Positions 1-64,000 of a stretch of 64,000 nucleotides of DNA are shown piece after piece (positions within the stretch are counted from its first letter, which is position 1; each line of letters starts with the position of its first letter). A program made the translations under genes and the position numbers. The DNA comes from Candidatus Woesearchaeota archaeon (lineage in GTDB: Archaea > Nanobdellota > Nanobdellia > Woesearchaeales > 0-14-0-80-44-23): contig JAVZCZ010000001.1 in assembly GCA_038874135.1 (NCBI GenBank), forward strand, positions 32,001 through 96,000. Direction: 5' to 3'. The notes under the pieces are model-generated. The model ran no database searches. It saw nothing but the letters and a program-made list of their open reading frames with translations, and was not told where the DNA came from.

Positions 1-1081
1 CCCTTGTTCCTATCAGCTCTTCGCTCACCTTCTTGAAAACTTCTATCTGCTCCTGAGTGGGCTTTTCAAAATCCCTTCTGGAGCCCTGCTGGGGTCTCTC
101 CCTGAGTTCCTGTCTCGGCTCGGGCCTCTTCTGTTCCCTTTCAGGCGTTCTGCCGTTCTGGATTCTTCTGACCTGCTGGTCGTGGTGCTGCTGGTAGAAT
201 TCCTTTCTCTGCTCCTGCCTCTGGTGCTGCTGGTATTCCTGGTGTCCGTTTTCGCTTTCCAGCTTTATCTGTTCAACTGCTACCCTGCCCCTCAGGGCTT
301 TTAGTATCTCTTTCTGGGTGAGCTCTTCTACTTCCTTTCCGTCAGGAGCCTTTGCAACATAGTCTATGTCGGTTACAGCCATCATCGCCTTCGTGATTAT
401 GTCCCCGCCCCTGTCCCCGTCTACAAAGAGGGTGACGGTCTTCTGCCTGCAAAGCTCAGCTACATCTTCCGGGATGTTGGTGCCGTTGATTCCTATCACA
501 TTCTTTATTCCGTGCTTTAGAAGGTTTAGAACATCTGCCCTGCCCTCTACTACTATTATCTCTTCAGAGTCGGCTATTGCAGGTCCTGCCGGGCTTCTGC
601 TCTTTCCGTACTCCTGTACTTCCATCATCTTTATTGATTCTGCAACCTCTTGTGCCAGCTCTTGAGAGTCGGGCATTGTTGTCTTCATCCACGCCTGCAG
701 GAGCTCCTTCGCCCTTTCCAGGATTTGCTTTCTCTTTATTATTCTGACATCTTCTATCTTATCAACTGTTATCTTTGCCTCGCAGGGGCCTATTCTCTGT
801 ATTACTTCCAGGGCTGCGGCTACTATTGCTGTTTCAGCCATGTCCAGGGATGAGGGTATCTGTATTATTCCCGTGGTCTTTCCGCCTTTGGTGTCGTAGC
901 TTACCTCTATCCTGCCTATTCTTCCTGAGCGTTGGAGCTCTCTCAGTTCAAGTTCAGTTCCGAGAAGGCCTTCTGTCTGTCCGAATATTGCTCCTATGAC
1001 ATCTGGCCTTTCTACAACTCCTTCTATTGAGATTGTAGCGTGTATTATGTATTTTGCTGATATCGGGCTTATTTTTCCCAT
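1..1081 (-). CDS. dnaG: Archaeal DnaG-type primase/exosome-associated protein (3' end lies beyond the window start)
   Basis: Manual translation from ATG at 1081: [41 protein letters not shown]...; TOPRIM motifs [10 protein letters not shown] and [14 protein letters not shown] lies upstream. Absent from the ORF track because it is truncated. Confidence 0.95.
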
Positions 1082-1292
1082 CTTAATCCCTCCTCTGAGT
1101 AAGTTTTTTGTTTATGATTTTTTCAAGCGGTTTTAGAACAAGCGATTTTTCACTTGTGGGAATGCGTGTTCGGAATTAGTTCAGAAATTCTAAAAGGATT
1201 TCGCTCCTTTCAGTCCTGAAATTTTTTCTAATTCCTATTTTGCATCCCTCAAATGAAAGTGTGAATGTGAAGCTTGTTCCAAACTTGAAAAT

Positions 1293-1373
1293 GCTTGTGG
1301 CCCGTTTTACTAACCCCCGGGTTCATTGCAGGGCTTTCGCCGTGTGCTCCCGCGGGTACTCTCGTAACGGGCC
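1293..1373 (-). ncRNA. Single-hairpin box H/ACA guide RNA, predicted to guide 23S rRNA helix 69 pseudouridine (E. coli U1917 equivalent)
   Basis: Lower stem GGCCCGUU/AACGGGCC followed directly by ACA; pocket strands ACGAGAGU and UAGUAA; 14 nt from pocket top to ACA; apical K-turn-like motif and GGC-GAAA-GCC; TATA box ~25 nt upstream. Confidence 0.8.
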
Positions 1374-1397
1374 TTGAGTTTAGTTTTTCTGTTCTTG

Positions 1398-1412
1398 TAT
1401 TTAAACCTTTGC
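1398..1412 (-). promoter_or_regulatory. BRE/TATA promoter of the H/ACA RNA
   Basis: Minus strand reads GCAAAGG-TTTAAATA, ending ~25 nt before the hairpin 5' G. Confidence 0.65.
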
Positions 1413-1474
1413 GTTTGTTTCAACTTTAAAATATATTTTGTAGAAAATTCTTTTTTGGTACTCTGCTGTTCTTC

Positions 1475-4243
1475 TCACCTTTTTTCTTCCTGCCGGCTTT
1501 CAGTTGCTTCTTGTTCCTCATTCCAAATCTTTTCGTATTCGTTCTCGTTTTCGTTCCAGCTCTTTTGCTCTTTCGTATCTGTGCTTATGCCCTGTTCAAG
1601 TTCCGCTGCTTCTTTGCTCTTCTTTCCAATCTTGGCAATGACCTGCCTGTGCATCCTTCTTAGGAATTCTGTTCGGTCTTCCATCTTGAGCAGGTCTAGG
1701 TAGCCCTGCGCTATGAGGTTGAATGCGAATGGGCTGGGAATTTTGGTGTTTATCTCTGAAATCTTTATGCTGCCCTCTTCTATTCCCCTTACTACTTTTG
1801 AGGCGTTTTCTATGTCCATGACATCGTGCAGGACTTCCCTTCTCGCCTCTCTGAGTATGCAGAAGTCCGGGGATATCCTCTTGACTGCGTTTATAAGTAT
1901 CATTGAGGAGACCTGCTGTCTGCCCACGCTTTGTGTTCTTCCCTTGTAGCTTCTGAGTATCATTAGGGCACGGGCTGCGCAGTGTCTGAACCTTCTTGCG
2001 AGCACTTCTGTCTTGTCTATTGCTGCTTTCATCACTAGTTCAAGCTTGTCACTCTTCAGCATCTTCAGAGCCTTTAATGCCTGCACGGGCTTTTTTGAGG
2101 CTATGTAGAAGCCGTTATCGTTGATTCCTATCTCAATATCTGTGTGCTGTATGCTTGCAGCTGCGTAGCCGACTGCTCTTGAGAGGCAATCGTTGACTCT
2201 TCTTCCGTAGAGCGTGTGGAATATTGCGTAGTGCTTCTGCTTTTCCCGGTTTCCCTCTTCTGAGTAGTATTCTATTACTATCTTTCTGTCATGAGGTATC
2301 TCAGCGTATAGGTGCTGTTCTAGCATGTATCTGTATATTGCGCTTGCCGAGTTTTCGTCTACATACAGGTAGGAGTTTATGAATTTTAGGATTTCTCCTT
2401 TCGGTTCTCCAGCTTTTAACTTTTCTTCTATTAGGCGTCTGAATGAGCCGATTGCCAGTGCCAGGTCAAAGCTTAGCGGTAGCGTTTCTGAGAACCACGA
2501 GGGAACTGTGGGCATCTTGCCCTCTGCTGCGGAGACATATGCTACCTGGCCCCTTGCATATTTGAAGCGGTATGTTTCTCCGCCGAGTACAAATATGTCT
2601 CCCGGTTTGAGCTTTTCCAGGAAAGCCTCGTCAATCTTGCCTATGATTGTTTCTCCTTCCTTGACTACTACTGCGCTCTCTTCAGGTATGGTGCCTATGT
2701 TGGTCATGTACAGCATTCTCATGAGCGGGCCCCTTCTGCCTATCATTCCAGTTTCAGGATCGTACCATATCTTTGCGTATATGTGTCTGTCTTCCAGGTT
2801 TCCGTACTGGCCTGTCAGATAATCTATTACCTCGTTGTAGTCTCTTCTTTCCAGGTTGTGGTAGCAGTAGCTCCTTTTTATGAGTTTGAAGAGTTCTTCT
2901 ATGTGTATCTTTTGAGAAACTGCGATTCCTACTATCTGCTGTGCCAGTACGTCCAGGCAGTTTGTGGGTATGTGTATCCTGTCTATCTTCTTTTCAATTG
3001 CCTCTTTTAGCAGTACGCTGCACTCTACCAGGTCGTCCCTGTCCAGCACGACCATTCTTCCAACTGTTGTGTCTGAGAGTCTATGCCCGCTTCTGCCTAT
3101 TCTTTGTAGGGCTCTTGCAACTGTTTTCGGGCTTCCTAATAGTATTACCAGGTCTATGTAGCCTATGTCAATTCCCAGTTCTAAGGAAGTGCTGGACACT
3201 ATGCATTTCAGCCTGCCCTCTCTAAGCCTTCTTTCCATGTCCAAGCGGTGTGATTTGGAGAGTGAGCCGTGGTGCGCTCCTATTCTGGGTATGTCTTCCG
3301 GGGCAGTGTTTTCATCTATGAGGACATAGTTTTTTGGGAACTTTTCTTTAAGGTGATAGACCACCCTTTCAGTGGCTGATCTCGTGTTTGTGAATATGAG
3401 GGTTGTCTTGTGCGCCTGTATCAGGCTGTCTAGGAGCTGGTACATCTTGTCGTGCATTGTTTGAAATTCTGCTTCTATCAGGTCTGGAACCGGGCTGAGC
3501 ACTTTTAGGTCCATCTTCTTTATTGAGTCAACATTGATTATGGTGCAGTCCCTCTCTCTTCCCGAATCTTCATAGCCTACGAGGAATTTGGCAACTTCTT
3601 CTATAGGCGCTATGGTTGCTGAAAGTCCTATTCTTGAGAAGTGGTTTTCCTGCTGCATTCTTTCTATGCTTAGTGAGAGATGAACGCCCCTCTTGCTCTC
3701 TGCAAGGGCGTGTATCTCATCTACTATGAGCCACTCCACTCCTTTTAGGAGTGTGCTGAACTTGGCTGAGGAGAGCATTATTCCAAGGGATTCAGGGGTT
3801 GTTATTAGTATGTGCGGCGGGCTTTTGAGCATCTGCGCCTTCTGGCTCTGTGTAGTGTCTCCTGTTCTGACAGCAACCCTTATTCCAAGCTTTTTTCCGA
3901 GAATTTGCTCCATCTCTCTGAGCGGGTTTTTAAGGTTTACTTCAATGTCGTGGTTTAACGCTTTTAATGGCGATACATAGACGCAGTACACTTTATCTTC
4001 CAGCAGTTCTTTCTGTGACAGGTCTACAAGCTCGTTCAGTATTGAGAGGAAGGCTGTCAATGTTTTGGTGCTTCCTGTTGGAGCGCTTACTAGGACATTC
4101 TTTCTTGAGTGTATCTCCATAACTGCGAGCCTTTGAGGTAAGGAGAACTCTTTGAACTTTGAGAAGAACCACTTTTCAACCAGCGGGTGAAGTATTCTTC
4201 TTATCTGCTCTTCACTGTCCGGCTCCTGTTTGTATTCTAGCAT
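1475..4243 (-). CDS. lhr: Lhr-family ATP-dependent helicase (SF2)
   Basis: APTGSTKT, VDEIH, LSAT, HHGSLS, SLELGIDIG, QRIGRSGH and NIGTIP motifs. Confidence 0.93.
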   Translation of the reverse strand: MLEYKQEPDSEEQIRRILHPLVEKWFFSKFKEFSLPQRLAVMEIHSRKNVLVSAPTGSTKTLTAFLSILNELVDLSQKELLEDKVYCVYVSPLKALNHDIEVNLKNPLREMEQILGKKLGIRVAVRTGDTTQSQKAQMLKSPPHILITTPESLGIMLSSAKFSTLLKGVEWLIVDEIHALAESKRGVHLSLSIERMQQENHFSRIGLSATIAPIEEVAKFLVGYEDSGRERDCTIINVDSIKKMDLKVLSPVPDLIEAEFQTMHDKMYQLLDSLIQAHKTTLIFTNTRSATERVVYHLKEKFPKNYVLIDENTAPEDIPRIGAHHGSLSKSHRLDMERRLREGRLKCIVSSTSLELGIDIGYIDLVILLGSPKTVARALQRIGRSGHRLSDTTVGRMVVLDRDDLVECSVLLKEAIEKKIDRIHIPTNCLDVLAQQIVGIAVSQKIHIEELFKLIKRSYCYHNLERRDYNEVIDYLTGQYGNLEDRHIYAKIWYDPETGMIGRRGPLMRMLYMTNIGTIPEESAVVVKEGETIIGKIDEAFLEKLKPGDIFVLGGETYRFKYARGQVAYVSAAEGKMPTVPSWFSETLPLSFDLALAIGSFRRLIEEKLKAGEPKGEILKFINSYLYVDENSASAIYRYMLEQHLYAEIPHDRKIVIEYYSEEGNREKQKHYAIFHTLYGRRVNDCLSRAVGYAAASIQHTDIEIGINDNGFYIASKKPVQALKALKMLKSDKLELVMKAAIDKTEVLARRFRHCAARALMILRSYKGRTQSVGRQQVSSMILINAVKRISPDFCILREARREVLHDVMDIENASKVVRGIEEGSIKISEINTKIPSPFAFNLIAQGYLDLLKMEDRTEFLRRMHRQVIAKIGKKSKEAAELEQGISTDTKEQKSWNENENEYEKIWNEEQEATESRQEEKR

Positions 4244-4309
4244 TCAGATTCTCCTGTTTAAATTTAAACAGATTTCTCTTATTATCTGATGGATTAGAAC
4301 TTTTCAGAG

Positions 4310-5272
4310 TTACTTATTCCACCGCTCTCTTATGGGCTGGATTATACCTTCCAGGCTTTCAGCAACTGCCCCTTTAAGGTCCAGAGGGTGTATCTCTCCC
4401 TTCTGATATTTTTCTTCCAGCTCCTCATAACTCTGGAGCTCTATGCTTCCCCCGTATTTTTCAGGCCTTTCAATTTTCAGAGAGCCCTTTCTTGGGAAGA
4501 TTATCAGTTTTGCTATCTGCATTATGGGGTTGTCTTTAGCAATCTTTTCCGGGCAGTATGCCTGTCTTATAGTCTTTTTTATCTCATCGTAAGAATCTGT
4601 TACTGATATTCCCGATCCGGGTATTGACTTGGACATCTTCTCTCCAGGTCCTTTCAGTGAGGTTATTAGAGGGGTGTGCACTGCTACGAATCTGTGTCCT
4701 ATAAGCTCTGAGTTCTCCCTGCCGAGCATGTGCACTTTTCTCTGTTCCATCCCGCCTTCTGCCAGGTCAACCTTTAGGTGTTTTATGTCTGCCACCTGCA
4801 TTATCGGGTATATCAGCTGGGAGATTGTTGCGTTTTCTATGTCGCGCGCGATCTCCTGCATGCTTCTTAGGCCCCTGTTTATTGTGCACTTCTGCGCCAT
4901 TTTGAAGACGTCCAGCTGGTATTCCCTTTCGAACTGGTAGGAGCTTCCAAGGACTACCTCTGCGTCCATTCCTATTGCTTCTATTGTTTTCTTCCAGTTC
5001 TGTACTTCCCTCTTTATCTCTTCCTCTTCGCCCTTCCTGTTTAGGTAGGCGTGTATGTCTGCGAGTAGTATCTTTATTTTGAAGCCAGCCCTGTGTAGGT
5101 CCATGAGCTTTGTTATTGTTACGAAGTGTCCCAGGTGCATCGGTCCAGACGGCTCGTAACCGCAATAGGCTGTCGGGTGCTCTTTTTCTCTTAGAAGGTT
5201 CTTCAGCTCTTCTTCTGTGATTATCTCTTCAGTGTTTCTCTTTATGAGTTCAATTCTGGATTGAAAGTCCAT
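4310..5272 (-). CDS. tyrS: Tyrosyl-tRNA synthetase (archaeal type)
   Basis: YCGYEPSG, HLGH, YPIMQVAD, GGMEQRK, KMSKS and IHPLDLK motifs. Confidence 0.97.
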   Translation of the reverse strand: MDFQSRIELIKRNTEEIITEEELKNLLREKEHPTAYCGYEPSGPMHLGHFVTITKLMDLHRAGFKIKILLADIHAYLNRKGEEEEIKREVQNWKKTIEAIGMDAEVVLGSSYQFEREYQLDVFKMAQKCTINRGLRSMQEIARDIENATISQLIYPIMQVADIKHLKVDLAEGGMEQRKVHMLGRENSELIGHRFVAVHTPLITSLKGPGEKMSKSIPGSGISVTDSYDEIKKTIRQAYCPEKIAKDNPIMQIAKLIIFPRKGSLKIERPEKYGGSIELQSYEELEEKYQKGEIHPLDLKGAVAESLEGIIQPIRERWNK

Positions 5273-5373
5273 ACTGCAGAGTTTTCCATTCCTCTCTTAT
5301 AAATCTTTCTAGAAGCGGGAATAATTAGTTGAAAAATGAAAAAGATTGTGTAAAATTAGAGAAGTTGAAATGC

Positions 5374-5814
5374 TTACTTTCTCGCCTTTTCTATCTTTCC
5401 CTTTCTCAGCGCGTCCAGGCTCTGGCCGTTCACTTTTATGACCTGCCATCTTATTCCTGAGAGGTCTCCTTTGGAGCGGCCCATCTTTCCGTGGATTGAC
5501 TCTATTACTACCTCGTCGTGTTCGTCCATCAGCTTTATCGCTCCGTCTCCCGGGCAGAAGGCAGTTACCTGTCTTCCGTTCTTTATTAGTTGGACTCTTA
5601 CGCACTTTCTCATTGCAGAGTTTGGCTGTTTAGCCTCTATCTGCACCTTTTCAAGTATTATTCCCTTAGCCTGAGGAGCTCCTTCTAAGGGGTCTGACTT
5701 CTTCTTCAGGTTGAGCATCTTCCTTACATACCACTTCTTGTTCCACCTGAACTTCGCCCTGTTCTTCTTTATCTTGCTTCCAAGGTATAGTCCTGACGAT
5801 TTCTTTTTAGACAT
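5374..5814 (-). CDS. rps12: 30S ribosomal protein uS12
   Basis: [21 protein letters not shown]; start placed at MSKKK after a GGTGA RBS. Confidence 0.98.
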
Positions 5815-5830
5815 TCTTATCTTCACCTTT

Positions 5831-6250
5831 TCATATTACTCTTATCTTTTCAATGTCAAAATACTTTTTTATTATCTCTTCGTGGGACTTTAAGTTTTTT
5901 GAGTCCCTGCCTATTAGCATTCCCCTGATTTTTGCGTCACCCCCCTTTATGAAGAGCACCTTGTCCTTGAGCTCTATCTTTTCAGCTCTGAGGGGCATTA
6001 TCAGGTTTCTTGCAAAAGTTGTGAGCTCGGGATTAAACTCTACTATTTTAATCTTTCTGTTCAAAGCTGTTTCTAATCTTCTTATGTTTGAGCCGCCCCT
6101 TCCTATTGCCTTTCCAATTTCGCCCTCTTCAACTACGAATGTTAGGGTGTCATCCTTTTCTTTGAAGCAGTCCTTAACCCTTGCTCCAGTCATTGCTTCA
6201 AAGAAGCTTATTGTCTTCATTAGCTCCTGGTCGTAAACTATCTTTCCCAT
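5831..6250 (-). CDS. nusA: Archaeal NusA (KH domains)
   Basis: [13 protein letters not shown] motif; conserved position in the rpo operon. Confidence 0.95.
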
Positions 6251-6272
6251 TTTTTAGAGCTTAAAATGTGTT

Positions 6273-6542
6273 TTATGCTTTTCTTACTCCCAGGGCTGAG
6301 ATTGAGAACTGTTTCTTGCAGAGTATTCCCAACTCGTCGTTAGGAATTGTGAGCTTCTGTATTGGACAGCCGGCAGCATTTGCCCTTGCAGTTAGGTCTT
6401 TTTCTATTTTCTGAGCAGGGTTTGCCGCTAGGAATATCTGTTCAAGGTTTCCCTTGTTGAGCTCTCTAAGAACTGCCCTGCTTCCAATCACAAGCCTGTT
6501 CTCTTTAAGCATCTCCCTTATCCTGTTTGTCTCGTCAGCCAT
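6273..6542 (-). CDS. rpl30e: 50S ribosomal protein eL30 (L7Ae family)
   Basis: LVIGSRAV...ELGILCKKQF; lies between rpoA2 and nusA. Confidence 0.9.
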   Translation of the reverse strand: MADETNRIREMLKENRLVIGSRAVLRELNKGNLEQIFLAANPAQKIEKDLTARANAAGCPIQKLTIPNDELGILCKKQFSISALGVRKA

Positions 6543-6590
6543 TTGCTATTCCTCCTTCTTATTGATTCTGATTTCTTTTTGTTTCTTCCT

Positions 6591-7742
6591 TTATTCCTTT
6601 TTAAGGTTTGCAATCAGCTTTGGAATGCCCGTGCCTATAGGCACCGGCTGGTTTATCATCACATTCTCAATTATTGAGTTTAGATTGTCTGATATTCCAA
6701 GCATGCTCGCCTGTGCTATATGCCTGAATGGGGTTTCAAATGATGCCTTTGCCAGCACGCTGGACTTGTCCTTTATCACGCCATACCTTGTTATTCCCTT
6801 GACGCTTCCCGTGGAGCACATTGTGTCCGCTACCAGCATCAGGTGCCTCAGGTCTATTACTAATCCTTGCGACTTCATAACGGAGTATGTCTCGTTTATT
6901 ATCGCCTGCCGTGCAGCTTCTATTCCTAAGACCCTTTCAATTTCAAATATGTCGTTGCTTATCGTTCTTGTAGAATCTACAAATGGTAGTTCTAAGACCT
7001 CTTTGAGGTTTGTTCCTGAGGTCATTATCATGAACTCGTCACCCCTCTTTACGGGGAGCACATATGCTATTCCTTTTATTCCGCTTATGAATGCGTTTTT
7101 AACCCTGTCTTTTAAGCGGTAGAGCTCGTTGAGTCCTGAGTTTTCTTCTTTCGCCTTTATTGTGAAGATTATATCCTCGCCTTCCTGTTTTGTCTTGCAG
7201 GACGCGCCCTTGATTGCATTCTTCAATGCGCTTTTTATCTTCTCCTCGTCTATTGAGCGTTCTTCAATGCTGCTTCTGCGTATTCTAACTTCAATTGCCT
7301 CTTCAGCTATGTCTATTGAGAATTCAGTTGCTATGTCTGAGAGTTTTGTCTCTTTGAGCATCATTGCTATCTTTTTTATGTCCTTGCCTTCTGAGTAGGG
7401 CTTCTTTAGGTATATCTCCATCATCGGCGTCTTTATTGACTCCCTCGCATCTAGCACCTCTATGATTCTGGGAAGTCCTGTTGTTACATTCATCTCAGAT
7501 ACGCCTGCGAAGTGGAATGTGTTAAGCGTCATCTGAGTGCTCGGCTCTCCTATGGATTCTGCAGCGACTAGGCCAACTGCTTCTCCAGCGTCCACCTTTG
7601 CCTTTTCATATTCTTCTACTGCTCTATCAAGTATTCTTTTCAGCTTTGCTTCTGAGATGTTTTCAGGTATTTCCTGTTCAATCTCAGCCAGGACGCTTGC
7701 GGGAAGCCTGTTTTCGTATTCTTTGATTATCTTGTTCATCAT
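6591..7742 (-). CDS. rpoA2: RNA polymerase subunit A'' (Rpo1C)
   Basis: [28 protein letters not shown] and ASFET motifs. Confidence 0.98.
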
Positions 7743-7750
7743 TCAGCACC

Positions 7751-10372
7751 TCATCTTGAAAGTTCTTCCTGGATTATCTGCTTGACATCTACCTTTCCAC
7801 CTATTGAGCGCGAGACATCTACTCCGTCTTCTCCGTACTGGAATTGGATTATTCTGTTGTTGGAGTCCCTCACTGTGCCGTCGTATTCAACCTTTATGTC
7901 CTGCATCGCGTTTGCCAGGCGCCTGTAAAGGTATCCTGACTTTGGAGTTCTGAGAGCAGTGTCCATGAGCGAGTCCCTTCCTGTCATTCCCATGAAGAAG
8001 AACTCAGCAGGTTTTAATCCCTCTTTGAATCCACTAGCTATGAATCCTCTGGCTTTACTTCCCAAGTCGTTCTTTTCAAATGCGGATAATGTTCTATCCG
8101 TGTAGCCGTAGCTTATCCTGTTTCCCCTTAGGGACTGCTGCCCTACGAATGCTGCCATCTGTGTTATGCTGAGGAAGTTTCCTCTCGCTCCGGATTTCAC
8201 CATTATTATGTTGTCTGTTTCCTTCTGAGTAGCTTCAAACACTATCTTTCCAGTTTCGTTTCTTGCCTTGTTTAGCACTTCAAGTATTTTCACTTCTAAT
8301 GTTTCTGCAACGCTCCTTCCCGGAAGTGCTAGGAGTTCTCCGCTCTTGTACTTGCTTATGAGCTCGTTGACTTCCCTGTCTGCATTCCTTACAAGTTCTC
8401 TTATCTTCTCCTTTACATCCTCTTTGAGTTCAAGGTCTGAAATAAGGCTTGTGAATCCGTGCAGGGTGAGGGTGTTGACTCCAAGCTTGAAGATTCTTTC
8501 AAGGATTTCAAGGGAGTCCTGTCCATACTTTCTGTTTATCTCCGCAAGCATTCTTCCAGATTCTTCTCCCAGATTGTTCTTGTCCATGACGCCGCAGATT
8601 AGCTCTCCATTTCTTATGAGCACGTAGCCGTCGTTTTGGCATTTTTCCTTCATGCATTTCTCGTGGTGCTTGCACAGCCTGGATGTTCCTTCAAAGTTGA
8701 AATCTGGAGGGAGCACCTGGCTGAAGATTTCCCTGCCGTTCAGCTCCTTCTTCTTAGGAAGCCGTGAGAAGTCAGTTATTCCTGAAGCGTACAGCAGGTT
8801 TATCGCCTTGTCTCTAGGCAGGGTCATCTCCTTAGTTAGGAGGTATAGTCCCGAAATTGCGTCCTGTATGCATCCTATGACTGTAGAGCCGTACCTTGGG
8901 CTTATGATTTGTGTTCTCACTTCCATAAGTAGTTCTGCCTCTGCTCTCGCTTCTTCTGTCTGCGGAATGTGCAGGTTCATCTCGTCCCCGTCAAAGTCAG
9001 CATTGTACGGGTGGCACACTGCAGGGTTGAGCCTGAATGTCTTATAAGGCAGTATTTTTACCCTGTGGCACATCATGCTCATCCTGTGAAGTGAGGGCTG
9101 CCTGTTGAATATTGCGATGTCCCCATCCATGAGGTGCCTCTCAACTATGTAGCCCGGCTGAATTTCTTCCAGCAGCTGCTCCTTGGTTTCTTCAGTTATC
9201 TTCTTCTTCTTGCCGTCAGGCCTTATCACATAGTTTGCTCCCATCATCTTTGTGGGGCCGTTCTGCACGAACTTTTTGAGATAGTCAATGTTCCACTTTG
9301 TCACCCTTTCAGGTATTGTGAGCTTCATCGCTATTGATTCTGGGACGCCAACTTCGTCTAGTGCTATGCTCGGGTCTGGGCTTATCACTGTCCTTGCTGA
9401 GAAGTTTGTTCTCTTTCCAGCCAGGTTGTGCCTAAGCCTTCCTTCCTTGCTCTTCATCCTGTCCATCAGCGTCTTGAGAGGCTGTCCGCTCCTGTGCCTC
9501 GCTGGCGGGAGCTGTGCAATGTTGTTGTCAAAGAATGTGGTTATGTGATACTGCAGCAGGTCCCACAGGTCTTCAACTATTATCTCCGGGGCTCCTGAGT
9601 TTATGTTCTCATACAAGCGCTGGTTTATCCTTACAATGTCACCCAGCTTGTGAGTCAGGTCGTCCTCGCTTTTTTCTCCAGATTCGAGGGTTATGCTTGG
9701 CCTCATTGTTACCGGCGGTATTGGGAATAATGTGAGAACCATCCACTCAGGCCTTGCGTGCTGAGGATTAAAGCCCAAAAGCTCGCACTCATCATCTGAT
9801 ACCCTTTCCAGTCTCATCCTTATCTCTATGGGTGAGAGGCGCTTGTCATCTTCCAGGAATGTAGTGGGTTTTTCTATTGCGAGTTTTCCCTGCTTGGCTT
9901 GGCAGTGTGGGCACTTTTCGGATTTTCTGGCTGCAGATATCACTTCTGCTACTGTGCGCATTATTGCTTCTTCATCGTTTGTCTTCTTGACATTTTCCAG
10001 TTTGGCTTTGAAGTGTGCTATCTTTTTGTCATCCAGGAGTATTCTTCCACAGCTCCTGCAGGTAGCCTTTAATACTGAGAATATTGGCCTTACAAACTTC
10101 ACATGTATTACGGGTCTTGCCAGTTCTATGTAGCCGAAGTGTCCGGGGCAGTCCTTTAGGCTGCTCCCGCAGGTCTTGCACCTCAGCCCCGGGTCTATTA
10201 CGCCGAGGTGAGTGTCCATGAGGCCGCCCTCTACTGGGAAGCCCTCCTTGTCGTACAGCTCTGGAGTTATTATCTTGACTGTAGCCATCTTTTTTATTAT
10301 CTTTGGGCTGAGCAGTCCGAATGTTACCCTTTCAATTTGTTTGTAAAAGTATTCTTCTTCCATTTTCTGCAC
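7751..10372 (-). CDS. rpoA1: RNA polymerase subunit A' (Rpo1N)
   Basis: Catalytic YNADFDGDEMN, NRQPSLH and N-terminal Zn clamp motifs. Confidence 0.99.
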   Translation of the reverse strand: MQKMEEEYFYKQIERVTFGLLSPKIIKKMATVKIITPELYDKEGFPVEGGLMDTHLGVIDPGLRCKTCGSSLKDCPGHFGYIELARPVIHVKFVRPIFSVLKATCRSCGRILLDDKKIAHFKAKLENVKKTNDEEAIMRTVAEVISAARKSEKCPHCQAKQGKLAIEKPTTFLEDDKRLSPIEIRMRLERVSDDECELLGFNPQHARPEWMVLTLFPIPPVTMRPSITLESGEKSEDDLTHKLGDIVRINQRLYENINSGAPEIIVEDLWDLLQYHITTFFDNNIAQLPPARHRSGQPLKTLMDRMKSKEGRLRHNLAGKRTNFSARTVISPDPSIALDEVGVPESIAMKLTIPERVTKWNIDYLKKFVQNGPTKMMGANYVIRPDGKKKKITEETKEQLLEEIQPGYIVERHLMDGDIAIFNRQPSLHRMSMMCHRVKILPYKTFRLNPAVCHPYNADFDGDEMNLHIPQTEEARAEAELLMEVRTQIISPRYGSTVIGCIQDAISGLYLLTKEMTLPRDKAINLLYASGITDFSRLPKKKELNGREIFSQVLPPDFNFEGTSRLCKHHEKCMKEKCQNDGYVLIRNGELICGVMDKNNLGEESGRMLAEINRKYGQDSLEILERIFKLGVNTLTLHGFTSLISDLELKEDVKEKIRELVRNADREVNELISKYKSGELLALPGRSVAETLEVKILEVLNKARNETGKIVFEATQKETDNIIMVKSGARGNFLSITQMAAFVGQQSLRGNRISYGYTDRTLSAFEKNDLGSKARGFIASGFKEGLKPAEFFFMGMTGRDSLMDTALRTPKSGYLYRRLANAMQDIKVEYDGTVRDSNNRIIQFQYGEDGVDVSRSIGGKVDVKQIIQEELSR

Positions 10373-10376
10373 TCTC

Positions 10377-12191
10377 CTACTTGTATTTGCTCTTAAGCAC
10401 GAGTTTTGGATATATGCACATTGATCTCAGCTCGTCTAGCAGCAGCTTAAAGGCGTAGCTCATCTCTACATCTACTACTGAGCTTTCTTCTCCGCATATT
10501 GGACAGAAGGACTTCTTGCTGTACCTGTCGTGCACTGCTATCATTCCGCAGGTTTCACATATTGGCACTACTGTTCTGTCAGCGTCAAACCTCTCTTTTA
10601 GTAATAGTGAGGTTCCGTGGGCTACGAAGCAGTCCTTTTCCATCTCTCCAAGTCTTAAGCCGCCTTCCTTCGCTCTGCCCTCTGTCGGCTGTCTAGTTAG
10701 GAGCTGTATTGGTCCTCTCGCCCTTGCGTGTATCTTGTTTGCCACCATGTGCTTCAGTTTGAGGTAGTACATCTCTCCTATGAATATCCTGGCTTCATAG
10801 ATTTCTCCCGTCTCGCCGTTGTACATTGTCTCTGTGCCGTTGTCCCTGAAGCCCATTGCGAGCAGCTCTTCTCTGAGCTTCTGTTCAGGTTCGGAGTCAA
10901 ACATTGTTCCATCCACATACCTTCCTGAGAGTGATCCTACCTTTCCGCCTATTGCCTCTATCAGGTGGCCTACTGTCATTCTTGAAGGTATGCTGTGGGG
11001 TGAGAATATTATGTCGGGAACTATGCCCGATGCAGTGTAGGGCATGTCTGCAGGGTCTATTATTAAGCCTACGACTCCTTTCTGTCCATGCCTGGATGTA
11101 AACTTGTCTCCTATCTCTGGAACTCTCGGGTCTCTGATGTTTACTTCAACTAGGCGATTTCCCTCTACGCTTTCTGTCAAGATTACTGAGTCAACTATTC
11201 CGCCTTCTCCATGTTTTACTGCTACTGAGCTTTCTCGCCTGTCTATTGAGGATAGATTAAACTGCTCTAAGCTTGAGGTGAATCTTGGCGGGCTCGTCTT
11301 GCCTATTATGACATCCTCCTCTTTTACTCTTATTTCCGGCGAGATTATGCCGTCCTCTTCTAAGTACTTGTACGCTTCTTCTGAGCGGTACCCCTTTACA
11401 TCCTTGTCCGGTATGCATATGGTGTCGGTCATTCCTCCAGGGTATCTGAGCTCTTCTGCCTCTGCCGGCCTGAAGTATGTGCTCCTTCCAAACCCCCTGT
11501 CTAGGGATGCCCTGTTGAGGATTACTGCGTCCTGCATGTTGTAGCCCTTCCATGCCATTATTGCTACTACTACATTCTGTCCTGCAGGGTGCTTTTCGTA
11601 GTGGGAGAGCTCTGTCATCATCGTGCTCACTATCGGCACCTGGGGATAGTGCAGTATGTTTGTGTCCATGTCCATCCTTATAGGGAAGTTTGAAGCGTAT
11701 ATTCCAAGACCTTGTTTCTGGTTTTTTGAGCCAGCGTTTAATCTTGTGCTCGGGTCGTGGTTTCCGTAGGGAACTAGAGATGTGCACAGGCTTACCATTG
11801 CTGAAGGCATTATTTCCAGATGCGTGTGCTTGTCAGTTAGTTCCTCTTCCGAGAATGCGATTAGGCAGTTTTCCTCTTCTGCAGCGTCTATGTATTCTAT
11901 TATTCCCTGCTTTACGAGTTCATTCCAGGAGAGTTCTCCCTTCTGTACTCTTTCCAGGTGCTCCTTTGTGAGCAGTGGCTTTCCATTCTTAACAACTATG
12001 AGTGGCCTTCTGAGTCTTCCCCTGAATGTTTCCACTTCTACTTCTCCAGTTTTTTCAATGTAGCGCACATTTAATTCTGTAGGCAGTTTTCCTGCTCTTC
12101 GCGATTCTATAACCCTTTTGGCGAATTCCGCCGGGTTTTCTACTTTTCCTATGAATTTTCCGTTAAGGTAAACTTCTCCTGCCATTTTCAT
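10377..12191 (-). CDS. rpoB1: RNA polymerase subunit B' (Rpo2C)
   Basis: GDKFTSRHGQKG, LKHMV and GGLRLGEME motifs. Confidence 0.99.
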   Translation of the reverse strand: MKMAGEVYLNGKFIGKVENPAEFAKRVIESRRAGKLPTELNVRYIEKTGEVEVETFRGRLRRPLIVVKNGKPLLTKEHLERVQKGELSWNELVKQGIIEYIDAAEEENCLIAFSEEELTDKHTHLEIMPSAMVSLCTSLVPYGNHDPSTRLNAGSKNQKQGLGIYASNFPIRMDMDTNILHYPQVPIVSTMMTELSHYEKHPAGQNVVVAIMAWKGYNMQDAVILNRASLDRGFGRSTYFRPAEAEELRYPGGMTDTICIPDKDVKGYRSEEAYKYLEEDGIISPEIRVKEEDVIIGKTSPPRFTSSLEQFNLSSIDRRESSVAVKHGEGGIVDSVILTESVEGNRLVEVNIRDPRVPEIGDKFTSRHGQKGVVGLIIDPADMPYTASGIVPDIIFSPHSIPSRMTVGHLIEAIGGKVGSLSGRYVDGTMFDSEPEQKLREELLAMGFRDNGTETMYNGETGEIYEARIFIGEMYYLKLKHMVANKIHARARGPIQLLTRQPTEGRAKEGGLRLGEMEKDCFVAHGTSLLLKERFDADRTVVPICETCGMIAVHDRYSKKSFCPICGEESSVVDVEMSYAFKLLLDELRSMCIYPKLVLKSKYK

Positions 12192-12201
12192 CTTCTCCTC
12201 T

Positions 12202-13701
12202 TTATTGCGTGGTTATTTTTTGTTCCCTGACTCCAAGCTCTTTTAGCACTTTTAGAACATCTTCCTCGTTTGCACTTTGCGAGATGCTTGCCAGTAGTGC
12301 CAGATTCTTTTTGAGTCCGATGTTTGTTCCCTCAGGAGTTTCTATAGGGCATAATCTTCCCAGGTGTGTTGGGTGCAGAGCTCTTGCTTCAAAGTTTTCC
12401 TGAGTTGCGCTGAGGGGGCTTACGACTCTCTGCAGGTGTGATAGTGTTTCTAAGAAGTTTAGGTGCTGTATCCTCTGACTTATTCCCTTCCTGTTGCCAA
12501 CCCAGCTTCCAGTTGCCATGCTGGAGTATATCCTATGCGTAAGCAGCTTGTCTCTTATTACAACTCTTAATGACGGGAATTTTCCCCTCTTGACTATCCT
12601 CTGGAAGTTGTAGAGCATATCTTTTATTAGCATGTTGAAATTCACTCTGAACAGATCTGCCAGCAGGTCGCCGCTCATCTTTATTCTCTTATTGGCATAG
12701 TGATCCTTATCATCAGGGGGTATCTCTCCGAGTGATACGAGCTGGAACTTCTTTATCATCTTGCAAAGATTCTGCGCCTTTAGGATTCTACTCTGCTTTG
12801 TTGTTCCTAAGTGTGGCAGAAGGAACCTGTCAATTATCTCTTCTATCCTCTGCAGGCGAACTTCCCTCGGCTGGGTTATGCCCGTCTTCTTAGCCAGGTA
12901 GTCTAAGGCGTCTTCCGAATTTGTTATGTCTGCGAACTGGTAAAGGTTTACGAGCACATCATCGTACTGCACATCTTCACTTATGCTCCTCATTATGTCT
13001 TGGTCTTTAACTATGCCCAGCGCTTTTATTAGCAGTATTACTGGCGCCCTTCGAACCCTTGTGAATGTGATGTAAAATATTCCGTCTTTCATCTTTTCTA
13101 TCGTGTGGGGAATCCTGAAGGCTGCGCTTTCCGAGAATATCTTTCCCGTAAACTTGCTGGGCCCGCTCTCGCTCTCAGTAACTAAGAACCTGTTTGCTGC
13201 GAGGTCCTCCACTTTTACTAAGACCTTTTCGCTTCCGTTGATTATGAAGTATCCTCCCGGATCTTCAGGGTCTTCGCCGTGTTCTATCAGTTCTTCCCTG
13301 TTCATCTTGCTCAGGTGGCAGTATTTTGACTTGAGCATTATGGGCATGTTACCTATGTATGCGTTAAACTCTTCCCTCTGCACTCCGTCTATTATCACGC
13401 TCATGTTCAGGTGCATCGCTGCAGCGTATGTTATTTTTCTCAGACGCGCCTCCCACGGATAAACAGGCCTTGTGCTTCCGTCCGCTTCTACAAGCATCGG
13501 AGTTTCAACCTTTATCTTGTTGAGCTTTATCTTGTAACTTTCCACATTGTTAGGTATTATTGTGGGCTCTATAATCTTGTTCTCGTCAATTATCTCCTGC
13601 AGCCCGTAGTCTATGAAGTGGTTGAAGGATTCTATGTCTGAATTTACGAAGGACTGCTCGCTGAAATATTTCCTGCAGAGAATTCTTCCGGTTTCATTCA
13701 A
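12202..13701 (-). CDS. rpoB2: RNA polymerase subunit B'' (Rpo2N)
   Basis: [17 protein letters not shown] and CPIETPEG motifs. Confidence 0.98.
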
Positions 13702-13927
13702 GTTTTACCACCCTGTAGAAGATTGATTCGCCAGCAATCTGGCTCTTTCTTGTTATCTTTATGATGTCTCCCGGCTTTGCGTTTAGATGCGCAATTGCAG
13801 GATCCCTTGCAAGTATTACTGGCATCTCGTTTTCAGTTATGCCGTATTTTTCTAGAAGAGCCTTTTTTTCCCCTTCGGAAAGCTTTTCGTGCTCGGGGAC
13901 AAGCACATGCTCAATCTTTTTTGACAT
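13694..13927 (-). CDS. rpoH: RNA polymerase subunit H (Rpo5)
   Basis: HVLVPEHE...DPA...[10 protein letters not shown]...YRVV. Confidence 0.98.
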
Positions 13928-13954
13928 TTTCTTTTCCTCGCCTTTTTAGCATGA

Positions 13955-14065
13955 TGGGCCGGAGGGGATTCGGACCCCCGACAACCTGATTAAAAGTCAG
14001 GTGCGCTATTGCCCACGACACCTTGACATTTTCATGGTGAGCGCTCCAGGCTGCGCCACCGGCCC
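13955..14065 (-). tRNA. tRNA-Lys(UUU) with a 37-nt D-loop intron (14009-14045)
   Basis: Acceptor GGGCCGG/CCGGCCC-A; anticodon arm CCUGA-CUUUUAA-UCAGG; BHB-like motif GCCU-GG^A...GGGC-AA^U whose splicing restores D-loop AGCCUGGUA; T-loop reads UCCGAAU. Confidence 0.9.
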
Positions 14066-14070
14066 AAAAA

Positions 14071-14143
14071 CGCCCTGGCCGGGATTTGAACCCGGGTCGG
14101 AGCCGTGACAGGGCTCCATGATAGGCCGCTACACTACCAGGGC
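14071..14143 (-). tRNA. tRNA-Asp(GUC)
   Basis: Acceptor GCCCUGG/CCAGGGC-G, anticodon loop CUGUCAC, T-loop UUCAAAU. Confidence 0.97.
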
Positions 14144-14327
14144 TTCCTTTTGCATCGGGAAGTTTGAAAGCATCACGAGTGTTCTTCTCAATTTTGTATG
14201 TGAGAATGTTTCATCATGATGGCAAGCAAGCTCCCCGACACCTTCTTCCATTTGAGTAGTTTGGCATCCATTTTTAAATCTTTTGGTTTTTGGCAGTTTT
14301 TTAGAATTTCTCGGAAAAGAATTGGAA

Positions 14328-14450
14328 TCCCCTCCCCCGGACTTGAACCAGGAACCTTCCGGTGACGGCTGTCCCGATTTCATTCATGCTCTCTCGGAGT
14401 TGTCTTCGGGAATCTACAGCCGGACGCTCTAACCATTGAGCTAGGAGGGG
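14328..14450 (-). tRNA. tRNA-Tyr(GUA) with a ~50-nt anticodon-loop intron (14364-14413)
   Basis: C1:G72 acceptor CCCCUCC/GGAGGGG-A; UCCGG-CUGUAG^A-CCGGA; T-loop UUCAAGU; removing the intron gives a 73-nt tRNA. Confidence 0.92.
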
Positions 14451-14542
14451 CTCAACTTTTTTTTGGGTTTAGGAATTTTGTTTATAAAGTTTGTTGTTTT
14501 TTAGATTTTTAAGATGAATAAGAAAGAATAAAAATTTTCTTT

Positions 14543-15997
14543 TTACTCGCTTTCTTCCTTCCTGGATCTAATCCACACCTCGTTTGAAACTGCTTTGTAC
14601 TCCTTATTGTTTATAGTGTAGCGCGCAACTGCAGGTTTCAATCTGAAGCTTCCCACTATTGCAAGTCGCGATTTTATCTTGTAACTTATTAGTCTCTCAT
14701 CGTATGGTTCCATCCTTTCTATGTTCCACTTTATGAGGGTTCCGCTGGCTATGTTCTTTGTTATGTTGTCAGGCTTTATGGTGCCGGCTTGGAAGTTGTC
14801 TTCCACATCTGCTATGTCAGGCACTATGTCTACAACTCTTAGGTTGTGTATGCTATTCTTTCCCCTATTCTTTATGTTTATCAGAACCTTTAACTCTGCG
14901 ATTCCGCCCTCTTCCTGCACAATTACCTTCGCCTTCTTGGTCATCTCCACAGGCGGTTTTAGGTAGTAGTAGGCTGCAATCAGTCCCGCTATTGCTATTA
15001 GCAGCAGGGCTATTCCCCTGTAGTTTGTAGTCATTGTAATCTTCTGCTCCGACCTCGGCTGCACCTCTACATTCCAGCCTATAAGCTTCTGGCTTCCAAC
15101 TTTTACCCATTTGGCTTTTGGACTAGTTCTCAGGAATAGGTTCTGGAAGAATCCGACCTTTTTGGTTATGAGCTTTGTTCCCGGAGCGTTCCCCGCATTT
15201 GACACAGTTATTATAGTTACCCTTTTGAGTAGGAAGCTCGTGGTGTCTTCTCTCTCACTTATTAAGGAGTAGCCCTCTATCCTGAATGTTTTTGAAATCT
15301 CCTTAAGCAGGTTTCCATTCTCGTCATAAACGCTTATCTGCAGAGAGTCTTCTCCCGGATTTTGCAGCGGGTCCATGCTTACTGGTACCTTCACAGTAAT
15401 TTTTGAAAGCGGGTCCATGCTAACTTCCTTCTCAAACAAGATTATTCCGGCAGTGTCTGTAACCTTTAGCTTTAGGTTGTTCCTCTTTATTGGAATCTTT
15501 GATTCAATAATTACTGAGAATTCTCCTCCGATTCTGGGGTCTATGCTTTCCGGAACCTGAGCATCTAACCTTATAATGTCTCCAGCGGTTGGCGTCTGAA
15601 TGTTTATGGGAAGTGAAACCTGCTTTTCAATTCCAGTATTTTCTGATCTTACACTTATCACTATATTGTATGTTCCTGCGGGCCAAAGCTTTGCAGGCTC
15701 CACATTTATTGTTGTTGTTCTTTCTTGAAGCCCCGGGATGATTATTCCGGTGAAGTAGTCTGAAAGCTCTTCTGTTCTGATTATCCAGCTGAGGTCCTTG
15801 CTGAAGCTTAGGGTGAATCTGTCCTGTTGCGGCAGCTTGTTTTCAATTATTACTTCAAACTTTGCGGATTCGGGAGTTTCAGCATAAACATTTATAACAT
15901 TTTTTATCGGGTTTACTCTTATGTTGAAGTCAGCTCTTACGATTATTGGAGCAATTAAAATAAGCCATAGAAAGATTGCCCATTTCGCATTTTTCAT
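14543..15997 (-). CDS. Exported membrane-anchored protein with tandem Ig-like/beta-sandwich domains
   Basis: Signal peptide MKNAKWAIFLWLILIAPIIVRA, beta-rich repeats, TM segment GIALLLIAIAGLIAAYYYL and a C-terminal DUF11-like domain. Confidence 0.75.
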   Translation of the reverse strand: MKNAKWAIFLWLILIAPIIVRADFNIRVNPIKNVINVYAETPESAKFEVIIENKLPQQDRFTLSFSKDLSWIIRTEELSDYFTGIIIPGLQERTTTINVEPAKLWPAGTYNIVISVRSENTGIEKQVSLPINIQTPTAGDIIRLDAQVPESIDPRIGGEFSVIIESKIPIKRNNLKLKVTDTAGIILFEKEVSMDPLSKITVKVPVSMDPLQNPGEDSLQISVYDENGNLLKEISKTFRIEGYSLISEREDTTSFLLKRVTIITVSNAGNAPGTKLITKKVGFFQNLFLRTSPKAKWVKVGSQKLIGWNVEVQPRSEQKITMTTNYRGIALLLIAIAGLIAAYYYLKPPVEMTKKAKVIVQEEGGIAELKVLINIKNRGKNSIHNLRVVDIVPDIADVEDNFQAGTIKPDNITKNIASGTLIKWNIERMEPYDERLISYKIKSRLAIVGSFRLKPAVARYTINNKEYKAVSNEVWIRSRKEESE

Positions 15998-16173
15998 AGC
16001 ATTACCACCTTTTTCCTTAAAAGCCGTCGGCATTTAAAAATATATCTGTATAGCAAAATGGTTTATTGTCTTTAAATATTTTTCTATGCGTCTCTTCTCT
16101 TTACCCTGTCCCGGCATAAAAATCTTTTTAGCAGAAGTTTTATAAAGAAAACATTCAACCACTTTTGATGTTC

Positions 16174-16247
16174 GGGGCTGTAGTGTAGCTTGGCTATCAC
16201 TCATGCTTGGGGTGCATGCAACCCGTGTTCGAATCACGGCAGCCCCA
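16174..16247 (+). tRNA. tRNA-Pro(GGG)
   Basis: GGGGCUG/CAGCCCC-A, CAUGC-UUGGGGU-GCAUG, UUCGAAU; TTTATAAA upstream and a T-tract downstream. Confidence 0.96.
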
Positions 16248-16248
16248 C

Positions 16249-16262
16249 TTTTCTTTTTTTTC
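16249..16262 (+). terminator. Oligo-T archaeal terminator after tRNA-Pro
   Basis: TTTTCTTTTTTTTT directly follows the tRNA 3' end. Confidence 0.55.
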
Positions 16263-16299
16263 AAAACGCTTTTAAAATGCATCAGCATATTCCTCTTAG

Positions 16300-17343
16300 A
16301 TGAACAAGGAGATACTGCTCTGCGTTGAGCTTCTTAAGAATGAACCGGACGAGCATTTCATAAGAAGAACTTTAAAATCTTTGGATAGGAATGAATTCTT
16401 ATTAGTGGCTTCAGCGTTTCCTGTTGATCAGCTGCTAATATCGGCTGAGCGTCTACGCTTGAATGCTCTGAAGGGCAAGCTGCTCCAGCTTCTGGCAGGA
16501 AATATGCTTATTCGTCGTAACTTTGAGGATTTGCTCTTAAAACTTGTCAGAAAGTTCAATCGTGAGGGGATAGATTTTATTCTATTGAAGGGCTTCGCAT
16601 TTCCAGAGCTTGTTGGGTTTAGGACCACTTCTGACATAGACTTCCTTGTAAAAAAGGATTCGTGGAAGAGGTGTCTTGAGACGCTTAATTCGTTCGGATT
16701 TTATGCCCATTCCAAACATTCGCTGCAGTATTATAATTCTTTTCTCAACGAGGTTACACTGGTCTTTAAGCCTAATCCTGCGCTAAAGGTTGAGCCGCAC
16801 TTGGGTATAGTTCAACCATTTTCACCATTCAGCATAAATAATGCATCCCTGTGGAAGCATTCTAAGCTCAGCTCAATAAGGGGGCATCCCGTCAGAGTTC
16901 TGTGTGATGAGCACACGCTGATACACCTTTCAATTCACGCTCTATACCAGCCGGCTTCCATACTTCCACTTAGGGACATATATGTTATACATAAGATGAT
17001 AAGCACGAGGAGTATAAACTGGAATTTTCTTATCAGGGAAGCTCGCAGCTGGAAAGCTCACAACTTTGTGTATTCTGCACTAATCATTTCTAAGAAGTAT
17101 TTCGGTACGCCAGTACCTCAGCGGGCTCTTGACCTTCTTAGAAGGAGAGGATTTCAGCTTTTCTTAATCTGGGCTTTCTCGTCTCTTAGGCTTAGGCGTA
17201 GGCGCCTGGCAGCTTATGACTCTTTGGATTTCTTTTACGAGTTTTTTCTTGCAGACATTTCGGGTAAGATTGGAATATTGCGAAGGAGCTTTTACTCTTT
17301 CACTTACGAGCTTGGACTTTTTCATAAGCGAGACGCATTGTAG
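16300..17343 (+). CDS. Nucleotidyltransferase family protein (NTP_transf_5-like)
   Basis: ILLKG...RTTSDIDFLV, VEPH and LIHLSIHA...LRDI motifs. Confidence 0.85.
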   Translation: MNKEILLCVELLKNEPDEHFIRRTLKSLDRNEFLLVASAFPVDQLLISAERLRLNALKGKLLQLLAGNMLIRRNFEDLLLKLVRKFNREGIDFILLKGFAFPELVGFRTTSDIDFLVKKDSWKRCLETLNSFGFYAHSKHSLQYYNSFLNEVTLVFKPNPALKVEPHLGIVQPFSPFSINNASLWKHSKLSSIRGHPVRVLCDEHTLIHLSIHALYQPASILPLRDIYVIHKMISTRSINWNFLIREARSWKAHNFVYSALIISKKYFGTPVPQRALDLLRRRGFQLFLIWAFSSLRLRRRRLAAYDSLDFFYEFFLADISGKIGILRRSFYSFTYELGLFHKRDAL

Positions 17344-17348
17344 GAGCA

Positions 17349-19814
17349 TTATTGCGCACTGAGAACCCTACTCTGGTGTCCCTGTTTTACTATTCTTATC
17401 ACATTTTCCACGAAGCTCTCTATTTTAGGCTCGTGGCTTACCAGGATTACCTGTTTTAGTTTCAGCTGTTCCAGCACTTCTCTTACCCTGTCCAGCTGTT
17501 CTGAGGAGAATCCGTCTGTTGGCTCATCAAGTATTATTATATTTCTTGTTTTGATACTTCCAGCCATATCATTTATTACCCTGTTTAGCGCCAGCCTGTA
17601 AGCTAGGGCAACAGCGGTTTTTTCTCCTCCTGAAAGGTTTTCCACGCTTGTGTCATGTCCGTCCTGCGTAACTATGGGCGTGAAGTCTTCATCTATCCTG
17701 GCACTCATAGCTTCTTCTTCCATCAGTGCTGAGAACCACTCTTCAAAGAGCTTTCCAAATTCGTAGTGTATTGAGCTCATCACCTGCTTCTCCATTGCCG
17801 CCATCAGCTCGGTGAATTTATTTGAGAGCATGTCTTCAATTTCAGAGTAGAATTTCATCTTCTTTTTGTCATTAGATTTCTCTTTAATTTCAGCTGATAT
17901 TCTTCTGATTCGCTCCTCTTTAATGCGAACCTCGCTGGTTAGTGCTGCAGAGAGTGCTTCCAGTCCTTTCTCCTCCTTTGCAAGCGCGTCCCTTCTCTGC
18001 CTAGCATTCTCGTATTCCTTGTCATCTATCTTTATCTTTGCGAGCTGTTTTTCTGCTGAGAGCTTTTTTGTATTGAGCTCTGCTACGAGCTTCTTCAGCT
18101 TGGAATACTCCTCTTCAACTGAGGATAAAAGCTGCTTCTCCCTGCTCAGCTGTTCGGAGAGCCTTTTGAGCTCCTCAATTTTTTTGTTAGCTTCCCTAGC
18201 CATCCTGAGAGTTTCTCTCTTTTTCTCCTCTTCTTCTCTTATCTGGGCTGCTTTTCTTTTTAGCTCTTCAAAGTTTTTGATTTCGGCGAGTTCTGTCCTG
18301 ACTTTGGCTAATAATTCCTTTTTCTTGTTGAGTTCTGAGAGCCGTACTTCTATGGCTTCTATCTCGGCTTTCAACACCATGGCTCTTGACTCGGCTTCTG
18401 CTTTTTTTGAAATCTTTCTCTTCAATTCTGCAATCTCTTGAAGAAGTTCTGTCCCGCGCATTTGTAGGGCTGCAACTTCTTCTTCAATTTTTGATATTCT
18501 TATTTTTTCTTCACTCGTCATATGCTCTCTATACTCATGACTTATTCCCTGTTTGCAGAGGGGACACCTGTCATTCTTTGCAATTTCAGATATTATCTTT
18601 TCAGCTTCTGATTTTTGGCTTAGGAGCGCCGCCTTTCTTTCAGATACCCTTCTGAGTTCTTCCTCTAATGCTTCTTCTCTCTTTTCAATTTCCAAACGGG
18701 ATTCTCCCGTAATTGTGCCTTCCAGTTCCTTCCTCTTTTCTGAGAGCTTCTCTGAGAGGGCTTCAGCATTTTCAACTTCCAACTTTAGCTCCTGCTCCCT
18801 TTTCACAAGCTGTGCAGCCCTTTCAGAATTCTTTTCCAGCTCCCTTTCTAAGGCTTCCCTCTCTCTGCTCAGAAGTTCAAGCTCTCTTTCCAGAGCTGCC
18901 TCATCCTTAGGTTCGCTCTTCGGAATTTCAGATATCTTCTTTTGAAGGGCTTCTATCTCTTCTTTTATCTCTTCACTTCTTTTCTTTTTTGCCAGGTGTT
19001 GTGCAGCGTTCTCTCTTATTTGCTCCTCGTATATTCTTATTGCAGCAAGGAGTTCTGCCGCTGTCTTCCTGCGCTCTTCTATGTTCAGGAGCGCCCTTTC
19101 AGCTTCCTGAATCTCTTTTGCTTTACTCTCAATCTCAGCCCTGAGTTGTACAAGCTTCTGCTTAGCCTCTTGGACATCTCCTTTCAGTTCAGCTTCTTCT
19201 TTTAGCTTTTCTTCAAGGTCACTTATCTTAGCTTCTAAAGCCCTTACAGCTTCCCTGAGGGAGCTGGCAATAAGCATTGCGTTCGCTCTTATCGTTCCGT
19301 ACTTTTCAATTCCGAATATCTTTCTCAGGATTTTCAAGCGGTCCTCTCGCCCTTCAAAGAGTATCCTCTTCATCTCTTCCTGAGGAGTATACACTGTGTA
19401 TCTGTAGAGTGAGATGCTCTTCTTTTTCAGGTATTCTTCAGGGTATCCCAGAATTTGAAGCACTGCGGCTTTGAGCTCTTCTGCACTCTTCTCGCTTTTT
19501 AATCCGTCAATTGTGATGCTTCCCGGCGGCTGTAATATTGAGTCCTTTCCCCTTTTCAGATTCCTCTTTATTATTATCTCTTTTCCCTCAACTTCAATGC
19601 AGAGCTCAACTGAGCCATTCTGCTTTCCATTTCTCAAAAGTGTATCTCCCGAAATCTCGTTTGTGAATCCGAAAAGTGCGAATTCTACTGCTAATAGGAT
19701 TGTGCTCTTTCCCGCGCCTATGTCCCCGCTGAGCAGGGTGGAGCCTTCTGAGAATCTTATCTCTTCAGATAGGTAGCTTCTTATGTTCTTCAGCCGCACC
19801 CACTTTATTATCAT
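17349..19814 (-). CDS. rad50: Rad50/SbcC SMC-family ATPase
   Basis: Walker A GDIGAGKS, Q-loop YTPQEE, coiled coil with CPLC zinc hook, LSGGE signature, ILDEPT and VSH. Confidence 0.92.
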   Translation of the reverse strand: MIIKWVRLKNIRSYLSEEIRFSEGSTLLSGDIGAGKSTILLAVEFALFGFTNEISGDTLLRNGKQNGSVELCIEVEGKEIIIKRNLKRGKDSILQPPGSITIDGLKSEKSAEELKAAVLQILGYPEEYLKKKSISLYRYTVYTPQEEMKRILFEGREDRLKILRKIFGIEKYGTIRANAMLIASSLREAVRALEAKISDLEEKLKEEAELKGDVQEAKQKLVQLRAEIESKAKEIQEAERALLNIEERRKTAAELLAAIRIYEEQIRENAAQHLAKKKRSEEIKEEIEALQKKISEIPKSEPKDEAALERELELLSREREALERELEKNSERAAQLVKREQELKLEVENAEALSEKLSEKRKELEGTITGESRLEIEKREEALEEELRRVSERKAALLSQKSEAEKIISEIAKNDRCPLCKQGISHEYREHMTSEEKIRISKIEEEVAALQMRGTELLQEIAELKRKISKKAEAESRAMVLKAEIEAIEVRLSELNKKKELLAKVRTELAEIKNFEELKRKAAQIREEEEKKRETLRMAREANKKIEELKRLSEQLSREKQLLSSVEEEYSKLKKLVAELNTKKLSAEKQLAKIKIDDKEYENARQRRDALAKEEKGLEALSAALTSEVRIKEERIRRISAEIKEKSNDKKKMKFYSEIEDMLSNKFTELMAAMEKQVMSSIHYEFGKLFEEWFSALMEEEAMSARIDEDFTPIVTQDGHDTSVENLSGGEKTAVALAYRLALNRVINDMAGSIKTRNIIILDEPTDGFSSEQLDRVREVLEQLKLKQVILVSHEPKIESFVENVIRIVKQGHQSRVLSAQ

Positions 19815-19925
19815 GCAATTTAGAGTATACAGCCCTCCTTAAATAATTTTGGCAATTAAGGCTTTTTCAAATTTTCTTACAAATCCTGCGACACTTTTTT
19901 AAAGCGGCTTTTCCTATCCGGGCTT

Positions 19926-20684
19926 ATGCTCTTGCTGAGTTCCGGAAGGGAGAGTGCAGAAGCTCTCGGGAAGTGTCTCATAATCAGGAGTGGCGGTTCA
20001 AAGGCATTAGTACTTTCAGACCTTCACATAGGATATGAGGAGTCATTCTCTGAAAGGGGAGCGATGGTTCAGAGGTTCCAACTAGAAGATTTCAAGACGG
20101 AGCTCTCAGAAGTTTTTAAGAGGACCGGCAGGCCTAAGCTTACAATTATTGCAGGCGACTTGAAGCACGAGTTTGGAAGAATATCCAGGCAGGAGTGGCG
20201 GGAATCCTTAGAAGTGCTGGATTTCCTATCAGCACATTCGGAGAGGGTTGTGCTGGTACGGGGTAACCATGACAATGTTTTGGGCCCTATAGCTTCTAGG
20301 AAGGACCTCGGCGTTGTTGAAGAGTTCAAGCTGGGCGGCTTTTTGATAATTCACGGGCATAAAATTCCCATGTCAGAATCTCTTAGAAGAATTCACACCA
20401 TAATTATTGGGCACGAGCATCCTGCCATCACGATTAGCGACGGAGTGCGCTCAGAGCCGTTTAAGTGCTTCCTGGTTGGGAGGACTGGAAGGTTCAACCT
20501 GATTGTTCTGCCATCCTTCTCGCAAATCTATGAGGGAACAGATGTTAGAGGGGCAAGCTTTCTGAGTCCCATGCTTAAGAATTCCGATTTGGGGAGCTTT
20601 CGCGTTGTTGCCTGCGGCCCTTCCCTGTCCAATTACGATTTTGGAAGGCTGTCCAGGCTTGAAGCAATCTTTGGAAATGAGTAA
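19926..20684 (+). CDS. Calcineurin-like metallophosphoesterase (COG1407/PdeM-like)
   Basis: SDLHIG, GDLKH, RGNHD, HGH, GHEHP and LPSF motifs. Confidence 0.9.
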   Translation: MLLLSSGRESAEALGKCLIIRSGGSKALVLSDLHIGYEESFSERGAMVQRFQLEDFKTELSEVFKRTGRPKLTIIAGDLKHEFGRISRQEWRESLEVLDFLSAHSERVVLVRGNHDNVLGPIASRKDLGVVEEFKLGGFLIIHGHKIPMSESLRRIHTIIIGHEHPAITISDGVRSEPFKCFLVGRTGRFNLIVLPSFSQIYEGTDVRGASFLSPMLKNSDLGSFRVVACGPSLSNYDFGRLSRLEAIFGNE

Positions 20685-20766
20685 CTGAACATGCTGTGAG
20701 GATTCAAAACTTTTTTTAATTAGAATTTTGTTTCCCATCTTTGAAAAATGATTTTGGCGATTTCCG

Positions 20767-21447
20767 ATGGAGCAAAAACTTAATGATTCAGATGCAAATG
20801 AGAATGCAATGTTTTCAATGTCTTTTCAGTTTGGAGAGGAAATAAGCCGCGGGGCTGAAGCAGTACTATACAGGAGAGGAGACTCTGTAATTAAGTTTAG
20901 ACATAAGAAGGGTTACAGGATTTCTGAAATTGATTCTGAGCTAAGGACTTCCAGAACGAGAAGGGAAGTCAGGATAATGCGCAAGGTTTCTAAACTTGGC
21001 ATTCCCTCTCCGAGGATAATCTCAGAGGACGAACAGCAATGCTTCTTTGAGATGGAATTTATTGAAGGAGAAAAACTGAGGGATATACTTAAAAAGGATA
21101 ACTATTTAGAATTCTGCACCCAGCTTGGAAGGATAATAGCAGGACTGCACTCTGCGGACATAATCCACAACGACCTTACCACTTCTAACATGATAATCAG
21201 GAGCGGAAAGCTTCACATAATTGACTTTGGACTCTCCTTCCATTCTAAGAGGGTAGAGGACAAGGCAGTTGACCTTCACCTATTAAGACAGGCCCTTGAG
21301 AGTAAGCATCAGGAGCTCTGGGAGGAAGCCTACTCTGCAGTTCTTGAATCCTACAAGAAGCACTATTCAGATGCTGAGAGTGTTCTGAAACGATTGGAAG
21401 TTGTTGAGGGAAGGGGCCGCTATAAGAAGAAGGGTGGCAGGCGCTAA
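20767..21447 (+). CDS. bud32: KEOPS complex kinase/ATPase Bud32
   Basis: GAEA, HNDLTTSNM, IDFGL, EDKAVDL and RGRY motifs. Confidence 0.95.
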   Translation: MEQKLNDSDANENAMFSMSFQFGEEISRGAEAVLYRRGDSVIKFRHKKGYRISEIDSELRTSRTRREVRIMRKVSKLGIPSPRIISEDEQQCFFEMEFIEGEKLRDILKKDNYLEFCTQLGRIIAGLHSADIIHNDLTTSNMIIRSGKLHIIDFGLSFHSKRVEDKAVDLHLLRQALESKHQELWEEAYSAVLESYKKHYSDAESVLKRLEVVEGRGRYKKKGGRR

Positions 21448-21572
21448 AATTTTAGTTCAAAAAGATAGAAGTTAAATAATTAATCAGCTTCTTGTTCAGA
21501 ATAAAATTTTAAGTAAAAATTTTAAGTAATAGAATTGAGTAGGAAAAATGTATTGGGCAAAATAAGCTTGTT

Positions 21573-21767
21573 TCAGTGTTTTAGTCCTGAGAGCCCGCGC
21601 TTTCCCGGCTTCTGCCAGCTGTATTTTCTAATCTTCTTGCTGGCTCCGAAGCCGCAGTGAGCGCATATCTTCGTGGTTATGTCCATGGATATTCTGCCGC
21701 ACCTTCTGCATCTTATGTGGTTCTTCTTGCCGGACCTTTTTCCATGGCTCGCAGTTCCTTTAACCAT
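21573..21767 (-). CDS. rpl37e: 50S ribosomal protein eL37
   Basis: [30 protein letters not shown]. Confidence 0.96.
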
Positions 21768-21804
21768 CTAAGCATACCTCTTATTTTTTGCAAATGTTCC
21801 GGTT

Positions 21805-22041
21805 TTACTCTGGGGATATTGTTGTGATGGTGTCCCCTCTCAGGAATATGACTCCCATCTTTTTTGTTATCTCGCCGTTAACCCTTTCTTCTGCTTCTTC
21901 CAGAACTGTATTGATGTGAATGTCAAATGCTGAGAGCTTTCCAACATACTGCTTGCCATTCTTCAGCTCAACTATTACTCTCTTGTTGCGTGCCTTGTTC
22001 AACGCATCTAAAGGTCTTGAATTTTCCATTTTCGATTTCAC
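21805..22041 (-). CDS. Sm-like (LSm/SmAP1) RNA-binding protein
   Basis: RPLDAL, GKLSAFDIHIN and FLRGD; conserved linkage to eL37. Confidence 0.95.
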   Translation of the reverse strand: MKSKMENSRPLDALNKARNKRVIVELKNGKQYVGKLSAFDIHINTVLEEAEERVNGEITKKMGVIFLRGDTITTISPE

Positions 22042-22223
22042 CCCGAAACAAAAAACTAATTATGAAGCGTGGAAAACAACCCATATTTAAATCTTTGCTT
22101 CTAATTCTTAGATTTTCACTTCCTTATTTTATTTGGCAACTGGGGCTTGCATCATCCCGGGAGATGCGGCTGAAGAGCAAAATATTTAAAAAAACACTCA
22201 CACGAATACTTATAAATACAATA

Positions 22224-22271
22224 CAAACAATACAATATTATATAATTCAAACAATACAATATTATATAATT
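22224..22271. repeat. Perfect 2 x 24-bp tandem direct repeat
   Basis: CAAACAATACAATATTATATAATT at 22224-22247 and 22248-22271. Confidence 0.9.
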
Positions 22272-22322
22272 TAGATGCTAAGAAACTGGGCATATACAGT
22301 TTTTAGCTTTGGAGGCGAAATC

Positions 22323-23213
22323 ATGTTCGGGAAAAAGCAGCAGGATTTTGAGCCGAAAAGGCCTAAGGAGTCAATCTCTTCCAGGGCTGGAAGGAATCCT
22401 TTCTTGCGGTTCATACTAACATTTCTTAAGAGCTGGAATCCAGATGCTTATTCCAAGCTTGGAAGCAAACCAATTCGGGAATCTTTAGGATACTTTTTTG
22501 TCCTGCTGGCAGTTTCAATACTTGTCGGGTTTTCTTTTTTCATTCCAAAGCTCCTTTCCAGCTCAGGTCCTATTGAGGGCTTTCTCTCACAGTTTTCAGC
22601 ACTTTCAATTCAGGCATCTGCACAGAATCCGGCAGATTTTAACTTCGGAATAAGGTTTAGGATGAGCACTGCGCCTAAGTCACAACCTTCTAATGTTGGC
22701 TTGAATGTTTCAAACTCTTCTCAGAAGCAATCTGATTATCTTGAAGGATCAGACCTTGTGCTTTCTCCCAGCGGGCTCTACGCTAAAAGGCTTTCCTGCC
22801 TCATCTTTAGTCCTTCCTGCTTTTTCGGCAATGCTCCAGTCAAGATTGGCGGGGAAGGATTTTTTGATGTTTTAAAGTATAAAGCTGAATATGCCCGGAT
22901 TATGAAGTTGGCAATTCTGCTCATGCTTCCTTCAATTTTTATAGTTTTGTTTGCAGGGCTCTCAGTAAAGTTTTTGGCGCTTTCTCTGATTGCTTCCATG
23001 TTGTTATATTTAATCTTCAAATTTTTGAAGCACAACCTCTCTTTCAGGGCAGTTCTATCATCTTCCATCTATGCACTAACCCCGCTGGTCGTTTTGAATG
23101 TGCTTAACATATTTCTCAGCTTTCTTTCAGGATGGTTGGAATTAATTCCGTATCTCCTGTATGCGGTTCTTCTTATAAGCGGCCTGCTTATGCGAGAGGA
23201 GGATGTGTTTTGA
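22323..23213 (+). CDS. Multi-pass membrane protein (DUF1189-like)
   Basis: GGAGG RBS before MFGKK; one N-terminal and several C-terminal TM helices; SIYALTP motif. Confidence 0.7.
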   Translation: MFGKKQQDFEPKRPKESISSRAGRNPFLRFILTFLKSWNPDAYSKLGSKPIRESLGYFFVLLAVSILVGFSFFIPKLLSSSGPIEGFLSQFSALSIQASAQNPADFNFGIRFRMSTAPKSQPSNVGLNVSNSSQKQSDYLEGSDLVLSPSGLYAKRLSCLIFSPSCFFGNAPVKIGGEGFFDVLKYKAEYARIMKLAILLMLPSIFIVLFAGLSVKFLALSLIASMLLYLIFKFLKHNLSFRAVLSSSIYALTPLVVLNVLNIFLSFLSGWLELIPYLLYAVLLISGLLMREEDVF

Positions 23214-23599
23214 GGCAGCATTATAACTGGCTTCTCGCATTAAGCTTTGCTTTGCTACTTATTATGTGCGTGTGGCTAATTATCGGTTCTAAGATTACTG
23301 GGATGAGCATTTCTGAATACTTTGTTTCAGAGGGAGAATACGCTTCGGTAGGCATCTTGATTTGCGGGCTGCTGATTGCTCTCATCCTTGCGGTTAGAGA
23401 AAGCGCGTTGGAGGGAATTATTGATTCAGAGCCGCCGTTTAACTTGTGGACTCCCAAATTTGAATTGAGCCGAAATAGGGTGGAACGCTCAAATCACACT
23501 ATAAGAAGTCAGCATGGGAAGAACAAGCACTCTCACACCACTCTTAAACTTCAAGAATCAGAGAGTGTTATAGAGAGGGAGTTTCAGGAGAAGCGTTAG
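23210..23599 (+). CDS. Small membrane protein (two TM helices)
   Basis: TTG start overlapping the upstream stop, after GAGGAGG; hydrophobic segments plus a GM/SI pattern. Confidence 0.55.
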   Translation: MRQHYNWLLALSFALLLIMCVWLIIGSKITGMSISEYFVSEGEYASVGILICGLLIALILAVRESALEGIIDSEPPFNLWTPKFELSRNRVERSNHTIRSQHGKNKHSHTTLKLQESESVIEREFQEKR

Positions 23600-23604
23600 C
23601 CTTT

Positions 23605-24972
23605 TTACCCGGTTGCGTATATCCTGTCCACTTCTTTTAATCTTTTTTCAACATTTTTATAGAATTCCTCACTGGGTATGCCGCTGTAACCGAACAGAAG
23701 CCCTTTCTGAGGTTTTCCTGTTTTTATAAAGTTTATATGCGCTTCTATTGCGCTTATGTTTTCTTCTTGTACTTGGAGAAACCTTCGCTGTGAGCAGTCT
23801 GCAATGTTTTCTGCTGAATTTGCTATTGCTCTTATGAAACCAAGAATTTCATCTTCACTTAAAAGGTTTGGCATTAATCCTAATATGTTATTCGCAAGTT
23901 TTTCATCCATCCCTCCAGGATATATTGTTGGCACATACTTGTCAAGCGTGTCTATTGCGTCTATGAGATAAACACCAATTGCAGCGTCCATTCCATATTT
24001 GATTCCTGCAATTATTACTGCCAAGTCATCTGATACTCCCTTTCCGACCAGGTGCCTGACATAGCCGCTCCTTAGCATTGGAGTGCTCTCAACAGGTTTA
24101 TCTAATATTATTCCTAATTCGTTAAGCCTTTCAATATAATCTTCAAGGTAATTTGATGAGAGGAACTCTAATGTTAGTGATTTCTCCCCGTAGGGGCAGT
24201 AGAACCTCTTGCCAACCTTGCCTACAACTTCTTCTAATGGAGTGTTGCGCATTTTCTCATAATTTATCGGGAGACATTCGCCCCCGCCCATCTCAATCTC
24301 ATAAGGAGTGAACTTGTACCTCTGCATAACTCTTTTTCTTAGCTGAATGTTGTCCATTAAGCCTCCAAGGCAGATTCCCTTCAAAAATGCCACTAGATCC
24401 TTTACCACATAACCTTTTAGGAAGTTAGCTCCCATAAGCGGCTCTCTCTGAGAATTCACAAGTTCTAAACCCGTTTGTTGCTTAGAATACATTTCCCCGC
24501 TCCCTACCATTTTAATAAGGACGACTGCATTTTCTGCTGTGCTGTAAATCTCGTTTATCAGGTCTTCTCTCTTCTTTTTTATTTTCTCCTTATCAATGCC
24601 ATAGTAGCTTGCGAGCGCTTCAACCACATCTTCCATGCTGGCGTTTAGAAATATGTTGGTTGGTCCTTTATTGCTGCTGAAAAGTCCGTGCCCCTTTCTT
24701 GCGTGCCCTTCTACTGTTTGCATTAGTAATAAATCTTTGACTTCATCAGAAGTGCACAGCGTTATGTTTTCCCTGCAGTTTTCATAATCTCTTACTACTA
24801 CCTTGTTGAAGAAGGGGTTGGAAGTCGTATTGGTGTTGACATAATATTTAAGTCCAGAATTTGATTTTCTGAGCGTCACATAGGTTTCTTTGGGAATTAT
24901 GCTTGATATTCGTTTTGTTATCTTCTTCATGGATATCGCTCCATGCTCGCCTATTGCGACGCTCTTATTCAC
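23605..24972 (-). CDS. Hypothetical protein (455 aa)
   Basis: Long ORF with globular composition and no recognised motif. Confidence 0.7.
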   Translation of the reverse strand: MNKSVAIGEHGAISMKKITKRISSIIPKETYVTLRKSNSGLKYYVNTNTTSNPFFNKVVVRDYENCRENITLCTSDEVKDLLLMQTVEGHARKGHGLFSSNKGPTNIFLNASMEDVVEALASYYGIDKEKIKKKREDLINEIYSTAENAVVLIKMVGSGEMYSKQQTGLELVNSQREPLMGANFLKGYVVKDLVAFLKGICLGGLMDNIQLRKRVMQRYKFTPYEIEMGGGECLPINYEKMRNTPLEEVVGKVGKRFYCPYGEKSLTLEFLSSNYLEDYIERLNELGIILDKPVESTPMLRSGYVRHLVGKGVSDDLAVIIAGIKYGMDAAIGVYLIDAIDTLDKYVPTIYPGGMDEKLANNILGLMPNLLSEDEILGFIRAIANSAENIADCSQRRFLQVQEENISAIEAHINFIKTGKPQKGLLFGYSGIPSEEFYKNVEKRLKEVDRIYATG

Positions 24973-25147
24973 TGCAATCTATTTCTCGCCCTGCATTTGC
25001 TCCCGACGAGCACTTATTTAAAAATATATACAAATATTTAAACTTTTTGTTTATATTCACTATTATTAAGTTACTATCTTGTTGGCAAATTTTTTGGATA
25101 AAACTTTTAAACAAGCACATTCTAAGTTCTTCAAGGGGTGATACTGC

Positions 25148-25942
25148 TTGAAGGGTTCTCTTCACAAGATAGGAATAATCGGCGGCACTGTCACAATTGA
25201 TGAGTCAATGCTCAAAAATATAAGAAAAATCAAAGTAAGAACGCCATACGGAAGCCCTTCATCTCCAATACTCAGAGGCAAACTTGGAGAGAAAGAGGTT
25301 TTCATACTTAGAAGGCACGGGGAGAAGCACACAATAAATCCAAGCATGGTGAACTACAGGGCAAACCTGTGGGCGTTTAAGAAGCTGGGGGTAGCACAGG
25401 TAATAGGCGTCAATGCAGTTGGCTCGCTCTCAGAAGAATACATGCCTGGAGACATGGTTTTTCCAGACCAGTTTATAGATCTCACAAAATTTAGAAAGAA
25501 CACATTCTACGATGGAAAGAAAGTTTGTCACATCTCATCTGCAGATCCATTCTGCCCAGAACTTAGGAAGGTGCTCATAGGCTCAGCCTCAAAATTGAAG
25601 CTTCCACATCACGAAGCCGGAACCTGCGTAGTGATAGAAGGTCCTAGATTTTCAACGAGAGCGGAGTCAGGTGTTTTCAGAAGTTGGAACGCTCACATAA
25701 TCAACATGACAATGTTTCCTGAAGTAATTCTTGCCAGGGAGCTGGAGCTGTGCTATGCTAACATTTCAATGGTGACTGACTACGATGTATGGCGGGATCA
25801 TCCAGTGTCTAATGAGGAAGTAGTTCAGACGATGAAGAAAAACGCTGAAAAGGTCAGGAGACTGCTGCTTGAAGCAATTCCTAAGATTCCGAGAGAAAGA
25901 TTGTGCGCCTGTAAGAACGCTCTGAAAGGCGCGATGTTTTAA
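25148..25942 (+). CDS. mtnP: S-methyl-5'-thioadenosine phosphorylase
   Basis: IGIIGGT, RHG..H, VNYRAN, EGPRFSTRAES and VTDYD motifs. Confidence 0.95.
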   Translation: MKGSLHKIGIIGGTVTIDESMLKNIRKIKVRTPYGSPSSPILRGKLGEKEVFILRRHGEKHTINPSMVNYRANLWAFKKLGVAQVIGVNAVGSLSEEYMPGDMVFPDQFIDLTKFRKNTFYDGKKVCHISSADPFCPELRKVLIGSASKLKLPHHEAGTCVVIEGPRFSTRAESGVFRSWNAHIINMTMFPEVILARELELCYANISMVTDYDVWRDHPVSNEEVVQTMKKNAEKVRRLLLEAIPKIPRERLCACKNALKGAMF

Positions 25943-25957
25943 AAAAGAGGTGAAAGT

Positions 25958-26488
25958 GTGAAAAATAGTGAAATTAAGGTTTTGATTAGGAGTATTCCAG
26001 ACTTTCCCAAGCAGGGAATACTCTTCAGGGATATAACACCAGTGCTTAAAAATCCTGAAGCCTTCAGAAGCGTAATTTCAAAACTTGCATCTCACGCCAA
26101 GAAGCAGGGAGCAACTGCAATAGTTAGTGCAGAGTCCCGCGGCTTCATACTGGGAGCAGCTCTCGCATACAAGCTTAAGCTTCCATTCATGCCTCTGAGA
26201 AAGCCTGGGAAGCTCCCATACAAGACGATAAGACAGGACTTCACCACAGAATACAGCACTGACGCTTTTGAAATCCACGAGGACGCCCTTTCAAGCAAAG
26301 ACAGGGCATACATTGTTGATGATGTCTTGGCAACTGGCGGCACTGTGAATGCAGCAATAGCACTTTGCAAGAAGCTTGGAGCAGAGGTCTCAGGCATAGG
26401 CTTTCTCATTGAACTGAAATCACTGAACGGCAGAAAAAACCTTGGGGAATATGCAAAGAAGGTGAAGAGCATAATAAAATATAAATAG
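25958..26488 (+). CDS. apt: Adenine phosphoribosyltransferase
   Basis: PDFPKQGILFRDITP, ESRGF, RKPGKLP and VDDVLATGGT motifs. Confidence 0.96.
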   Translation: MKNSEIKVLIRSIPDFPKQGILFRDITPVLKNPEAFRSVISKLASHAKKQGATAIVSAESRGFILGAALAYKLKLPFMPLRKPGKLPYKTIRQDFTTEYSTDAFEIHEDALSSKDRAYIVDDVLATGGTVNAAIALCKKLGAEVSGIGFLIELKSLNGRKNLGEYAKKVKSIIKYK

Positions 26489-26546
26489 TCATAATCAAAA
26501 TGAAGATAAGCTAAAAATTTAAGTTTTTACTGTGTGAGGTGAAAAA

Positions 26547-27227
26547 ATGGGAAGAACTTTAAAAGTTTTTGTGGTTTTGGCAATTCTGGCTTTGTTGAGT
26601 GTTTCCGTGCTTGGGAAGATGGGAGATTCTCCTTCGGGTATTGGCGCACAGCAGCCGGGATCTCAGCAGTTAGTAAATTCTTCTGAAAGGGTTGAAGCGC
26701 AGGTTGAGGTCAAGAATTCTGGAGAGAACTCTCAAATCAGGACTGAGGAGCAGACGCAGCTTGAAAATCCCGGTGTTGGGGCTCAGATTTCAAATCAGGA
26801 AAGGGAAACCGTTAAAATTGCAGTGAGCAATAACAAGATTGAGTTGAGCTCAGGAAACTCCACTGCTAAGACCTCCATGATAGTTAGGCGTGAAAAAACT
26901 GCTGCAGGTGAGGTTTTGAGAGTTAATCTTAGTAATGGAAGAAATGCAGAGATAAAGGTTATGCCCGACGTTGCATCTGAGAGGGCTCTTGAGAGGTTGA
27001 GACTTAAGGTCTGTTCTGCTGAGAACAACTGCACCATAGAGCTTAAAGAGGTTGGCTCTGGAAATAGGACTATAGCTGCTTATGAGGTGCAGGTTGAGAG
27101 GCACGCAAGGATACTCGGAATATTCCAAGCGAAGGTTCAGGAGAAGGTTCAGGTGGATGCTGAAAACGGCGAGGTTGTTAAGGTTCAGAAGCCTTGGTGG
27201 TCCTTCCTGGCTTTCGGTTCTGCGTGA
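26547..27227 (+). CDS. Secreted hypothetical protein with PepSY-like C-terminus
   Basis: Signal peptide, Q/E/N-rich linker and C-terminal VDAENGEVVKVQKPWWSFLA. Confidence 0.75.
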   Translation: MGRTLKVFVVLAILALLSVSVLGKMGDSPSGIGAQQPGSQQLVNSSERVEAQVEVKNSGENSQIRTEEQTQLENPGVGAQISNQERETVKIAVSNNKIELSSGNSTAKTSMIVRREKTAAGEVLRVNLSNGRNAEIKVMPDVASERALERLRLKVCSAENNCTIELKEVGSGNRTIAAYEVQVERHARILGIFQAKVQEKVQVDAENGEVVKVQKPWWSFLAFGSA

Positions 27228-27246
27228 GCCATTTATTTACTTTTCT

Positions 27247-29040
27247 TTACTTTTCTTCGCTTTCACACTTTTTTTCTTCTTCTCTTACCCGCTTTAGTTC
27301 CTGTTTGAACATTTCAATTACTTCTGATGTTGTAGTTGCTTCTTCTGCACTCTTGTTTTCTCTGAAGTTTTGAAATCTTGGAAATCTAACTGCCAAGCCC
27401 CTTCCCAGCTCTTCCCTGGCGCAAGTGTGCACTGGACTCCTCGTTATCTCTGCACCTACCACTTCCACTACGACTTTCGGCTCAAACCACTGGTCCGCTT
27501 CCATTTCTGAGAGCACGCGAGCCGGCTTCTTCGGCACTTTCAGATTCTTGAACTTCTTTGGAAGCTCTTCTAAGATTTCGTCAGTGAGCCCTGCTCCCAG
27601 CTTGCATATCGTTTCAAATCTATCCCTTTTTTCATTGTATGTTGCGCATAGCAGCGCTCCGTAAGTGCCAGCCCTTTTGCCCTGGCCTGCAAATCCTCCC
27701 ACTACTACTAAGTCCAGAGTGTCTTGCATCCTGTTCATATAATCTTTCTTCCACTTTATCCAGAGCCATTCTCTGGCTCCTGCTCTATACACTGATTCTG
27801 GAGAACAGGACTTTGCTATTATGCCTTCGCATCCCCTCTCTATTGCTGAGAAGAAGAACTCTTCAATTCTGTCAGGGTTGTCAGTTACTATCCTGCGCGC
27901 AAGCTTTACTCTCTCAGATTCTTTTAGTACGCCTTCCAGGGCTTTTCTCCTTTCAGGGTAGGGACTTTTTAGGTAGCTCCTTCCGTTCAGGTATAGTAGA
28001 TCAAATGCGAAGAGGCATACTGGGACTTCCTTTGCGTATTTTTCAATTTCGTATTTTCTCTTTCTCTGCATCACGGTTTGGAATGGGAGCAGCTTTCCTT
28101 CCCGATCAACTGCAACGCCTTCCCCCTCTATTATGAACTCTTCTGACTTTATGCTTTTCTTCACACTTTCCACTACATCTGGGTATTGTTCAGTTATGTT
28201 TTCCAGCCTTCTTGAGTATATTACTATTGAATTTCCACTTCTGTGTATCTGCATCCTCTCTCCGTCATACTTCTCCTCTGCAGCCAGCTCTCCAGGGATC
28301 TTTTCCTGTATCAGCTCCAGTGTTTCTGCCCTCTGAGCAAGCATCATCTTAACAGGCCTTCCCACCTTTATGCCTATCTTTTTTATTCCGCTCAGCCCTT
28401 CTGCAGCTATTGTTCTTGCTATTAGTCCTATATCGTTTGATAGGTTGTAGGCTTCTTCAATCTCGCCTTTCGCCTCTTTGCTTCCTGTAAATGCTATTGC
28501 TAAGGCATCCAGTATGCTCATTGCTGCAATTCCAAGCCGCATTGTACCTAGGCATAATCTCACTATGTATTTTGCCTCTTCCCCGTCTGAGTGCTGAAGA
28601 AGTTCTGCAATTATTGACAGTTTTCTCTCCTGGCTTCCTTCTCCTCTTGTTTCAGCAATCTTTCTCAGAGTGTTGAATACATCCCTTACAGATAGCTCTC
28701 TTGTTTCTGTCTTGAAGAAAGAGCTGAGCCTGTTTTCTTTTTTAAGCGAGAGCTGTTGGGCTACTACGCCGAGGTCTCCTTTTTCTTTGAAGAGTGCTGA
28801 GACCTTTTTTTCAGGCTGGGCTGTTGCCATGGCTATTGCTTTTAGCACCATCCGCTCTGCCAAGCCCAGCTCAGGCATCTTGTACTCTGCATCTATCGTG
28901 CCTAGGCACAGGTATGCTACTATGTCTATTTCGTCTTTTGGGCAGTTCTTAAAAAGCTCTGCTAGTATCCTTCTTATCTCGTTTCCTGAGGATGTCTTCT
29001 CTAATTCTTCATAGATGCTGACTAGCTGTTTGAACTTCAT
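27247..29040 (-). CDS. lig: ATP-dependent DNA ligase
   Basis: EKYDGER, EGIIAK, WIKWK, DLVVVG and RFPRF motifs. Confidence 0.97.
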   Translation of the reverse strand: MKFKQLVSIYEELEKTSSGNEIRRILAELFKNCPKDEIDIVAYLCLGTIDAEYKMPELGLAERMVLKAIAMATAQPEKKVSALFKEKGDLGVVAQQLSLKKENRLSSFFKTETRELSVRDVFNTLRKIAETRGEGSQERKLSIIAELLQHSDGEEAKYIVRLCLGTMRLGIAAMSILDALAIAFTGSKEAKGEIEEAYNLSNDIGLIARTIAAEGLSGIKKIGIKVGRPVKMMLAQRAETLELIQEKIPGELAAEEKYDGERMQIHRSGNSIVIYSRRLENITEQYPDVVESVKKSIKSEEFIIEGEGVAVDREGKLLPFQTVMQRKRKYEIEKYAKEVPVCLFAFDLLYLNGRSYLKSPYPERRKALEGVLKESERVKLARRIVTDNPDRIEEFFFSAIERGCEGIIAKSCSPESVYRAGAREWLWIKWKKDYMNRMQDTLDLVVVGGFAGQGKRAGTYGALLCATYNEKRDRFETICKLGAGLTDEILEELPKKFKNLKVPKKPARVLSEMEADQWFEPKVVVEVVGAEITRSPVHTCAREELGRGLAVRFPRFQNFRENKSAEEATTTSEVIEMFKQELKRVREEEKKCESEEK

Positions 29041-29186
29041 AACGCTTCAACCGATTAAACATTTCAAACTATTTAAACCTTTTTCAAGGTTTTTCTCCTA
29101 TGATGCGGGAAAACTTTTTTATATGAGTGTTTAATCAATACTAAATCAAAACTTTTTATATGAATACTGATTTGTAGGGGCGATTT

Positions 29187-31226
29187 GTGATGAGGAACAG
29201 CTCACGCGCGAGTGAAAAGAGGTATTATGTTACTACTCCAATTTATTATCCTAATGATATTCCTCATATTGGCAGTGCTTATACTACAATAGCTGCTGAC
29301 ATTCTTGCAAGGTGGCATCGCCTAGACGGCTATGATACCTTTTTCCTTACCGGGCTGGACGAGCATGGTAAGAAGATAGAGCAGGCTGCTCAGGCAAAGG
29401 GCTTGTCGCCAAAGGACTTTGTGGATGAGAAGGCAGTTCAGTTTCTTGACGCTTGGAAGAGGCTCAGCATTAGTTATGACAGGTTCATCAGGACTACTGA
29501 TTCTGATCACGAGAAGAATGTGCAGGCTATAATAAGAAGGGTTGCTGAGAATGGTGACATCTACAAAGCTGATTATGAGGGGTTGTACTGCACTGGCTGC
29601 GAAGCGTTTTATCTTGAAAAGGACCTTCTGGATGGAAACAGGTGTCCAGTGCACGGAACTCCTGTTGAGCGCATAACTGAGGAGTCATACTTCTTCAGGC
29701 TTAGCAAGTACAGGGATGCTCTTCTAAAGTTTTATAGGGAAAATCCCGACTTCATACTCCCAAGGAACAGGGCTCCTGAGGTAGTAGCAAGGGTTGAGGA
29801 AGAGCTTAAAGACTTGAGCATAAGCAGGAAGAACTTAAAGTGGGGCATTCCATTTCCTTTGGATGAAAGCCATACAACATATGTGTGGTTTGACGCCCTT
29901 TCCAACTACCTTTCCGGAATAAACTACTACTTTGACAGCTCAATCCAAAGCGGAGGGGATAACAGCCGCTTCTGGCCTCCTGATGTTCAGCTGGTTGGCA
30001 AGGACATAATCTGGTTCCACTGCGTGATATGGCCTGCCATGCTTATGTCTCTCGGAGTTCCACTGCCGAGGCACGTTGTTGCTCACGGCTGGTGGACTGT
30101 GGAGGGCGAAAAGATTTCTAAGAGCAAGGGAAATGTTGTAACCATAGACCAGCTTACCAAGTATGGAGTAGACCCAGCTAGGTATTTCCTATTCCGCGCA
30201 GTTCCTTTTGGTGCTGACGGGGACTTTTCTGAGAAGGAGTTTGTTAGAATCTTAAATTCTGAACTGGCTGACGGGCTGGGTAATCTTATAACGAGGACTT
30301 CAGCCCTGATAAGAAGGTTTCTAAATGCTAAGATTCCTGAGATGGCTCCATCTTCATACTTGTTTGATTCAGAGGACAACGCCTTAAAAGATGCCTGCGC
30401 TTCTGCCCTTGAAAATGCGCGTAGATTTATGCGTAATGCCGAGATTGACAGGGCTCTTCAAGAGGTTTGGCTTCTAGTTAAAGAGGCGAACAGGTACATA
30501 ACTGTTAAGCAGCCCTGGGCAATTGCCAAGCAGGACGCTGTACGGCTTGAAGGAGTGCTTTTCAACCTCACCCAAGCTATAAGATACATAGCATATATGA
30601 TACAGCCTTTCATGCCCGAAACTTCTGAAAAAATAATATCCCTATTCCACTTTAAGGAGAATAATTTTTCAGAGCTGTCCTGGGATTGCAGGAACTCTGG
30701 AAATATCTCTGAGGAGCTTAAACTCTTCTCAAAGGTTGAATTCAAGGAGAAGCCGAAGTTTCCCCTATGTCTCAGGATTGCTGAGGTGTTAGATGTTTCA
30801 GACCATCCCAGTGCAGATAAGCTGTACGTGCTCAAGCTAAATTTGGGAAGCGAGCAGCGGCAGCTGGTGGCAGGACTAAGAAACAGGATTCCCAAGGAAG
30901 AGATAATCGGAAGCAAGATAGTTATCGTAAGCAACCTCAAGCCTAAGATGCTCAGGGGCTTTGAGAGCAACGGCATGCTCCTAGCAGCTTCAACCAAGAA
31001 TCCTGACGGCTCGGAAAAGGTTGTGCTGCTCAGGCCTTCAGGCAGTCCTGGAGATGAAATATTCTGCGGCGATCTTGAGAACCTACATGAGCAGATAGAC
31101 ATTGAGGACTTCGCTAAGGTAAAGCTTGAAGTTAGGTCAGGCAGGATCTTCTGGAATGGGATGCAGCTCAGGCCTAAGAACGGCGAGCTCACTGCCGATA
31201 TTGAGGACGGTGCAGAAGTTAGATGA
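29187..31226 (+). CDS. metG: Methionyl-tRNA synthetase with C-terminal Trbp111-like domain
   Basis: YYVTTPIYY, HIGS, DEHG, single knuckle CTGC..CPVH, YVWFDAL, KISKS and HPSADKL motifs. Confidence 0.96.
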   Translation: MMRNSSRASEKRYYVTTPIYYPNDIPHIGSAYTTIAADILARWHRLDGYDTFFLTGLDEHGKKIEQAAQAKGLSPKDFVDEKAVQFLDAWKRLSISYDRFIRTTDSDHEKNVQAIIRRVAENGDIYKADYEGLYCTGCEAFYLEKDLLDGNRCPVHGTPVERITEESYFFRLSKYRDALLKFYRENPDFILPRNRAPEVVARVEEELKDLSISRKNLKWGIPFPLDESHTTYVWFDALSNYLSGINYYFDSSIQSGGDNSRFWPPDVQLVGKDIIWFHCVIWPAMLMSLGVPLPRHVVAHGWWTVEGEKISKSKGNVVTIDQLTKYGVDPARYFLFRAVPFGADGDFSEKEFVRILNSELADGLGNLITRTSALIRRFLNAKIPEMAPSSYLFDSEDNALKDACASALENARRFMRNAEIDRALQEVWLLVKEANRYITVKQPWAIAKQDAVRLEGVLFNLTQAIRYIAYMIQPFMPETSEKIISLFHFKENNFSELSWDCRNSGNISEELKLFSKVEFKEKPKFPLCLRIAEVLDVSDHPSADKLYVLKLNLGSEQRQLVAGLRNRIPKEEIIGSKIVIVSNLKPKMLRGFESNGMLLAASTKNPDGSEKVVLLRPSGSPGDEIFCGDLENLHEQIDIEDFAKVKLEVRSGRIFWNGMQLRPKNGELTADIEDGAEVR

Positions 31227-31241
31227 TGTTTTTTAGGCGTT

Positions 31242-31568
31242 TTATTCTTTTATGTAGAATCCCGTTGTTTCACTCTTGTAGAGGGTCCCCTTAACAATTA
31301 TGCTCATTCCCTGTTTGATGTTTCTGCTGCTGACTACAATTATCCTGTTCTGCTTCTCGTCTTCAAGTATGTAAGCGGATTGGTTGTTAAACTTTTGAAC
31401 TGAGTATACTATGCCTCTTACTGCTACTTCCTTTCCTACATTCTGTTCATTTGCTATTGAAAGTATATCTGATTCGGCATTCTGTTTTTCGCAGCCTGAT
31501 ATAATTACTGCCGAGATTACAATTAGAAATAGGATAGCTGCCCCTTGTTGAGGAATCTTCGCAGTCAT
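31242..31568 (-). CDS. Putative lipoprotein with an OB-fold
   Basis: Hydrophobic leader ending in ISGC; VGKEVAVRG..YILED..IIVKG pattern. Confidence 0.7.
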   Translation of the reverse strand: MTAKIPQQGAAILFLIVISAVIISGCEKQNAESDILSIANEQNVGKEVAVRGIVYSVQKFNNQSAYILEDEKQNRIIVVSSRNIKQGMSIIVKGTLYKSETTGFYIKE

Positions 31569-31631
31569 ACTGGCATATTATCCTTTCAGATTTTTATATT
31601 TTGCGATGAATTAAGAAAAGAGAAAAATTTT

Positions 31632-32192
31632 TTAGAATTCTATCTTTACATCCTTTTTTGCTTCCTCTTCTGCCTTGAATGGTTCCTTTCTAGTGTAGTG
31701 TAGCATGTTTGCTATGAACACGTAGGGAATCTGTTCTATTCTAGTGTTAAATGAGTATACAGAATCGTTGTAGAATTCTCTTCTGTCTGCGAGAATGTTT
31801 TCTATATCGCTTATCCTGTTCATAAGCTGGGTTACATTCTCATTTGCCTTCAAGTTTGGATAGCTCTCTACAACTGCGAAAACTGATCTGACTGCAGACT
31901 CCATCATCTTGTCCGCCTTTGCCTTTTCCTTTACGGTTTTGGCGCTGGCAAATGCGTTTCTGGCTTGAACTACCATGTTCAGGGTTTCCTTTTCGTGCTT
32001 CATGTACCCTTTGACTGAGTCAACAAGTTTTGTTAGCTCGTCATGCCTCTGCTGAAGTGCAGCTTCAATGTTGCTCCAAGCCTTCTCTATCTGGTTTTTA
32101 AGGCGTACTAGGCTGTTATATGCTGATAAGAACCATATCAGAATAATGATCACGACCAGCACTACTGCTCCAATTATTAATCCGGTTGTCAT
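31632..32192 (-). CDS. lemA: LemA family protein
   Basis: N-terminal TM; YNSLV, AWSNI, ESYPNLKA and RREFYN motifs. Confidence 0.95.
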   Translation of the reverse strand: MTTGLIIGAVVLVVIIILIWFLSAYNSLVRLKNQIEKAWSNIEAALQQRHDELTKLVDSVKGYMKHEKETLNMVVQARNAFASAKTVKEKAKADKMMESAVRSVFAVVESYPNLKANENVTQLMNRISDIENILADRREFYNDSVYSFNTRIEQIPYVFIANMLHYTRKEPFKAEEEAKKDVKIEF

Positions 32193-32246
32193 TTTTCATC
32201 GCCTCCCTTTTTTAATTTTTAAAGTTGCTCAAAAACTTTTTCTTTC

Positions 32247-32984
32247 TTATTCTAAAATCAACTTTGCAGCAATCATGAATATTATGCCTGTGAGGAATAA
32301 AGCGAATGCGCTTAAAGATTTTTTTAGTTTTGCTTCCTTATGCAGTTCAGGTATCAGGTCTGATGCTGAGATGTAGAGAAAGCCTCCTGCTGCGAACGGC
32401 ATTAGGAAGTTTTTGAATGGGTCTATATTTCTTAGGAAGTAGCCAGTAATTCCTCCAAGCACGCAGGTTATCTGGGAAAGAAATGTTAGAAGGAGAGCTC
32501 TTCCCCTTTTCACTTTGCTGTGAATTAAGACTGCAAAGTTTCCAAGCTCCTGTGGAATCTCGTGTGCGAATATCATTAGTGAGGTTATTATTCCTAATGG
32601 TATTCCTGCTATGAATGTTACTGCCATTATTAGTCCATCTATGAAGTTGTGCAGCCCGTCTCCCAAGACTATGAGCGAGCTTATTGGATGAACCTTGCAG
32701 TGCCCCTCGTGGCAGTGGTGCCATCTCATTATTCTCTCCATTAAAAAGAAGAATATGAAGCCCCCCATAAGTATCAGAACAGCAGCTTCTGCTCCTATTT
32801 CATGCAAGGATTCTAAGAATAGGTGAAACAGGCCGCCTGCAAACATTGCTCCTGAAGCAAAGGCAACTAGCCAGAATATCACATTTCTAAATGTTTTTTC
32901 TCTAAGCTTCAAAGTTATAACTCCTGACAACCCGAGAAGTCCATCCAGAATTGTTGCCAGCAGTATCCACAGTAGAGTTTTCAT
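32247..32984 (-). CDS. ZIP family divalent metal transporter
   Basis: GDGLHNFIDG, AHEIPQE, His-rich loop HHCHEGHC and DLIPELH. Confidence 0.94.
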   Translation of the reverse strand: MKTLLWILLATILDGLLGLSGVITLKLREKTFRNVIFWLVAFASGAMFAGGLFHLFLESLHEIGAEAAVLILMGGFIFFFLMERIMRWHHCHEGHCKVHPISSLIVLGDGLHNFIDGLIMAVTFIAGIPLGIITSLMIFAHEIPQELGNFAVLIHSKVKRGRALLLTFLSQITCVLGGITGYFLRNIDPFKNFLMPFAAGGFLYISASDLIPELHKEAKLKKSLSAFALFLTGIIFMIAAKLILE

Positions 32985-33033
32985 GCTGTTTAGCTTAGCA
33001 GTTCTTTATTATAAAACTTTTGTTTTAAGAATT

Positions 33034-34620
33034 TTATTTTTCGGGCTGAATTTGAGTTCTTAGCGTATTTCTAAGCTCTTTCAGCAGGCGCAGTTCTTCA
33101 GTTAGATTTTGAAGCTCTTTCGCAATTTCTTCTGCTTTCTGCACATCTACTGAGCGTTCTTTTAGAATTGTTACCCTTTTTGAAATTATGAGGGCAACTT
33201 CACTTATTCTTCCTTCAACTCCGCGAAGGATTTCTGCAAATGCCCTCTCATACTTCTGTTTTATTTTAAAATACCCCTGCTCTTCAAAACATTCCTTCCA
33301 GCCTGATGGTGCCGATGCATAATCCTTCTGAAAGTTTGAATAGGTGCTGAATAATTCATCTATTAATGCTGCGTCTTCCAAGTTAAGCCCCCTGAGCACT
33401 AGCCTGCCCATTCTGAAAAATTTTCCTGATTCAGCGTGGCTTTTTAGCTCTTTAAGTCTCAAAAGGGCTTTTTCTTTCTCCTTACAAATCACGATTTTTT
33501 CAGTTACTTCAGAGTAGGCTTCTTCTGCCGCTTCCAGCTCTCTCTTTATCCTACTTGTTAGGCTGTAGCTACTTGTGCTTTGAGAAAGAATTTTTTGGTA
33601 TGCATTCAGGATTTTTTCCAGGGAGTTGCTGCAAGATTTTAATCGTGAATATGCAGCTGTGAAGTTTTTTGGGTTTTGCTCTGATTCTTTGAGGCTAGCG
33701 TGTGCTTCACTGCTGATTTCTGAGGTTTTCTTGTTTAATGCTGAAAGGGTTTCATTCCAGAATGTGTTCAGCTCAGTTATTAATTGTTCTTCAAGGGCAG
33801 CTGCTCTTATCCTGCTGTTTGGCATTCGGGTTTTTAGTGCTTCTTCTATTGCCGTGAGTATTTCCTCTTCGGAAGTAGAACTTCTCATGAGCTGAGTTAG
33901 GGCTCTTGCTTTCTCAATTCTGTTTGCATATTCTCTTCTAATTTCATCTACTATTCTTTTTGCTTTTTCGCTGTAGTGCACTTCTAGGAATCTCTTGGCT
34001 GTTGCAGATGCGTTCTCTCCTGCATATTCTGAACTTTGAAGCAGCTTGGCGCTTTGCGGCTCGTTCTGTATCTCGTATTCTACAAGTATTATTCTTTCTA
34101 GGCATTCTGGGCTTTCAGCAGATTTTACCAGGTGCTTCGCGTATTTAAGTAGGGACAGGTATGCGCCTGCTCCGAGCATTGGGCTTTCTGTATATTTAGA
34201 ATACTTCGGACTGGGTAATCTTATAATCCCCGCAGTTTCGCATTTCGTTTCGCCTTTCATACCAGAACAGTCTTCAGAGCCAACTCCTTGCGGCTTGTAA
34301 GCTTTTTCTGTCAAGCTTCTTTGTGAAGCCGATTCTGAAAACTTTTCCGCGCTTCTGTTTATCTCTTCTTGAATGTGTTCTTCCAGCATTGAATTTCTTT
34401 CTTTCTCATACTTTTTTAGAGTGTCCCTCCACATCTCTTCTGCGTCCTGTTTTATTGAATCTATTGATACCAGTCTTATTATTCTGCATAGAGGGTGCTG
34501 GCTGTTGTTTTGCACTATTGAATAAATCCTTTCATATAAAAGCCTCTCTTCTAGTTTTTCATCCTTCCAAGATAATTTTTCACATTTCTTGCGCGAGTCC
34601 TGAAGCATTATCTCTTCCAT
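33034..34620 (-). CDS. Hypothetical alpha-helical/coiled-coil protein
   Basis: 528-aa E/K-rich helical ORF, last gene of the AAA operon. Confidence 0.7.
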   Translation of the reverse strand: MEEIMLQDSRKKCEKLSWKDEKLEERLLYERIYSIVQNNSQHPLCRIIRLVSIDSIKQDAEEMWRDTLKKYEKERNSMLEEHIQEEINRSAEKFSESASQRSLTEKAYKPQGVGSEDCSGMKGETKCETAGIIRLPSPKYSKYTESPMLGAGAYLSLLKYAKHLVKSAESPECLERIILVEYEIQNEPQSAKLLQSSEYAGENASATAKRFLEVHYSEKAKRIVDEIRREYANRIEKARALTQLMRSSTSEEEILTAIEEALKTRMPNSRIRAAALEEQLITELNTFWNETLSALNKKTSEISSEAHASLKESEQNPKNFTAAYSRLKSCSNSLEKILNAYQKILSQSTSSYSLTSRIKRELEAAEEAYSEVTEKIVICKEKEKALLRLKELKSHAESGKFFRMGRLVLRGLNLEDAALIDELFSTYSNFQKDYASAPSGWKECFEEQGYFKIKQKYERAFAEILRGVEGRISEVALIISKRVTILKERSVDVQKAEEIAKELQNLTEELRLLKELRNTLRTQIQPEK

Positions 34621-34638
34621 ATTATTTCTGAATATTTT

Positions 34639-35421
34639 TCATTTTGATTTCGGTTCTGATGAGTACAGCATCTCCATCTCTTTAGCAATGCTGCTTTCAG
34701 GATACTTATTCTTAAGCTCTCTTATTGCTTCACAGAGCTCCTCTTTCATTCCCGACTTTTTAATTGCTATTGCTCTGAGTTCTGCTATTTCCCGTTTTGG
34801 GTTTAAAGAGAGTAGTGCATTGCACAGCTCTACGGCTTCTTCATAGTCCGACTCTGCCATGAAATACAATACTGCTTCTTCTCCAAGTTTTTCTTCTTCA
34901 GAATATATCAATTCACCTTTAGTTTCTATATATTCTCTGATTCTCTTGGACAATTCCTTTGCTTTTAGGTATGGAGAGCTCACCAGACATTCCAGGTTTG
35001 CAGTTAGGGCAAGCCCGCATATCTCTGCCAGTGCAGCATCCAAGTCTAAGCATGTGGGCGTTTGCATTCCTTCTAGGATTCTCACACCCTCTTCAATTTT
35101 TTCCGCCTTCCCACTTCTCATCATTTCTAATCCACTTTTTATGTTATAATCCCTCTCTAAGATGCATTGTTTTGTGTAATCTGCAAGGTTTCCTTCAGGA
35201 AGCTCACCCCTGTTATAATTCCTCCACTGCACGCTTTCTTCCCCTCTTTCATAATTAGCATTTTCTGAGCACTCTATCCCAGCACTTTCCACTGCGCGGA
35301 TGATTTTTCGCCTAATTCCAGAAATGCGTGGTTGAGTATCTGAACTCGCTTCTCTATCTGGAGTATCCAGCGGTGCTCCTGCAATCTCTTCTAAGCTTCT
35401 TATTATCTTTTGAAGCGCCAT
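34639..35421 (-). CDS. Hypothetical protein with C-terminal TPR-like helices
   Basis: AVLYFMAESDYEEAVELCNALLSLNP and KNKYPESS fit the TPR pattern. Confidence 0.6.
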   Translation of the reverse strand: MALQKIIRSLEEIAGAPLDTPDREASSDTQPRISGIRRKIIRAVESAGIECSENANYERGEESVQWRNYNRGELPEGNLADYTKQCILERDYNIKSGLEMMRSGKAEKIEEGVRILEGMQTPTCLDLDAALAEICGLALTANLECLVSSPYLKAKELSKRIREYIETKGELIYSEEEKLGEEAVLYFMAESDYEEAVELCNALLSLNPKREIAELRAIAIKKSGMKEELCEAIRELKNKYPESSIAKEMEMLYSSEPKSK

Positions 35422-36224
35422 TATCTACCGCCCTTAATCATTTCCGGAAGCCATAGTTTTATGCTTAAGTACTTCCTATCAGGTGGACTAATCTTTAATT
35501 CCGAGCCGTAAGCTCTAATTATTTCTGCAGCGCTGTTCAGGTACCAGCTCTCTTCTACTAATTCTCTAATTTTCTTTTCATCTGAAACCCTGCTGCACCA
35601 GCCCTCAACTTCTGTGAGCTTTCCTTTCCTCTCTGCAGAGAAAACTATCTTAGAGTTTGGCGCTGCACATTCTTCCAAAAAGTATGCCACCTTTTCAATG
35701 CACCTTCCTATGGACATCGGAGCTTCTACCACTACTGAGTCCAATGCGTAGCCCTCCAGAGCCACCTTTTTGAATGTGCTCTTCTCTACCTTCCTAAAAG
35801 CATCTTTCAGTTTCAACTCTGAAATCTCGTTCATTCCAGAGTAGTTTGAAAGTTCAAGATACACTTTCAACATGGGTTCCAGCAACTCCCTCTTAGTAAT
35901 TTTGCTCTTATCTTCTAAGAATAGCTGCACTTCGCTTACAAGCTCACAGAGCTTCTTCGCATTAAGATGCACCCTGCCTACAAATCTCTTTACCTCCTCA
36001 CTGCAAGAACCAGTTTCAGCATATTCTTCTAGAACTCTGATTCCGTTTTTCAAAAAGTCCATATCCAGCGTTGGAGAATATAAAGAATCTTCAAGTGATG
36101 AGCCTAAAGAATCGCAGATTCTGAGCAGTTCAAAAGCTATTCCGGAAGCCTGCGCCCTTATCGCAGTATCAGTTTCATACCTTCCTTCCAGCAGGTTTTC
36201 CAATCCTAAAAATCTGGAACTCAT
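35421..36224 (-). CDS. Hypothetical protein with a degenerate HATPase_c-like C-terminus
   Basis: C-terminus LNSAAEIIRAYGSELKISP...IKLWLP follows the histidine kinase end pattern but lacks the N, G1 and G2 boxes. Confidence 0.55.
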   Translation of the reverse strand: MSSRFLGLENLLEGRYETDTAIRAQASGIAFELLRICDSLGSSLEDSLYSPTLDMDFLKNGIRVLEEYAETGSCSEEVKRFVGRVHLNAKKLCELVSEVQLFLEDKSKITKRELLEPMLKVYLELSNYSGMNEISELKLKDAFRKVEKSTFKKVALEGYALDSVVVEAPMSIGRCIEKVAYFLEECAAPNSKIVFSAERKGKLTEVEGWCSRVSDEKKIRELVEESWYLNSAAEIIRAYGSELKISPPDRKYLSIKLWLPEMIKGGR

Positions 36225-37867
36225 AACTTCTCACCCCTGCTCTTGAGCAGCGCTATGGCTTCTTCCCTCTTCTCAAGCTCCTCAGCAATCTTCCTCACTT
36301 CAAATTTTCTGGATATCTCTTTCTGCAGAAGTTCTTCCCTGTATTTTCCCTCAATTGCTTCAATCAAGTCAAGCTCGCCTATCTTAGATATGCCCTTTTT
36401 TATTTCCAACTCTAAATCTTTAACTTCAAGGCTTCTCAGCCGTGCGTAGTCAATTGTTGAGCAAGCCTTCTCCTGAAGCATCTTCAACGCCTTAGTGAGC
36501 TCCCTCGGGCTTAGCACTTCTGAGTAATTCATGCAGAGCTCTGCGGCTCTGAAAAATCCCTCGCGGCTAATATTTACATATCCTGCATCTATTCCCTTCC
36601 TAAGCTTTGAAATTAGAAATTCAGCGTATTCTGCCTCTGTCTGAGGTCCTGGCACCTTGAAGGAAGCTTCACCTATCCTTTCCAGCAGTGCCTCGTCAAG
36701 ATCGCTCGGCTTGTTGCTGGCTGAAAGTATTAGATAGTTTCCATAGTATGAAGTGTCTATTCCTTCTATTATCTGCATCAAGTATATTGTCATGCTCCTG
36801 TCAGGTGCATTTACTTCTGATCCAGACCTGCTGACTACTAGCCCGTCTATGTCGTCTATGAACACTACTCCCACGCCTTCCGGGCTCATTGCCTCTCTGG
36901 TTTTTGTTCTTAAGATTTCTTCAGTTTCTCCATACCACTTCTTCTTTATTGAGGAGTCAATTGTAACCCAGCTGAATTTCTTCCCGCTCTGCTCAGATAA
37001 TTGTCTCATGTAGTTTCGCATTGCAGCTGCGAGGCTGGTTTTTCCAGTCCCAGGCCTGGCGTATAGGAATACTGTTCGCGGTATGTAGCTCACTTTTAGT
37101 ATTGGGTTGTTTCTTTCTTTGGGGCTGTAGAGGAATAGCATCTCTGCATATCTCTGCAGTGCGGACTTCGCCTCGCTGTTTCCTATTATGTCCTGGAAGG
37201 TTATCTGTGCTGTGCTCTCACCTTTTTCTGAAGTAAGCATTTCTGGCTCTGCTTTTTTCCCGTTTTTACATCTTGAGAATCCTTTAATCTTAATTCCATC
37301 TAGCGAGAGCACTGCACTGCTTATTGCGGCTTCAAGCCCTGGATATGCACTTTTTTCTTTGAGGATTTTTTCTTCAAGCGATCCGTATAGAATGCTGAGT
37401 ATTCCCTTTATTTGAGTTCCAGTGTTTGCATTGTTTTTTATTGAGTGTATGTAGGATGAGATTATCGTGTCTAGGTATGCTTCAGGGCTAGACGGGCTTC
37501 CTTCTGAGAAGCTTATGAAGGATAGTTCGTGTTTTAGTTCGGGCAAATCAAATTTTAACATTTCCATTCCTTTTGAGATGCCCGCGTATGTTGCAAACAT
37601 GTTGAGGAATGAATATGTGTCTTCGCTTATGCTACTTGCGCTTGAGATTAGGTATCGCGAGGCGCACTCTCTTACAACATAGAATGTGGCAAGGCATTCT
37701 TCAAGAGATTCTGCAGCTTCATATCCATCTCTTGAAGGCATTCCGATGGCTGTTGCGTCTTTCAGAATTATTGTGTTGTAGAAGTCATATTTCTGTTTAA
37801 GCACTTTTTTTATTTCAATCCTCATCTTGTTTAGTGCTGAATAGTCAATTCTTAGAATCTCTTCCAT
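36221..37867 (-). CDS. Classical-clade AAA+ ATPase (single module)
   Basis: YARPGTGKT, pore loop KWYGE, VVFIDDID and SRH ASNKPSDLDEALLER. Confidence 0.88.
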   Translation of the reverse strand: MEEILRIDYSALNKMRIEIKKVLKQKYDFYNTIILKDATAIGMPSRDGYEAAESLEECLATFYVVRECASRYLISSASSISEDTYSFLNMFATYAGISKGMEMLKFDLPELKHELSFISFSEGSPSSPEAYLDTIISSYIHSIKNNANTGTQIKGILSILYGSLEEKILKEKSAYPGLEAAISSAVLSLDGIKIKGFSRCKNGKKAEPEMLTSEKGESTAQITFQDIIGNSEAKSALQRYAEMLFLYSPKERNNPILKVSYIPRTVFLYARPGTGKTSLAAAMRNYMRQLSEQSGKKFSWVTIDSSIKKKWYGETEEILRTKTREAMSPEGVGVVFIDDIDGLVVSRSGSEVNAPDRSMTIYLMQIIEGIDTSYYGNYLILSASNKPSDLDEALLERIGEASFKVPGPQTEAEYAEFLISKLRKGIDAGYVNISREGFFRAAELCMNYSEVLSPRELTKALKMLQEKACSTIDYARLRSLEVKDLELEIKKGISKIGELDLIEAIEGKYREELLQKEISRKFEVRKIAEELEKREEAIALLKSRGEKL

Positions 37868-37911
37868 GGGAAGCTCCTCCTTTAAAATTTAATAAAAAAA
37901 TTTAAAACAGC

Positions 37912-39021
37912 TCAATTTGTTTTTTCCGTTGAATACTTTCCCGGCTTTTTTCTGATGTCTTGCACTATTGAGTCAATATTGTCTGATGTCTCACTGATGA
38001 GCTGTCCTCCCTCGTCATTTCTTCTCATTATGCTCTGCGCAGTGTTCTCACTGTAAAACTCCGAAGGGGCTGTGGATATGCTCTTCATTATTATGTCCAG
38101 GTTTTGCGATAGCAGGTCTAAACCCTTGTTCATTGCGTTTTGGATTTGATTTGCGTACTTCTGAACTGCCCCTGTGACTTTAACTATCTTTGAGAGCTTG
38201 ACCATTACATCCTTCATCTGTTCAGCTTCTTTTATGTAGTCCTCTGCGCTGCTCTTGAATATTTCAATCCTGCTAAGAGTGCTTTCCGCCTGCTCGTAGA
38301 GCGCGTCTATTACCTGTGCTGTGTTTTCCATGAATACTAAGCGGTGTGAAGCTATTTTAAGCTGCGTATCCAGAGTTCTCCTATCCTGCATCATCTTGTC
38401 TATTTCAACTTCTAACGTATCTCTCAGCCCGTACTCTCCCTGTTTTTCTAATCTGTTGTAGTCCCTCTTGTATTTTTCTATTTCAATATCCAGCTGCCCT
38501 ATTGCCGATTTGTAGTCATCTATGCTTTGGCTTAGTTCTATCTTCAGCTGCTGCTTCTCTTCATAGTAGCTTCTCAGCTCCTCTTTTGTTGCTCTGAACT
38601 CTTTGAGTTTTGATTCAAGCTCATCAACTGCCTCTTTGGAGTTTCTTATTAGCTTGTCTATGTAGAACTCCTTTTCTGTGTACTCCTTGTTTATCAGCTT
38701 GTTCCAGTAAAGGCGAATCATATCTATGAATGTGTTTCTTCCTTCAAATAGCTCTGTCATCTTTTTCTCGTTTTCTTCAATCTTTCGTATTGCTTCATCT
38801 ACATTTCTGTAAGAGCGCGAATACTCATTGCTAAGCCCCTGCACTAGTCCAGTGTAAGATCCTGCTTTTTTTACTCTTTCAAAGAGCTTTTTCTGCTTTC
38901 CTTCTACCAGCTTTTTTACATACTCGGTTTCAAATTCGCTCTTGGCTATTTCTTCTATTTCTCTTTCTTCAACAACCTGCTCGGCTTCAAGATTCTGACC
39001 TGATTCATCTGTCTCGCTCAT
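37912..39021 (-). CDS. Long coiled-coil protein (TelA-like helical pattern)
   Basis: All-helical 369-aa ORF with heptad periodicity; GGAGG upstream. Confidence 0.7.
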   Translation of the reverse strand: MSETDESGQNLEAEQVVEEREIEEIAKSEFETEYVKKLVEGKQKKLFERVKKAGSYTGLVQGLSNEYSRSYRNVDEAIRKIEENEKKMTELFEGRNTFIDMIRLYWNKLINKEYTEKEFYIDKLIRNSKEAVDELESKLKEFRATKEELRSYYEEKQQLKIELSQSIDDYKSAIGQLDIEIEKYKRDYNRLEKQGEYGLRDTLEVEIDKMMQDRRTLDTQLKIASHRLVFMENTAQVIDALYEQAESTLSRIEIFKSSAEDYIKEAEQMKDVMVKLSKIVKVTGAVQKYANQIQNAMNKGLDLLSQNLDIIMKSISTAPSEFYSENTAQSIMRRNDEGGQLISETSDNIDSIVQDIRKKPGKYSTEKTN

Positions 39022-39490
39022 TTTTCTCTCCTCCGTCTTTTTCATTTTGGGTAATTTTTAGCACCTTTTCCTCTACATACTTATCTTCCTGTTCTGCAAT
39101 TATTTTCGCCTCTTCAGAATTTCTTCTTATCCTTTTAGCAATTCCTTCTCCGTTGTATTCTTGAGAGATGTTCATTCCGTCTGAAATTTCGGTATAGAAT
39201 TCTTCTTGAAAGTTTTGTATTTTCTTCAGGTATCCTTCCAGTTCTTGTACCTGGTTTAGTATCCTGCTTACCTGTTGGGAATATTTTTCGTATCTCCTCC
39301 GCGTATTTTCATCTGCCCTTTGGTATTCATCTTTTATTCGGCTTATTGCGGATTTCAGCTCATTTTCAACTTCGCCTATCTTCTGTTCTATCCCTTGAAC
39401 TTCCTCCTGCATCTGCTTTAGCAGTTTGTCTATTCCTGAAGGTTCCAGCCCTAGTTTTTCCCTAATAAACTTGGAATAGTACCTTGGCAT
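39005..39490 (-). CDS. Coiled-coil hypothetical protein
   Basis: 161-aa helical-hairpin-like ORF overlapping the next gene. Confidence 0.7.
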   Translation of the reverse strand: MPRYYSKFIREKLGLEPSGIDKLLKQMQEEVQGIEQKIGEVENELKSAISRIKDEYQRADENTRRRYEKYSQQVSRILNQVQELEGYLKKIQNFQEEFYTEISDGMNISQEYNGEGIAKRIRRNSEEAKIIAEQEDKYVEEKVLKITQNEKDGGEKNERDR

Positions 39491-39503
39491 TTTTGCTCAC
39501 TCT

Positions 39504-39980
39504 TTAAGGGCTGTTGAAATATTCTGTTATTCTGTTGTATAAGTCCTTTAACCAGCTCTTTCCTGTTTCAATGCCGTCCTTAACCTTTTCTTTTACATAT
39601 TCTTTGATTATTTCGTCCTGCGTTGTGCCTTTAAATTTTAGGAAGACCTCTTTCTGTTCCTGTGCGCTTAGGTTTTCCGCGATGTCATCTATGCTTCCAA
39701 CTATTAGGTCTTTAGTGCCTTCCCTTATCGGGTACTTCCCGTTGGGGCTTGCAAGATACACTTCAACTAGTCCGCTCTGATTCTTTTCTATGTCAATGCT
39801 CAGCTCGTACGGCTCCTGGTAGAATCCCTGTTCTACCTTGTAATTCTGAGGAAATACCTGTGAACTCGTCTTTCTGAATATGTTGTTGAAGTTCACAGCG
39901 TCCCCCACTGCCATTGTTCCGGCTAGTGCCCCCACTACAGCTATTGTCCCAACAATTTTTCCCAGCATTCCCGCACTCAT
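39504..39980 (-). CDS. Membrane-anchored/exported hypothetical protein
   Basis: N-terminal G/A-rich TM segment; GAGGAG RBS; C-terminal amphipathic helix WLKDLYNRITEYF. Confidence 0.75.
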   Translation of the reverse strand: MSAGMLGKIVGTIAVVGALAGTMAVGDAVNFNNIFRKTSSQVFPQNYKVEQGFYQEPYELSIDIEKNQSGLVEVYLASPNGKYPIREGTKDLIVGSIDDIAENLSAQEQKEVFLKFKGTTQDEIIKEYVKEKVKDGIETGKSWLKDLYNRITEYFNSP

Positions 39981-40110
39981 TTTACTCCTCCTCAGTAATT
40001 TTATTTGTATTGCATTTGCATTAATTTTGGACTTTATTTTTAATAAGGATTTGCCGTTTTAAATGGGAAAGTTTTCATCTTTTCTGAAGGAATTTCGGAA
40101 TAGTTTATTC

Positions 40111-40554
40111 TTATTCAATTGTGAACCCTTCGCTTTTAAGCTGGCATAGGATGTGATACCCTTCAACTTTTAATGCACCCCTTTCTTCTAGTTCATGCTG
40201 AAACTCTTCTACCTGTTTCAGGTTTGCAAAGATCATTTCAGCATAGAAGTCAAACCCGCCTCTTATCCTTTGAAGAGTGTTGATGTGCGGGCTGTGAGCA
40301 AGTAGCTCAGCCATCTCGTTAATTCTTGCCCTGTCAGATTTTATTAGGTATACTATTCTGAGCCAGTACCCAATCTTGGAAAAGTCAATTAGCGATACAT
40401 ACTTCCTTATTATACCATCTTCTTCCAGCTGCTCCAGCCTGCTGAAAACTTTTGTAACTGGAATATCAATATTGCGCGCGATTATTGCTGTGCTCTCCCT
40501 AGCGTTCCTCCTCAGCTGGCTTATTATCCTTCTGTCGTTTATTTTCCTCTTCAT
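40111..40554 (-). CDS. Lrp/AsnC family transcriptional regulator
   Basis: DRRIISQLRRNAR..IAR..RLEQLEEDGII..IDFSKIGY plus a RAM-like domain. Confidence 0.9.
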   Translation of the reverse strand: MKRKINDRRIISQLRRNARESTAIIARNIDIPVTKVFSRLEQLEEDGIIRKYVSLIDFSKIGYWLRIVYLIKSDRARINEMAELLAHSPHINTLQRIRGGFDFYAEMIFANLKQVEEFQHELEERGALKVEGYHILCQLKSEGFTIE

Positions 40555-40581
40555 TTTCGTTCGTCCTCCTCTTTCTTATTT

Positions 40582-41643
40582 TCAACTTCCAAAGATTATC
40601 TTCTTAGCAAGGTCGCACTTCTGATTGTATTCCTCCCAATTTCCACTTGTGTTCTTTATCAGAAGCTTTACATAGTATTTCCCGTAGGGTGTTGTTATGT
40701 CAGTGTATATTGCGCTCCTGTCCTTCACCATATAGAAGTACGCCTTGTTTCCAACTTCTCCGTTTTCAATATTCCCATCCACTAGTGTGTCTAGAGCTTT
40801 CTTCTGTTCATATGTTAGAATGTTTACCGCTCGTAATATTCCGTATAGCCCCGTCCAGTCGGACTTTGCAAATTGTTTCTTATACATCTCCGGCAGGTAT
40901 TGTTTTAGGCTCGGGCTGTCTTCCCTGAATATGGCGTCAAAGTATAAGCTTAATTTTTCTTCAAACCTTTTTCTTTCCTGAGCAGTTGTGCTTTCGTTGT
41001 CATTTTTCAGCTGCGGTGCATTTTCCTGAGTTTTTGTTTGCTGTGCTGCGCTCTGCTGATATACTGCCGCTGGGCTTTTATTATTACTCAGGCTCTGGCT
41101 TTCCTGCGCGGTTGTTTGGGCCAGTTGTGTAGTGGAGATTGTTATTGGCGTTTCTTCCTTCTTCTTTTTGTTTTTTTCATCTTGTGTGTATTTGCTGTTG
41201 AAAAGTTCTGTAGTGTCATAAAAATTTTTTATTATAATGTTTTCATAGAGCCAAAGCATTATGTTTATGCTGCTCTTTCCAGGAAATTGTGAGCCGTCTA
41301 ATTTTTCATTCAGCTCTTTTAAGTATTCAGCTTTGTTCTGCAAATTAGAATCTCTTATTGCTTCGCTGAGAAGTTTTGAGCAAGTTGCATATTCTGAGCT
41401 CATGCTTGCCATAAGATTATTATAGCTTGGCGTATGAGCCCAGATTCCAAAGCATACAAGTGCAGCCGCGGCTGCCTTTCCAATTTTTGATATTACTCTT
41501 TTTGCAGTATTCTTCCTTTTTCTAGAAAGTTTTATCTTCTCTATTATAAGTTGCTGTGCAGACCATTCTGCCTCTCTGTTTAGCACCCTTCTGGAAAGCT
41601 CTTCCGCTTCGCTTATGAGCTCTTCCAATTTTTTTTCTTCCAT
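40582..41643 (-). CDS. Membrane-anchored hypothetical protein
   Basis: TM segment KAAAAALVCFGIWA, T/Q/S-rich linker and a globular C-terminus. Confidence 0.7.
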   Translation of the reverse strand: MEEKKLEELISEAEELSRRVLNREAEWSAQQLIIEKIKLSRKRKNTAKRVISKIGKAAAAALVCFGIWAHTPSYNNLMASMSSEYATCSKLLSEAIRDSNLQNKAEYLKELNEKLDGSQFPGKSSINIMLWLYENIIIKNFYDTTELFNSKYTQDEKNKKKKEETPITISTTQLAQTTAQESQSLSNNKSPAAVYQQSAAQQTKTQENAPQLKNDNESTTAQERKRFEEKLSLYFDAIFREDSPSLKQYLPEMYKKQFAKSDWTGLYGILRAVNILTYEQKKALDTLVDGNIENGEVGNKAYFYMVKDRSAIYTDITTPYGKYYVKLLIKNTSGNWEEYNQKCDLAKKIIFGS

Positions 41644-41728
41644 ACACTCTTTTTAGAATTTTTTATTTTTTATAAGAATTAGCAGTCAAAAATTGAAGGA
41701 TTTTCAAAAATTTTATTTTAGAATGTAT

Positions 41729-43354
41729 TTACACTGATTCAAAAAGGCGTATTGCCTTCTCTCCAAGTGTTAGCAGGAATGGTGCCAGCCGAGGACCTCT
41801 CTCCTTGTTTAGCAGAACCAGGTATCCTGCTTTGAAGAACTCTTTTGAGTCAATTCCTACCTCTTTTATCTTAGCATACATCCTCTCTGAAAACTCCTTT
41901 TCGTCAGAATGTCTCTCTTTTAGGAGCTTGGCAACTGCTCTTAATGCTTCCCTCTGCTTCTCAGATAGTTTAATTTCAGGATTTACCTCCTCTTGCAGCT
42001 TAAACCTGCTCTCCTCAGGAGCGTAGTGCTCAACCCAGAAGCGGGCTTTTTCTATCCTGTTCATTATCCTGTCCTCTTCACCCTCATCGTAATGCCCAGT
42101 TTTTTTCAGACTTGTTATTATTGCATCTCTTTCTCTGAACAGCTGGGCTAGTACTGCTGCGTGGGAGAAGCTCATCTTTAGCGGCTTCTCCCTTCTTATC
42201 GCGCTGACTTCATATAACCTTTTTAGGTGTGCTTCATCATTCTTGTTCTCCAGGTGCTGTTCTCCGAAGTATACTGCAGCCGCTCTGTCATACTCATCAT
42301 AAATCTGCGGCAGGTCTTTCCAAGAGAAGCTTCTTGTCTTCATCAGGCGCTTATTGTAGAAGTATCTCAGATGTTCCGGCTCTGCAACCTGAAGCCAGTC
42401 CTTAGGATAAACAACATTTCCCAAAGATGCAGACATCTTCATATTGTCAATCATTAAGTGCTCATAAAATATGGGCTCGGGCATTGGAAAGTCAAATACT
42501 CTCTCCACAATTTCGCCGTTGGTCCAGAATGCGCTCATAGGCACCTGATATTCCTTGCCAGCACCTTCTGTGCAGACACTCCACCTCGCCCATTGGGCCG
42601 CCCACTCGCTCTTCCACATAAGTTTTCCTTTGTCTCTTGACGGATCTGCCCAGCCTTCATGTCCGCACCCCTTTGCCGTTTGGGTTTCAAACTTGTAGTC
42701 CGAGCATTTGTAGTGCACCCTGCCGCCCTTTACTTCTATCACTCTTGTTGTGGATATCTTTCCGCACTTCTCACAAACTGGAACCCAAGGGCTCCATCCG
42801 GACGGTATTGGTGTTGTTCTGTATTTGGACATTATGCTTTTGATGTCTTCAATTTTTTCCATCGCTCTTAATATGTATTGTGAAAAGTTTCCCCTGTCGT
42901 ATTCCTCCTGCATTGAATATATCTCAAGGTCGGAGTGTACAAATTTTCTTATCACTTTGAGGTATTCTGATTTGTGGTGTTCGGCATAACTCTCGTGGCA
43001 ACCCCACGGGTCAGGCACTGAGGTTATGGGCATTCCTATGTACCTTACATACTCTTCAGGCACTCCTGCAGGCACCTTTCTCAGAGGGTCCATATCTTCT
43101 GCTACCCAAATGTATCTTGCCTTTACTCCCAGCTCTTTTAGTGCCATGAACACTGAGTCGCCCCTTATCGTGTCGCTCAGCCTTCCTATGTGCAGAACTC
43201 CTGATATTGAAGCTGAACTTTTCACTACAAATTCTTTTCTTTCAGGAATTTCTCTATCAAGGTAGTAGAACCTTTTTCTTTCAACTATCTTCTTAGCGAG
43301 CTTGTCAGCCCAGAATACTGAATCCTCTTCACCCTGTTTTTCTTCTTCTGCCAT
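41729..43354 (-). CDS. lysS: Class I lysyl-tRNA synthetase
   Basis: SGVLHIG, DMDPLRKVP, GKLMWK, KMSAS and GPRLAPFL motifs. Confidence 0.96.
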   Translation of the reverse strand: MAEEEKQGEEDSVFWADKLAKKIVERKRFYYLDREIPERKEFVVKSSASISGVLHIGRLSDTIRGDSVFMALKELGVKARYIWVAEDMDPLRKVPAGVPEEYVRYIGMPITSVPDPWGCHESYAEHHKSEYLKVIRKFVHSDLEIYSMQEEYDRGNFSQYILRAMEKIEDIKSIMSKYRTTPIPSGWSPWVPVCEKCGKISTTRVIEVKGGRVHYKCSDYKFETQTAKGCGHEGWADPSRDKGKLMWKSEWAAQWARWSVCTEGAGKEYQVPMSAFWTNGEIVERVFDFPMPEPIFYEHLMIDNMKMSASLGNVVYPKDWLQVAEPEHLRYFYNKRLMKTRSFSWKDLPQIYDEYDRAAAVYFGEQHLENKNDEAHLKRLYEVSAIRREKPLKMSFSHAAVLAQLFRERDAIITSLKKTGHYDEGEEDRIMNRIEKARFWVEHYAPEESRFKLQEEVNPEIKLSEKQREALRAVAKLLKERHSDEKEFSERMYAKIKEVGIDSKEFFKAGYLVLLNKERGPRLAPFLLTLGEKAIRLFESV

Positions 43355-43414
43355 TTTTCTATTTCACTTTTTAATTGTGTGTCTGTAATTTATAAAAGCT
43401 TATGCTCCCTGACA

Positions 43415-43579
43415 TTATTTGATGAGTCCTTCCATTTTTGCTTGTCTTCTGTATTTGGCATATCTGTCTTCGGGACTATACCTTGCTGGTTTGGGACTTA
43501 TTGTTTTTTCATTGCAGCTTGGGCACTTATCTCTCATAGTGTATTGAGAGCATTTCGGGCACTTGAGAATGTGCTTCAT
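43415..43579 (-). CDS. nop10: H/ACA RNP protein Nop10
   Basis: ILKCPKCSQYTM..CPSC..PARYSPEDRYAKYR; follows eif2a. Confidence 0.93.
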   Translation of the reverse strand: MKHILKCPKCSQYTMRDKCPSCNEKTISPKPARYSPEDRYAKYRRQAKMEGLIK

Positions 43580-43581
43580 TC

Positions 43582-44379
43582 TCATCCTTCCTTTCTTGAG
43601 AATTCCCACTCGCTGTTATGTTCTTCTACAAACTTTGAGATTGCCTCAGTAAATGCGCTTATGACCTTTTCAATCTCCTTATATTCGTGAGAGGTGAATG
43701 CCACATTGTAAGTGCCTGCCCCAGCGTATTTTATTTCAACCTTTACATTTGGATTCTCTTTTTGACAGGCATTCATGCCCCTTTTTATGGCGTCTTTTAT
43801 TATTTCAATCCCATTAGGCTCGTAGCTTGTGAGCTTAAGCTCTCCCTTTATGCTTACAAACTCTGGCTTCATCCTCTGAAGAATTACCTTTGTTATGTGC
43901 TCTGCAACCTGTTTTTCAACTCCAAGCTTTTCCAGCGATTCTGAGCCATTTAGCACCTTTGCGAAGCACGAGTTCAGATCTTCGTACTTAGCGAATACCT
44001 TGCTTGTGACCTCCTCGTAAAGCTGCTTGAAGTCCTTCTTGAGACTGTAAGCCACATTTTCAACTATCTTCTCAGCCAGCTGTTCTTTCTTCATCCACTC
44101 AATCTTTTCCTGCCTTTCCTTGTTGTTAACCCTTCTGAGCGATAAATCCACTATGCCCCTTTCAGGATCTACATGGAGAACCTTGCACACTATCAGCTTG
44201 CCTTCCCTTACATAGTCATTCATGTTCCTTATTCTTCCGGCAGCTATTTCAGATATGTGTATCATACCCTCCCTGTCATACTCGTCCAGCTTAACGAATA
44301 CTGAGTGGAAGAGCACCTTGGTTACAGTGCATATTACTATTTGTCCTTCTTCCGGAAGTCCTTCTTTTCTGTATAGCAT
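43582..44379 (-). CDS. eif2a: Translation initiation factor 2 alpha subunit
   Basis: S1 domain (LDEY..EGMIHISEI, VDLSLRRV) in the eS27-eif2a-nop10 context. Confidence 0.95.
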   Translation of the reverse strand: MLYRKEGLPEEGQIVICTVTKVLFHSVFVKLDEYDREGMIHISEIAAGRIRNMNDYVREGKLIVCKVLHVDPERGIVDLSLRRVNNKERQEKIEWMKKEQLAEKIVENVAYSLKKDFKQLYEEVTSKVFAKYEDLNSCFAKVLNGSESLEKLGVEKQVAEHITKVILQRMKPEFVSIKGELKLTSYEPNGIEIIKDAIKRGMNACQKENPNVKVEIKYAGAGTYNVAFTSHEYKEIEKVISAFTEAISKFVEEHNSEWEFSRKEG

Positions 44380-44380
44380 T

Positions 44381-44566
44381 TTAGTCCAGAATCTCCAGAA
44401 TTCTTGATTTTATTCTCGTCTTGCCTCCTGTTGGTTGAGCTATCACCTTGCCGCACACTAGGCACTTTATCTCAGTTGTGGCCTTTCCAAAGATTATCTG
44501 TTCGTTCTTGCACTTCGGACATCTTACTTTTACAAACTTTGAAGTAGGCTCTCTTACCGGCTTCAT
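44381..44566 (-). CDS. rps27e: 30S ribosomal protein eS27
   Basis: SKFVKVRCPKCKNEQIIF..CLVCG..PTGGK. Confidence 0.96.
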   Translation of the reverse strand: MKPVREPTSKFVKVRCPKCKNEQIIFGKATTEIKCLVCGKVIAQPTGGKTRIKSRILEILD

Positions 44567-44701
44567 TTTGAAATTCCTCCTTTAAAACAAATCTCTTGCT
44601 GGAATGGTTTTACCTTCTCCTTTTAAATATTTCTAAAATAGTGAGAAGCGGGGACAGTTCTGCAAAAACTTTTAAATATGCTAACACTCTGAAACCTTCT
44701 G

Positions 44702-45979
44702 ATGAAACAGCAGATTGAAAGGGTAAGGGGTACGAGGGACTTCTACCCGGAGGAAAAGAGAATACAAAACTACATCTTTGAGGTGTGGAAGAGTGCCGCC
44801 TTAAAGTTCGGATTTGAGGAGATGGACGGCCCACTTCTGGAGCCTGTTGAGCTCTGGCATGAGAAGTCCGGCTCTGAGATTGAAGAGCAGATGTATGTTC
44901 TCACAGACAGGGGTGGTAGAAGACTGGCAGTCAGGCCTGAGATGACTCCAACTCTTGGAAGGATGGTTGCTCAGCGCTTCAAGGAGCTTACTAAGCCGAT
45001 TAAGTGGTTTTCCATCCAGCGTTTCTGGAGGTATGAGAAGCCGCAGTCTGGAAGGCTCAGGGAGTTCTGGCAGCTTAACATTGACACCTTGGGCACTGAG
45101 AGTATGAAGGCGGATTCTGAGATAATAGCGAGTGCAGTTTGGATAATGCGCTCCTTCGGACTCGCTAAGGATGACTTTGTGGTCAGGATAAATAATAGGC
45201 GTCTTTTATCCTCACTTCTCAGGAATGCTGGCGTAGATGCTGAGAAGGTTAAGGATGCCTGCCGCATTCTGGACAAGAGGGACAAGCTTTCCCCTTCAGA
45301 TTTCAGGCAGATGCTTTCTGATTCTGGGATTTCAAGTTCAGCTGTTCAGAAGATACTCAACTTTGAATCGCTAAAAATTGAGGATATCTCTCAGATGGAT
45401 TTAGACGAGGAGGGAAAAAAAGGGCTTTCAGAATTGAAGGAACTGCTTTCGTACCTTTCAGCTTACGGAATTTCTGAGTATTGCAAGTTTGACCTCACCC
45501 TGGCGAGAGGGCTGGACTACTACACTGGAACCGTGTTTGAAGTGTTTGACACTTCTAAAGAGTTTAGAGCCATTGCTGGCGGAGGCCGTTATGATAACCT
45601 CGTTTCACAATTTGGCGGGGACAAGTGCCCCGGCGTTGGTTATGCTATGGGTGATGTAGTGTTAGAGCTCTTTCTTAGAAGGAAGGGCAAGCTTCCTGAG
45701 CTTAATAGAGAAATTGACTTTTTTGTAGCGTGCACATCTGATTCTCTGTATTTTAAGGCTGTTGAGATTGCTCAGAGGCTTAGGCAGAGAAACTATTCTG
45801 TTGCAGTGGATGTTATGGAGAGAAGCTTGTCCAAGCAGTTGAAGTATGCAAACACTATTGGTGTAAGGCGTCTGCTCATCGTGGGTGAGGACGAGCTCTT
45901 AAAAGGTGCTGTTAAGCTTAAGGATATGAATAGTGGCTCAGAATCCATACTGCCCCTTTCTTCACTTGATTCCATTTAA
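44702..45979 (+). CDS. hisS: Histidyl-tRNA synthetase
   Basis: RGTRDF, RPEMT, RYEKPQSGRLREF, RGLDYY and GGGRYD motifs. Confidence 0.97.
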   Translation: MKQQIERVRGTRDFYPEEKRIQNYIFEVWKSAALKFGFEEMDGPLLEPVELWHEKSGSEIEEQMYVLTDRGGRRLAVRPEMTPTLGRMVAQRFKELTKPIKWFSIQRFWRYEKPQSGRLREFWQLNIDTLGTESMKADSEIIASAVWIMRSFGLAKDDFVVRINNRRLLSSLLRNAGVDAEKVKDACRILDKRDKLSPSDFRQMLSDSGISSSAVQKILNFESLKIEDISQMDLDEEGKKGLSELKELLSYLSAYGISEYCKFDLTLARGLDYYTGTVFEVFDTSKEFRAIAGGGRYDNLVSQFGGDKCPGVGYAMGDVVLELFLRRKGKLPELNREIDFFVACTSDSLYFKAVEIAQRLRQRNYSVAVDVMERSLSKQLKYANTIGVRRLLIVGEDELLKGAVKLKDMNSGSESILPLSSLDSI

Positions 45980-46017
45980 GAAAATTATTTAAATAGCGAA
46001 TTCTATAAAGTATTTCT

Positions 46018-46518
46018 ATGCTTTCATCATTCGTAAAGAAGCTCCTCTTCGCTAGCGAGTTTATGCTGCAGGACGGCAGGAATGAGATGCTTGGCGAGAG
46101 GCAGGCGTTAATCCCTTCTAAGCTGCTTACTCAGCTTCAGGACATATCACCTAAGAAAGCTTACGAAATAAGTAAGAGAATCATGAAGGAAGAGACTGAT
46201 GTTGTTACTCAGAAGATTGGAGAGAGCAAGGCTGAAATGATTACTGCTATGAAGGACTTCTTTGAAACCCTGGGCCTTGGCAATTTGGAAATAGTAGATC
46301 TGGACCTTATAAAGAAGAGAGCCATATTTAGAATTCATGACAGTCCTATAGCTGTGGCGCACATATACTATAAGAAAAAGGAGAACTGTAGTATCACCGC
46401 CGGGGTTATTGCTGGAATGATGTCTTCAATATTTGATACTGACGCAGATGCTATAGAAAAGGAGTGCATGGTAAATGGGAGTGCGTACTGCGAGTTTGTA
46501 ATAAAAACTGAGGAATGA
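46018..46518 (+). CDS. V4R-domain protein
   Basis: GLG..., HDSP, C.ITAGVIAG and EKECMVNGSAYCEFVI. Confidence 0.88.
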   Translation: MLSSFVKKLLFASEFMLQDGRNEMLGERQALIPSKLLTQLQDISPKKAYEISKRIMKEETDVVTQKIGESKAEMITAMKDFFETLGLGNLEIVDLDLIKKRAIFRIHDSPIAVAHIYYKKKENCSITAGVIAGMMSSIFDTDADAIEKECMVNGSAYCEFVIKTEE

Positions 46519-46534
46519 AAAAGAGGGATGAAAT

Positions 46535-47290
46535 ATGATGCGCTGTAAAACTGGGATAAAGGGCTTTGACGAGCTGGTAGAGGGCGGATTTCCTAAGGGC
46601 TCTACAATCCTTATAGCAGGAGATCCGGGCACTGGAAAAACCATATTCGGATTGCAATTCATTTATAACGGCGCAGTGAAGTTTAATGAGAAGGGGCTTT
46701 ACCTCTCACTTGAACAAACAGCAGATGCCATCAGGAACCAAGCTCTCCAATTCGGTTGGGACCTCAAAAAGCTTGAGGAGCAGGGCAAGCTTAAAATAGT
46801 CTCAATACCCGTTAGAGATATAAGTTCAACTACTGCCAGGGAAATTTTGGAAATGTGCAGAAATGAGGGAATAAAACGCTTAGTGATTGACTCCCTATCC
46901 ACCCTTGCAATAAACGCTCCCATATACGCAACCCATCAAGAGCTATCAATAAGGGATGTAATTAAGGAAGATGTATTCTTTTCACCCCCAATAATGGGGG
47001 ACATGATTGTTAAACGGTTCATCTACACCTTCATAAATGACCTGCAATCCTTAGAAGAAACCACAACCGTCCTAATCTCGGAATCCACAAGTTACAACTC
47101 ATTCCCTGAAAATGCGCTTGCAGAATTCTTAGCAGACGGCGTTGTTCACATAAGCTTTGAGAGCATGGGCGGCACATACTCTAGAAGCCTGCTGGTAAGA
47201 AAGATGAGGCAGACCAAGAATGATGAGGACCTTCACCCATTAGAAATATCTAAGGAAGGCCTCATTGTTCATAGCCTGGAAGAGAATTAG
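46535..47290 (+). CDS. Single-domain KaiC/RAD55-like ATPase
   Basis: TGIKGFD..GGFP, GDPGTGKT, LVIDSLS, ADGV and VRKMR motifs. Confidence 0.93.
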   Translation: MMRCKTGIKGFDELVEGGFPKGSTILIAGDPGTGKTIFGLQFIYNGAVKFNEKGLYLSLEQTADAIRNQALQFGWDLKKLEEQGKLKIVSIPVRDISSTTAREILEMCRNEGIKRLVIDSLSTLAINAPIYATHQELSIRDVIKEDVFFSPPIMGDMIVKRFIYTFINDLQSLEETTTVLISESTSYNSFPENALAEFLADGVVHISFESMGGTYSRSLLVRKMRQTKNDEDLHPLEISKEGLIVHSLEEN

Positions 47291-47316
47291 GCATCTTAGG
47301 AGAGCTCGGGGTAGCT

Positions 47317-48522
47317 ATGAAAAAGCAGTTAATCCAATTAATGAGCAGGATAATTGGCTTCAAAGCAATCTCGTTTGACGGACACCACATAATCCTATTG
47401 AAGGTGCCCATGATTTTTATTCCATACGAAACGCTTGTAAGGTTTCAGGAAGCATTAGTTCAGAAGTTGGGCTTTGAAACCGCATACGCTATAATGTTCG
47501 GCCTTGGAAGAATACAGGGTTATAATGGTACTAGTATATACATAAAAAATTATAATATCCAGCCGGACGCTTCAGACCTGAACTTCTTTCTTGAACAGGC
47601 ACACCTTGTTGGACTTGGCAAAATAACTATTGAAAAAGTTGATATGGAAAGCAGGCACGGTATTCTCATATATCACAACTCGCCTGAAGCTGTTAAGTAT
47701 AAGGATCTTTACGGCTTGCAAAAGAATCCTGTTGACTTATACCAGCTCGGGATGATTTCAGGAGCAGCCCAGGCAGTTCTTCGTGGTAAGGACATAATCG
47801 GGATAGAGAAGCAGTGCCTTGCCAAGGGCGACCCGAACTGCTTTATTGAGCTCAAAGAGCGCGATGTTTGGCTTTCTGAAGGTGAATATTCTAAACAGCT
47901 TCCAGCACAATTGAAAGATGTGGAGCAGCTCAGTAAGATTGAAACACTCTCTTCACTCCTTGAACCGATACAAATTGATGAAGAAGATATATCACCTCTT
48001 ATGCTTCAACTTTCTAAGCTGAAAAAAAATGTTTACACATTCAGCGAACAGGGAATAAACCTTTTAGATATCAACGGCATGATCACCCCTATAGAAATCT
48101 TGAGCCTGCTGGCATATGTGGCTAATAAGCTGAGTGCAGACGATGGAGCCGAGATATTTTATAATACCGGATTTGATGAGGGCAAACTGATTTTTGAAAG
48201 TTTAAACAGGGTACTCCACTTTAAAAGGGACTTCTCATCAGTTAGCATGGCTTTTGAAGCAGTAGGCCTTTTGGGACTTGGAAGTGCTGAACTTCTGCGC
48301 GCTGATATGAAAAGCACAAGTTTTCTGGTTAAGGTTAAAGACAACTATCTTGCTAAGAAGTACTTGAAGTTTTTTGGAATGCAGAAGAAACCATTTGACC
48401 ATTACTTGACTGGAATTCTAGCGGGAATAGCCAGCTCTCTCACAGGCGAGAAGCTTACTGCTTCTGAAGTGAAGTGTGTCGTGCAGGGCGCTCAGGCTTG
48501 CACTTTTGAGATAAAAAAATAA
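47317..48522 (+). CDS. Tandem (double) V4R-domain protein
   Basis: Two modules ending EKQCLAKGDPNCFIE and EVKCVVQGAQACTFEI. Confidence 0.88.
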   Translation: MKKQLIQLMSRIIGFKAISFDGHHIILLKVPMIFIPYETLVRFQEALVQKLGFETAYAIMFGLGRIQGYNGTSIYIKNYNIQPDASDLNFFLEQAHLVGLGKITIEKVDMESRHGILIYHNSPEAVKYKDLYGLQKNPVDLYQLGMISGAAQAVLRGKDIIGIEKQCLAKGDPNCFIELKERDVWLSEGEYSKQLPAQLKDVEQLSKIETLSSLLEPIQIDEEDISPLMLQLSKLKKNVYTFSEQGINLLDINGMITPIEILSLLAYVANKLSADDGAEIFYNTGFDEGKLIFESLNRVLHFKRDFSSVSMAFEAVGLLGLGSAELLRADMKSTSFLVKVKDNYLAKKYLKFFGMQKKPFDHYLTGILAGIASSLTGEKLTASEVKCVVQGAQACTFEIKK

Positions 48523-48530
48523 GATCTCAA

Positions 48531-49313
48531 CTATTTCTGCGCGACTACCAGATCATCTATTCCTTCTCCAGTTTTTGGATCTCTGTAAAAATCGTTTGAA
48601 AAGTAGAGGATGTTGAACCCGGCATACATTACCCATCTCTTAAATTCTTCTGAAGCGTGCATTGGGTATCTTCCAGAGAGCTGTCCTTTGTGAAAGTTCT
48701 CGTTCTCCCTCTTTGCAGCCCTGTATTTTATGAAGTGGTAAACTGTGGGTAGGATTGCAAATACTCCATATCCGCTCTTTTTGAAGTCCTCATAGGTCCA
48801 CTTAAAAATCTGTTTACTCCAGTTTTCAACTTTTAGTTCTCTTCCTATATCTACTGCAATCATCACTCCGCCAGGCTTGAGCCAATGGTATATGTTCCTT
48901 ATTACTTTCTCAGGTTTGCCGGTGTAATTCAAAACATGGGTTATGTTTATTAGGTCAAAGAATCCTTCCGGGTAGGTGTTTATGTCTGTGCAATCTGCCT
49001 GTTCTAAGCGGATTATTTGTTCAAGGGACTTTGTTTGTACTTTTTTCTTAGTTATTGCTAACATGTCTTCGCTATAGTCAGACGCGTATATCTTTAAGCC
49101 ATCGTTATGTTTGAGAGCTTCATATATTTCAAGTGTAAAATTTCCAGTTCCGCAGCCTATATCTCCAACTATCTTGGCATTCCTAGCGTATAGGGATATT
49201 AAATCTCTGTAAACAGATAGAAGACGCTGATACTCTCTATTGTGCTTAGCAAGTTCGTCGTAAGGGCTGGCTTCGCTGGTGCCAGCATAATTTCTCAAAT
49301 TTACTTTGCTCAT
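48531..49313 (-). CDS. Class I SAM-dependent methyltransferase
   Basis: DIGCGTG, ASDYS, ADC, FDLI and LKPGG motifs; GAGGTG RBS. Confidence 0.93.
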   Translation of the reverse strand: MSKVNLRNYAGTSEASPYDELAKHNREYQRLLSVYRDLISLYARNAKIVGDIGCGTGNFTLEIYEALKHNDGLKIYASDYSEDMLAITKKKVQTKSLEQIIRLEQADCTDINTYPEGFFDLINITHVLNYTGKPEKVIRNIYHWLKPGGVMIAVDIGRELKVENWSKQIFKWTYEDFKKSGYGVFAILPTVYHFIKYRAAKRENENFHKGQLSGRYPMHASEEFKRWVMYAGFNILYFSNDFYRDPKTGEGIDDLVVAQK

Positions 49314-49324
49314 TTTTTTCACCT

Positions 49325-50542
49325 CTAATAGTACCTGTCCCAAGGCGTTTTGTACACCGTTATGTACTTGCTTATCTCTGAACTGTTCAGGGGCTTGAGC
49401 AGGACATCTAAAACTGGAATACTCAGCTGGCTATCACTTGCACTCTTTTTTCCCTCTTTTATGTCAAAATACTCACTCATTACTTCGTCAATGTTTAGCT
49501 TCATCCCAACATATTTTCCTGGAAAATCTCCGCTTTCATCTCCTTTGAGAGTTGCGTGTTCAAATGGCTCTCCAACCTGCTTGAAACCAAGCTTCGCATA
49601 AGTCCTTATAAGCTTTGGCAGACAAGTGAGGTAGAGCTCGTTCTGTTTAAACTCGTATTTCGCAGATATGAAAGCTTCTATCAGGAGCGGAATTGCTATT
49701 GGACTTTTGAACTCAATTCCGTTTTCAGCGTTTAAGAATGTGGATAAAATTGCACTCCTATAATCTGGATGCACCATCCACTTTCCAACCCGCAGGGTCA
49801 TCCTGTCGCCAGTGCCGAAGTCAAATCCGTCCAGAGGTCCCTTGTCCATCCAGAGGCGAACTGTTCCAACACATTTGCCCCCCTTCATGGCAACATAGTG
49901 CTTGGAAAGGTTGTTTATTCTTCCGTCAGGAGTGAAGTCTGCTTCATCCCACTTCTCTTTCCGCCTTGCCTGCTCTTCAGTTATAACCCCGTCTCTGAAT
50001 CTTTTTTCAAGCTCAGCGTACACCATGTATACGAGCCCTGCTGCAGCGTGAATGTCATAAGCAGTTTCAGCAGGCCTTATTATTATTTCTGAGCCGTCCT
50101 TATCCTTGACTGAAAATTTTATTCCCTCTTCGCTGTCATATTCTCTTAAAAGTTCTTCAATCTTTCCAATTAAACCTTCCTTATTTTCAATTACCTGCTT
50201 TTTGGGAATATATACATCTGCTCCTGCTTCGTTCAACGCAGTTATAATCTCTTCTGGAGTTGCCTGTCCTGAGAGCAGTATCTTTCTCGCTCTGGGGTGG
50301 GTCTGATCAAATCGGCTTAGAAGCTGGTTGCCGTTTTCAGTGCTGCCCTTTAGCACTTCGTCTATTATGAAGATTGGTATGCTTATTCCTTCCCTATCCA
50401 GGTAGTCGCTTATTTCCACTGCTTCTTCAGATGTTTTGCAGGCTATGCATTCAAAGTATGGGAAGTGATTTCTTATGCTGTTATATAAGAAATCTTCAAG
50501 TATATCCGCTTCATCATCCACCATCAAAATTGCTCCTTTCAT
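49325..50542 (-). CDS. Response-regulator receiver fused to a GNAT N-acyltransferase (FeeM/LuxI-like)
   Basis: REC: ILMVDDE, IIDEVL, LLSGQ, YIPK. Output domain: IIRPAET..AAAGLVYMVY, CVGTVRL, MVHPDYRS, YAKLGFKQVG. Confidence 0.82.
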   Translation of the reverse strand: MKGAILMVDDEADILEDFLYNSIRNHFPYFECIACKTSEEAVEISDYLDREGISIPIFIIDEVLKGSTENGNQLLSRFDQTHPRARKILLSGQATPEEIITALNEAGADVYIPKKQVIENKEGLIGKIEELLREYDSEEGIKFSVKDKDGSEIIIRPAETAYDIHAAAGLVYMVYAELEKRFRDGVITEEQARRKEKWDEADFTPDGRINNLSKHYVAMKGGKCVGTVRLWMDKGPLDGFDFGTGDRMTLRVGKWMVHPDYRSAILSTFLNAENGIEFKSPIAIPLLIEAFISAKYEFKQNELYLTCLPKLIRTYAKLGFKQVGEPFEHATLKGDESGDFPGKYVGMKLNIDEVMSEYFDIKEGKKSASDSQLSIPVLDVLLKPLNSSEISKYITVYKTPWDRYY

Positions 50543-50555
50543 TTTTTCACCTGTT

Positions 50556-52454
50556 TTATTTTTTTATTGGAAGTATGACTTCAAAGTAGGTCCTTTGCGG
50601 GTCTGAATAAACGCTTATTCTCCCTCCGTGTTGCTTTTCAACTATTTCTCTGCACATATAAAGTCCAATTCCCCTTCCTTCTTCTTTCTTATTCTTTGTG
50701 CTGTAATACTTGTCAAATATCTTGTCTATATCAGAGGGGGGTATCTGAGGCCCGTCGTTTTCTATCCTTACTGCCAGTTCATTTTCGTTAAGTGAGTACG
50801 CGTCTATGATTATGTTTTTTGCTCCGGCTTCAATTGCATTGTTTATTATGTTTGTCCAAACCTGGTCCAGCGCTCCGGGGTAGCATGTTATCTTAGGAAT
50901 TTGTTTATCTTCATATCTCTTATCTATTACAACTCCACCCAGCTTTACTTCCATTATTAGAACTGTGCTGTTTATTCCAGTTCTTATGTCATAGTTTTCT
51001 GCTTTTCCCCCGTAGGTGTAGTCTCTTATAGCTCCTACTAGGTCTGCTATTCTTTTTGCTGATATTTTCATCGTGGATAGCGAATGTCTTATATCAAATA
51101 GCGAGTAAGCTGATTCAATCACTTCCACGCCGTGCCTTTCTATAAGGCTTAGAAGCTTCTCACTAGTGGCTTCTGGCAGTTGCATCTTGGCATATTTTTC
51201 TATTAAGCTGTCAATTGTTATGCCTCTTTTGCTTAGCACTTCTCTAGCCTTCTGCTTTGCTCTTATCCACTCTATCCCGGTAAGGTTTCTGGATGTTTCG
51301 GCGTGTTTCGCTATTTCCTCTTCTAGTGAAAAATAATCGTTCATCTCTTCCTTGGCAATTCCTCTGCTGAATAGCCTGGCTACATTTCTGCTGTATGCTC
51401 CGTTGGCTTCAATCAGGTGTTCTATTCCTGGAAGTACTCCCAGCATAAGCGTGTTTATCTGATGATTTACCTGCTCTGAGAATTTTGCATATTCTGCCTG
51501 CGCTTTTGTTCTCACTATGATTTCCTGTGCCTCTTTTAACTCCTTTAATGCTGTTTCCAATTCGTTGTTTGTTCTTTTTAATTTTTCATTTATGACCTTC
51601 CACTTGTGTGCGAGGTATGCATTTGACAGAACAGGCTGTATTGTGTTGGCAATTTTTTCTAGTATCTTCATTGATTTTTCTGATATCGGATTGAGATCCC
51701 AATAGTCAAAATCTGATAGGTGTATTACGCCCAATACATATTCTGTTCCTCTTTCGTCCTTTGCGAGAATTGGAACCATTATGCTGCACATCTTTATCCA
51801 AAACTCGTATTCAGCTTCTTTTCCCGTCAGGGGTTTGCATCCGTAATCTTCAACATTGCTTCTCTGAAATTGTCTTATCTTTTGTTCTATGTAGTCATCT
51901 ACACTTTTTATTCTCCCTTCGGATATGTCATACTTGAGAAGTTCTTCCAGCTGTTTCTTATTCCTAGTGAATTGTAATCCTCTTTTCTCCCTTACAATTC
52001 TTAATGTTGGCCCTTTTATCTGGGAGTAGTACACTTCGCCAAATTCAATTATGTTTGTATCTTCCATTTCCGGTTGGGGTTCTAACTTGTCGTTGTGAAA
52101 ACATCTTGTTATCTGCTGGTAGGCTATTGGCTGGCTGTTTAATCTTTCCATGTTTTTAAGTTCTGGCTCCAATTTTTTAGCCCGTTGTATTAGTCCTTCA
52201 AATGTGAAGAGCTCTCCATCTTCTATGTCTCTTATCTCAGCTCCTGTTTCTGGAACTAATCTGAACTCTATCAGTTTTATGTTGTTTATTCCTAAACCTT
52301 CTCCAATATCATAAGCTATCTTACTTATGAGTTCGTTTTTGTCGTATTCTTCAGGCTTGTTTATCAGTACGGCTTTCCCGTATTTCTCTCCAAGCCTTTC
52401 TAATAGTGGTTCTCCTTCTCTTTCAAGTATTAAATCCAGGGTGGAAGCCATCAA
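50556..52454 (-). CDS. Cytoplasmic sensor histidine kinase with a GAF-like input domain
   Basis: SIMVPI..VLGVIHLSD (GAF-like), coiled coil, H-box VNHQIN, TNIINNAIEA, ENDGPQI, FDKYYSTK and GRGIGL; no TM segment. Confidence 0.92.
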   Translation of the reverse strand: MMASTLDLILEREGEPLLERLGEKYGKAVLINKPEEYDKNELISKIAYDIGEGLGINNIKLIEFRLVPETGAEIRDIEDGELFTFEGLIQRAKKLEPELKNMERLNSQPIAYQQITRCFHNDKLEPQPEMEDTNIIEFGEVYYSQIKGPTLRIVREKRGLQFTRNKKQLEELLKYDISEGRIKSVDDYIEQKIRQFQRSNVEDYGCKPLTGKEAEYEFWIKMCSIMVPILAKDERGTEYVLGVIHLSDFDYWDLNPISEKSMKILEKIANTIQPVLSNAYLAHKWKVINEKLKRTNNELETALKELKEAQEIIVRTKAQAEYAKFSEQVNHQINTLMLGVLPGIEHLIEANGAYSRNVARLFSRGIAKEEMNDYFSLEEEIAKHAETSRNLTGIEWIRAKQKAREVLSKRGITIDSLIEKYAKMQLPEATSEKLLSLIERHGVEVIESAYSLFDIRHSLSTMKISAKRIADLVGAIRDYTYGGKAENYDIRTGINSTVLIMEVKLGGVVIDKRYEDKQIPKITCYPGALDQVWTNIINNAIEAGAKNIIIDAYSLNENELAVRIENDGPQIPPSDIDKIFDKYYSTKNKKEEGRGIGLYMCREIVEKQHGGRISVYSDPQRTYFEVILPIKK

Positions 52455-52549
52455 AGAAAAGAACCACTTTCAATATTTAAATTTTTCTAAAAAGGTTGTT
52501 ATTGTGCAGTTAAGAAAACTTTATATATTTGCTTATTTTACTCGTGCGT

Positions 52550-53431
52550 ATGGATGATAAAATAGAAGGTAAAATGGCAGAAACAGATATCACTGGAACA
52601 AATGGGCTCGCATATCTTCTTAATAAGCTTCTCTCAGACATTTCAGCTCAGGATTTTGTGAGCTACAAGATTAATCGTAAAATCGTTGAAAATAAGGTTT
52701 ATTCCATACTAAACCAAAAAAATAGCTGTTTGCTTACCTCTAGCACATCTGATAATCCTTTGGATACAGAATATTGTTTATTTCTTGAAAATTACTGCAG
52801 TGAAGCAGGATTAAAACTTGTTAATCAGTATAGGTTCTTCTTAATTAAGCGCCCAAACTCTAAGCTGAACTATGAAATAATTGATTACGAAAATACTAAG
52901 ATAATGTGTCAATATACAGAGATATTTACACTGAAAAATTGTAAGAACGAGGCAGAATTAAAAAAACTGCTCAGTGATTTTAAGAATAGTTTTGATAAAA
53001 TTGTTGAAGCGTGCTGCAAGATAGAAGATGAATTTGAAGATTCTATTAAGATAAAAGTGCCTACAAAAATAAACTCTTTTCTTTCTCATGTTGAGAACAT
53101 CAAGTTTGAACATCAGAAAAATTCCAGCACGCCTATAATTATAAGAGAGATAAGCAATATCTTGTCTGAAATGCTCTATCCTGAGAAGCCATACCTCTCC
53201 GGTTTTGATTTATCCGCTCAGAATGAGGTGTTGTCAAAATATGACGGTTCTTATTTGATGCTCATAGCCAGGATTATCACAGGAGATCTCATACATAATA
53301 GTGGGTTTAAGAGTTTTGAAAATGAAGAAGAACTTAAAGCTCGCGTATCATCCAAAGCAAACGAATTGTATGCGCAGCCGCTAGAAGAAATTATAAATAA
53401 AATAAAATCTTCTTACCAGTTAACATTTTGA
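52550..53431 (+). CDS. Hypothetical protein
   Basis: AT-rich ORF with TTTATATA ~22 nt before ATG 52550, suggesting a leaderless transcript. Confidence 0.65.
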   Translation: MDDKIEGKMAETDITGTNGLAYLLNKLLSDISAQDFVSYKINRKIVENKVYSILNQKNSCLLTSSTSDNPLDTEYCLFLENYCSEAGLKLVNQYRFFLIKRPNSKLNYEIIDYENTKIMCQYTEIFTLKNCKNEAELKKLLSDFKNSFDKIVEACCKIEDEFEDSIKIKVPTKINSFLSHVENIKFEHQKNSSTPIIIREISNILSEMLYPEKPYLSGFDLSAQNEVLSKYDGSYLMLIARIITGDLIHNSGFKSFENEEELKARVSSKANELYAQPLEEIINKIKSSYQLTF

Positions 53432-53532
53432 GATGCTGTCTTGGTGTCTTCAACTTCTTCCAGCTCTTCAAAGCTGATTATTGAACCGCACTTTGGGCAC
53501 TTATACTTTCTTACCTTCTTGGGCCTTGGCAT
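53413..53532 (-). CDS. 39-aa CPxCG-type small protein
   Basis: MPRPKKVRKYKCPKCGSIISFEELEEVEDTKTASQNVNW; GGAGGT RBS and TATA-like element upstream; below the ORF-track cutoff. Confidence 0.6.
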   Translation of the reverse strand: MPRPKKVRKYKCPKCGSIISFEELEEVEDTKTASQNVNW

Positions 53533-53649
53533 CTTTCTTACCTCCATCTGAGTATTTTTTTTGTCTTTTTTTATTATTTTCTGTTTAAAAGCTTTAAAGT
53601 ATTTAAAGATATCGGTATATTAAATAGTATATTAGAATACAAAATATAT

Positions 53650-53940
53650 TTATTTTTCCCTTATTTTTTCATAGATTGTATTAACCACATCTTCCACTGT
53701 TTTTATATTATTCAAAGCTTCATCGCTTACTGTGAACTTCTTTCCATACTTCTTATTTAAGGTTTCTTCCAGGTACATTGCAAAGTCCAGCATTGCAAGC
53801 GAATCCAGATAATCCCGGATAGGCGTTTCTGGCTTTATCTCCACTTTTTTGTTATGCGGCTCGCAAATCCTAATCCCATTTTCCACTATCCTATATATCT
53901 CTTTATATTCCCTCTCTTTGTCACTAGGATTATACTCCAT
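53650..53940 (-). CDS. Acyl carrier protein
   Basis: Phosphopantetheine motif LDSL followed by LEE...DE...TVEDVV; start overlaps the ligase stop codon. Confidence 0.85.
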   Translation of the reverse strand: MEYNPSDKEREYKEIYRIVENGIRICEPHNKKVEIKPETPIRDYLDSLAMLDFAMYLEETLNKKYGKKFTVSDEALNNIKTVEDVVNTIYEKIREK

Positions 53941-55903
53941 TTTTTTCACCTCTCTCATATTCTTCAAAGAATTTTTTCCTCTTTACCTTCTTAGTTTCTG
54001 AAAGGCACTCTTGCGCTATTGGCTCTGTGTGGAAAACTACTTCATCTATTGTTTCGTGCTTATGGAACCTTTTGCTCTCAATTATTTTTCTTTTAATTTC
54101 TTCCTCTAAATGAGCATAACCTTTATTAACATTTAGAAAATCCTTATTTAAAAATATGTGTGCCCTCAGCTTATCATTTTTGTAAGTAACGACTGCATTA
54201 TCCACATAGGGCAGGGCTCTCAGCTCATTTTCCAGTACGGCTGGCTCAATCTTTTCACCGTTCCTCAACACAATTGTGTCATCAGCCCTCCCAATTATCT
54301 TTATGAATTCATCTATAGTCTTCATCGCCAAATCTCCAGTTTTAAGGTATCCGTCCTGAGTGAATGCCTTAGCAGTTAGCTCTTCATTCTTGTAATAGCC
54401 TTTCATCACATTTGGGCCCCTTAAGAGCAATCTACCCACACTTCCAGGGCCTACTTCTCTTTCATTTTCATCTACTATTTTGTATTCTATTCCTGGGAGC
54501 ACTTTTCCTACGGTGAATATCTTGTGTCCAATGCTCATGTTCTTGTAATATTTTGGAACTCTTACGGCATCCACAACTATGGTTTCTGTCATTCCGTAGC
54601 CCTCGCTTATTTGTGGAATTGTTGGCCTTCCAGCGCTGAAGAACTCATCTATCTCTTCCGGCAGAGGTCCTGCTCCGCTTATTATTATTCTAAGCTTTTT
54701 TCCAATCTTCTCTTTTAGTGGTTCATAAATCTTTTTTTGAGCCAGCTGATGTATTGGCTTTAATAAGGCTGCTTTTATTTTGGATTTTAGAATTTTAGTA
54801 TTGTCTGGCTCCTCTTCTTCTGAAAAGATTGGCTCTTCATCATTTATGATTCTTATTGCTCTGTCGTATTCAATTGCTCCTTTTATGAGCATTTTGGCAA
54901 TTATTTTTTCCAGCGGGGAAGATTGTTCTATCTTTCTCATAGTTGCTTTGTATAGCAGCACTAGTATGTCGGGCACAAGAGTTATTACTGTGTGTTCTGC
55001 ATTTTTTAAGTCGGAGAGTAGCGTGTTTATGCTTCCATAATATATTGAGCCGCCTACTGCGAGCATTCCATAGTTTACCTGTCTTTCATATGCGTGCCAT
55101 ATTGGTAGAATTGTGAGCAGTCTGTCTTCTTCATTTACTCCGAAAACTTTTCCTAATAGTGCCATGTTGTGCATATAGTTGCTGTGGGTGAGCATTGCGC
55201 CTTTCGGAATTCCAGTTGTACCTGAGCTGTATATTATTGAAGCTAGGTCATCCCCTTTCAATTCAGATATTCTTCTCTCAACTTCTGAGCTTCCCTTCTT
55301 GATAAGCTCAACACCAATGCGCATTAAATCTTTATACGAAATTATATTTCCTATTTCTCCTTCAAAGTCCTTGTCTATGACTATTACCTTTTTTAGGCGG
55401 CTTCCATTTTCTGGAAGGTTTTTTATGTATTCCAGTGTTGGGATTATTGCAACTTCTGCTCCTGAGTGTTCCAGTATGGTTCTTATTAGTTCTGAAGGAG
55501 CGTTTACGCCTCTTGGCACATCTACTGCTCCTGAGTATTGTATTGCTAAGTTTGTTATAAGCCACTCTGGAGAGTTTTCTAATATCATGGCAACCCGGGT
55601 TCCCTTTTCAAGTCCGATATACTTTATCAGTGCTTCTGCAAATGTAGTTACCATCTCGTCAAGTTGGGCGTATGTTATACTTTTTAGAGTTTCATCCTGC
55701 TTGTATATTAGAGCTGTTCTGTCAGAAAACTTCTTTGCTGATTCCCTTATAACTTGTGGTATTGTTGAGTATTGGAATTTAAAAGCAGACTCTTCTTTAA
55801 GTTCTCTTCTGTTCTCTTCTTGGTGTTGAATGGTTTCTTCTTTAATTCTTTGTATTGCAGAATGTCTTGAAATTATACTTTCAAGATTATCTTTTCTTAC
55901 CAC
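53930..55903 (-). CDS. fadD: Long-chain fatty acyl-CoA/ACP ligase (AMP-binding)
   Basis: YSSGTTGIPKG, LPIWH, GYGMTE, VMKGYY, TGDL and GRADD..NGEKIEP motifs. Confidence 0.92.
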   Translation of the reverse strand: MVRKDNLESIISRHSAIQRIKEETIQHQEENRRELKEESAFKFQYSTIPQVIRESAKKFSDRTALIYKQDETLKSITYAQLDEMVTTFAEALIKYIGLEKGTRVAMILENSPEWLITNLAIQYSGAVDVPRGVNAPSELIRTILEHSGAEVAIIPTLEYIKNLPENGSRLKKVIVIDKDFEGEIGNIISYKDLMRIGVELIKKGSSEVERRISELKGDDLASIIYSSGTTGIPKGAMLTHSNYMHNMALLGKVFGVNEEDRLLTILPIWHAYERQVNYGMLAVGGSIYYGSINTLLSDLKNAEHTVITLVPDILVLLYKATMRKIEQSSPLEKIIAKMLIKGAIEYDRAIRIINDEEPIFSEEEEPDNTKILKSKIKAALLKPIHQLAQKKIYEPLKEKIGKKLRIIISGAGPLPEEIDEFFSAGRPTIPQISEGYGMTETIVVDAVRVPKYYKNMSIGHKIFTVGKVLPGIEYKIVDENEREVGPGSVGRLLLRGPNVMKGYYKNEELTAKAFTQDGYLKTGDLAMKTIDEFIKIIGRADDTIVLRNGEKIEPAVLENELRALPYVDNAVVTYKNDKLRAHIFLNKDFLNVNKGYAHLEEEIKRKIIESKRFHKHETIDEVVFHTEPIAQECLSETKKVKRKKFFEEYERGEKNGV

Positions 55904-55972
55904 TTTATCACCGATATTTTTTTACTTAGAAGTAGTGATAATTTTATTTTATTTAAATCTTTTGCTTTTTTA

Positions 55973-57055
55973 CTATTTTCCAACTACAATCTTCTTAGCT
56001 TCTATAATTGCTTGCTTGTGCTTCTCCTGATGCTCCTTAAGCATCTTGTTTAAGAATTCCATGCAGTTCTTCTTGCACTCCCCACAGAGAAGCCTGCCGC
56101 TTCTGCACTCTGAATATGTCTCTTCTAAGAATTTGTCTTCAGGATGGTGAAACTTAAAGATTTCATAGACCTTGCAAACTTCAGGATTGCCACCTTTTTT
56201 TCTTTGCTCCTCAACAGATTCTCTGCCACCTGTGAATGCCTTGGATATCTTCTTCTTTACTTCGTCAGGAGTGTCTTTTAAGAATATTGCAGTTTCAGGG
56301 TCTGAGGAGCTCATTTTGGAGTTTTCTTTAAGCCCTGAAAGGTGTTGAAAATAAAAGAAGGATGGAATCTCAAAATTGTAGTCCAGACGCTTTGCCACAT
56401 CTCTTGTCAGCCGAGCGTGAGGATCCTGGTCTATACCTATACCTGTTACCGAAGGGGCCTTCCCAAAGTATTCTGGAAGCTGCACGTGTAGTATGTCTGC
56501 TATCTGCAGGAAAACAGAAGCGATCTTTCCCAAGTCTGTATGCCCGTATATTGCTTCAAACATATTGTTGGTTATCTTTTTTGAAATCTCATATGAAAGC
56601 TGATAATACTCTTTCGGCATGTTTGACTGGGCGTAAATCTCTTCAGCAGGAATTCCGAGAGCGATTGCATCTGCAGCGTTTCTTATTCCTATCTCCTTAG
56701 CAATCTTCATAGAAGGCACTTTTGGGTCTGGTCTACTTACATATCCGTCAATATCTGCTATACAAAATCTGCTCTTGGCTCCTAATTTTCTAAATTCCAG
56801 ATAGAAGTCTATGTCTGTTTTGTGTCCAAGATGTAAATCCCCCGAGGATGCTATTCCTGTTAGTTGTAAGAATTTTTTTCTCTGTTTTATTGCTTCGGCT
56901 ATCTTCTGAAAGTCACGATGTGCTATTATTATCTTTCTTTTGAACAGATAGTGCTGGCTGATTGAGTAGTCGTTAAATTTTGATAATCCGAATTCTTCAA
57001 ACACATGTTCATAGTTTCTTATTGCGTTTGAGTCCCATGCGTTTATCTGAGTCAT
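55973..57055 (-). CDS. trpS: Tryptophanyl-tRNA synthetase (archaeal type)
   Basis: SSGDLHLGH, QIADIL, GIDQDPH, KMSSS, AFTGG and LLCGECK motifs. Confidence 0.96.
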   Translation of the reverse strand: MTQINAWDSNAIRNYEHVFEEFGLSKFNDYSISQHYLFKRKIIIAHRDFQKIAEAIKQRKKFLQLTGIASSGDLHLGHKTDIDFYLEFRKLGAKSRFCIADIDGYVSRPDPKVPSMKIAKEIGIRNAADAIALGIPAEEIYAQSNMPKEYYQLSYEISKKITNNMFEAIYGHTDLGKIASVFLQIADILHVQLPEYFGKAPSVTGIGIDQDPHARLTRDVAKRLDYNFEIPSFFYFQHLSGLKENSKMSSSDPETAIFLKDTPDEVKKKISKAFTGGRESVEEQRKKGGNPEVCKVYEIFKFHHPEDKFLEETYSECRSGRLLCGECKKNCMEFLNKMLKEHQEKHKQAIIEAKKIVVGK

Positions 57056-57120
57056 GAATATTGAAAATGGCAAGATTGTTTATAAATTTATCTTACTTTG
57101 TTAATTGTTATAGAAAAATA

Positions 57121-57347
57121 GGTGCTGGCGTTCTGGACTCGGTGAAAGAGTTCCTTTGCATGCACCTATCGAACTTAACCGTTGGTGCTGCATCAAGGTT
57201 ATCTCTTTCGCACGTGGAATATCGCTTACCGCGGTGTAGATCGCATACGGCGAGTCAAGGTCCAGTCGCCGTATTAATCGCCGAACACCGGGCAGAGGCT
57301 ACTCCCGCCGCATCCTTTTGCAGGACACCCGAAGTTTCCACGCCAGC
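57121..57347 (-). ncRNA. Unassigned ~224-nt structured non-coding RNA
   Basis: GC-rich island in an AT-rich spacer; terminal helix GCUGGCGU/ACGCCAGC and four internal hairpins; G-U pairs favour the minus strand; TATA box 23 nt before the 5' G and a U-tract after the 3' end. Confidence 0.72.
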
Positions 57348-57370
57348 GAAATTATTTAAATACTCTCATC

Positions 57371-57385
57371 TATATAAACTTTTCT
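57371..57385 (-). promoter_or_regulatory. BRE/TATA promoter of the ncRNA
   Basis: Minus strand reads GAAAAG-TTTATATA. Confidence 0.6.
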
Positions 57386-57460
57386 TTTTTTTGTTGTCAT
57401 TGAACAGTAACTACAAAATAGAAAGGTTTATATATTAAATCCTCTTTTTTAGATGTAGAG

Positions 57461-58306
57461 ATGATGAATATGAGCGAATACGAGGCTAAGCTTGAAATTG
57501 CTAAGCAAATTTTAGAATCCCTTTGTAATAAAGAATTGTCACATTCAGAACTGGAAGATATGGTGTACGACTTCTTTAGAGTCAGAAAGAGCAGAGAAGA
57601 AAAAAGCGAATTCCTAAACAATTATGACTCCTATAAGCTTATCCCTTATTCTAAATATGGTTTTGCGCGCAACATTGATAAGAAAAAATGCCTATCCAGA
57701 GAAGACAATTATTGGTTAAGATTTTTGTTCAACCACAAATCAGATTTTCACTACAAAATCCCCAAGCAGGGTTCTGATATTGAATTGTATTACAAAGCAT
57801 ACTTTACTTTAAAAGCAGAAAACCCTGAGGAATTCAAGAAAAATTATGAAAGACTTGGAATGGCTCTTCCTGAAATAATTGCCTTCCTATACGCCCTTGG
57901 AATTGTGAATAAGGATGAAATCCAGGCAAAAGTTTCTAACAATCCATACAAGATGTATACAACCAGAGACAACCTTGTTGTGCACTGCCGCAAGCCCGAA
58001 ACAGTTAAACAGGCAATTGCAGGTATAAATCACATCCTTGAAAAATATGGCACAACAATTGAGATTCACCACGGCTTTGACTTTTATAATAATGGTTCTA
58101 AATTTGAGGGAAGCCACACCCAACTGATATCTAGAATAATCTCAAGAAGGCTCTTAATGAATATAGATGATTACACTTTAATATCACCTGAAAATCTTGC
58201 CTCTTTTATACTTTCACAAAACGATGAGCTATCCCGCATGAGCCCACTTAATTTATACGCTCAGCTTAAAATGACTCAAGGTGAAAATTTTGAAGAGATA
58301 CAATAA
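57461..58306 (+). CDS. Hypothetical protein, HopA1-like
   Basis: KAYFTL..QAKV..P...RDNLVVH..EGSHTQLISRII resembles the HopA1 pattern (by-eye match only). Confidence 0.55.
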   Translation: MMNMSEYEAKLEIAKQILESLCNKELSHSELEDMVYDFFRVRKSREEKSEFLNNYDSYKLIPYSKYGFARNIDKKKCLSREDNYWLRFLFNHKSDFHYKIPKQGSDIELYYKAYFTLKAENPEEFKKNYERLGMALPEIIAFLYALGIVNKDEIQAKVSNNPYKMYTTRDNLVVHCRKPETVKQAIAGINHILEKYGTTIEIHHGFDFYNNGSKFEGSHTQLISRIISRRLLMNIDDYTLISPENLASFILSQNDELSRMSPLNLYAQLKMTQGENFEEIQ

Positions 58307-59129
58307 ATACCGCGTATGCACTTCGGAATATGGCCTTGCAATTGATGAACTAATTTTGAAAATTGAAAAGAACCAGGATTTTTTCTTTCTCAGGAATGCC
58401 TATCCTGCTGCCCTTCAACTTTATTATGATGGACTGATAGAGAAGAGTGGCTATTCTTGGAATAAGCATGAGAAGGTGCTTAATGAGCTCTACTCCGCCT
58501 TGCAAGGCTTCTTTGGAGCATACTACAACAAGGATCGTATTAGATTTAATTTTTATAAGAGAAATGCTAGGGAAGCATTTCTGGACAATCGCAAGTTAAT
58601 AATTGAGTATTCCAACAAAAATGTTGCTAAGCATAGACACTTAGAGGGAATGCTGGAAGATGTGATACGCTCTTTCAGACTTCTTAAGGACATTTCAAAG
58701 AATTGGAAGTTTGATTCATTAGTGCCTATAGCTTCAGGTGGGTTTGAGCCTGGCTTTGCTGCATACTATATTTACCCTGAAGCAAACTTCTTCTCAGTAA
58801 GGTATTCTAGCTTTTCAAGGGGCGATGAGGATGTTCTAATTCCCTCTGAACAGCCGTTTGGAGAGCTCTCTAAAGCCATATCTCACTCTGATGTCCTGCT
58901 GATTGACGACATAATTTACAAAGGTGACACTTTAAGAAGTGTATATTCCTTTGCTGTGGAGAATGGTGCCAAGCGAGTTTTTTGTTTGGCAGTCAATATG
59001 CAGACAGAAATTTTAAAGAACAGGTTGGTGTTGAAAGAGGCGTCATTTGAAGTAGATAATGCTGTTTTCTCATCCAACAGAGAAACTTGGTTTTTTGAGA
59101 TTGTGGATGATGTTTCACTTAGAATATGA
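58281..59129 (+). CDS. Type I phosphoribosyltransferase-domain protein
   Basis: PIASGG and the PRPP-binding motif VLLIDDIIYKGDTL. Confidence 0.8.
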   Translation: MKILKRYNKYRVCTSEYGLAIDELILKIEKNQDFFFLRNAYPAALQLYYDGLIEKSGYSWNKHEKVLNELYSALQGFFGAYYNKDRIRFNFYKRNAREAFLDNRKLIIEYSNKNVAKHRHLEGMLEDVIRSFRLLKDISKNWKFDSLVPIASGGFEPGFAAYYIYPEANFFSVRYSSFSRGDEDVLIPSEQPFGELSKAISHSDVLLIDDIIYKGDTLRSVYSFAVENGAKRVFCLAVNMQTEILKNRLVLKEASFEVDNAVFSSNRETWFFEIVDDVSLRI

Positions 59130-59137
59130 ATGGCTTA

Positions 59138-60742
59138 TTAATCATAAGCCTTATTAATTCTGAAACTTATCAAGTAGCAGACAGCGCTTCCAAGCACATA
59201 TGTTATCGGCATAAGCACTAAAAGTTCCCTTGCAAGAATTATGCCAGCTCCAGATATTACAGCCCTGCTGAACCCGTATATTATGAATGCCACTACGATG
59301 GACAGCACGGGAATCATTACTGGAACTATCACTTCGTTCCCTAACGAGTTCAGTTTTTCCCCAAGTTTTATCAACGAAAATGCGAATGCGAAGCCCAAAA
59401 TCGCCATTGAACTAAGCAGGAGGAAGGTGCTTGTAATTTTGTTAAGCAGGAGCGCTGTAATCACTAGAACTATCAGATAATTTGTAGTTATCAGCAGTGC
59501 TATAAAAAACCAGTAGAGCATCGGGTTCATATTCAGCTTATACCTCTTAATCAGAGCGTACAATAGCAACGCCTGGTTAATAAGCCAAAAGGACAGAAGG
59601 ATTATAGCGTCGTAGAATATCGCAGGATTTCCAATTACAGCTCCTTTCATCAGGGATGAGAAAGCCCAGCTGAGCAGCCGAGCTGCTATTGGAATTCCAT
59701 AGAATACAAGCACGCACATGCTTACCAGGTATCCTAAAGCGTAGAATATTGCGTAAGCCAACACAATGTTTCTCTCTCTTAAGCTCTGGTAGTGCTGCCT
59801 GAAGTGGTGATGCTTCTTTCCATGAATGAAACTTTGAAAGAATTGCCTTAATAGGAGCTGCGCCTTCTTGTGCAGATTATTAACTTCGGTAAGGTTTTCA
59901 AAAGCGTAGTAGATATCCGTTTTTAGGAAGAAGTAGAACTGCCATGCTATTCCGAAAGCTTCTAAGAGCACTACAAACTTGAGAAACCTCACAATGCTCT
60001 GACTTAGTGTAATTGCTCCAATTCCAGAGAGGTATAAGATAACTATTGATGCTGAAGCAATCAAAAGGTCAGTGGCAATACCAGCCAGGAATACCCTGTA
60101 TCTCTTCTCTCTCTTTATTGAGTAGACATTTGTTACATCAGTTATTGCCACAAGGTAATACAGCCTATTAGTTATTCCGAAAGATGCTTTGAGGTTGTAC
60201 GAGCGGCAGGCAAGCATATGAGCAAGCTCGTGCAGGAAAACCAGAAGCCAGCCAGTTAAGAATGATATAATAACCACTTTTGACATGCTTTCAGTAAAGA
60301 AGTAGTCAGCCATTTTTGGAAAGTAGGAAGGGTTAGAAATTAGTATTCCCAGAGCAAAAGATATTATAAAAGCGTACACAAGATATGCCTCTTCTGAGAA
60401 TAGCCATCTTACATGCTTGGGCTTTATGAAGCGGAATATCTCAATTATGTTTCTCTTACTTTCAATCTTCAAAGGGTTTCCGTCTATGCTTTTCACGAAT
60501 TCGTGCCTTATTAGGTTCTTTATGAATGAGTCAACATTGATTCTTCCAAGGTGCTCCCTGCTTATTTTCCTTATTTCTGATACGCTGTACCCTCTTTCAA
60601 ACAGCTCTAAGAGTTCATATCCCTTTTCGGGTATTCTGACATAAATCTCAGTTTCAGGATTCCCCACGATCCAGAAGTTTCCCTCCCGCCTCTTCACAAG
60701 CTTAAAAAGTTCAAACCTGCTGTGCTCAGAATACGGCTTCAT
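59138..60742 (-). CDS. PqqD/RRE-domain M50 (site-2) intramembrane metalloprotease, YydH-like
   Basis: N-terminal three-strand/three-helix RRE-like pattern; HELAH, FLAG and FFLKTDIYY motifs; many TM helices. Confidence 0.85.
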   Translation of the reverse strand: MKPYSEHSRFELFKLVKRREGNFWIVGNPETEIYVRIPEKGYELLELFERGYSVSEIRKISREHLGRINVDSFIKNLIRHEFVKSIDGNPLKIESKRNIIEIFRFIKPKHVRWLFSEEAYLVYAFIISFALGILISNPSYFPKMADYFFTESMSKVVIISFLTGWLLVFLHELAHMLACRSYNLKASFGITNRLYYLVAITDVTNVYSIKREKRYRVFLAGIATDLLIASASIVILYLSGIGAITLSQSIVRFLKFVVLLEAFGIAWQFYFFLKTDIYYAFENLTEVNNLHKKAQLLLRQFFQSFIHGKKHHHFRQHYQSLRERNIVLAYAIFYALGYLVSMCVLVFYGIPIAARLLSWAFSSLMKGAVIGNPAIFYDAIILLSFWLINQALLLYALIKRYKLNMNPMLYWFFIALLITTNYLIVLVITALLLNKITSTFLLLSSMAILGFAFAFSLIKLGEKLNSLGNEVIVPVMIPVLSIVVAFIIYGFSRAVISGAGIILARELLVLMPITYVLGSAVCYLISFRINKAYD

Positions 60743-61033
60743 CCATCATCCTCTTAAAACTATTACACCTTCTATTTTGAGGTTTATTAATTTTTCTTTT
60801 TCCGCCATTTCTGAATTATTTTTGATGAAACAACATCAGATGAACTAAAATATTGACTTTTTTAACTCTATCTATTTCTCTATTTCAGAATTATTAATAC
60901 TTAGTAATTGGCTTTTCAGTGCAGCGATGCTTAAGGCAAATCAAATTTGCGAGTACCCCGAAAAGTTTTCTATTTTTGTGAAAATTCTTCAATTCCCTCT
61001 TCTAAAATGTTTTAAACAAAGATTACCATGTAA

Positions 61034-61561
61034 ATGAAAAAGGTAGGTAAGAGGTGGTCTGCATTGGAAGCAAAATATCTGGCGATGATTAATGAAGAAA
61101 TTTCAATGCTGGAGTGCGAGCCCGTCTTCAAGGATGTCACACGATTGGTTGAAAAGAATCCCGCGCTCACCCTTGAGGAGCTTATCAGCGAACTTTTGAG
61201 TGACAGGGACCTAGAAAAGGATGAGAAGCATCTTAGGGACTCAATAAGCTCTTACCTTAGCTCAGACAGAGCTTATTCTTCATCCCTGCTTTACTTCCTT
61301 GACCTTTCACAAATTGATATAGGTAGAGGTGCTAAGGGCTCCTACAATTATAGGGAGATCATTATTGATGGGCGCAGGCTCACTTCACTTAGGTTTGGAG
61401 AGCATCGCAGCGTGAGGGCAGTTCCTCTTTTTCAAGATGCAGTTGCTACGCTAAGGAACAGTCAGCTTTCAGAAAAGACGGTTAGGTATAAGGGACTTTA
61501 CATAGTTGTTTCTAGGGCTCAGCAGGGAGGCATGCCCTATGAGGTGATGCGCTTTGAATGA
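61034..61561 (+). CDS. Hypothetical protein, possible ubiquitin-like precursor
   Basis: C-terminal LYIVVSRAQQGG followed by a 9-aa tail; first gene of the operon containing the JAB gene. Confidence 0.55.
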   Translation: MKKVGKRWSALEAKYLAMINEEISMLECEPVFKDVTRLVEKNPALTLEELISELLSDRDLEKDEKHLRDSISSYLSSDRAYSSSLLYFLDLSQIDIGRGAKGSYNYREIIIDGRRLTSLRFGEHRSVRAVPLFQDAVATLRNSQLSEKTVRYKGLYIVVSRAQQGGMPYEVMRFE

Positions 61562-62714
61562 AATAGTTGAGAGCCCCCTTGAACGCCTGCTCTCTTCAAG
61601 AGAGTGTGTTTTGACTGAAGGGAATGTTTATTCCCTGCTGCCGCCAGGAGTTGGAAGGCTGCGGGCTGTTATAATGGGGATTAAGCTTTCTGCAGAAAAG
61701 ATTTTTGAAACTGTTGAGCTGGACCGCTTCCTAATTCTTGAAAATCCCGAACGGGCTTATGAGCTTGCTGTGAAAAACATATCTAAAGATTATGAGATGA
61801 GGAGCATCATGCCTGATCCTCTTACTGAGCTGGCTTTTGGGCTTGGTGGAATTTTTACAAACCCCGCATTTTATGGGGCTGCTAGAATTCTAGAAAATGC
61901 TCTGCAAGGCGGCATCAATAAGCTAAATCAGCTGGATCTCGATGAAGTAATATTTCAGATTATAAGCAATTCGTGCCGAAAGGGCTTTTTTTCAGCAGGT
62001 TTAAGCCTGGCTTCAGGAGGTAAGATAATTCCAATTTATCCCTGTGCTGATTTAGAAGCCGATTCTGATATATGGCTGGAGGGGCGCTCATACTCTTTTG
62101 GTAAGAATAGGCTCTGGAAGAATGAGCTAACTCTTCTTCACTGGAATGCTTTTGAAAAATTTCTGCAGGAATTCTCATTTCAGGTTGGGATTAGGAGCTT
62201 TCATACTGGTTTGGAAAATATAAGTGAAGAATTAGCATCAAAGGGATTTGTAGAGAGGCATCCTTTTGGAATATTGAAGGTTTCAGAGATGGGAGAAGAT
62301 AGATACTACGCTTACAAATGGCTTAATTCTGGAAGGCAGTATGTCATCACGGATAGGACGAGCGGGGAGCAGTTTCTCTTTCCTACTGCCAGAATAGCTA
62401 CTCTTGTTAGAGTTTCTTCAGGCCGCCTCCTGGATCCCCTCCCGACTTTTTATGTAGTTGAGAGGTACTCTCACCCATTTGTTAAGGATTTTGGTTCAGG
62501 TTTTCAGATGGCTTGTATTGATGGCTCTTTTGTCTCTTCTGAACTGAGCAGATGCTCAAGTGTTCCGGCTAAATATTCTGCAGCCCTTAACATTGCGGAA
62601 AAAACCATGATTCACGGTTATGAGGCGGGAACTTCAGCCCTGCATCCATATCACCTGCTTGATGTTTCAAATTTTAAGAGTGAGCGGCAGGCGTATTTGG
62701 CAAGCACTGGATGA
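61554..62714 (+). CDS. Hypothetical protein with a candidate E2 (UBC-like) C-terminal domain
   Basis: YSHPFVKDFGSGFQMACID resembles the E2 HPxV...C signature; GAGGTGA RBS; overlaps the upstream gene. Confidence 0.55.
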   Translation: MNEIVESPLERLLSSRECVLTEGNVYSLLPPGVGRLRAVIMGIKLSAEKIFETVELDRFLILENPERAYELAVKNISKDYEMRSIMPDPLTELAFGLGGIFTNPAFYGAARILENALQGGINKLNQLDLDEVIFQIISNSCRKGFFSAGLSLASGGKIIPIYPCADLEADSDIWLEGRSYSFGKNRLWKNELTLLHWNAFEKFLQEFSFQVGIRSFHTGLENISEELASKGFVERHPFGILKVSEMGEDRYYAYKWLNSGRQYVITDRTSGEQFLFPTARIATLVRVSSGRLLDPLPTFYVVERYSHPFVKDFGSGFQMACIDGSFVSSELSRCSSVPAKYSAALNIAEKTMIHGYEAGTSALHPYHLLDVSNFKSERQAYLASTG

Positions 62715-62734
62715 ATGCTAAGGGGTGGTTTTGA

Positions 62735-64000
62735 ATGGCTGGGAGGAAGGTGAGGAGGACTTTAGAGTTGGCTTCACTTTCTGAATTGTTGGATTCTGAA
62801 TTTTCTAGTATAAGAATAACTGATTATGCTTTAAAGAAGATTCGGCTCTACTCAAGCTTGACTACTCAAATCTTTGGATCTGAGTTGGAGTGTGGCGGCT
62901 TTCTTCTTGGCGAATCCGGCTCCGGAATTGTTGAAGATGCAGCACTTTTTCCCAAGCAGGAGGTGAGCAGGTTTTACTACTTGGGAGACCCTTCTTATCA
63001 GCATCTGATTCTGAGTGAGATTTCAGATTTGTCTGAGCTGAGCATATTGGGATGGTGGCACAGCCACAATTCAATGCCCGCATTTCACTCATATGTGGAT
63101 GAGCAAAATTTTGAAGCCCTTTTTAGGTCAATTTCAAATTACAACCGAAAAAAGATTTTTGAATTTAGGAATCCTGTGGACGGGATTGATTTTGAAGGAG
63201 CCGATTCTCTGCGTATCAGACTTACGGATTCTCGCACTGTTGAGATTTCAGGGCTGATGCCTAACTCTCAAGTATCTGCTTTTGAAGTTGAGGTAGTTTC
63301 TTCAGGATTTGCGTACAGCATAGTTGTTAGCTCTTCAGATGAGAATGGTGCTTATGCAGAGGTGATGTTTGAAGAGCCAGGCACTGGTTCAATATTAAAG
63401 CGTATTGCTCAGATAAGTGTTCTGCAATCGCAACAGCACTTTGATGAGGATGATTCTGCTCTCATTTCCTTATTATCTGAGGAGATAAAGAAAAAGATAA
63501 TTCCAGTAGAGCATGTAAAATCTGACAAGGATTCGGCATCTCCTGATCCTATAGTTGTGGGTAAAATACCGGCTGAAGAGAACGAATATTTGAGTGAGAA
63601 CTGCGTTCGCCCTGAAAACATCTCACTTTTAGGAGTAAGAGCTCTGCCTCCTGCACGAAACCTGGAAGGCTGTGAATGTCTAACTCTGGAGCACTTAAAA
63701 TATGGATATGAAGTTGAGTGTGTTATTCAAAATGCTGAGAATGTTCTTGAAAGTTATTACCGTGCAAGAAGTTCGGGTTCAGCTGAGTTAACATTTGATT
63801 CAGCTTATGAGATGTCTGCTCTTTCTGAACTTGCACGATACTATTCCATTTTAAATCAGGTAATATGCAATGGCGGTAATGAGTTTGAAGATTCCTTGTT
63901 GAAGAAGGCTTATACTCTAAATTTGAGGATGCTTGAGGTGGCTGAGCAGGCACTTTCTTCAATTGAGTTTAGCATAAAGTGCGAGCTCTCTAAAAACCAT
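62735..64000 (+). CDS. JAB/MPN+ (JAMM) metalloprotease-domain protein, truncated by the window end
   Basis: Manual translation open from ATG 62735 to 64000: IRITDYALKKI..ECGGFLLG..ILGWWHSHNSMPAFHSYVD..AYSIVV. Confidence 0.88.
   Translation, partial: MAGRKVRRTLELASLSELLDSEFSSIRITDYALKKIRLYSSLTTQIFGSELECGGFLLGESGSGIVEDAALFPKQEVSRFYYLGDPSYQHLILSEISDLSELSILGWWHSHNSMPAFHSYVDEQNFEALFRSISNYNRKKIFEFRNPVDGIDFEGADSLRIRLTDSRTVEISGLMPNSQVSAFEVEVVSSGFAYSIVVSSSDENGAYAEVMFEEPGTGSILKRIAQISVLQSQQHFDEDDSALISLLSEEIKKKIIPVEHVKSDKDSASPDPIVVGKIPAEENEYLSENCVRPENISLLGVRALPPARNLEGCECLTLEHLKYGYEVECVIQNAENVLESYYRARSSGSAELTFDSAYEMSALSELARYYSILNQVICNGGNEFEDSLLKKAYTLNLRMLEVAEQALSSIEFSIKCELSKNH

Follow-up and report, generated by a model that had tools for sequence, protein, structure and literature searches.

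The DNA analysed here (the window, 64,000 nt at its full length) comes from a Woesearchaeota genome, G000, which is assembled as a single 909,956-bp contig and is 99.4% complete. On its minus strand, upstream of trpS, the window holds the gene of a structured RNA that reads, from 57347 to 57124, GCUGGCGU...ACGCCAGC, these being the two strands of its closing stem (Table 1), and a search of the whole genome with covariance model R2 returned this single copy. An RNA had been predicted at this place and on this strand from the letters alone, and reading the sequence confirms both; the covariance model extends the 3′ end by a 3-nt tail, ACC, to 57121. The RNA scores 250.9 bits with model R1 and 229.7 bits with model R2 (both described below). 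Its minimum free energy is −96.6 kcal/mol, compared with −71.8 ± 4.4 kcal/mol for dinucleotide shuffles (z = −5.58, with 0 of 200 shuffles equal), in agreement with the high degree of structure that had been proposed, and its GC content is 0.56–0.61 vs. 0.20–0.37 in the flanks.

Table 1. Features of the RNA gene and of the neighbouring trpS, in window positions; nt numbers count from the first base of P1.
Feature	Position	Strand	RNA nt	Remarks
TATA box of the RNA gene, TTTATATA	57371–57378	−		Ends 24 nt before P1 begins
Structured RNA	57124–57347	−	1–224	224 nt, from first to last base of P1; models R1 and R2 match over the full length
P1, 5′ strand, GCUGGCGU	57340–57347	−	1–8	
GGA	57337–57339	−	9–11	Near-invariant; can pair with UCC, nt 211–213
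P2, 5′ strand, UUCGG	57329–57333	−	15–19	Partner CCGAG, nt 206–210, 57138–57142
P3 hairpin	57312–57326	−	22–36	
Long 5′ arm	57210–57311	−	37–138	Helices 4–10, with compensatory changes
Pseudoknot strand 1, CUGGAC	57260–57265	−	83–88	Loop at the tip of the 5′ arm
3′ arm	57144–57209	−	139–204	Stem GAAAGAG/CUCUUUC, internal loop AGAUAAC, more stems, terminal loop GGUUAAG
Pseudoknot strand 2, GUCCAG	57133–57138	−	210–215	Inside invariant ACCGAGUCCAGA, between P2 and P1
P1, 3′ strand, ACGCCAGC	57124–57131	−	217–224	
T5 run	57114–57118	−		Begins 5 nt past the closing stem; likely archaeal termination signal
trpS TATA box, TTTATAAA	57079–57086	−		24 nt before the trpS ATG
trpS (neighbour, outside the element)	55973–57055	−		ATG at 57055; Pfam tRNA-synt_1b, E = 3.1e-39

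The dedicated TATA box and the U-tract that had been described for the RNA are both present, and oligo-T is an established archaeal terminator. A TATA-like box about 24–30 nt upstream is common to most of the 44 homologous loci inspected, which suggests that the RNA is an independent gene with its own TATA box here and in most other loci. The location upstream of trpS was correctly described for G000, where the two genes share a strand, but it is incidental, since they are divergent in the two closest relatives, G001 and G003, and trpS is absent from the neighbourhood of the RNA elsewhere. A T-box-like leader of trpS was rejected for these reasons and because trpS has a promoter of its own.

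An ORF of 281 aa with no Pfam domain (57461–58306, +) diverges from the promoter of the RNA. A 27%-identical homologue is found beside or just downstream of the second RNA copy in G003 and another homologue occurs in G001, and otherwise the protein matches just itself among 5.8 billion proteins. As a linked partner of the RNA it was rejected, since no link to the RNA was seen outside family f1, and its position within f1 may be due to a gene order passed on by descent, with no link in function. Upstream of the G001 homologue, at the end of contig C82 of that genome (L015, ~2420–2517, −), there is a GC-rich, near-perfect long hairpin followed by a T-run, which may be another small structured RNA or a terminator.

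A search of the window with Rfam 15 returned four tRNAs, none of them at the RNA, and at E ≤ 10 the RNA region gave at most chance snoRNA-type matches. Rfam 15 likewise matched none of 24 homologous loci (7 searched at E ≤ 0.1 and 17 at E ≤ 5), and no model of C/D or H/ACA RNAs, ribozymes, riboswitches, omega-RNAs and others came near its gathering score. The original prediction had noted the absence of tRNA arms, of SRP and RNase P motifs and of C/D or ACA boxes, and the RNA gave no corresponding Rfam family or ARAGORN call. A tRNA or tRNA-like identity was rejected given that the Rfam tRNA model and ARAGORN call other tRNAs in the window and none at 57121–57347. The tail ACC, which had been read as resembling the end of an acceptor stem, is found in G000 only, its counterparts in relatives being AAA, UUU, UAA, CGA and others; with this variable tail and no tRNA arms, an acceptor or CCA mimic was rejected as well. 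Elsewhere in the window, two Rfam tRNA matches drew no ARAGORN call, one at 14328–14450 (−; 52.9 bits, with a 53-nt insertion in the anticodon region) and a borderline one at 13955–14022 (−; 29.8 bits), and these are probably intron-containing or atypical archaeal tRNAs.

The original prediction also allowed for a highly diverged housekeeping RNA, and some features would fit a universal RNA (RNase P, SRP, 5S or tRNA-like) in disguise. For example, the closing helix brings the 5′ and 3′ ends together, the size is near that of reduced RNase P RNAs, and in one metagenome locus (L172) the RNA lies 220 nt past the 3′ end of 23S rRNA, a frequent position of 5S rRNA (23S rRNA at 1–730 and the RNA at 950–1179, both +). 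However, the complete genome of G000 holds canonical versions elsewhere, namely RNase P RNA at G000:C1:667488–667786 (158 bits), SRP RNA at G000:C1:549845–550116 (146.5 bits) and 5S rRNA at G000:C1:714767–714883 (RF00001, 67 bits). The RNA region itself gave no match to archaeal RNase P RNA (RF00373, with CR-I/CR-V forming P4) at E ≤ 10, nor to archaeal SRP RNA (RF01857; helices 5, 6, and 8), and a 225-nt RNA with a four-way junction differs from 5S rRNA, which has ~120 nt and a three-way junction. Considering also that there is zero Rfam signal, that the 3′ tail of relatives is not CCA-like, and that the RNA occurs in just 13 of 151 high-quality genomes (~9%), such an identity is almost certainly wrong.

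Several further candidates were tried and rejected. In the BHB motif, a central helix of 4 bp has a 3-nt bulge on the 5′ side of each of its strands, whereas at P1/GGA-UCC/P2 the bulges AAC and AGA sit 3′ of a 3-bp helix, a mirror geometry that speaks against a BHB processing motif. A K-turn at the AGAUAAC loop and a T-loop or 11-nt receptor were judged by eye and found unsupported. Mimicry of rRNA was rejected in that an nhmmer profile and model R2, each run against the whole genome, return just the RNA itself, and a viral or mobile origin in that IMG/VR yielded one chance pattern match and no mobile genes recur nearby.

Relatives of the RNA were found at the level of BLAST in G001 (same genus, 80% identity, cut by a contig end) and G003 (same family, 75% identity). 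A covariance model built from the three sequences of G000, G001, and G003 (R1) then gave full-length matches in other families of the order as well as a second copy in G003, and the rebuilt model (R2) was used to score pattern-scan matches from genome contigs and metagenome contigs. In all, there are at least 77 homologues, at least 74 of them distinct, in genomes of Nanoarchaeia/Woesearchaeota and in groundwater and sediment metagenomes, including Hainich groundwater wells (L150, L151, and L158), the hosts being labelled Woesearchaeota, Nanoarchaeia, 'archaeon', and so on. The 13 carriers matched by R2 among the 151 high-quality genomes of the phylum include 7 of the 16 genomes of family f94 and, within the same class, three that belong to other orders. 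A count by exact pattern within the order (9 of 401) is an underestimate, as many members differ by one pattern base. One carrier (L036, corresponding to G295:C1:2863–2991) is a MAG labelled 'uncultured Methanosarcinales archaeon' that belongs to the same GTDB order as G000, and its public label is probably wrong. Second or degenerate copies of the RNA are occasionally present (G003, G450, and L165). In L165, the degenerate copy (5080–5289, −; 33 bits) is without ACCGAG and the pseudoknot strands, is located ~340 nt upstream of an intact RNA and ORF unit (4519–4744, −), and looks like a decaying tandem duplicate.

The RNA belongs to a new family of structured RNAs in DPANN archaea of the Nanoarchaeia/Woesearchaeota type, and neither it nor the peptide described below was found in the literature searched. 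The suggestion of a new archaeal RNA class has held up: neither the window copy nor 24 relatives match Rfam 15, covariation among homologues is very strong, and the family is large.

Over the at least 74 distinct sequences, standard pairs fill 88.5% of cells, vs. 34–40% when partners are slid by 1–3 columns, in an alignment that was fitted to the model and is thus biased toward the structure, the margin being very large. Compensatory changes are seen in 67 of the 79 pairs, and no shuffle reaches any of the measures. The covariation signal was clear already with three and with seven sequences, and judged on the alignment the support appears comparable to that of curated Rfam families. The fold is a compact four-way junction comprising the closing stem P1, P2, a P3 capped by a GNRA loop, and two long arms. 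P1 (7–8 bp) has compensatory changes in all seven of its modelled pairs, with 91.6% of cells paired, while P2 is paired in 98% of cells and almost invariant in sequence; between the two, the consensus has GGA and then a 3-nt bulge. P3 is likewise 98% paired, with a compensatory change in four of its five pairs, and its cap is GAAA or GGAA in relatives and a pentaloop, GCAAA, in G000. The 5′ arm contains a conserved internal loop (CCUCU/AAGC) and ends in a near-invariant hairpin loop, GACUGGAC-CUUGA-CUC, for which the consensus terminal loop is GACUGGACUAUAACUC. In the 3′ arm, helices 12–15 show a compensatory change in every pair and 82–97% of cells paired. The 3′ strand of P1 is preceded by the invariant ACCGAGUCCAGA, and about one third of all positions of the RNA are near-invariant across this class-level clade.

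Most helices first drawn from the single sequence are present and supported by covariation: GCUGGCGU/ACGCCAGC is the closing helix, GUCCU/AGGAU forms a hairpin, CGGUGU..AUACGGCGA/UCGCCGUAU..ACACCG a long hairpin, and GAAAGAG..GCACC/GGUGC..CUCUUUC an arm. The one that had to be redrawn is the hairpin GGCGGGAG/CUCUGCC, as covariation instead pairs GCGGCGGGAGUAGC with GCGAUAUUCCACGUGC and leaves CCUCU as the near-invariant internal loop.

The pseudoknot CUGGAC/GUCCAG is paired in 99.8% of cells over the at least 74 distinct sequences, and among the matches listed both of its strands are unchanged in 65 of 74 distinct sequences, the 5′ GGA being kept in 67 of the 74. In one variant (L265), AAGGGC occurs with GCCCUA, i.e., two compensatory pseudoknot pairs, and the 5′ GGA has become AUU, so that the GGA/UCC pairing is broken. 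In a second (L268), CUGGGC occurs with GCCCAG, i.e., one compensatory pseudoknot pair, and a 5′ GGG keeps a pairing of the GGA/UCC type. In a third sequence, a 5′ GAG with GUUCAG keeps the GGA/UCC helix by compensation and leaves a G-U in the pseudoknot. The pseudoknot and the 3-bp GGA/UCC helix would be mutually exclusive, and these three variant sequences lend some support, by covariation, to each of them. Since both pairings have support yet exclude each other, a switch or a triple interaction is possible.

A first clustering of neighbouring genes, made with an ORF cut-off of 80 aa, revealed no shared gene, and the neighbourhoods were re-analysed with small ORFs included. The bases downstream of the RNAs show ATG and then Lys codons. 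In 61 of the 66 distinct loci that are among the matches listed and extend at least 150 nt downstream, an ORF of 28–110 aa, mostly 40–70 aa, with at least 33% Lys+Arg, follows on the same strand. Its start codon lies at a median of 17 nt after the modelled 3′ end of the RNA (P1 plus the 3-nt tail; range −11 to +137) and abuts or overlaps P1 in about 10 loci; many of the short spacers have no Shine-Dalgarno, and a T-run follows P1 in about half of the loci. Most of these ORFs belong to one family (type 1), with the motif [GS]RxxSxKxKxSKV[KR]KL[IM][KR]LAK, and a different, Cys-containing small protein (type 2, MVCPKL..G.C.I....C..Y..KM....C) is found behind a subgroup of lower-scoring RNAs. Neither type has a match in Pfam or NCBIfam, the type-1 profile has none in the PDB, and for one type-1 member the ESM Atlas returned only its own unnamed archaeal cluster. 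Searched against 1.84 billion representatives, the type-1 profile found 69 relatives, all 31–99 aa long, with [GS]RxxSxKxKxSKV[KR]KL in common and 'hypothetical' where named, and type 1 is thus a real protein family. Gene callers often overlook these tiny polycationic proteins.

The RNA and the protein also go together across genomes. The type-1 profile matches 12 of the 151 high-quality genomes and R2 matches 13, and the 11 genomes that carry both have them always adjacent and on the same strand, with one pair spanning a contig break. The protein-only match is weak and contains stop codons, and G407, which has the RNA and no type-1 protein, encodes a type-2 protein 16 nt downstream of the RNA. 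In total, the RNA and a small ORF are adjacent in 12 of the 13 carrier genomes, the sole exception being G000.

Based on these patterns, we hypothesize, at a probability of roughly 0.4, that the RNA is the specific binding partner and the translational gate of the polycationic protein, the two making up a ribonucleoprotein under negative feedback. In nearly every relative, the RNA would continue in one transcript into the Lys/Arg-rich ORF of 40–70 aa, the polycationic peptide would bind the RNA specifically, and the folded P1 together with the pseudoknot would limit translation of the ORF, resulting in negative feedback. The contact between RNA and protein is something that we infer from adjacency and co-occurrence alone, and gating is plausible considering that in many loci the start codon adjoins P1 or falls within its end and that many short spacers have no Shine-Dalgarno.

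Alternatively, the same layout might belong to a ligand-sensing, riboswitch-like element, in which a small molecule or ion (e.g., a polyamine, Mg2+ or a nucleotide) binds at the four-way junction and shifts the balance between GGA/UCC and the pseudoknot, thereby opening or closing P1 at the start codon, with orphan RNAs acting in trans or as terminator-only switches. In favour of such an element are the complex fold with many invariant nucleotides in junction and loops, the two exclusive pairings of the 3′ segment with some covariation in each, the start codon next to P1 and the T-run after P1, the last in about half of the loci. However, the downstream gene is always one kind of tiny protein rather than a set of pathway genes, and the gene context suggests no candidate ligand. 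Further, the pairing of lower-scoring RNA variants with the type-2 protein is a better fit to protein recognition or shared descent than to a single metabolite, and stand-alone copies with their own terminator have no gene to regulate. We therefore consider ligand sensing of this kind unlikely, in its cis as in its trans form.

In G000, no partner ORF was found anywhere in the genome by six-frame motif and tblastn searches. A 106-aa protein (G000:C1:649991–650311, corresponding to L285:592–912, +) was considered as an unlinked partner and rejected, as its similarity appears only without composition correction and hhalign gives it a probability of 0.09. The N-terminal half of this protein is rich in Lys, the C-terminal half is strongly acidic, and the gene has its own TATA box and Shine-Dalgarno. 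The idea that the partner replaces L39e was dropped too, since the Pfam L39e model fails in carriers and non-carriers of the clade alike, which makes the test uninformative. An L39e-like small ORF (..RWAPFW..WRR..) is located at G000:C1:197780–197968 (+); PF00832 misses it in G000 as well as in four non-carrier relatives and detects it in two of five carriers only, below its cut-off, so that the model appears insensitive for this clade.

The version of the RNA that adjoins the 5′ end of trpS, present in G000, in G001 and as copy 1 of G003, has no small ORF, and the second copy of G003, at a distance of 2.7 kb, has remained linked to an ORF. Among these three genomes, 12 pairs of the orphan version have changed on both sides, which argues that the orphan fold is under selection without the ORF. 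Orphans are found in at least four lineages (the window/L010, L012, L192, and L036). Within the proposed feedback model, the ORF would have been lost from the copy in G000 and its equivalent in close relatives, and the RNA would continue as a free small RNA, either in an RNA-only role or together with an unlinked protein, to which it would be a decoy or a partner; a free RNA in G000 is suggested by the lost ORF, the T5 terminator and the fold kept by compensatory changes.

These orphans are also an argument against the feedback model, since a purely cis-regulatory role leaves the persistence of the RNA unexplained. Moreover, the RNA is more conserved than the protein, beyond what is usual for protein-binding leaders, which hints at a catalytic role or an interaction with some conserved machine; a core ribonucleoprotein would not usually be distributed so patchily, e.g., in 7 of the 16 genomes of one family; and the evidence on the pseudoknot and the GGA/UCC helix comes from just the three variants.

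If catalysis is involved, the RNA might be a ribozyme or processing element, freed at its 3′ end by self-cleavage or by a cellular nuclease, yielding a stable RNA and a leaderless mRNA for the small protein, or it might catalyse a reaction in trans for which the small basic protein is the cofactor, as in bacterial RNase P. Catalytic RNAs typically combine a pseudoknot and a GNRA cap with unpaired nucleotides that hardly vary, as does this RNA, the many ORFs that begin 0–10 nt past the RNA without a Shine-Dalgarno would suit leaderless mRNAs made by cleavage, and the orphans are retained under selection. However, there is no similarity to Rfam ribozyme families, no cleavage site is inferable, and the patchy distribution disfavours an essential processing enzyme, so both versions seem quite unlikely. 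It is conceivable, although we are inclined to doubt it, that the RNA represents a new complex-fold archaeal class doing its own chemistry or sensing, as a ribozyme or a signal-responsive switch, with the 5–7 kDa polycationic peptide as its dedicated cofactor; the copy in G000 would then be a natural protein-free version, stabilised by its high GC content in a hot-spring organism.

Distribution and gene order bring to mind yet another possibility, a toxin-antitoxin or immunity system like those of type III, in which the cationic amphipathic peptide (..SKVKKLIKLAK..) harms nucleic acids or membranes and is neutralised by excess RNA, orphan RNAs being antitoxin-only survivors. Consistent with this are the strictly two-part unit, in which the RNA gene precedes the ORF, often with a T-run in between, the patchy occurrence in variable genomic neighbourhoods, the occasional second or degenerate copies mentioned above, the two unrelated small proteins behind one RNA family, and the existence of orphans. 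Known type III antitoxins, however, consist of short repeats in tandem that an RNase toxin processes, whereas this RNA is a single-copy, non-repetitive, pseudoknotted fold of 225 nt, and its partner, a Lys-rich protein of 40–70 aa with no Pfam, NCBIfam or PDB match, is not an endoribonuclease of the ToxN/AbiQ type. In addition, class-wide conservation of the RNA is far above what is expected for fast-evolving addiction modules, viral contigs are essentially without the RNA (one chance match), and no mobile-element genes recur nearby. It is thus improbable that the unit is such a toxin-antitoxin or immunity system, and the feedback ribonucleoprotein remains our preferred reading.

Whatever the RNA and the peptide do together, they offer a directly testable RNA-peptide system in minimal genomes, where each retained element informs, and the protein-free orphans are a natural experiment on the RNA acting alone. 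With the covariance model and the peptide motif, hundreds of metagenomic loci can already be annotated.

Among known systems, the autoregulatory leaders of ribosomal protein genes (e.g., L1, S15, and L20) and other protein-binding mRNA leaders are similar in that a structured RNA stands directly before a gene for a small basic protein of RNA-binding type, the start codon adjoins a helix and the protein could plausibly exert negative feedback. The adjacency expected of such a leader is seen in 61 of 66 loci of the family (among the matches listed) and 12 of 13 genomes, and is absent in the window, where no such ORF follows the RNA. However, the DPANN RNA is much larger (225 nt, with a four-way junction and a pseudoknot) and without detectable rRNA mimicry, its partner matches no known ribosomal protein, the unit is patchy rather than universal, and some copies of the RNA, including that in the window, are free genes with no ORF behind them. 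If the feedback-leader reading is true, the system follows a known regulatory logic in an unusually elaborate form. Cobalamin-type riboswitches share with it a length of ~200 nt, a four-way junction and the pairing of a loop with a downstream strand beside the translation start, but the DPANN RNA has no B12 box and no Rfam match, is followed by a single family of tiny proteins, and has free-standing copies; metabolite riboswitches in general precede functionally related genes of one pathway, and a single kind of downstream gene is seen here.

ToxIN (type III) has a comparable order of promoter, non-coding RNA, (terminator) and protein gene as well as a patchy distribution, but the DPANN RNA has no tandem repeat and is very highly conserved, and its protein of 40–70 aa has no endoribonuclease fold. 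Bacterial RNase P also combines an RNA of complex fold, with a closing helix and a pseudoknot, with a very small basic protein. In contrast, there is no similarity in sequence or structure model here, the RNA and protein genes are joined in one unit, and a canonical archaeal RNase P RNA is encoded elsewhere in the genome. The bacterial raiA motif RNA and OLE RNA are, like this one, stand-alone, promoter-driven RNAs with a conserved complex fold and an obscure biochemical function, and OLE RNA works with small dedicated proteins; the DPANN RNA differs from both in host domain and protein partner and has no homology to them. To our knowledge, apart from rRNA and the RNAs of RNase P and SRP, archaea have very few large non-coding RNAs of complex fold, none of them specific to DPANN. 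We rate the RNA and its peptide as a new class, since they fall into no Rfam, Pfam, NCBIfam or PDB family and no description was found in the literature searched, and the closest known systems resemble them in layout only.

Follow-up and report, generated by a model that had tools for sequence, protein, structure and literature searches.

An RNA of Woese-, Pace- and Nanoarchaeia is very likely excised at a BHB motif as a 201-nt ring with a kissing contact

What is the structured RNA that lies upstream of the tryptophanyl-tRNA synthetase gene (trpS) in the genome of a Candidatus Woesearchaeota archaeon (G000), and does it control this gene? The window, i.e. the whole stretch of DNA analysed here, spans 64,000 nt of one contig of this genome. 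A first-pass annotation had described in it a structured ncRNA with competing long-range pairings, suggestive of a pseudoknot or switch, and had speculated that a UGG triplet in one of its loops senses tRNA-Trp upstream of trpS. We analysed the locus together with its homologs, including those of the closest relatives of G000 (G001 and G003), and with metatranscriptome contigs. We consider it very likely that the locus encodes an undescribed RNA that is excised at a BHB motif by EndA, ligated by RtcB into a 201-nt ring, and locked in its product form by a kissing contact. The features of the locus are as follows:

55973..57055, minus strand: trpS, tryptophanyl-tRNA synthetase, 360 aa, ATG at 57055 (Pfam PF00579, E 3e-39), a neighbour outside the element
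57079..57086, minus strand: TATA box of trpS, TTTATAAA, about 24 nt 5' of the ATG at 57055
57114..57118, minus strand: U5 run, 5 nt past P1 (from the sequence), in this genome the likely terminator
57124..57131, minus strand: 3' strand of P1, ACGCCAGC, a flank predicted to be discarded (fold and covariation)
57132..57134, minus strand: BHB bulge 2 (AGA), predicted cut 57133/57132; the ring junction ends at 57133
57133..57138, minus strand: GUCCAG, of which GUCC would pair with the 5' GGAA/GGAC in the precursor and the whole hexamer with CUGGAC in the product; the ring ends at G57133
57133..57333, minus strand: mature circular RNA, 201 nt (metatranscriptome contigs)
57139..57142 (CCGA) with 57329..57332 (UCGG), minus strand: inner helix h', predicted stem of the junction hairpin in the ring
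57144..57209, minus strand: P4 arm, made of GAAAGAG...CUCUUUC, CCUU:AAGG and an apical hairpin with a conserved AGGUUAAG loop (MFE folds and covariation)
57212..57308, minus strand: P3, long arm with conserved internal loops, with UUCCACG (57213-57219) in its base (covariation)
57260..57265, minus strand: CUGGAC of the P3 apical loop, which forms the 5' side of the kissing (pseudoknot) helix and covaries with 57133-57138
57310..57328, minus strand: P2 hairpin with a G(C/A)AAA loop (folds, one covarying pair)
57333..57335, minus strand: BHB bulge 1 (ACU), predicted cut 57334/57333; U57333 is the first base of the ring
57336..57339, minus strand: 5' strand of the central 4-bp helix H, a flank predicted to be discarded, GGAA here and GGAC in most homologs, pairing with GUCC 57135-57138
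57340..57347, minus strand: 5' strand of P1, GCUGGCGU, outer helix h, a flank predicted to be discarded, pairing with 57124-57131
57371..57383, minus strand: RNA promoter, an A-rich BRE-like stretch and the TATA box TTTATATA (57378..57371), 23 nt 5' of the first base of P1 (from the sequence)

The RNA is a stand-alone gene of about 224 nt at 57124-57347. We assigned it to the minus strand because its MFE there is -96.4 kcal/mol with a z-score of -5.3 (against -3.7 for the plus strand), G-U pairs are numerous on this strand, and the P3 arm shows 12 compensatory pairs among just three sequences. The fold z-score and the covariation thus bear out the structured ncRNA of the first-pass annotation. 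The motif AAGTTTATATA is found at an identical distance from the RNA in G001 and G003, and a TATA-like motif occurs in 86 of 108 homolog loci, with a peak 35-40 nt 5' of the central BHB helix. We rejected TATTTAAATA (57353-57362) as the promoter since it lies too near P1, and the conserved TTTATATA at 57371-57378 fits instead. No family of Rfam 15, which includes RNase P, SRP, the group I intron, and the known ribozymes, matched at the gathering threshold or even at E<=10, nor was there a permuted match on natural tandem copies. RNase P RNA and SRP RNA are ruled out as the identity of this RNA, since both are present elsewhere in G000. Judged by sequence alone, the H/ACA, C/D, K-turn, and tRNA-mimic readings found no support. 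Full-text searches of the open literature gave no account of the RNA.

Relatives of the RNA, in over 130 distinct copies, were found in genomes and metagenomes of Woese-, Pace- and Nanoarchaeia. In a set of 79 distinct sequences from metagenomes, 86.8% of the cells are paired, against 73.7% in shuffles, and double changes occur in 59 of the 73 modelled pairs; when the partners are slid, pairing falls to 33-40%. In the same sequences, double compensatory changes affect 7 of 7 modelled pairs of P1, 30 of 35 pairs of helices 3-8, and 18 of 20 pairs of helices 10-15, and one pair of P2 changes from U-A to C-G in 17 of the 79. The P4 arm was recovered independently in the MFE folds of 6 out of 7 homologs, the exception being the 3'-truncated G001 copy. 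On these folds and the covariation, one long P4 arm replaced our first consensus, in which the 3' domain consisted of two separate hairpins.

In the order sample, 5 of 151 genomes carry the RNA, and in the phylum sample 13 of 151; a further search among relatives of G113 (same order again) added nothing. Some loci carry tandem abutting units (L129, 42-269 and 273-501; L102, 144-367 and 1-141), which leave no space for a second promoter, and the period of the genomic tandems is 226-231 nt, P1 included. There are second copies besides the tandems, with two copies in G003, as well as degenerate copies (L047, 1876-2086; L090, 723-933), and the RNA locus differs by a local inversion between close relatives (G000 versus G001 and G003).

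The ends of the RNA form a BHB motif, defined as two 3-nt bulges on opposite strands with a 4-bp helix between them (definition quoted in PMC5829648). In the window, the motif reads P1(8 bp)-GGAA-[ACU]-UCGG ... CCGA-GUCC-[AGA]-P1, where H comprises 3 bp and an A.G mismatch (GGAA:GUCC). The motif of the window is canonical: next to the 8-bp P1, the 5' strand leaves 0 nt unpaired and the 3' strand 3. The 5' bulge is invariably 3 nt long and variable in sequence in 112 parsed copies; with this length, 4 of the 4 pairs of H form in 103 copies and 3 of 4 in 9, and registers of 2 or 4 nt reduce H to 1-2 pairs. The helix covaries (AGAC:GUCU in L124, GGGU:GCCC in L189), and L189 represents a triple change in which the tail, the 5' strand, and the P3 loop are altered jointly. 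No H can be recognised in L183, and probably also in L108. The inner helix is UCGG:CCGA in 108 of 115 parsed copies, its variants including one compensatory change (UCAG:CUGA, L186) and four with a mismatch or wobble. A contiguous P1 of at least 5 bp directly beside H is present in 74 of the 112 copies and absent in 38. Of those 74, 10 have a clean 3-nt bulge on the 3' side, 22 a 1x3 internal loop, and 17 a 2x4 internal loop, i.e. these relaxed BHB forms are commoner than the clean 3' bulge. The genome encodes both EndA (PF01974, 99 bits) and RtcB (PF01139, 573 bits), which we infer to be the cutting and joining enzymes. In this genome, ARAGORN modelled an intron in each of eight tRNAs, of which one (2049 nt) is surely false; the splice register of the intron-containing tRNA-Tyr in the window (14328-14450) is ambiguous as a BHB reference.

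Contigs from three metatranscriptome runs join 57333 to 57133, go back 201 nt, and have no letters between the two ends, and a fourth run has a loose end at 57333, beyond which the letters follow those from 57133 on. The contigs measure 229-231 nt, that is, 201 + 30. The data consist of assembled contigs rather than raw reads. Their source is a close relative, with 7-10 differences, rather than the exact genome studied here, and the four metatranscriptome studies (coded) may represent a single campaign. Contig cover is restricted to 57133-57333, with none on P1 and none extending into the flanks; P1, the flanks, and the trpS leader, being without cover, are uninformative on read-through. EndA cleaves after the second base of each bulge, and the circular joint coincides with both cut sites that we had predicted from the BHB motif ahead of contig mapping. 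The locus hence combines a BHB motif, the flanking helices h and h', a circular joint inside the bulges, and the enzymes in the same genome, as expected of an endonuclease substrate. Given the position of the joint in the three runs, the 5' GGAC would be lost on excision. When the ring was folded as a circle with the kissing bases blocked, the junction hairpin, P2, P3, and P4 were retained. We rejected rolling-circle translation of the ring on its lengths and short open frames: the length is divisible by 3 in 39 of 112 copies, about one third as chance predicts, and in 105 of 112 the longest run without a stop codon belongs to the bins below 80 aa (less than about 60 aa).

The competing pairings described previously involve four motifs, all of which exist on the minus strand: CGUGGAA (57342..57336), CUGGAC (57265..57260), UUCCACG (57219..57213), and GUCCAG (57138..57133). 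A lone 6- or 7-mer complement is no more than expected by chance, since shuffles of the 224-nt sequence yield a mean of 5.7 complementary pairs of 6-mers and 1.3 of 7-mers. The pairing of CUGGAC, in the apical loop of P3, with GUCCAG, in the unpaired 3' tail, is nevertheless genuine, because it covaries. This helix is 99.1% paired in the 79 distinct sequences. It has compensatory double changes at 5 of its 6 pairs, from at least 5 independent events. The first pair changes from C-G to A-U in 5 sequences, for which a tree that leaves these columns out requires 3 events. Other changes are CUAGAC:GUCUAG (L084) and CUGAAC:GUUCAG (L079), to which the copies found with the covariance model add CUGGGC:GCCCAG (L189) and AAGGGC:GCCCUA (L183). 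The loop has 11-12 nt, of which the 5' half, CUGGAC, is invariant and the 3' half variable. The competition with the terminal helix was also correctly noted and concerns its inner part, GGA:UCC; as the two pairings are mutually exclusive, the RNA has two alternative structures. The other proposed pairing, CGUGGAA with UUCCACG, shows no covariation, and the two closest relatives read CGCGGAA/UUUCAAG and CACGGAA/UCUCAAG. UUCCACG, said to be single-stranded, belongs to the covarying basal helix of P3, where 6 of its 7 bases pair, and CGUGGAA straddles P1 and the central BHB helix. The complementarity of the two motifs, which both relatives have lost, is due to chance.

We propose the following maturation. 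In the precursor, the BHB would consist of the outer P1, a 4-bp helix (5' GGAA/GGAC with 3' GUCC), the 3-nt bulges, and the inner UCGG:CCGA. EndA would cut after the second base of each bulge, and RtcB would join the ends into a circle running from 57333 to 57133 on the minus strand. Excision would strip the 5' GGAA/GGAC strand and free GUCCAG, which in the ring would lie within a 7-nt loop, GUCCAGU, closed by UCGG:CCGA. This loop and the CUGGAC at the tip of P3 could then form a loop-loop (kissing) helix of 6 bp, which may lock the four-way junction (junction hairpin, P2, P3, and P4) into a compact fold. The kissing helix would thus form solely after excision. Since excision removes the 5' GGAA/GGAC strand, the competition with the terminal helix can be understood as that between a processing structure and a mature structure. 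Of the previously suggested pseudoknot or switch, then, the pseudoknot stands, as it covaries, and a reversible tRNA-responsive switch is less likely than a maturation step: the switch is best read as excision at the BHB motif. Our best guess for the role of the ring is a trans-acting stable RNP or a structural RNA, and not a cis regulator of trpS.

The RNA has a partner gene in most loci. A profile of an orphan, Lys/Arg-rich mini-protein of 35-90 aa matches downstream and on the same strand in 103 of 119 RNA copies, against 0 matches in control frames and strands. The spacer between the RNA and this mini-ORF has a median of 17 nt (0-90 nt in most loci), and a run of at least five T is rare in it (9 of 97 spacers). 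As the RNA lies about 17 nt 5' of the mini-protein gene in most lineages, it amounts there to a stable, structured BHB intron in the 5' UTR of this gene. The mini-ORF is absent beside the window copy and beside one of the two G003 copies; in the whole of this genome, the best profile match has an E of 0.115 and there are 0 motif matches. The mini-protein is therefore not essential to the RNA here. It is otherwise the obvious candidate partner of the ring, which it may bind.

We searched for other conserved neighbours among the ORFs of at least 70 aa, a cut-off that left the mini-ORF, recognised by eye, out of the census. The 80 flanking ORFs at 42 other loci are diverse and include no conserved protein neighbour. 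In an all-against-all BLAST of 700 ORFs, the sole recurrent family is a 281-aa orphan confined to family f1. These data bear on the idea of a T-box-like leader that senses tRNA-Trp via the loop UGG and controls trpS, for which we see hardly any chance. It is true that trpS adjoins the RNA in G000, G001, and G003, that a trpS-like ORF lies about 1.5 kb from the RNA at one locus (L029), and that the junction loop GUCCAGU shares UCCA with the tRNA-Trp anticodon loop in the ARAGORN model, where the stem differs. However, the three genomes are those of the window's own family, the RNA has the orientation of trpS in G000 (68 nt upstream) and is divergent from it in G001 and G003, and none of the 80 flanking ORFs encodes TrpRS (one encodes CysRS), contrary to the linkage that a tRNA-sensing role called for. 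RF00230 gives no match at E<=10 in 56950-57550 on both strands. The trpS gene, whose start we took from an alignment to its 360-aa orthologs in G001 and G003, has the separate TATA box that the first-pass annotation had already placed at 57079-57086. With this box about 24 nt 5' of the ATG, the trpS mRNA should be leaderless or near-leaderless. Furthermore, the RNA is excised as a ring and its UGG is sequestered in the covarying kissing helix, where it varies to UAG, UGA, or GGG in some homologs with its partner changing along. The linkage to trpS is incidental. A reversible splice switch is more probable, although we regard it as unlikely. In this scenario, GUCC(AG) paired with the 5' GGAC leads to excision and paired with the P3 loop leads to a long 5' UTR being kept, with a factor such as the mini-protein setting the balance and auto-regulating the downstream ORF, or, here, read-through into trpS. 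Both mutually exclusive pairings are indeed under selection, as illustrated by the joint alteration in L189 and by the compensations in the 5' strand in L124 and in the loop in L084. Moreover, in most loci the RNA precedes the mini-ORF with no terminator between, and in G000 it is co-oriented with trpS. Yet one pairing needed for processing and another needed for the product would equally put both under selection, the ring is seen as a discrete assembled species, and its interior is conserved far beyond the needs of an intron that merely regulates splicing. In addition, G000 has a U5 run after P1 and a separate TATA box for trpS.

The two remaining explanations question the function or the very existence of the ring. 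A selfish or relic BHB intron-like element of 5' UTRs, sometimes duplicated or transposed and giving a ring without cellular function, would account for the patchy distribution, for the tandem, second, degenerate, and ORF-less copies, and for the local inversion between close relatives. We judge it quite improbable: BHB recognition requires the ends only, and here an interior of about 200 nt has kept invariant loops and compensation in nearly every helix across several orders. Two patterns had no match in 2.9 million viral contigs, on which basis we rejected a viral or mobile origin, and we found no recurrent mobile-element gene near the RNA loci. It is even less probable that the RNA is a linear stable ncRNA with a long terminal helix and that the joint is an assembly artefact or a genomic tandem in the relative. 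The evidence consists of contigs rather than reads and genomic tandem copies of the RNA do exist, which makes a 201-nt DNA tandem repeat a formal alternative. The joint coincides, however, with both predicted BHB cut sites, its period of 201 nt lacks P1 whereas the genomic tandems have 226-231 nt with P1, and the four runs agree, with none reaching the flanks.

BHB cleavage followed by ligation is known for tRNA introns, rRNA precursors, one permuted SRP RNA, and very few mRNAs. The excised ring that we propose would show that this known machinery also yields a conserved, elaborately folded RNA of 200 nt outside every known RNA family. It would be widespread in Woese-, Pace- and Nanoarchaeia, organisms with minimal genomes that retain little that is dispensable, and genetically coupled to an orphan, extremely basic mini-protein. 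It would also offer a concrete example of a tertiary contact that becomes possible solely once splicing strips the competing strand. For annotation, it means that a GC-rich intergenic island in a DPANN genome need not be the leader of the next gene: it can be a BHB intron in a 5' UTR. A bolder version, which we find possible but doubtful, is that the ring and the mini-protein form a new RNP of Woese-/Pacearchaeal DPANN archaea, or the ring is a new ribozyme, and that the choice made by GUCCAG is a protein-controlled BHB-splicing switch by which the cassette autoregulates. If true, archaeal endonuclease splicing would for the first time be seen under riboswitch-like control.

How does this RNA compare with known systems? 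Like the T-box riboswitch (RF00230), it is a structured RNA of about 200 nt beside an aaRS gene, with a codon-like triplet in a loop. Unlike it, the RNA is archaeal, has no match to the model, and is no leader, its orientation being divergent in two of the three relatives; its triplet is variable and paired intramolecularly, and there is no aaRS linkage beyond one family. A further likeness is the 46-nt BHB intron in the 5' UTR of HVO_1309 in Haloferax volcanii, which is excised and was detected as a circle (Schwarz et al. 2020, PMC7714728). That study calls BHB substrates other than tRNA and rRNA rare and cites the cbf5 mRNA as the only other one. Both RNAs are such substrates of the splicing endonuclease, belong to the 5' UTR of a protein-coding gene, and give a circular product. 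For the 46-nt intron, no conserved internal fold is reported, whereas the excised part of the window RNA has about 200 nt and four covarying helices. Its invariant loops and kissing contact are shared by several orders, and some genomes, this one included, have no downstream host ORF. The SRP RNA of Thermoproteus tenax is permuted and circular according to Plagens et al. 2015 (PMC4731332), but it belongs to a known universal family, whereas the window RNA has no Rfam family and an ordinary SRP RNA is found elsewhere in the genome. Finally, archaeal circular tRNA introns and the circular intermediates of pre-16S/23S rRNA are described as arising by EndA cleavage at a BHB and ligation (PMC12558985). 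This route from BHB to EndA, ligation, and circle would be shared, with the enzymes encoded here, but those circles are, in that description, by-products or intermediates, whereas here the ring is the conserved part and the flanks are variable.

The RNA gene (57124-57347, minus strand, about 224 nt) lies in a GC-rich island at 57121-57350, where 100-nt windows hold 49-61% G+C against 20-45% in the surroundings. The window's own genome, G000 (99% complete), consists of one 910-kb contig and encodes its ordinary RNase P and SRP RNAs at other places. The RNA matched no Rfam family: none when the whole window was scanned with gathering thresholds, none on two natural tandem arrays of the RNA, and none at E≤10 over 56950-57550, which led us to reject a T-box identity. 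The minus strand folds at -96.4 kcal/mol (z -5.3) and the plus strand at -88 kcal/mol (z -3.7). The RNA was assigned to the minus strand because its conserved helices contain many G-U pairs. The features of the locus are the following.

55973-57055, minus: trpS (Pfam PF00579), on one side of the island
57461-58306, plus: orphan ORF of 281 aa without a Pfam family, on the island's other side
57378..57371, minus: RNA gene promoter TTTATATA, 23 nt 5' of the terminal helix P1
57342..57336, minus: motif CGUGGAA
57265..57260, minus: motif CUGGAC
57219..57213, minus: motif UUCCACG
57138..57133, minus: motif GUCCAG

The promoter is found at an identical distance from the RNA in two close relatives, G001 and G003, and 86 of 108 RNA loci carry a TATA-like motif, with a position peak 35-40 nt 5' of the central helix described below.

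Counting G000, BLASTN identified the RNA in 3 of 41 relatives. We then built covariance models from three (R1) and seven (R2) sequences, which detected it in 5 genomes of a 151-genome sample of the order. In a phylum-level sample of 151 high-quality genomes, 13 were positive by covariance model: 10 belong to the same order (including 7 of the 16 of one family) and 3 to other orders of the class. A pattern built on both pseudoknot strands matched 44 loci among 185,579 species genomes, with record titles naming Woesearchaeota, Pacearchaeota, and Nanoarchaeia, apart from some labels that are evidently automatic. R2 confirmed 42 of these; the other two are chance matches, one lacking an R2 match and one at 16 bits. 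A second pattern, using the 5' motif and the hairpin P2 and leaving the pseudoknot unconstrained, matched at least 120 metagenome stretches, and 80 of 80 loci were confirmed among the matches listed. All searches combined give at least 133 distinct copies. Viral contigs gave no match, and the RNA is not evidently of viral origin. At two loci an intact copy has a degenerate second one on its upstream side, about 330 nt away (L047 1876-2086, L090 723-933); at 40 bits, with CUGGAC changed to UUGAAA and the GUCCAG tail lost, the degenerate copy is probably a pseudogene.

The precursor folds into P1 (the terminal helix), P2 (a short hairpin with a loop of the GAAAA type), P3 (a long arm; its apical loop of 11-12 nt opens with an invariant CUGGAC), and P4 (a second arm), and it also has a conserved 3' tail, UUCACCGAGUCCAGA. 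An alignment of 79 distinct metagenome sequences has 86.8% of its cells paired; the figure is 73.7% in shuffles and 33-40% with the partners slid. Both sides change in 59 of 73 pairs. The first-pass annotation had proposed two long-range pairings, CUGGAC with GUCCAG and CGUGGAA with UUCCACG, and its four motifs are indeed present. Since shuffled 224-nt RNAs yield on average 5.7 complementary 6-mer pairs and 1.3 complementary 7-mer pairs, a lone complement of this size is unremarkable, and the reality of either pairing has to be judged from comparative data alone. The second one fails: it is broken in the nearest relatives (CGCGGAA/UUUCAAG and CACGGAA/UCUCAAG), and UUCCACG, taken for an internal single strand, is part of P3's covarying base. 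CUGGAC:GUCCAG is real, with 99.1% of cells paired in the pseudoknot-unbiased set and double changes at three positions. Pair 1 turns from C-G to A-U in five sequences, which requires three independent events on a tree built without the pseudoknot columns, and G-C becomes A-U at pair 3 in L084 and at pair 4 in L079. Two loci found by the model alone show further compensation, at pair 5 in L189 (CUGGGC:GCCCAG) and at pairs 2 and 5 in L183 (AAGGGC:GCCCUA, pair 1 mismatched). The exceptions are one A.A mismatch in L078 and a G.U in L124.

The same tail has another partner. The 5' strand reads P1, GGAC, 3 nt, UCGG and the 3' strand CCGA, GUCC, AGA, P1, so that the RNA's ends form a 4-bp helix with a 3-nt bulge on each strand and a helix on either side. 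A passage of PMC5829648 defines the bulge-helix-bulge (BHB), the substrate of the splicing endonuclease, as two 3-nt bulges on opposite strands around a 4-bp helix. The motif at the RNA's ends is such a BHB. As the tail's GUCC also pairs with the 5' GGAC, the competition with the terminal helix that had been proposed for CUGGAC:GUCCAG is borne out. The 5' bulge is 3 nt long in all 112 parsed copies while its sequence varies; with this register all four pairs of the central helix form in 103 copies and three of the four in 9, against only 1-2 pairs at registers of 2 or 4 nt. Both the central helix (AGAC:GUCU in L124, GGGU:GCCC in L189) and the inner one (UCAG:CUGA in L186) covary. The telling case is L189, in which C replaces U in the tail and G replaces A in each of the tail's two partners, the P3 loop and the 5' strand. 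The 3' side is less strict than the 5' side: a contiguous P1 of at least 5 bp is found in 74 copies (38 of 112 have no such P1 immediately adjacent), and in these we count 22 internal loops of 1x3, 17 of 2x4, and 10 clean 3-nt bulges. The window's own BHB is canonical but for one A.G in the central helix (GGAA:GUCC). In L183 (found in G219, which belongs to a different order of the class) and the truncated L108, with loop AAGGGC and tail GCCCUA, the 5' GGAC partner is not recognisable; the RNA of this lineage would either be processed in another way or stay linear.

Before any RNA data were considered, cuts at AC|U and AG|A predicted a ring running from U57333 to G57133, with a junction hairpin CCGA[GUCCAGU]UCGG whose loop was expected to kiss the P3 loop. 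Sequence from part of the window occurs in 11 metatranscriptome runs from microbial mats, and we aligned the contigs of four, which cover only 57133-57333. Three runs contain a circularly permuted contig of 229-231 nt joining 57333 to 57133, back by 201 with zero intervening letters; the fourth has a 204-nt contig ending at 57333, whose loose end continues with the sequence from 57133. Both ring ends coincide exactly with the predicted cut positions, and 231 nt is 201 + 30, which we infer to be the expected k=31 unitig length of a 201-nt circle. This evidence consists of contigs rather than reads, and a single campaign may lie behind all four coded studies. The contigs come from a close relative, since they differ from the window at 7-10 positions, of which 57289 and 57233 look like a compensatory pair. 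A 201-nt tandem repeat in DNA could formally account for the joint, but the tandem copies that we found in genomes repeat every 226-231 nt and contain P1, which the 201-nt unit lacks. Circular folding retains the junction hairpin, P2, P3, and P4. Ring lengths range from 196 to 288 nt, mostly 199-205, in 112 copies; only 39 are divisible by 3, and a coding ring was rejected. L008 (G113) has an 18-nt direct duplication (CGAAACCUACACUUGUUA twice, within 1501-1744) in the P3 3' strand, and far larger insertions elsewhere give rings of 239 (L073), 243 (L126), and 288 nt (L113).

G000 encodes both the splicing endonuclease EndA and the ligase RtcB. ARAGORN modelled eight of its tRNAs with introns. 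One of these models, a tRNA-Arg (C1:665588-667721) with a 2049-nt intron that extends into the RNase P RNA locus (667488-667786), is almost certainly wrong. The tRNA-Trp (C1:869767-869884) has a 43-nt intron containing GAUGAAG and CUGA, which we take to resemble the boxes of a C/D sRNA; tRNA-Trp introns carry C/D sRNAs in some other archaea. In the window, a tRNA-Tyr (14328-14450, minus; Rfam tRNA match of 123 nt) is detected by ARAGORN only with intron search enabled, and the possible pairing of CGGCUGU with ACAGCCG makes its splice register ambiguous.

The neighbourhood does not point to trpS. This gene adjoins the RNA in the window's family only, co-oriented in G000 and divergent in G001 and G003, and it has its own TATA box at 57079-57086, as first noted. 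None of the 80 flanking ORFs of at least 70 aa at 42 other loci is a TrpRS, and these neighbours are diverse; L029 has a trpS-like ORF about 1.5 kb from the RNA. Homologs of the 281-aa ORF (27-32% identity) adjoin the RNA and its mini-ORF in G003 (L011 2197-3051) and G001 (contig C82), and none was found in G113, G042, or G075. The conserved neighbour is a small ORF, hidden from this census by the length cut-off, which encodes a Lys/Arg-rich protein of 35-90 aa with the consensus core GR..S.KSK.SKVKKLIKLAK. Of the 119 copies followed by at least 120 nt of sequence, 103 match its profile, in every case on the strand of the RNA; control frames and strands give no match. The spacer has a median of 17 nt, with a run of T≥5 in only 9 of 97, and hence leaves no room for a promoter of the mini-ORF's own. 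Where the mini-ORF is present, the RNA constitutes a BHB intron of its 5' UTR. The mini-protein has no Pfam or NCBIfam family; its relatives are unnamed or 'hypothetical' proteins, and all source names that give an organism are Woese- or Nanoarchaeota. G000 lacks its gene (best profile match E 0.115, no motif match), and G003 has one RNA copy with the mini-ORF and one without, the latter adjoining trpS. Downstream of the most divergent RNA copies (L010 1816-1920, L038, L048) lies a different Lys-rich mini-ORF, with a Cys-Pro-(I/V)-Phe-Lys-Lys-Gly-Lys start region and no match to the A9 profile; another kind of partner gene may be involved there.

The original interpretation thus survives in part: a real long-range pairing and two alternative structures stand, and the link to trpS and the sensing of tRNA-Trp do not. 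Maturation is the mechanism that we consider most likely: the RNA would be excised from the BHB by cuts at AC|U and AG|A and circularised by joining U57333 to G57133; the junction-hairpin loop GUCCAGU would then kiss the P3 loop and lock the ring. A splice switch exploiting the same two alternative pairings is a less likely reading. As our best guess, the ring would act in trans, either as a structural RNA or within a stable RNP.

The path from BHB through EndA and ligation to a circle is presented as established for archaeal tRNA introns and pre-rRNAs in PMC12558985, and PMC7714728 and PMC4731332 describe it for the 46-nt intron that HVO_1309 carries in its 5' UTR and for the permuted SRP RNA of Thermoproteus, respectively. 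PMC7714728 also places endA of Haloferax volcanii directly upstream of trpS1, with a 4-nt overlap, a curious echo of a BHB-processed RNA beside trpS, although endA of G000 lies at C1:573129, about 480 kb from the RNA/trpS locus. Our literature search found no description of the RNA studied here. It shares the route of the known substrates and differs in cargo: a conserved four-helix ring of about 200 nt and of no known family, coupled to an orphan basic mini-protein, with a tertiary contact that reuses the bases paired in the processing helix.
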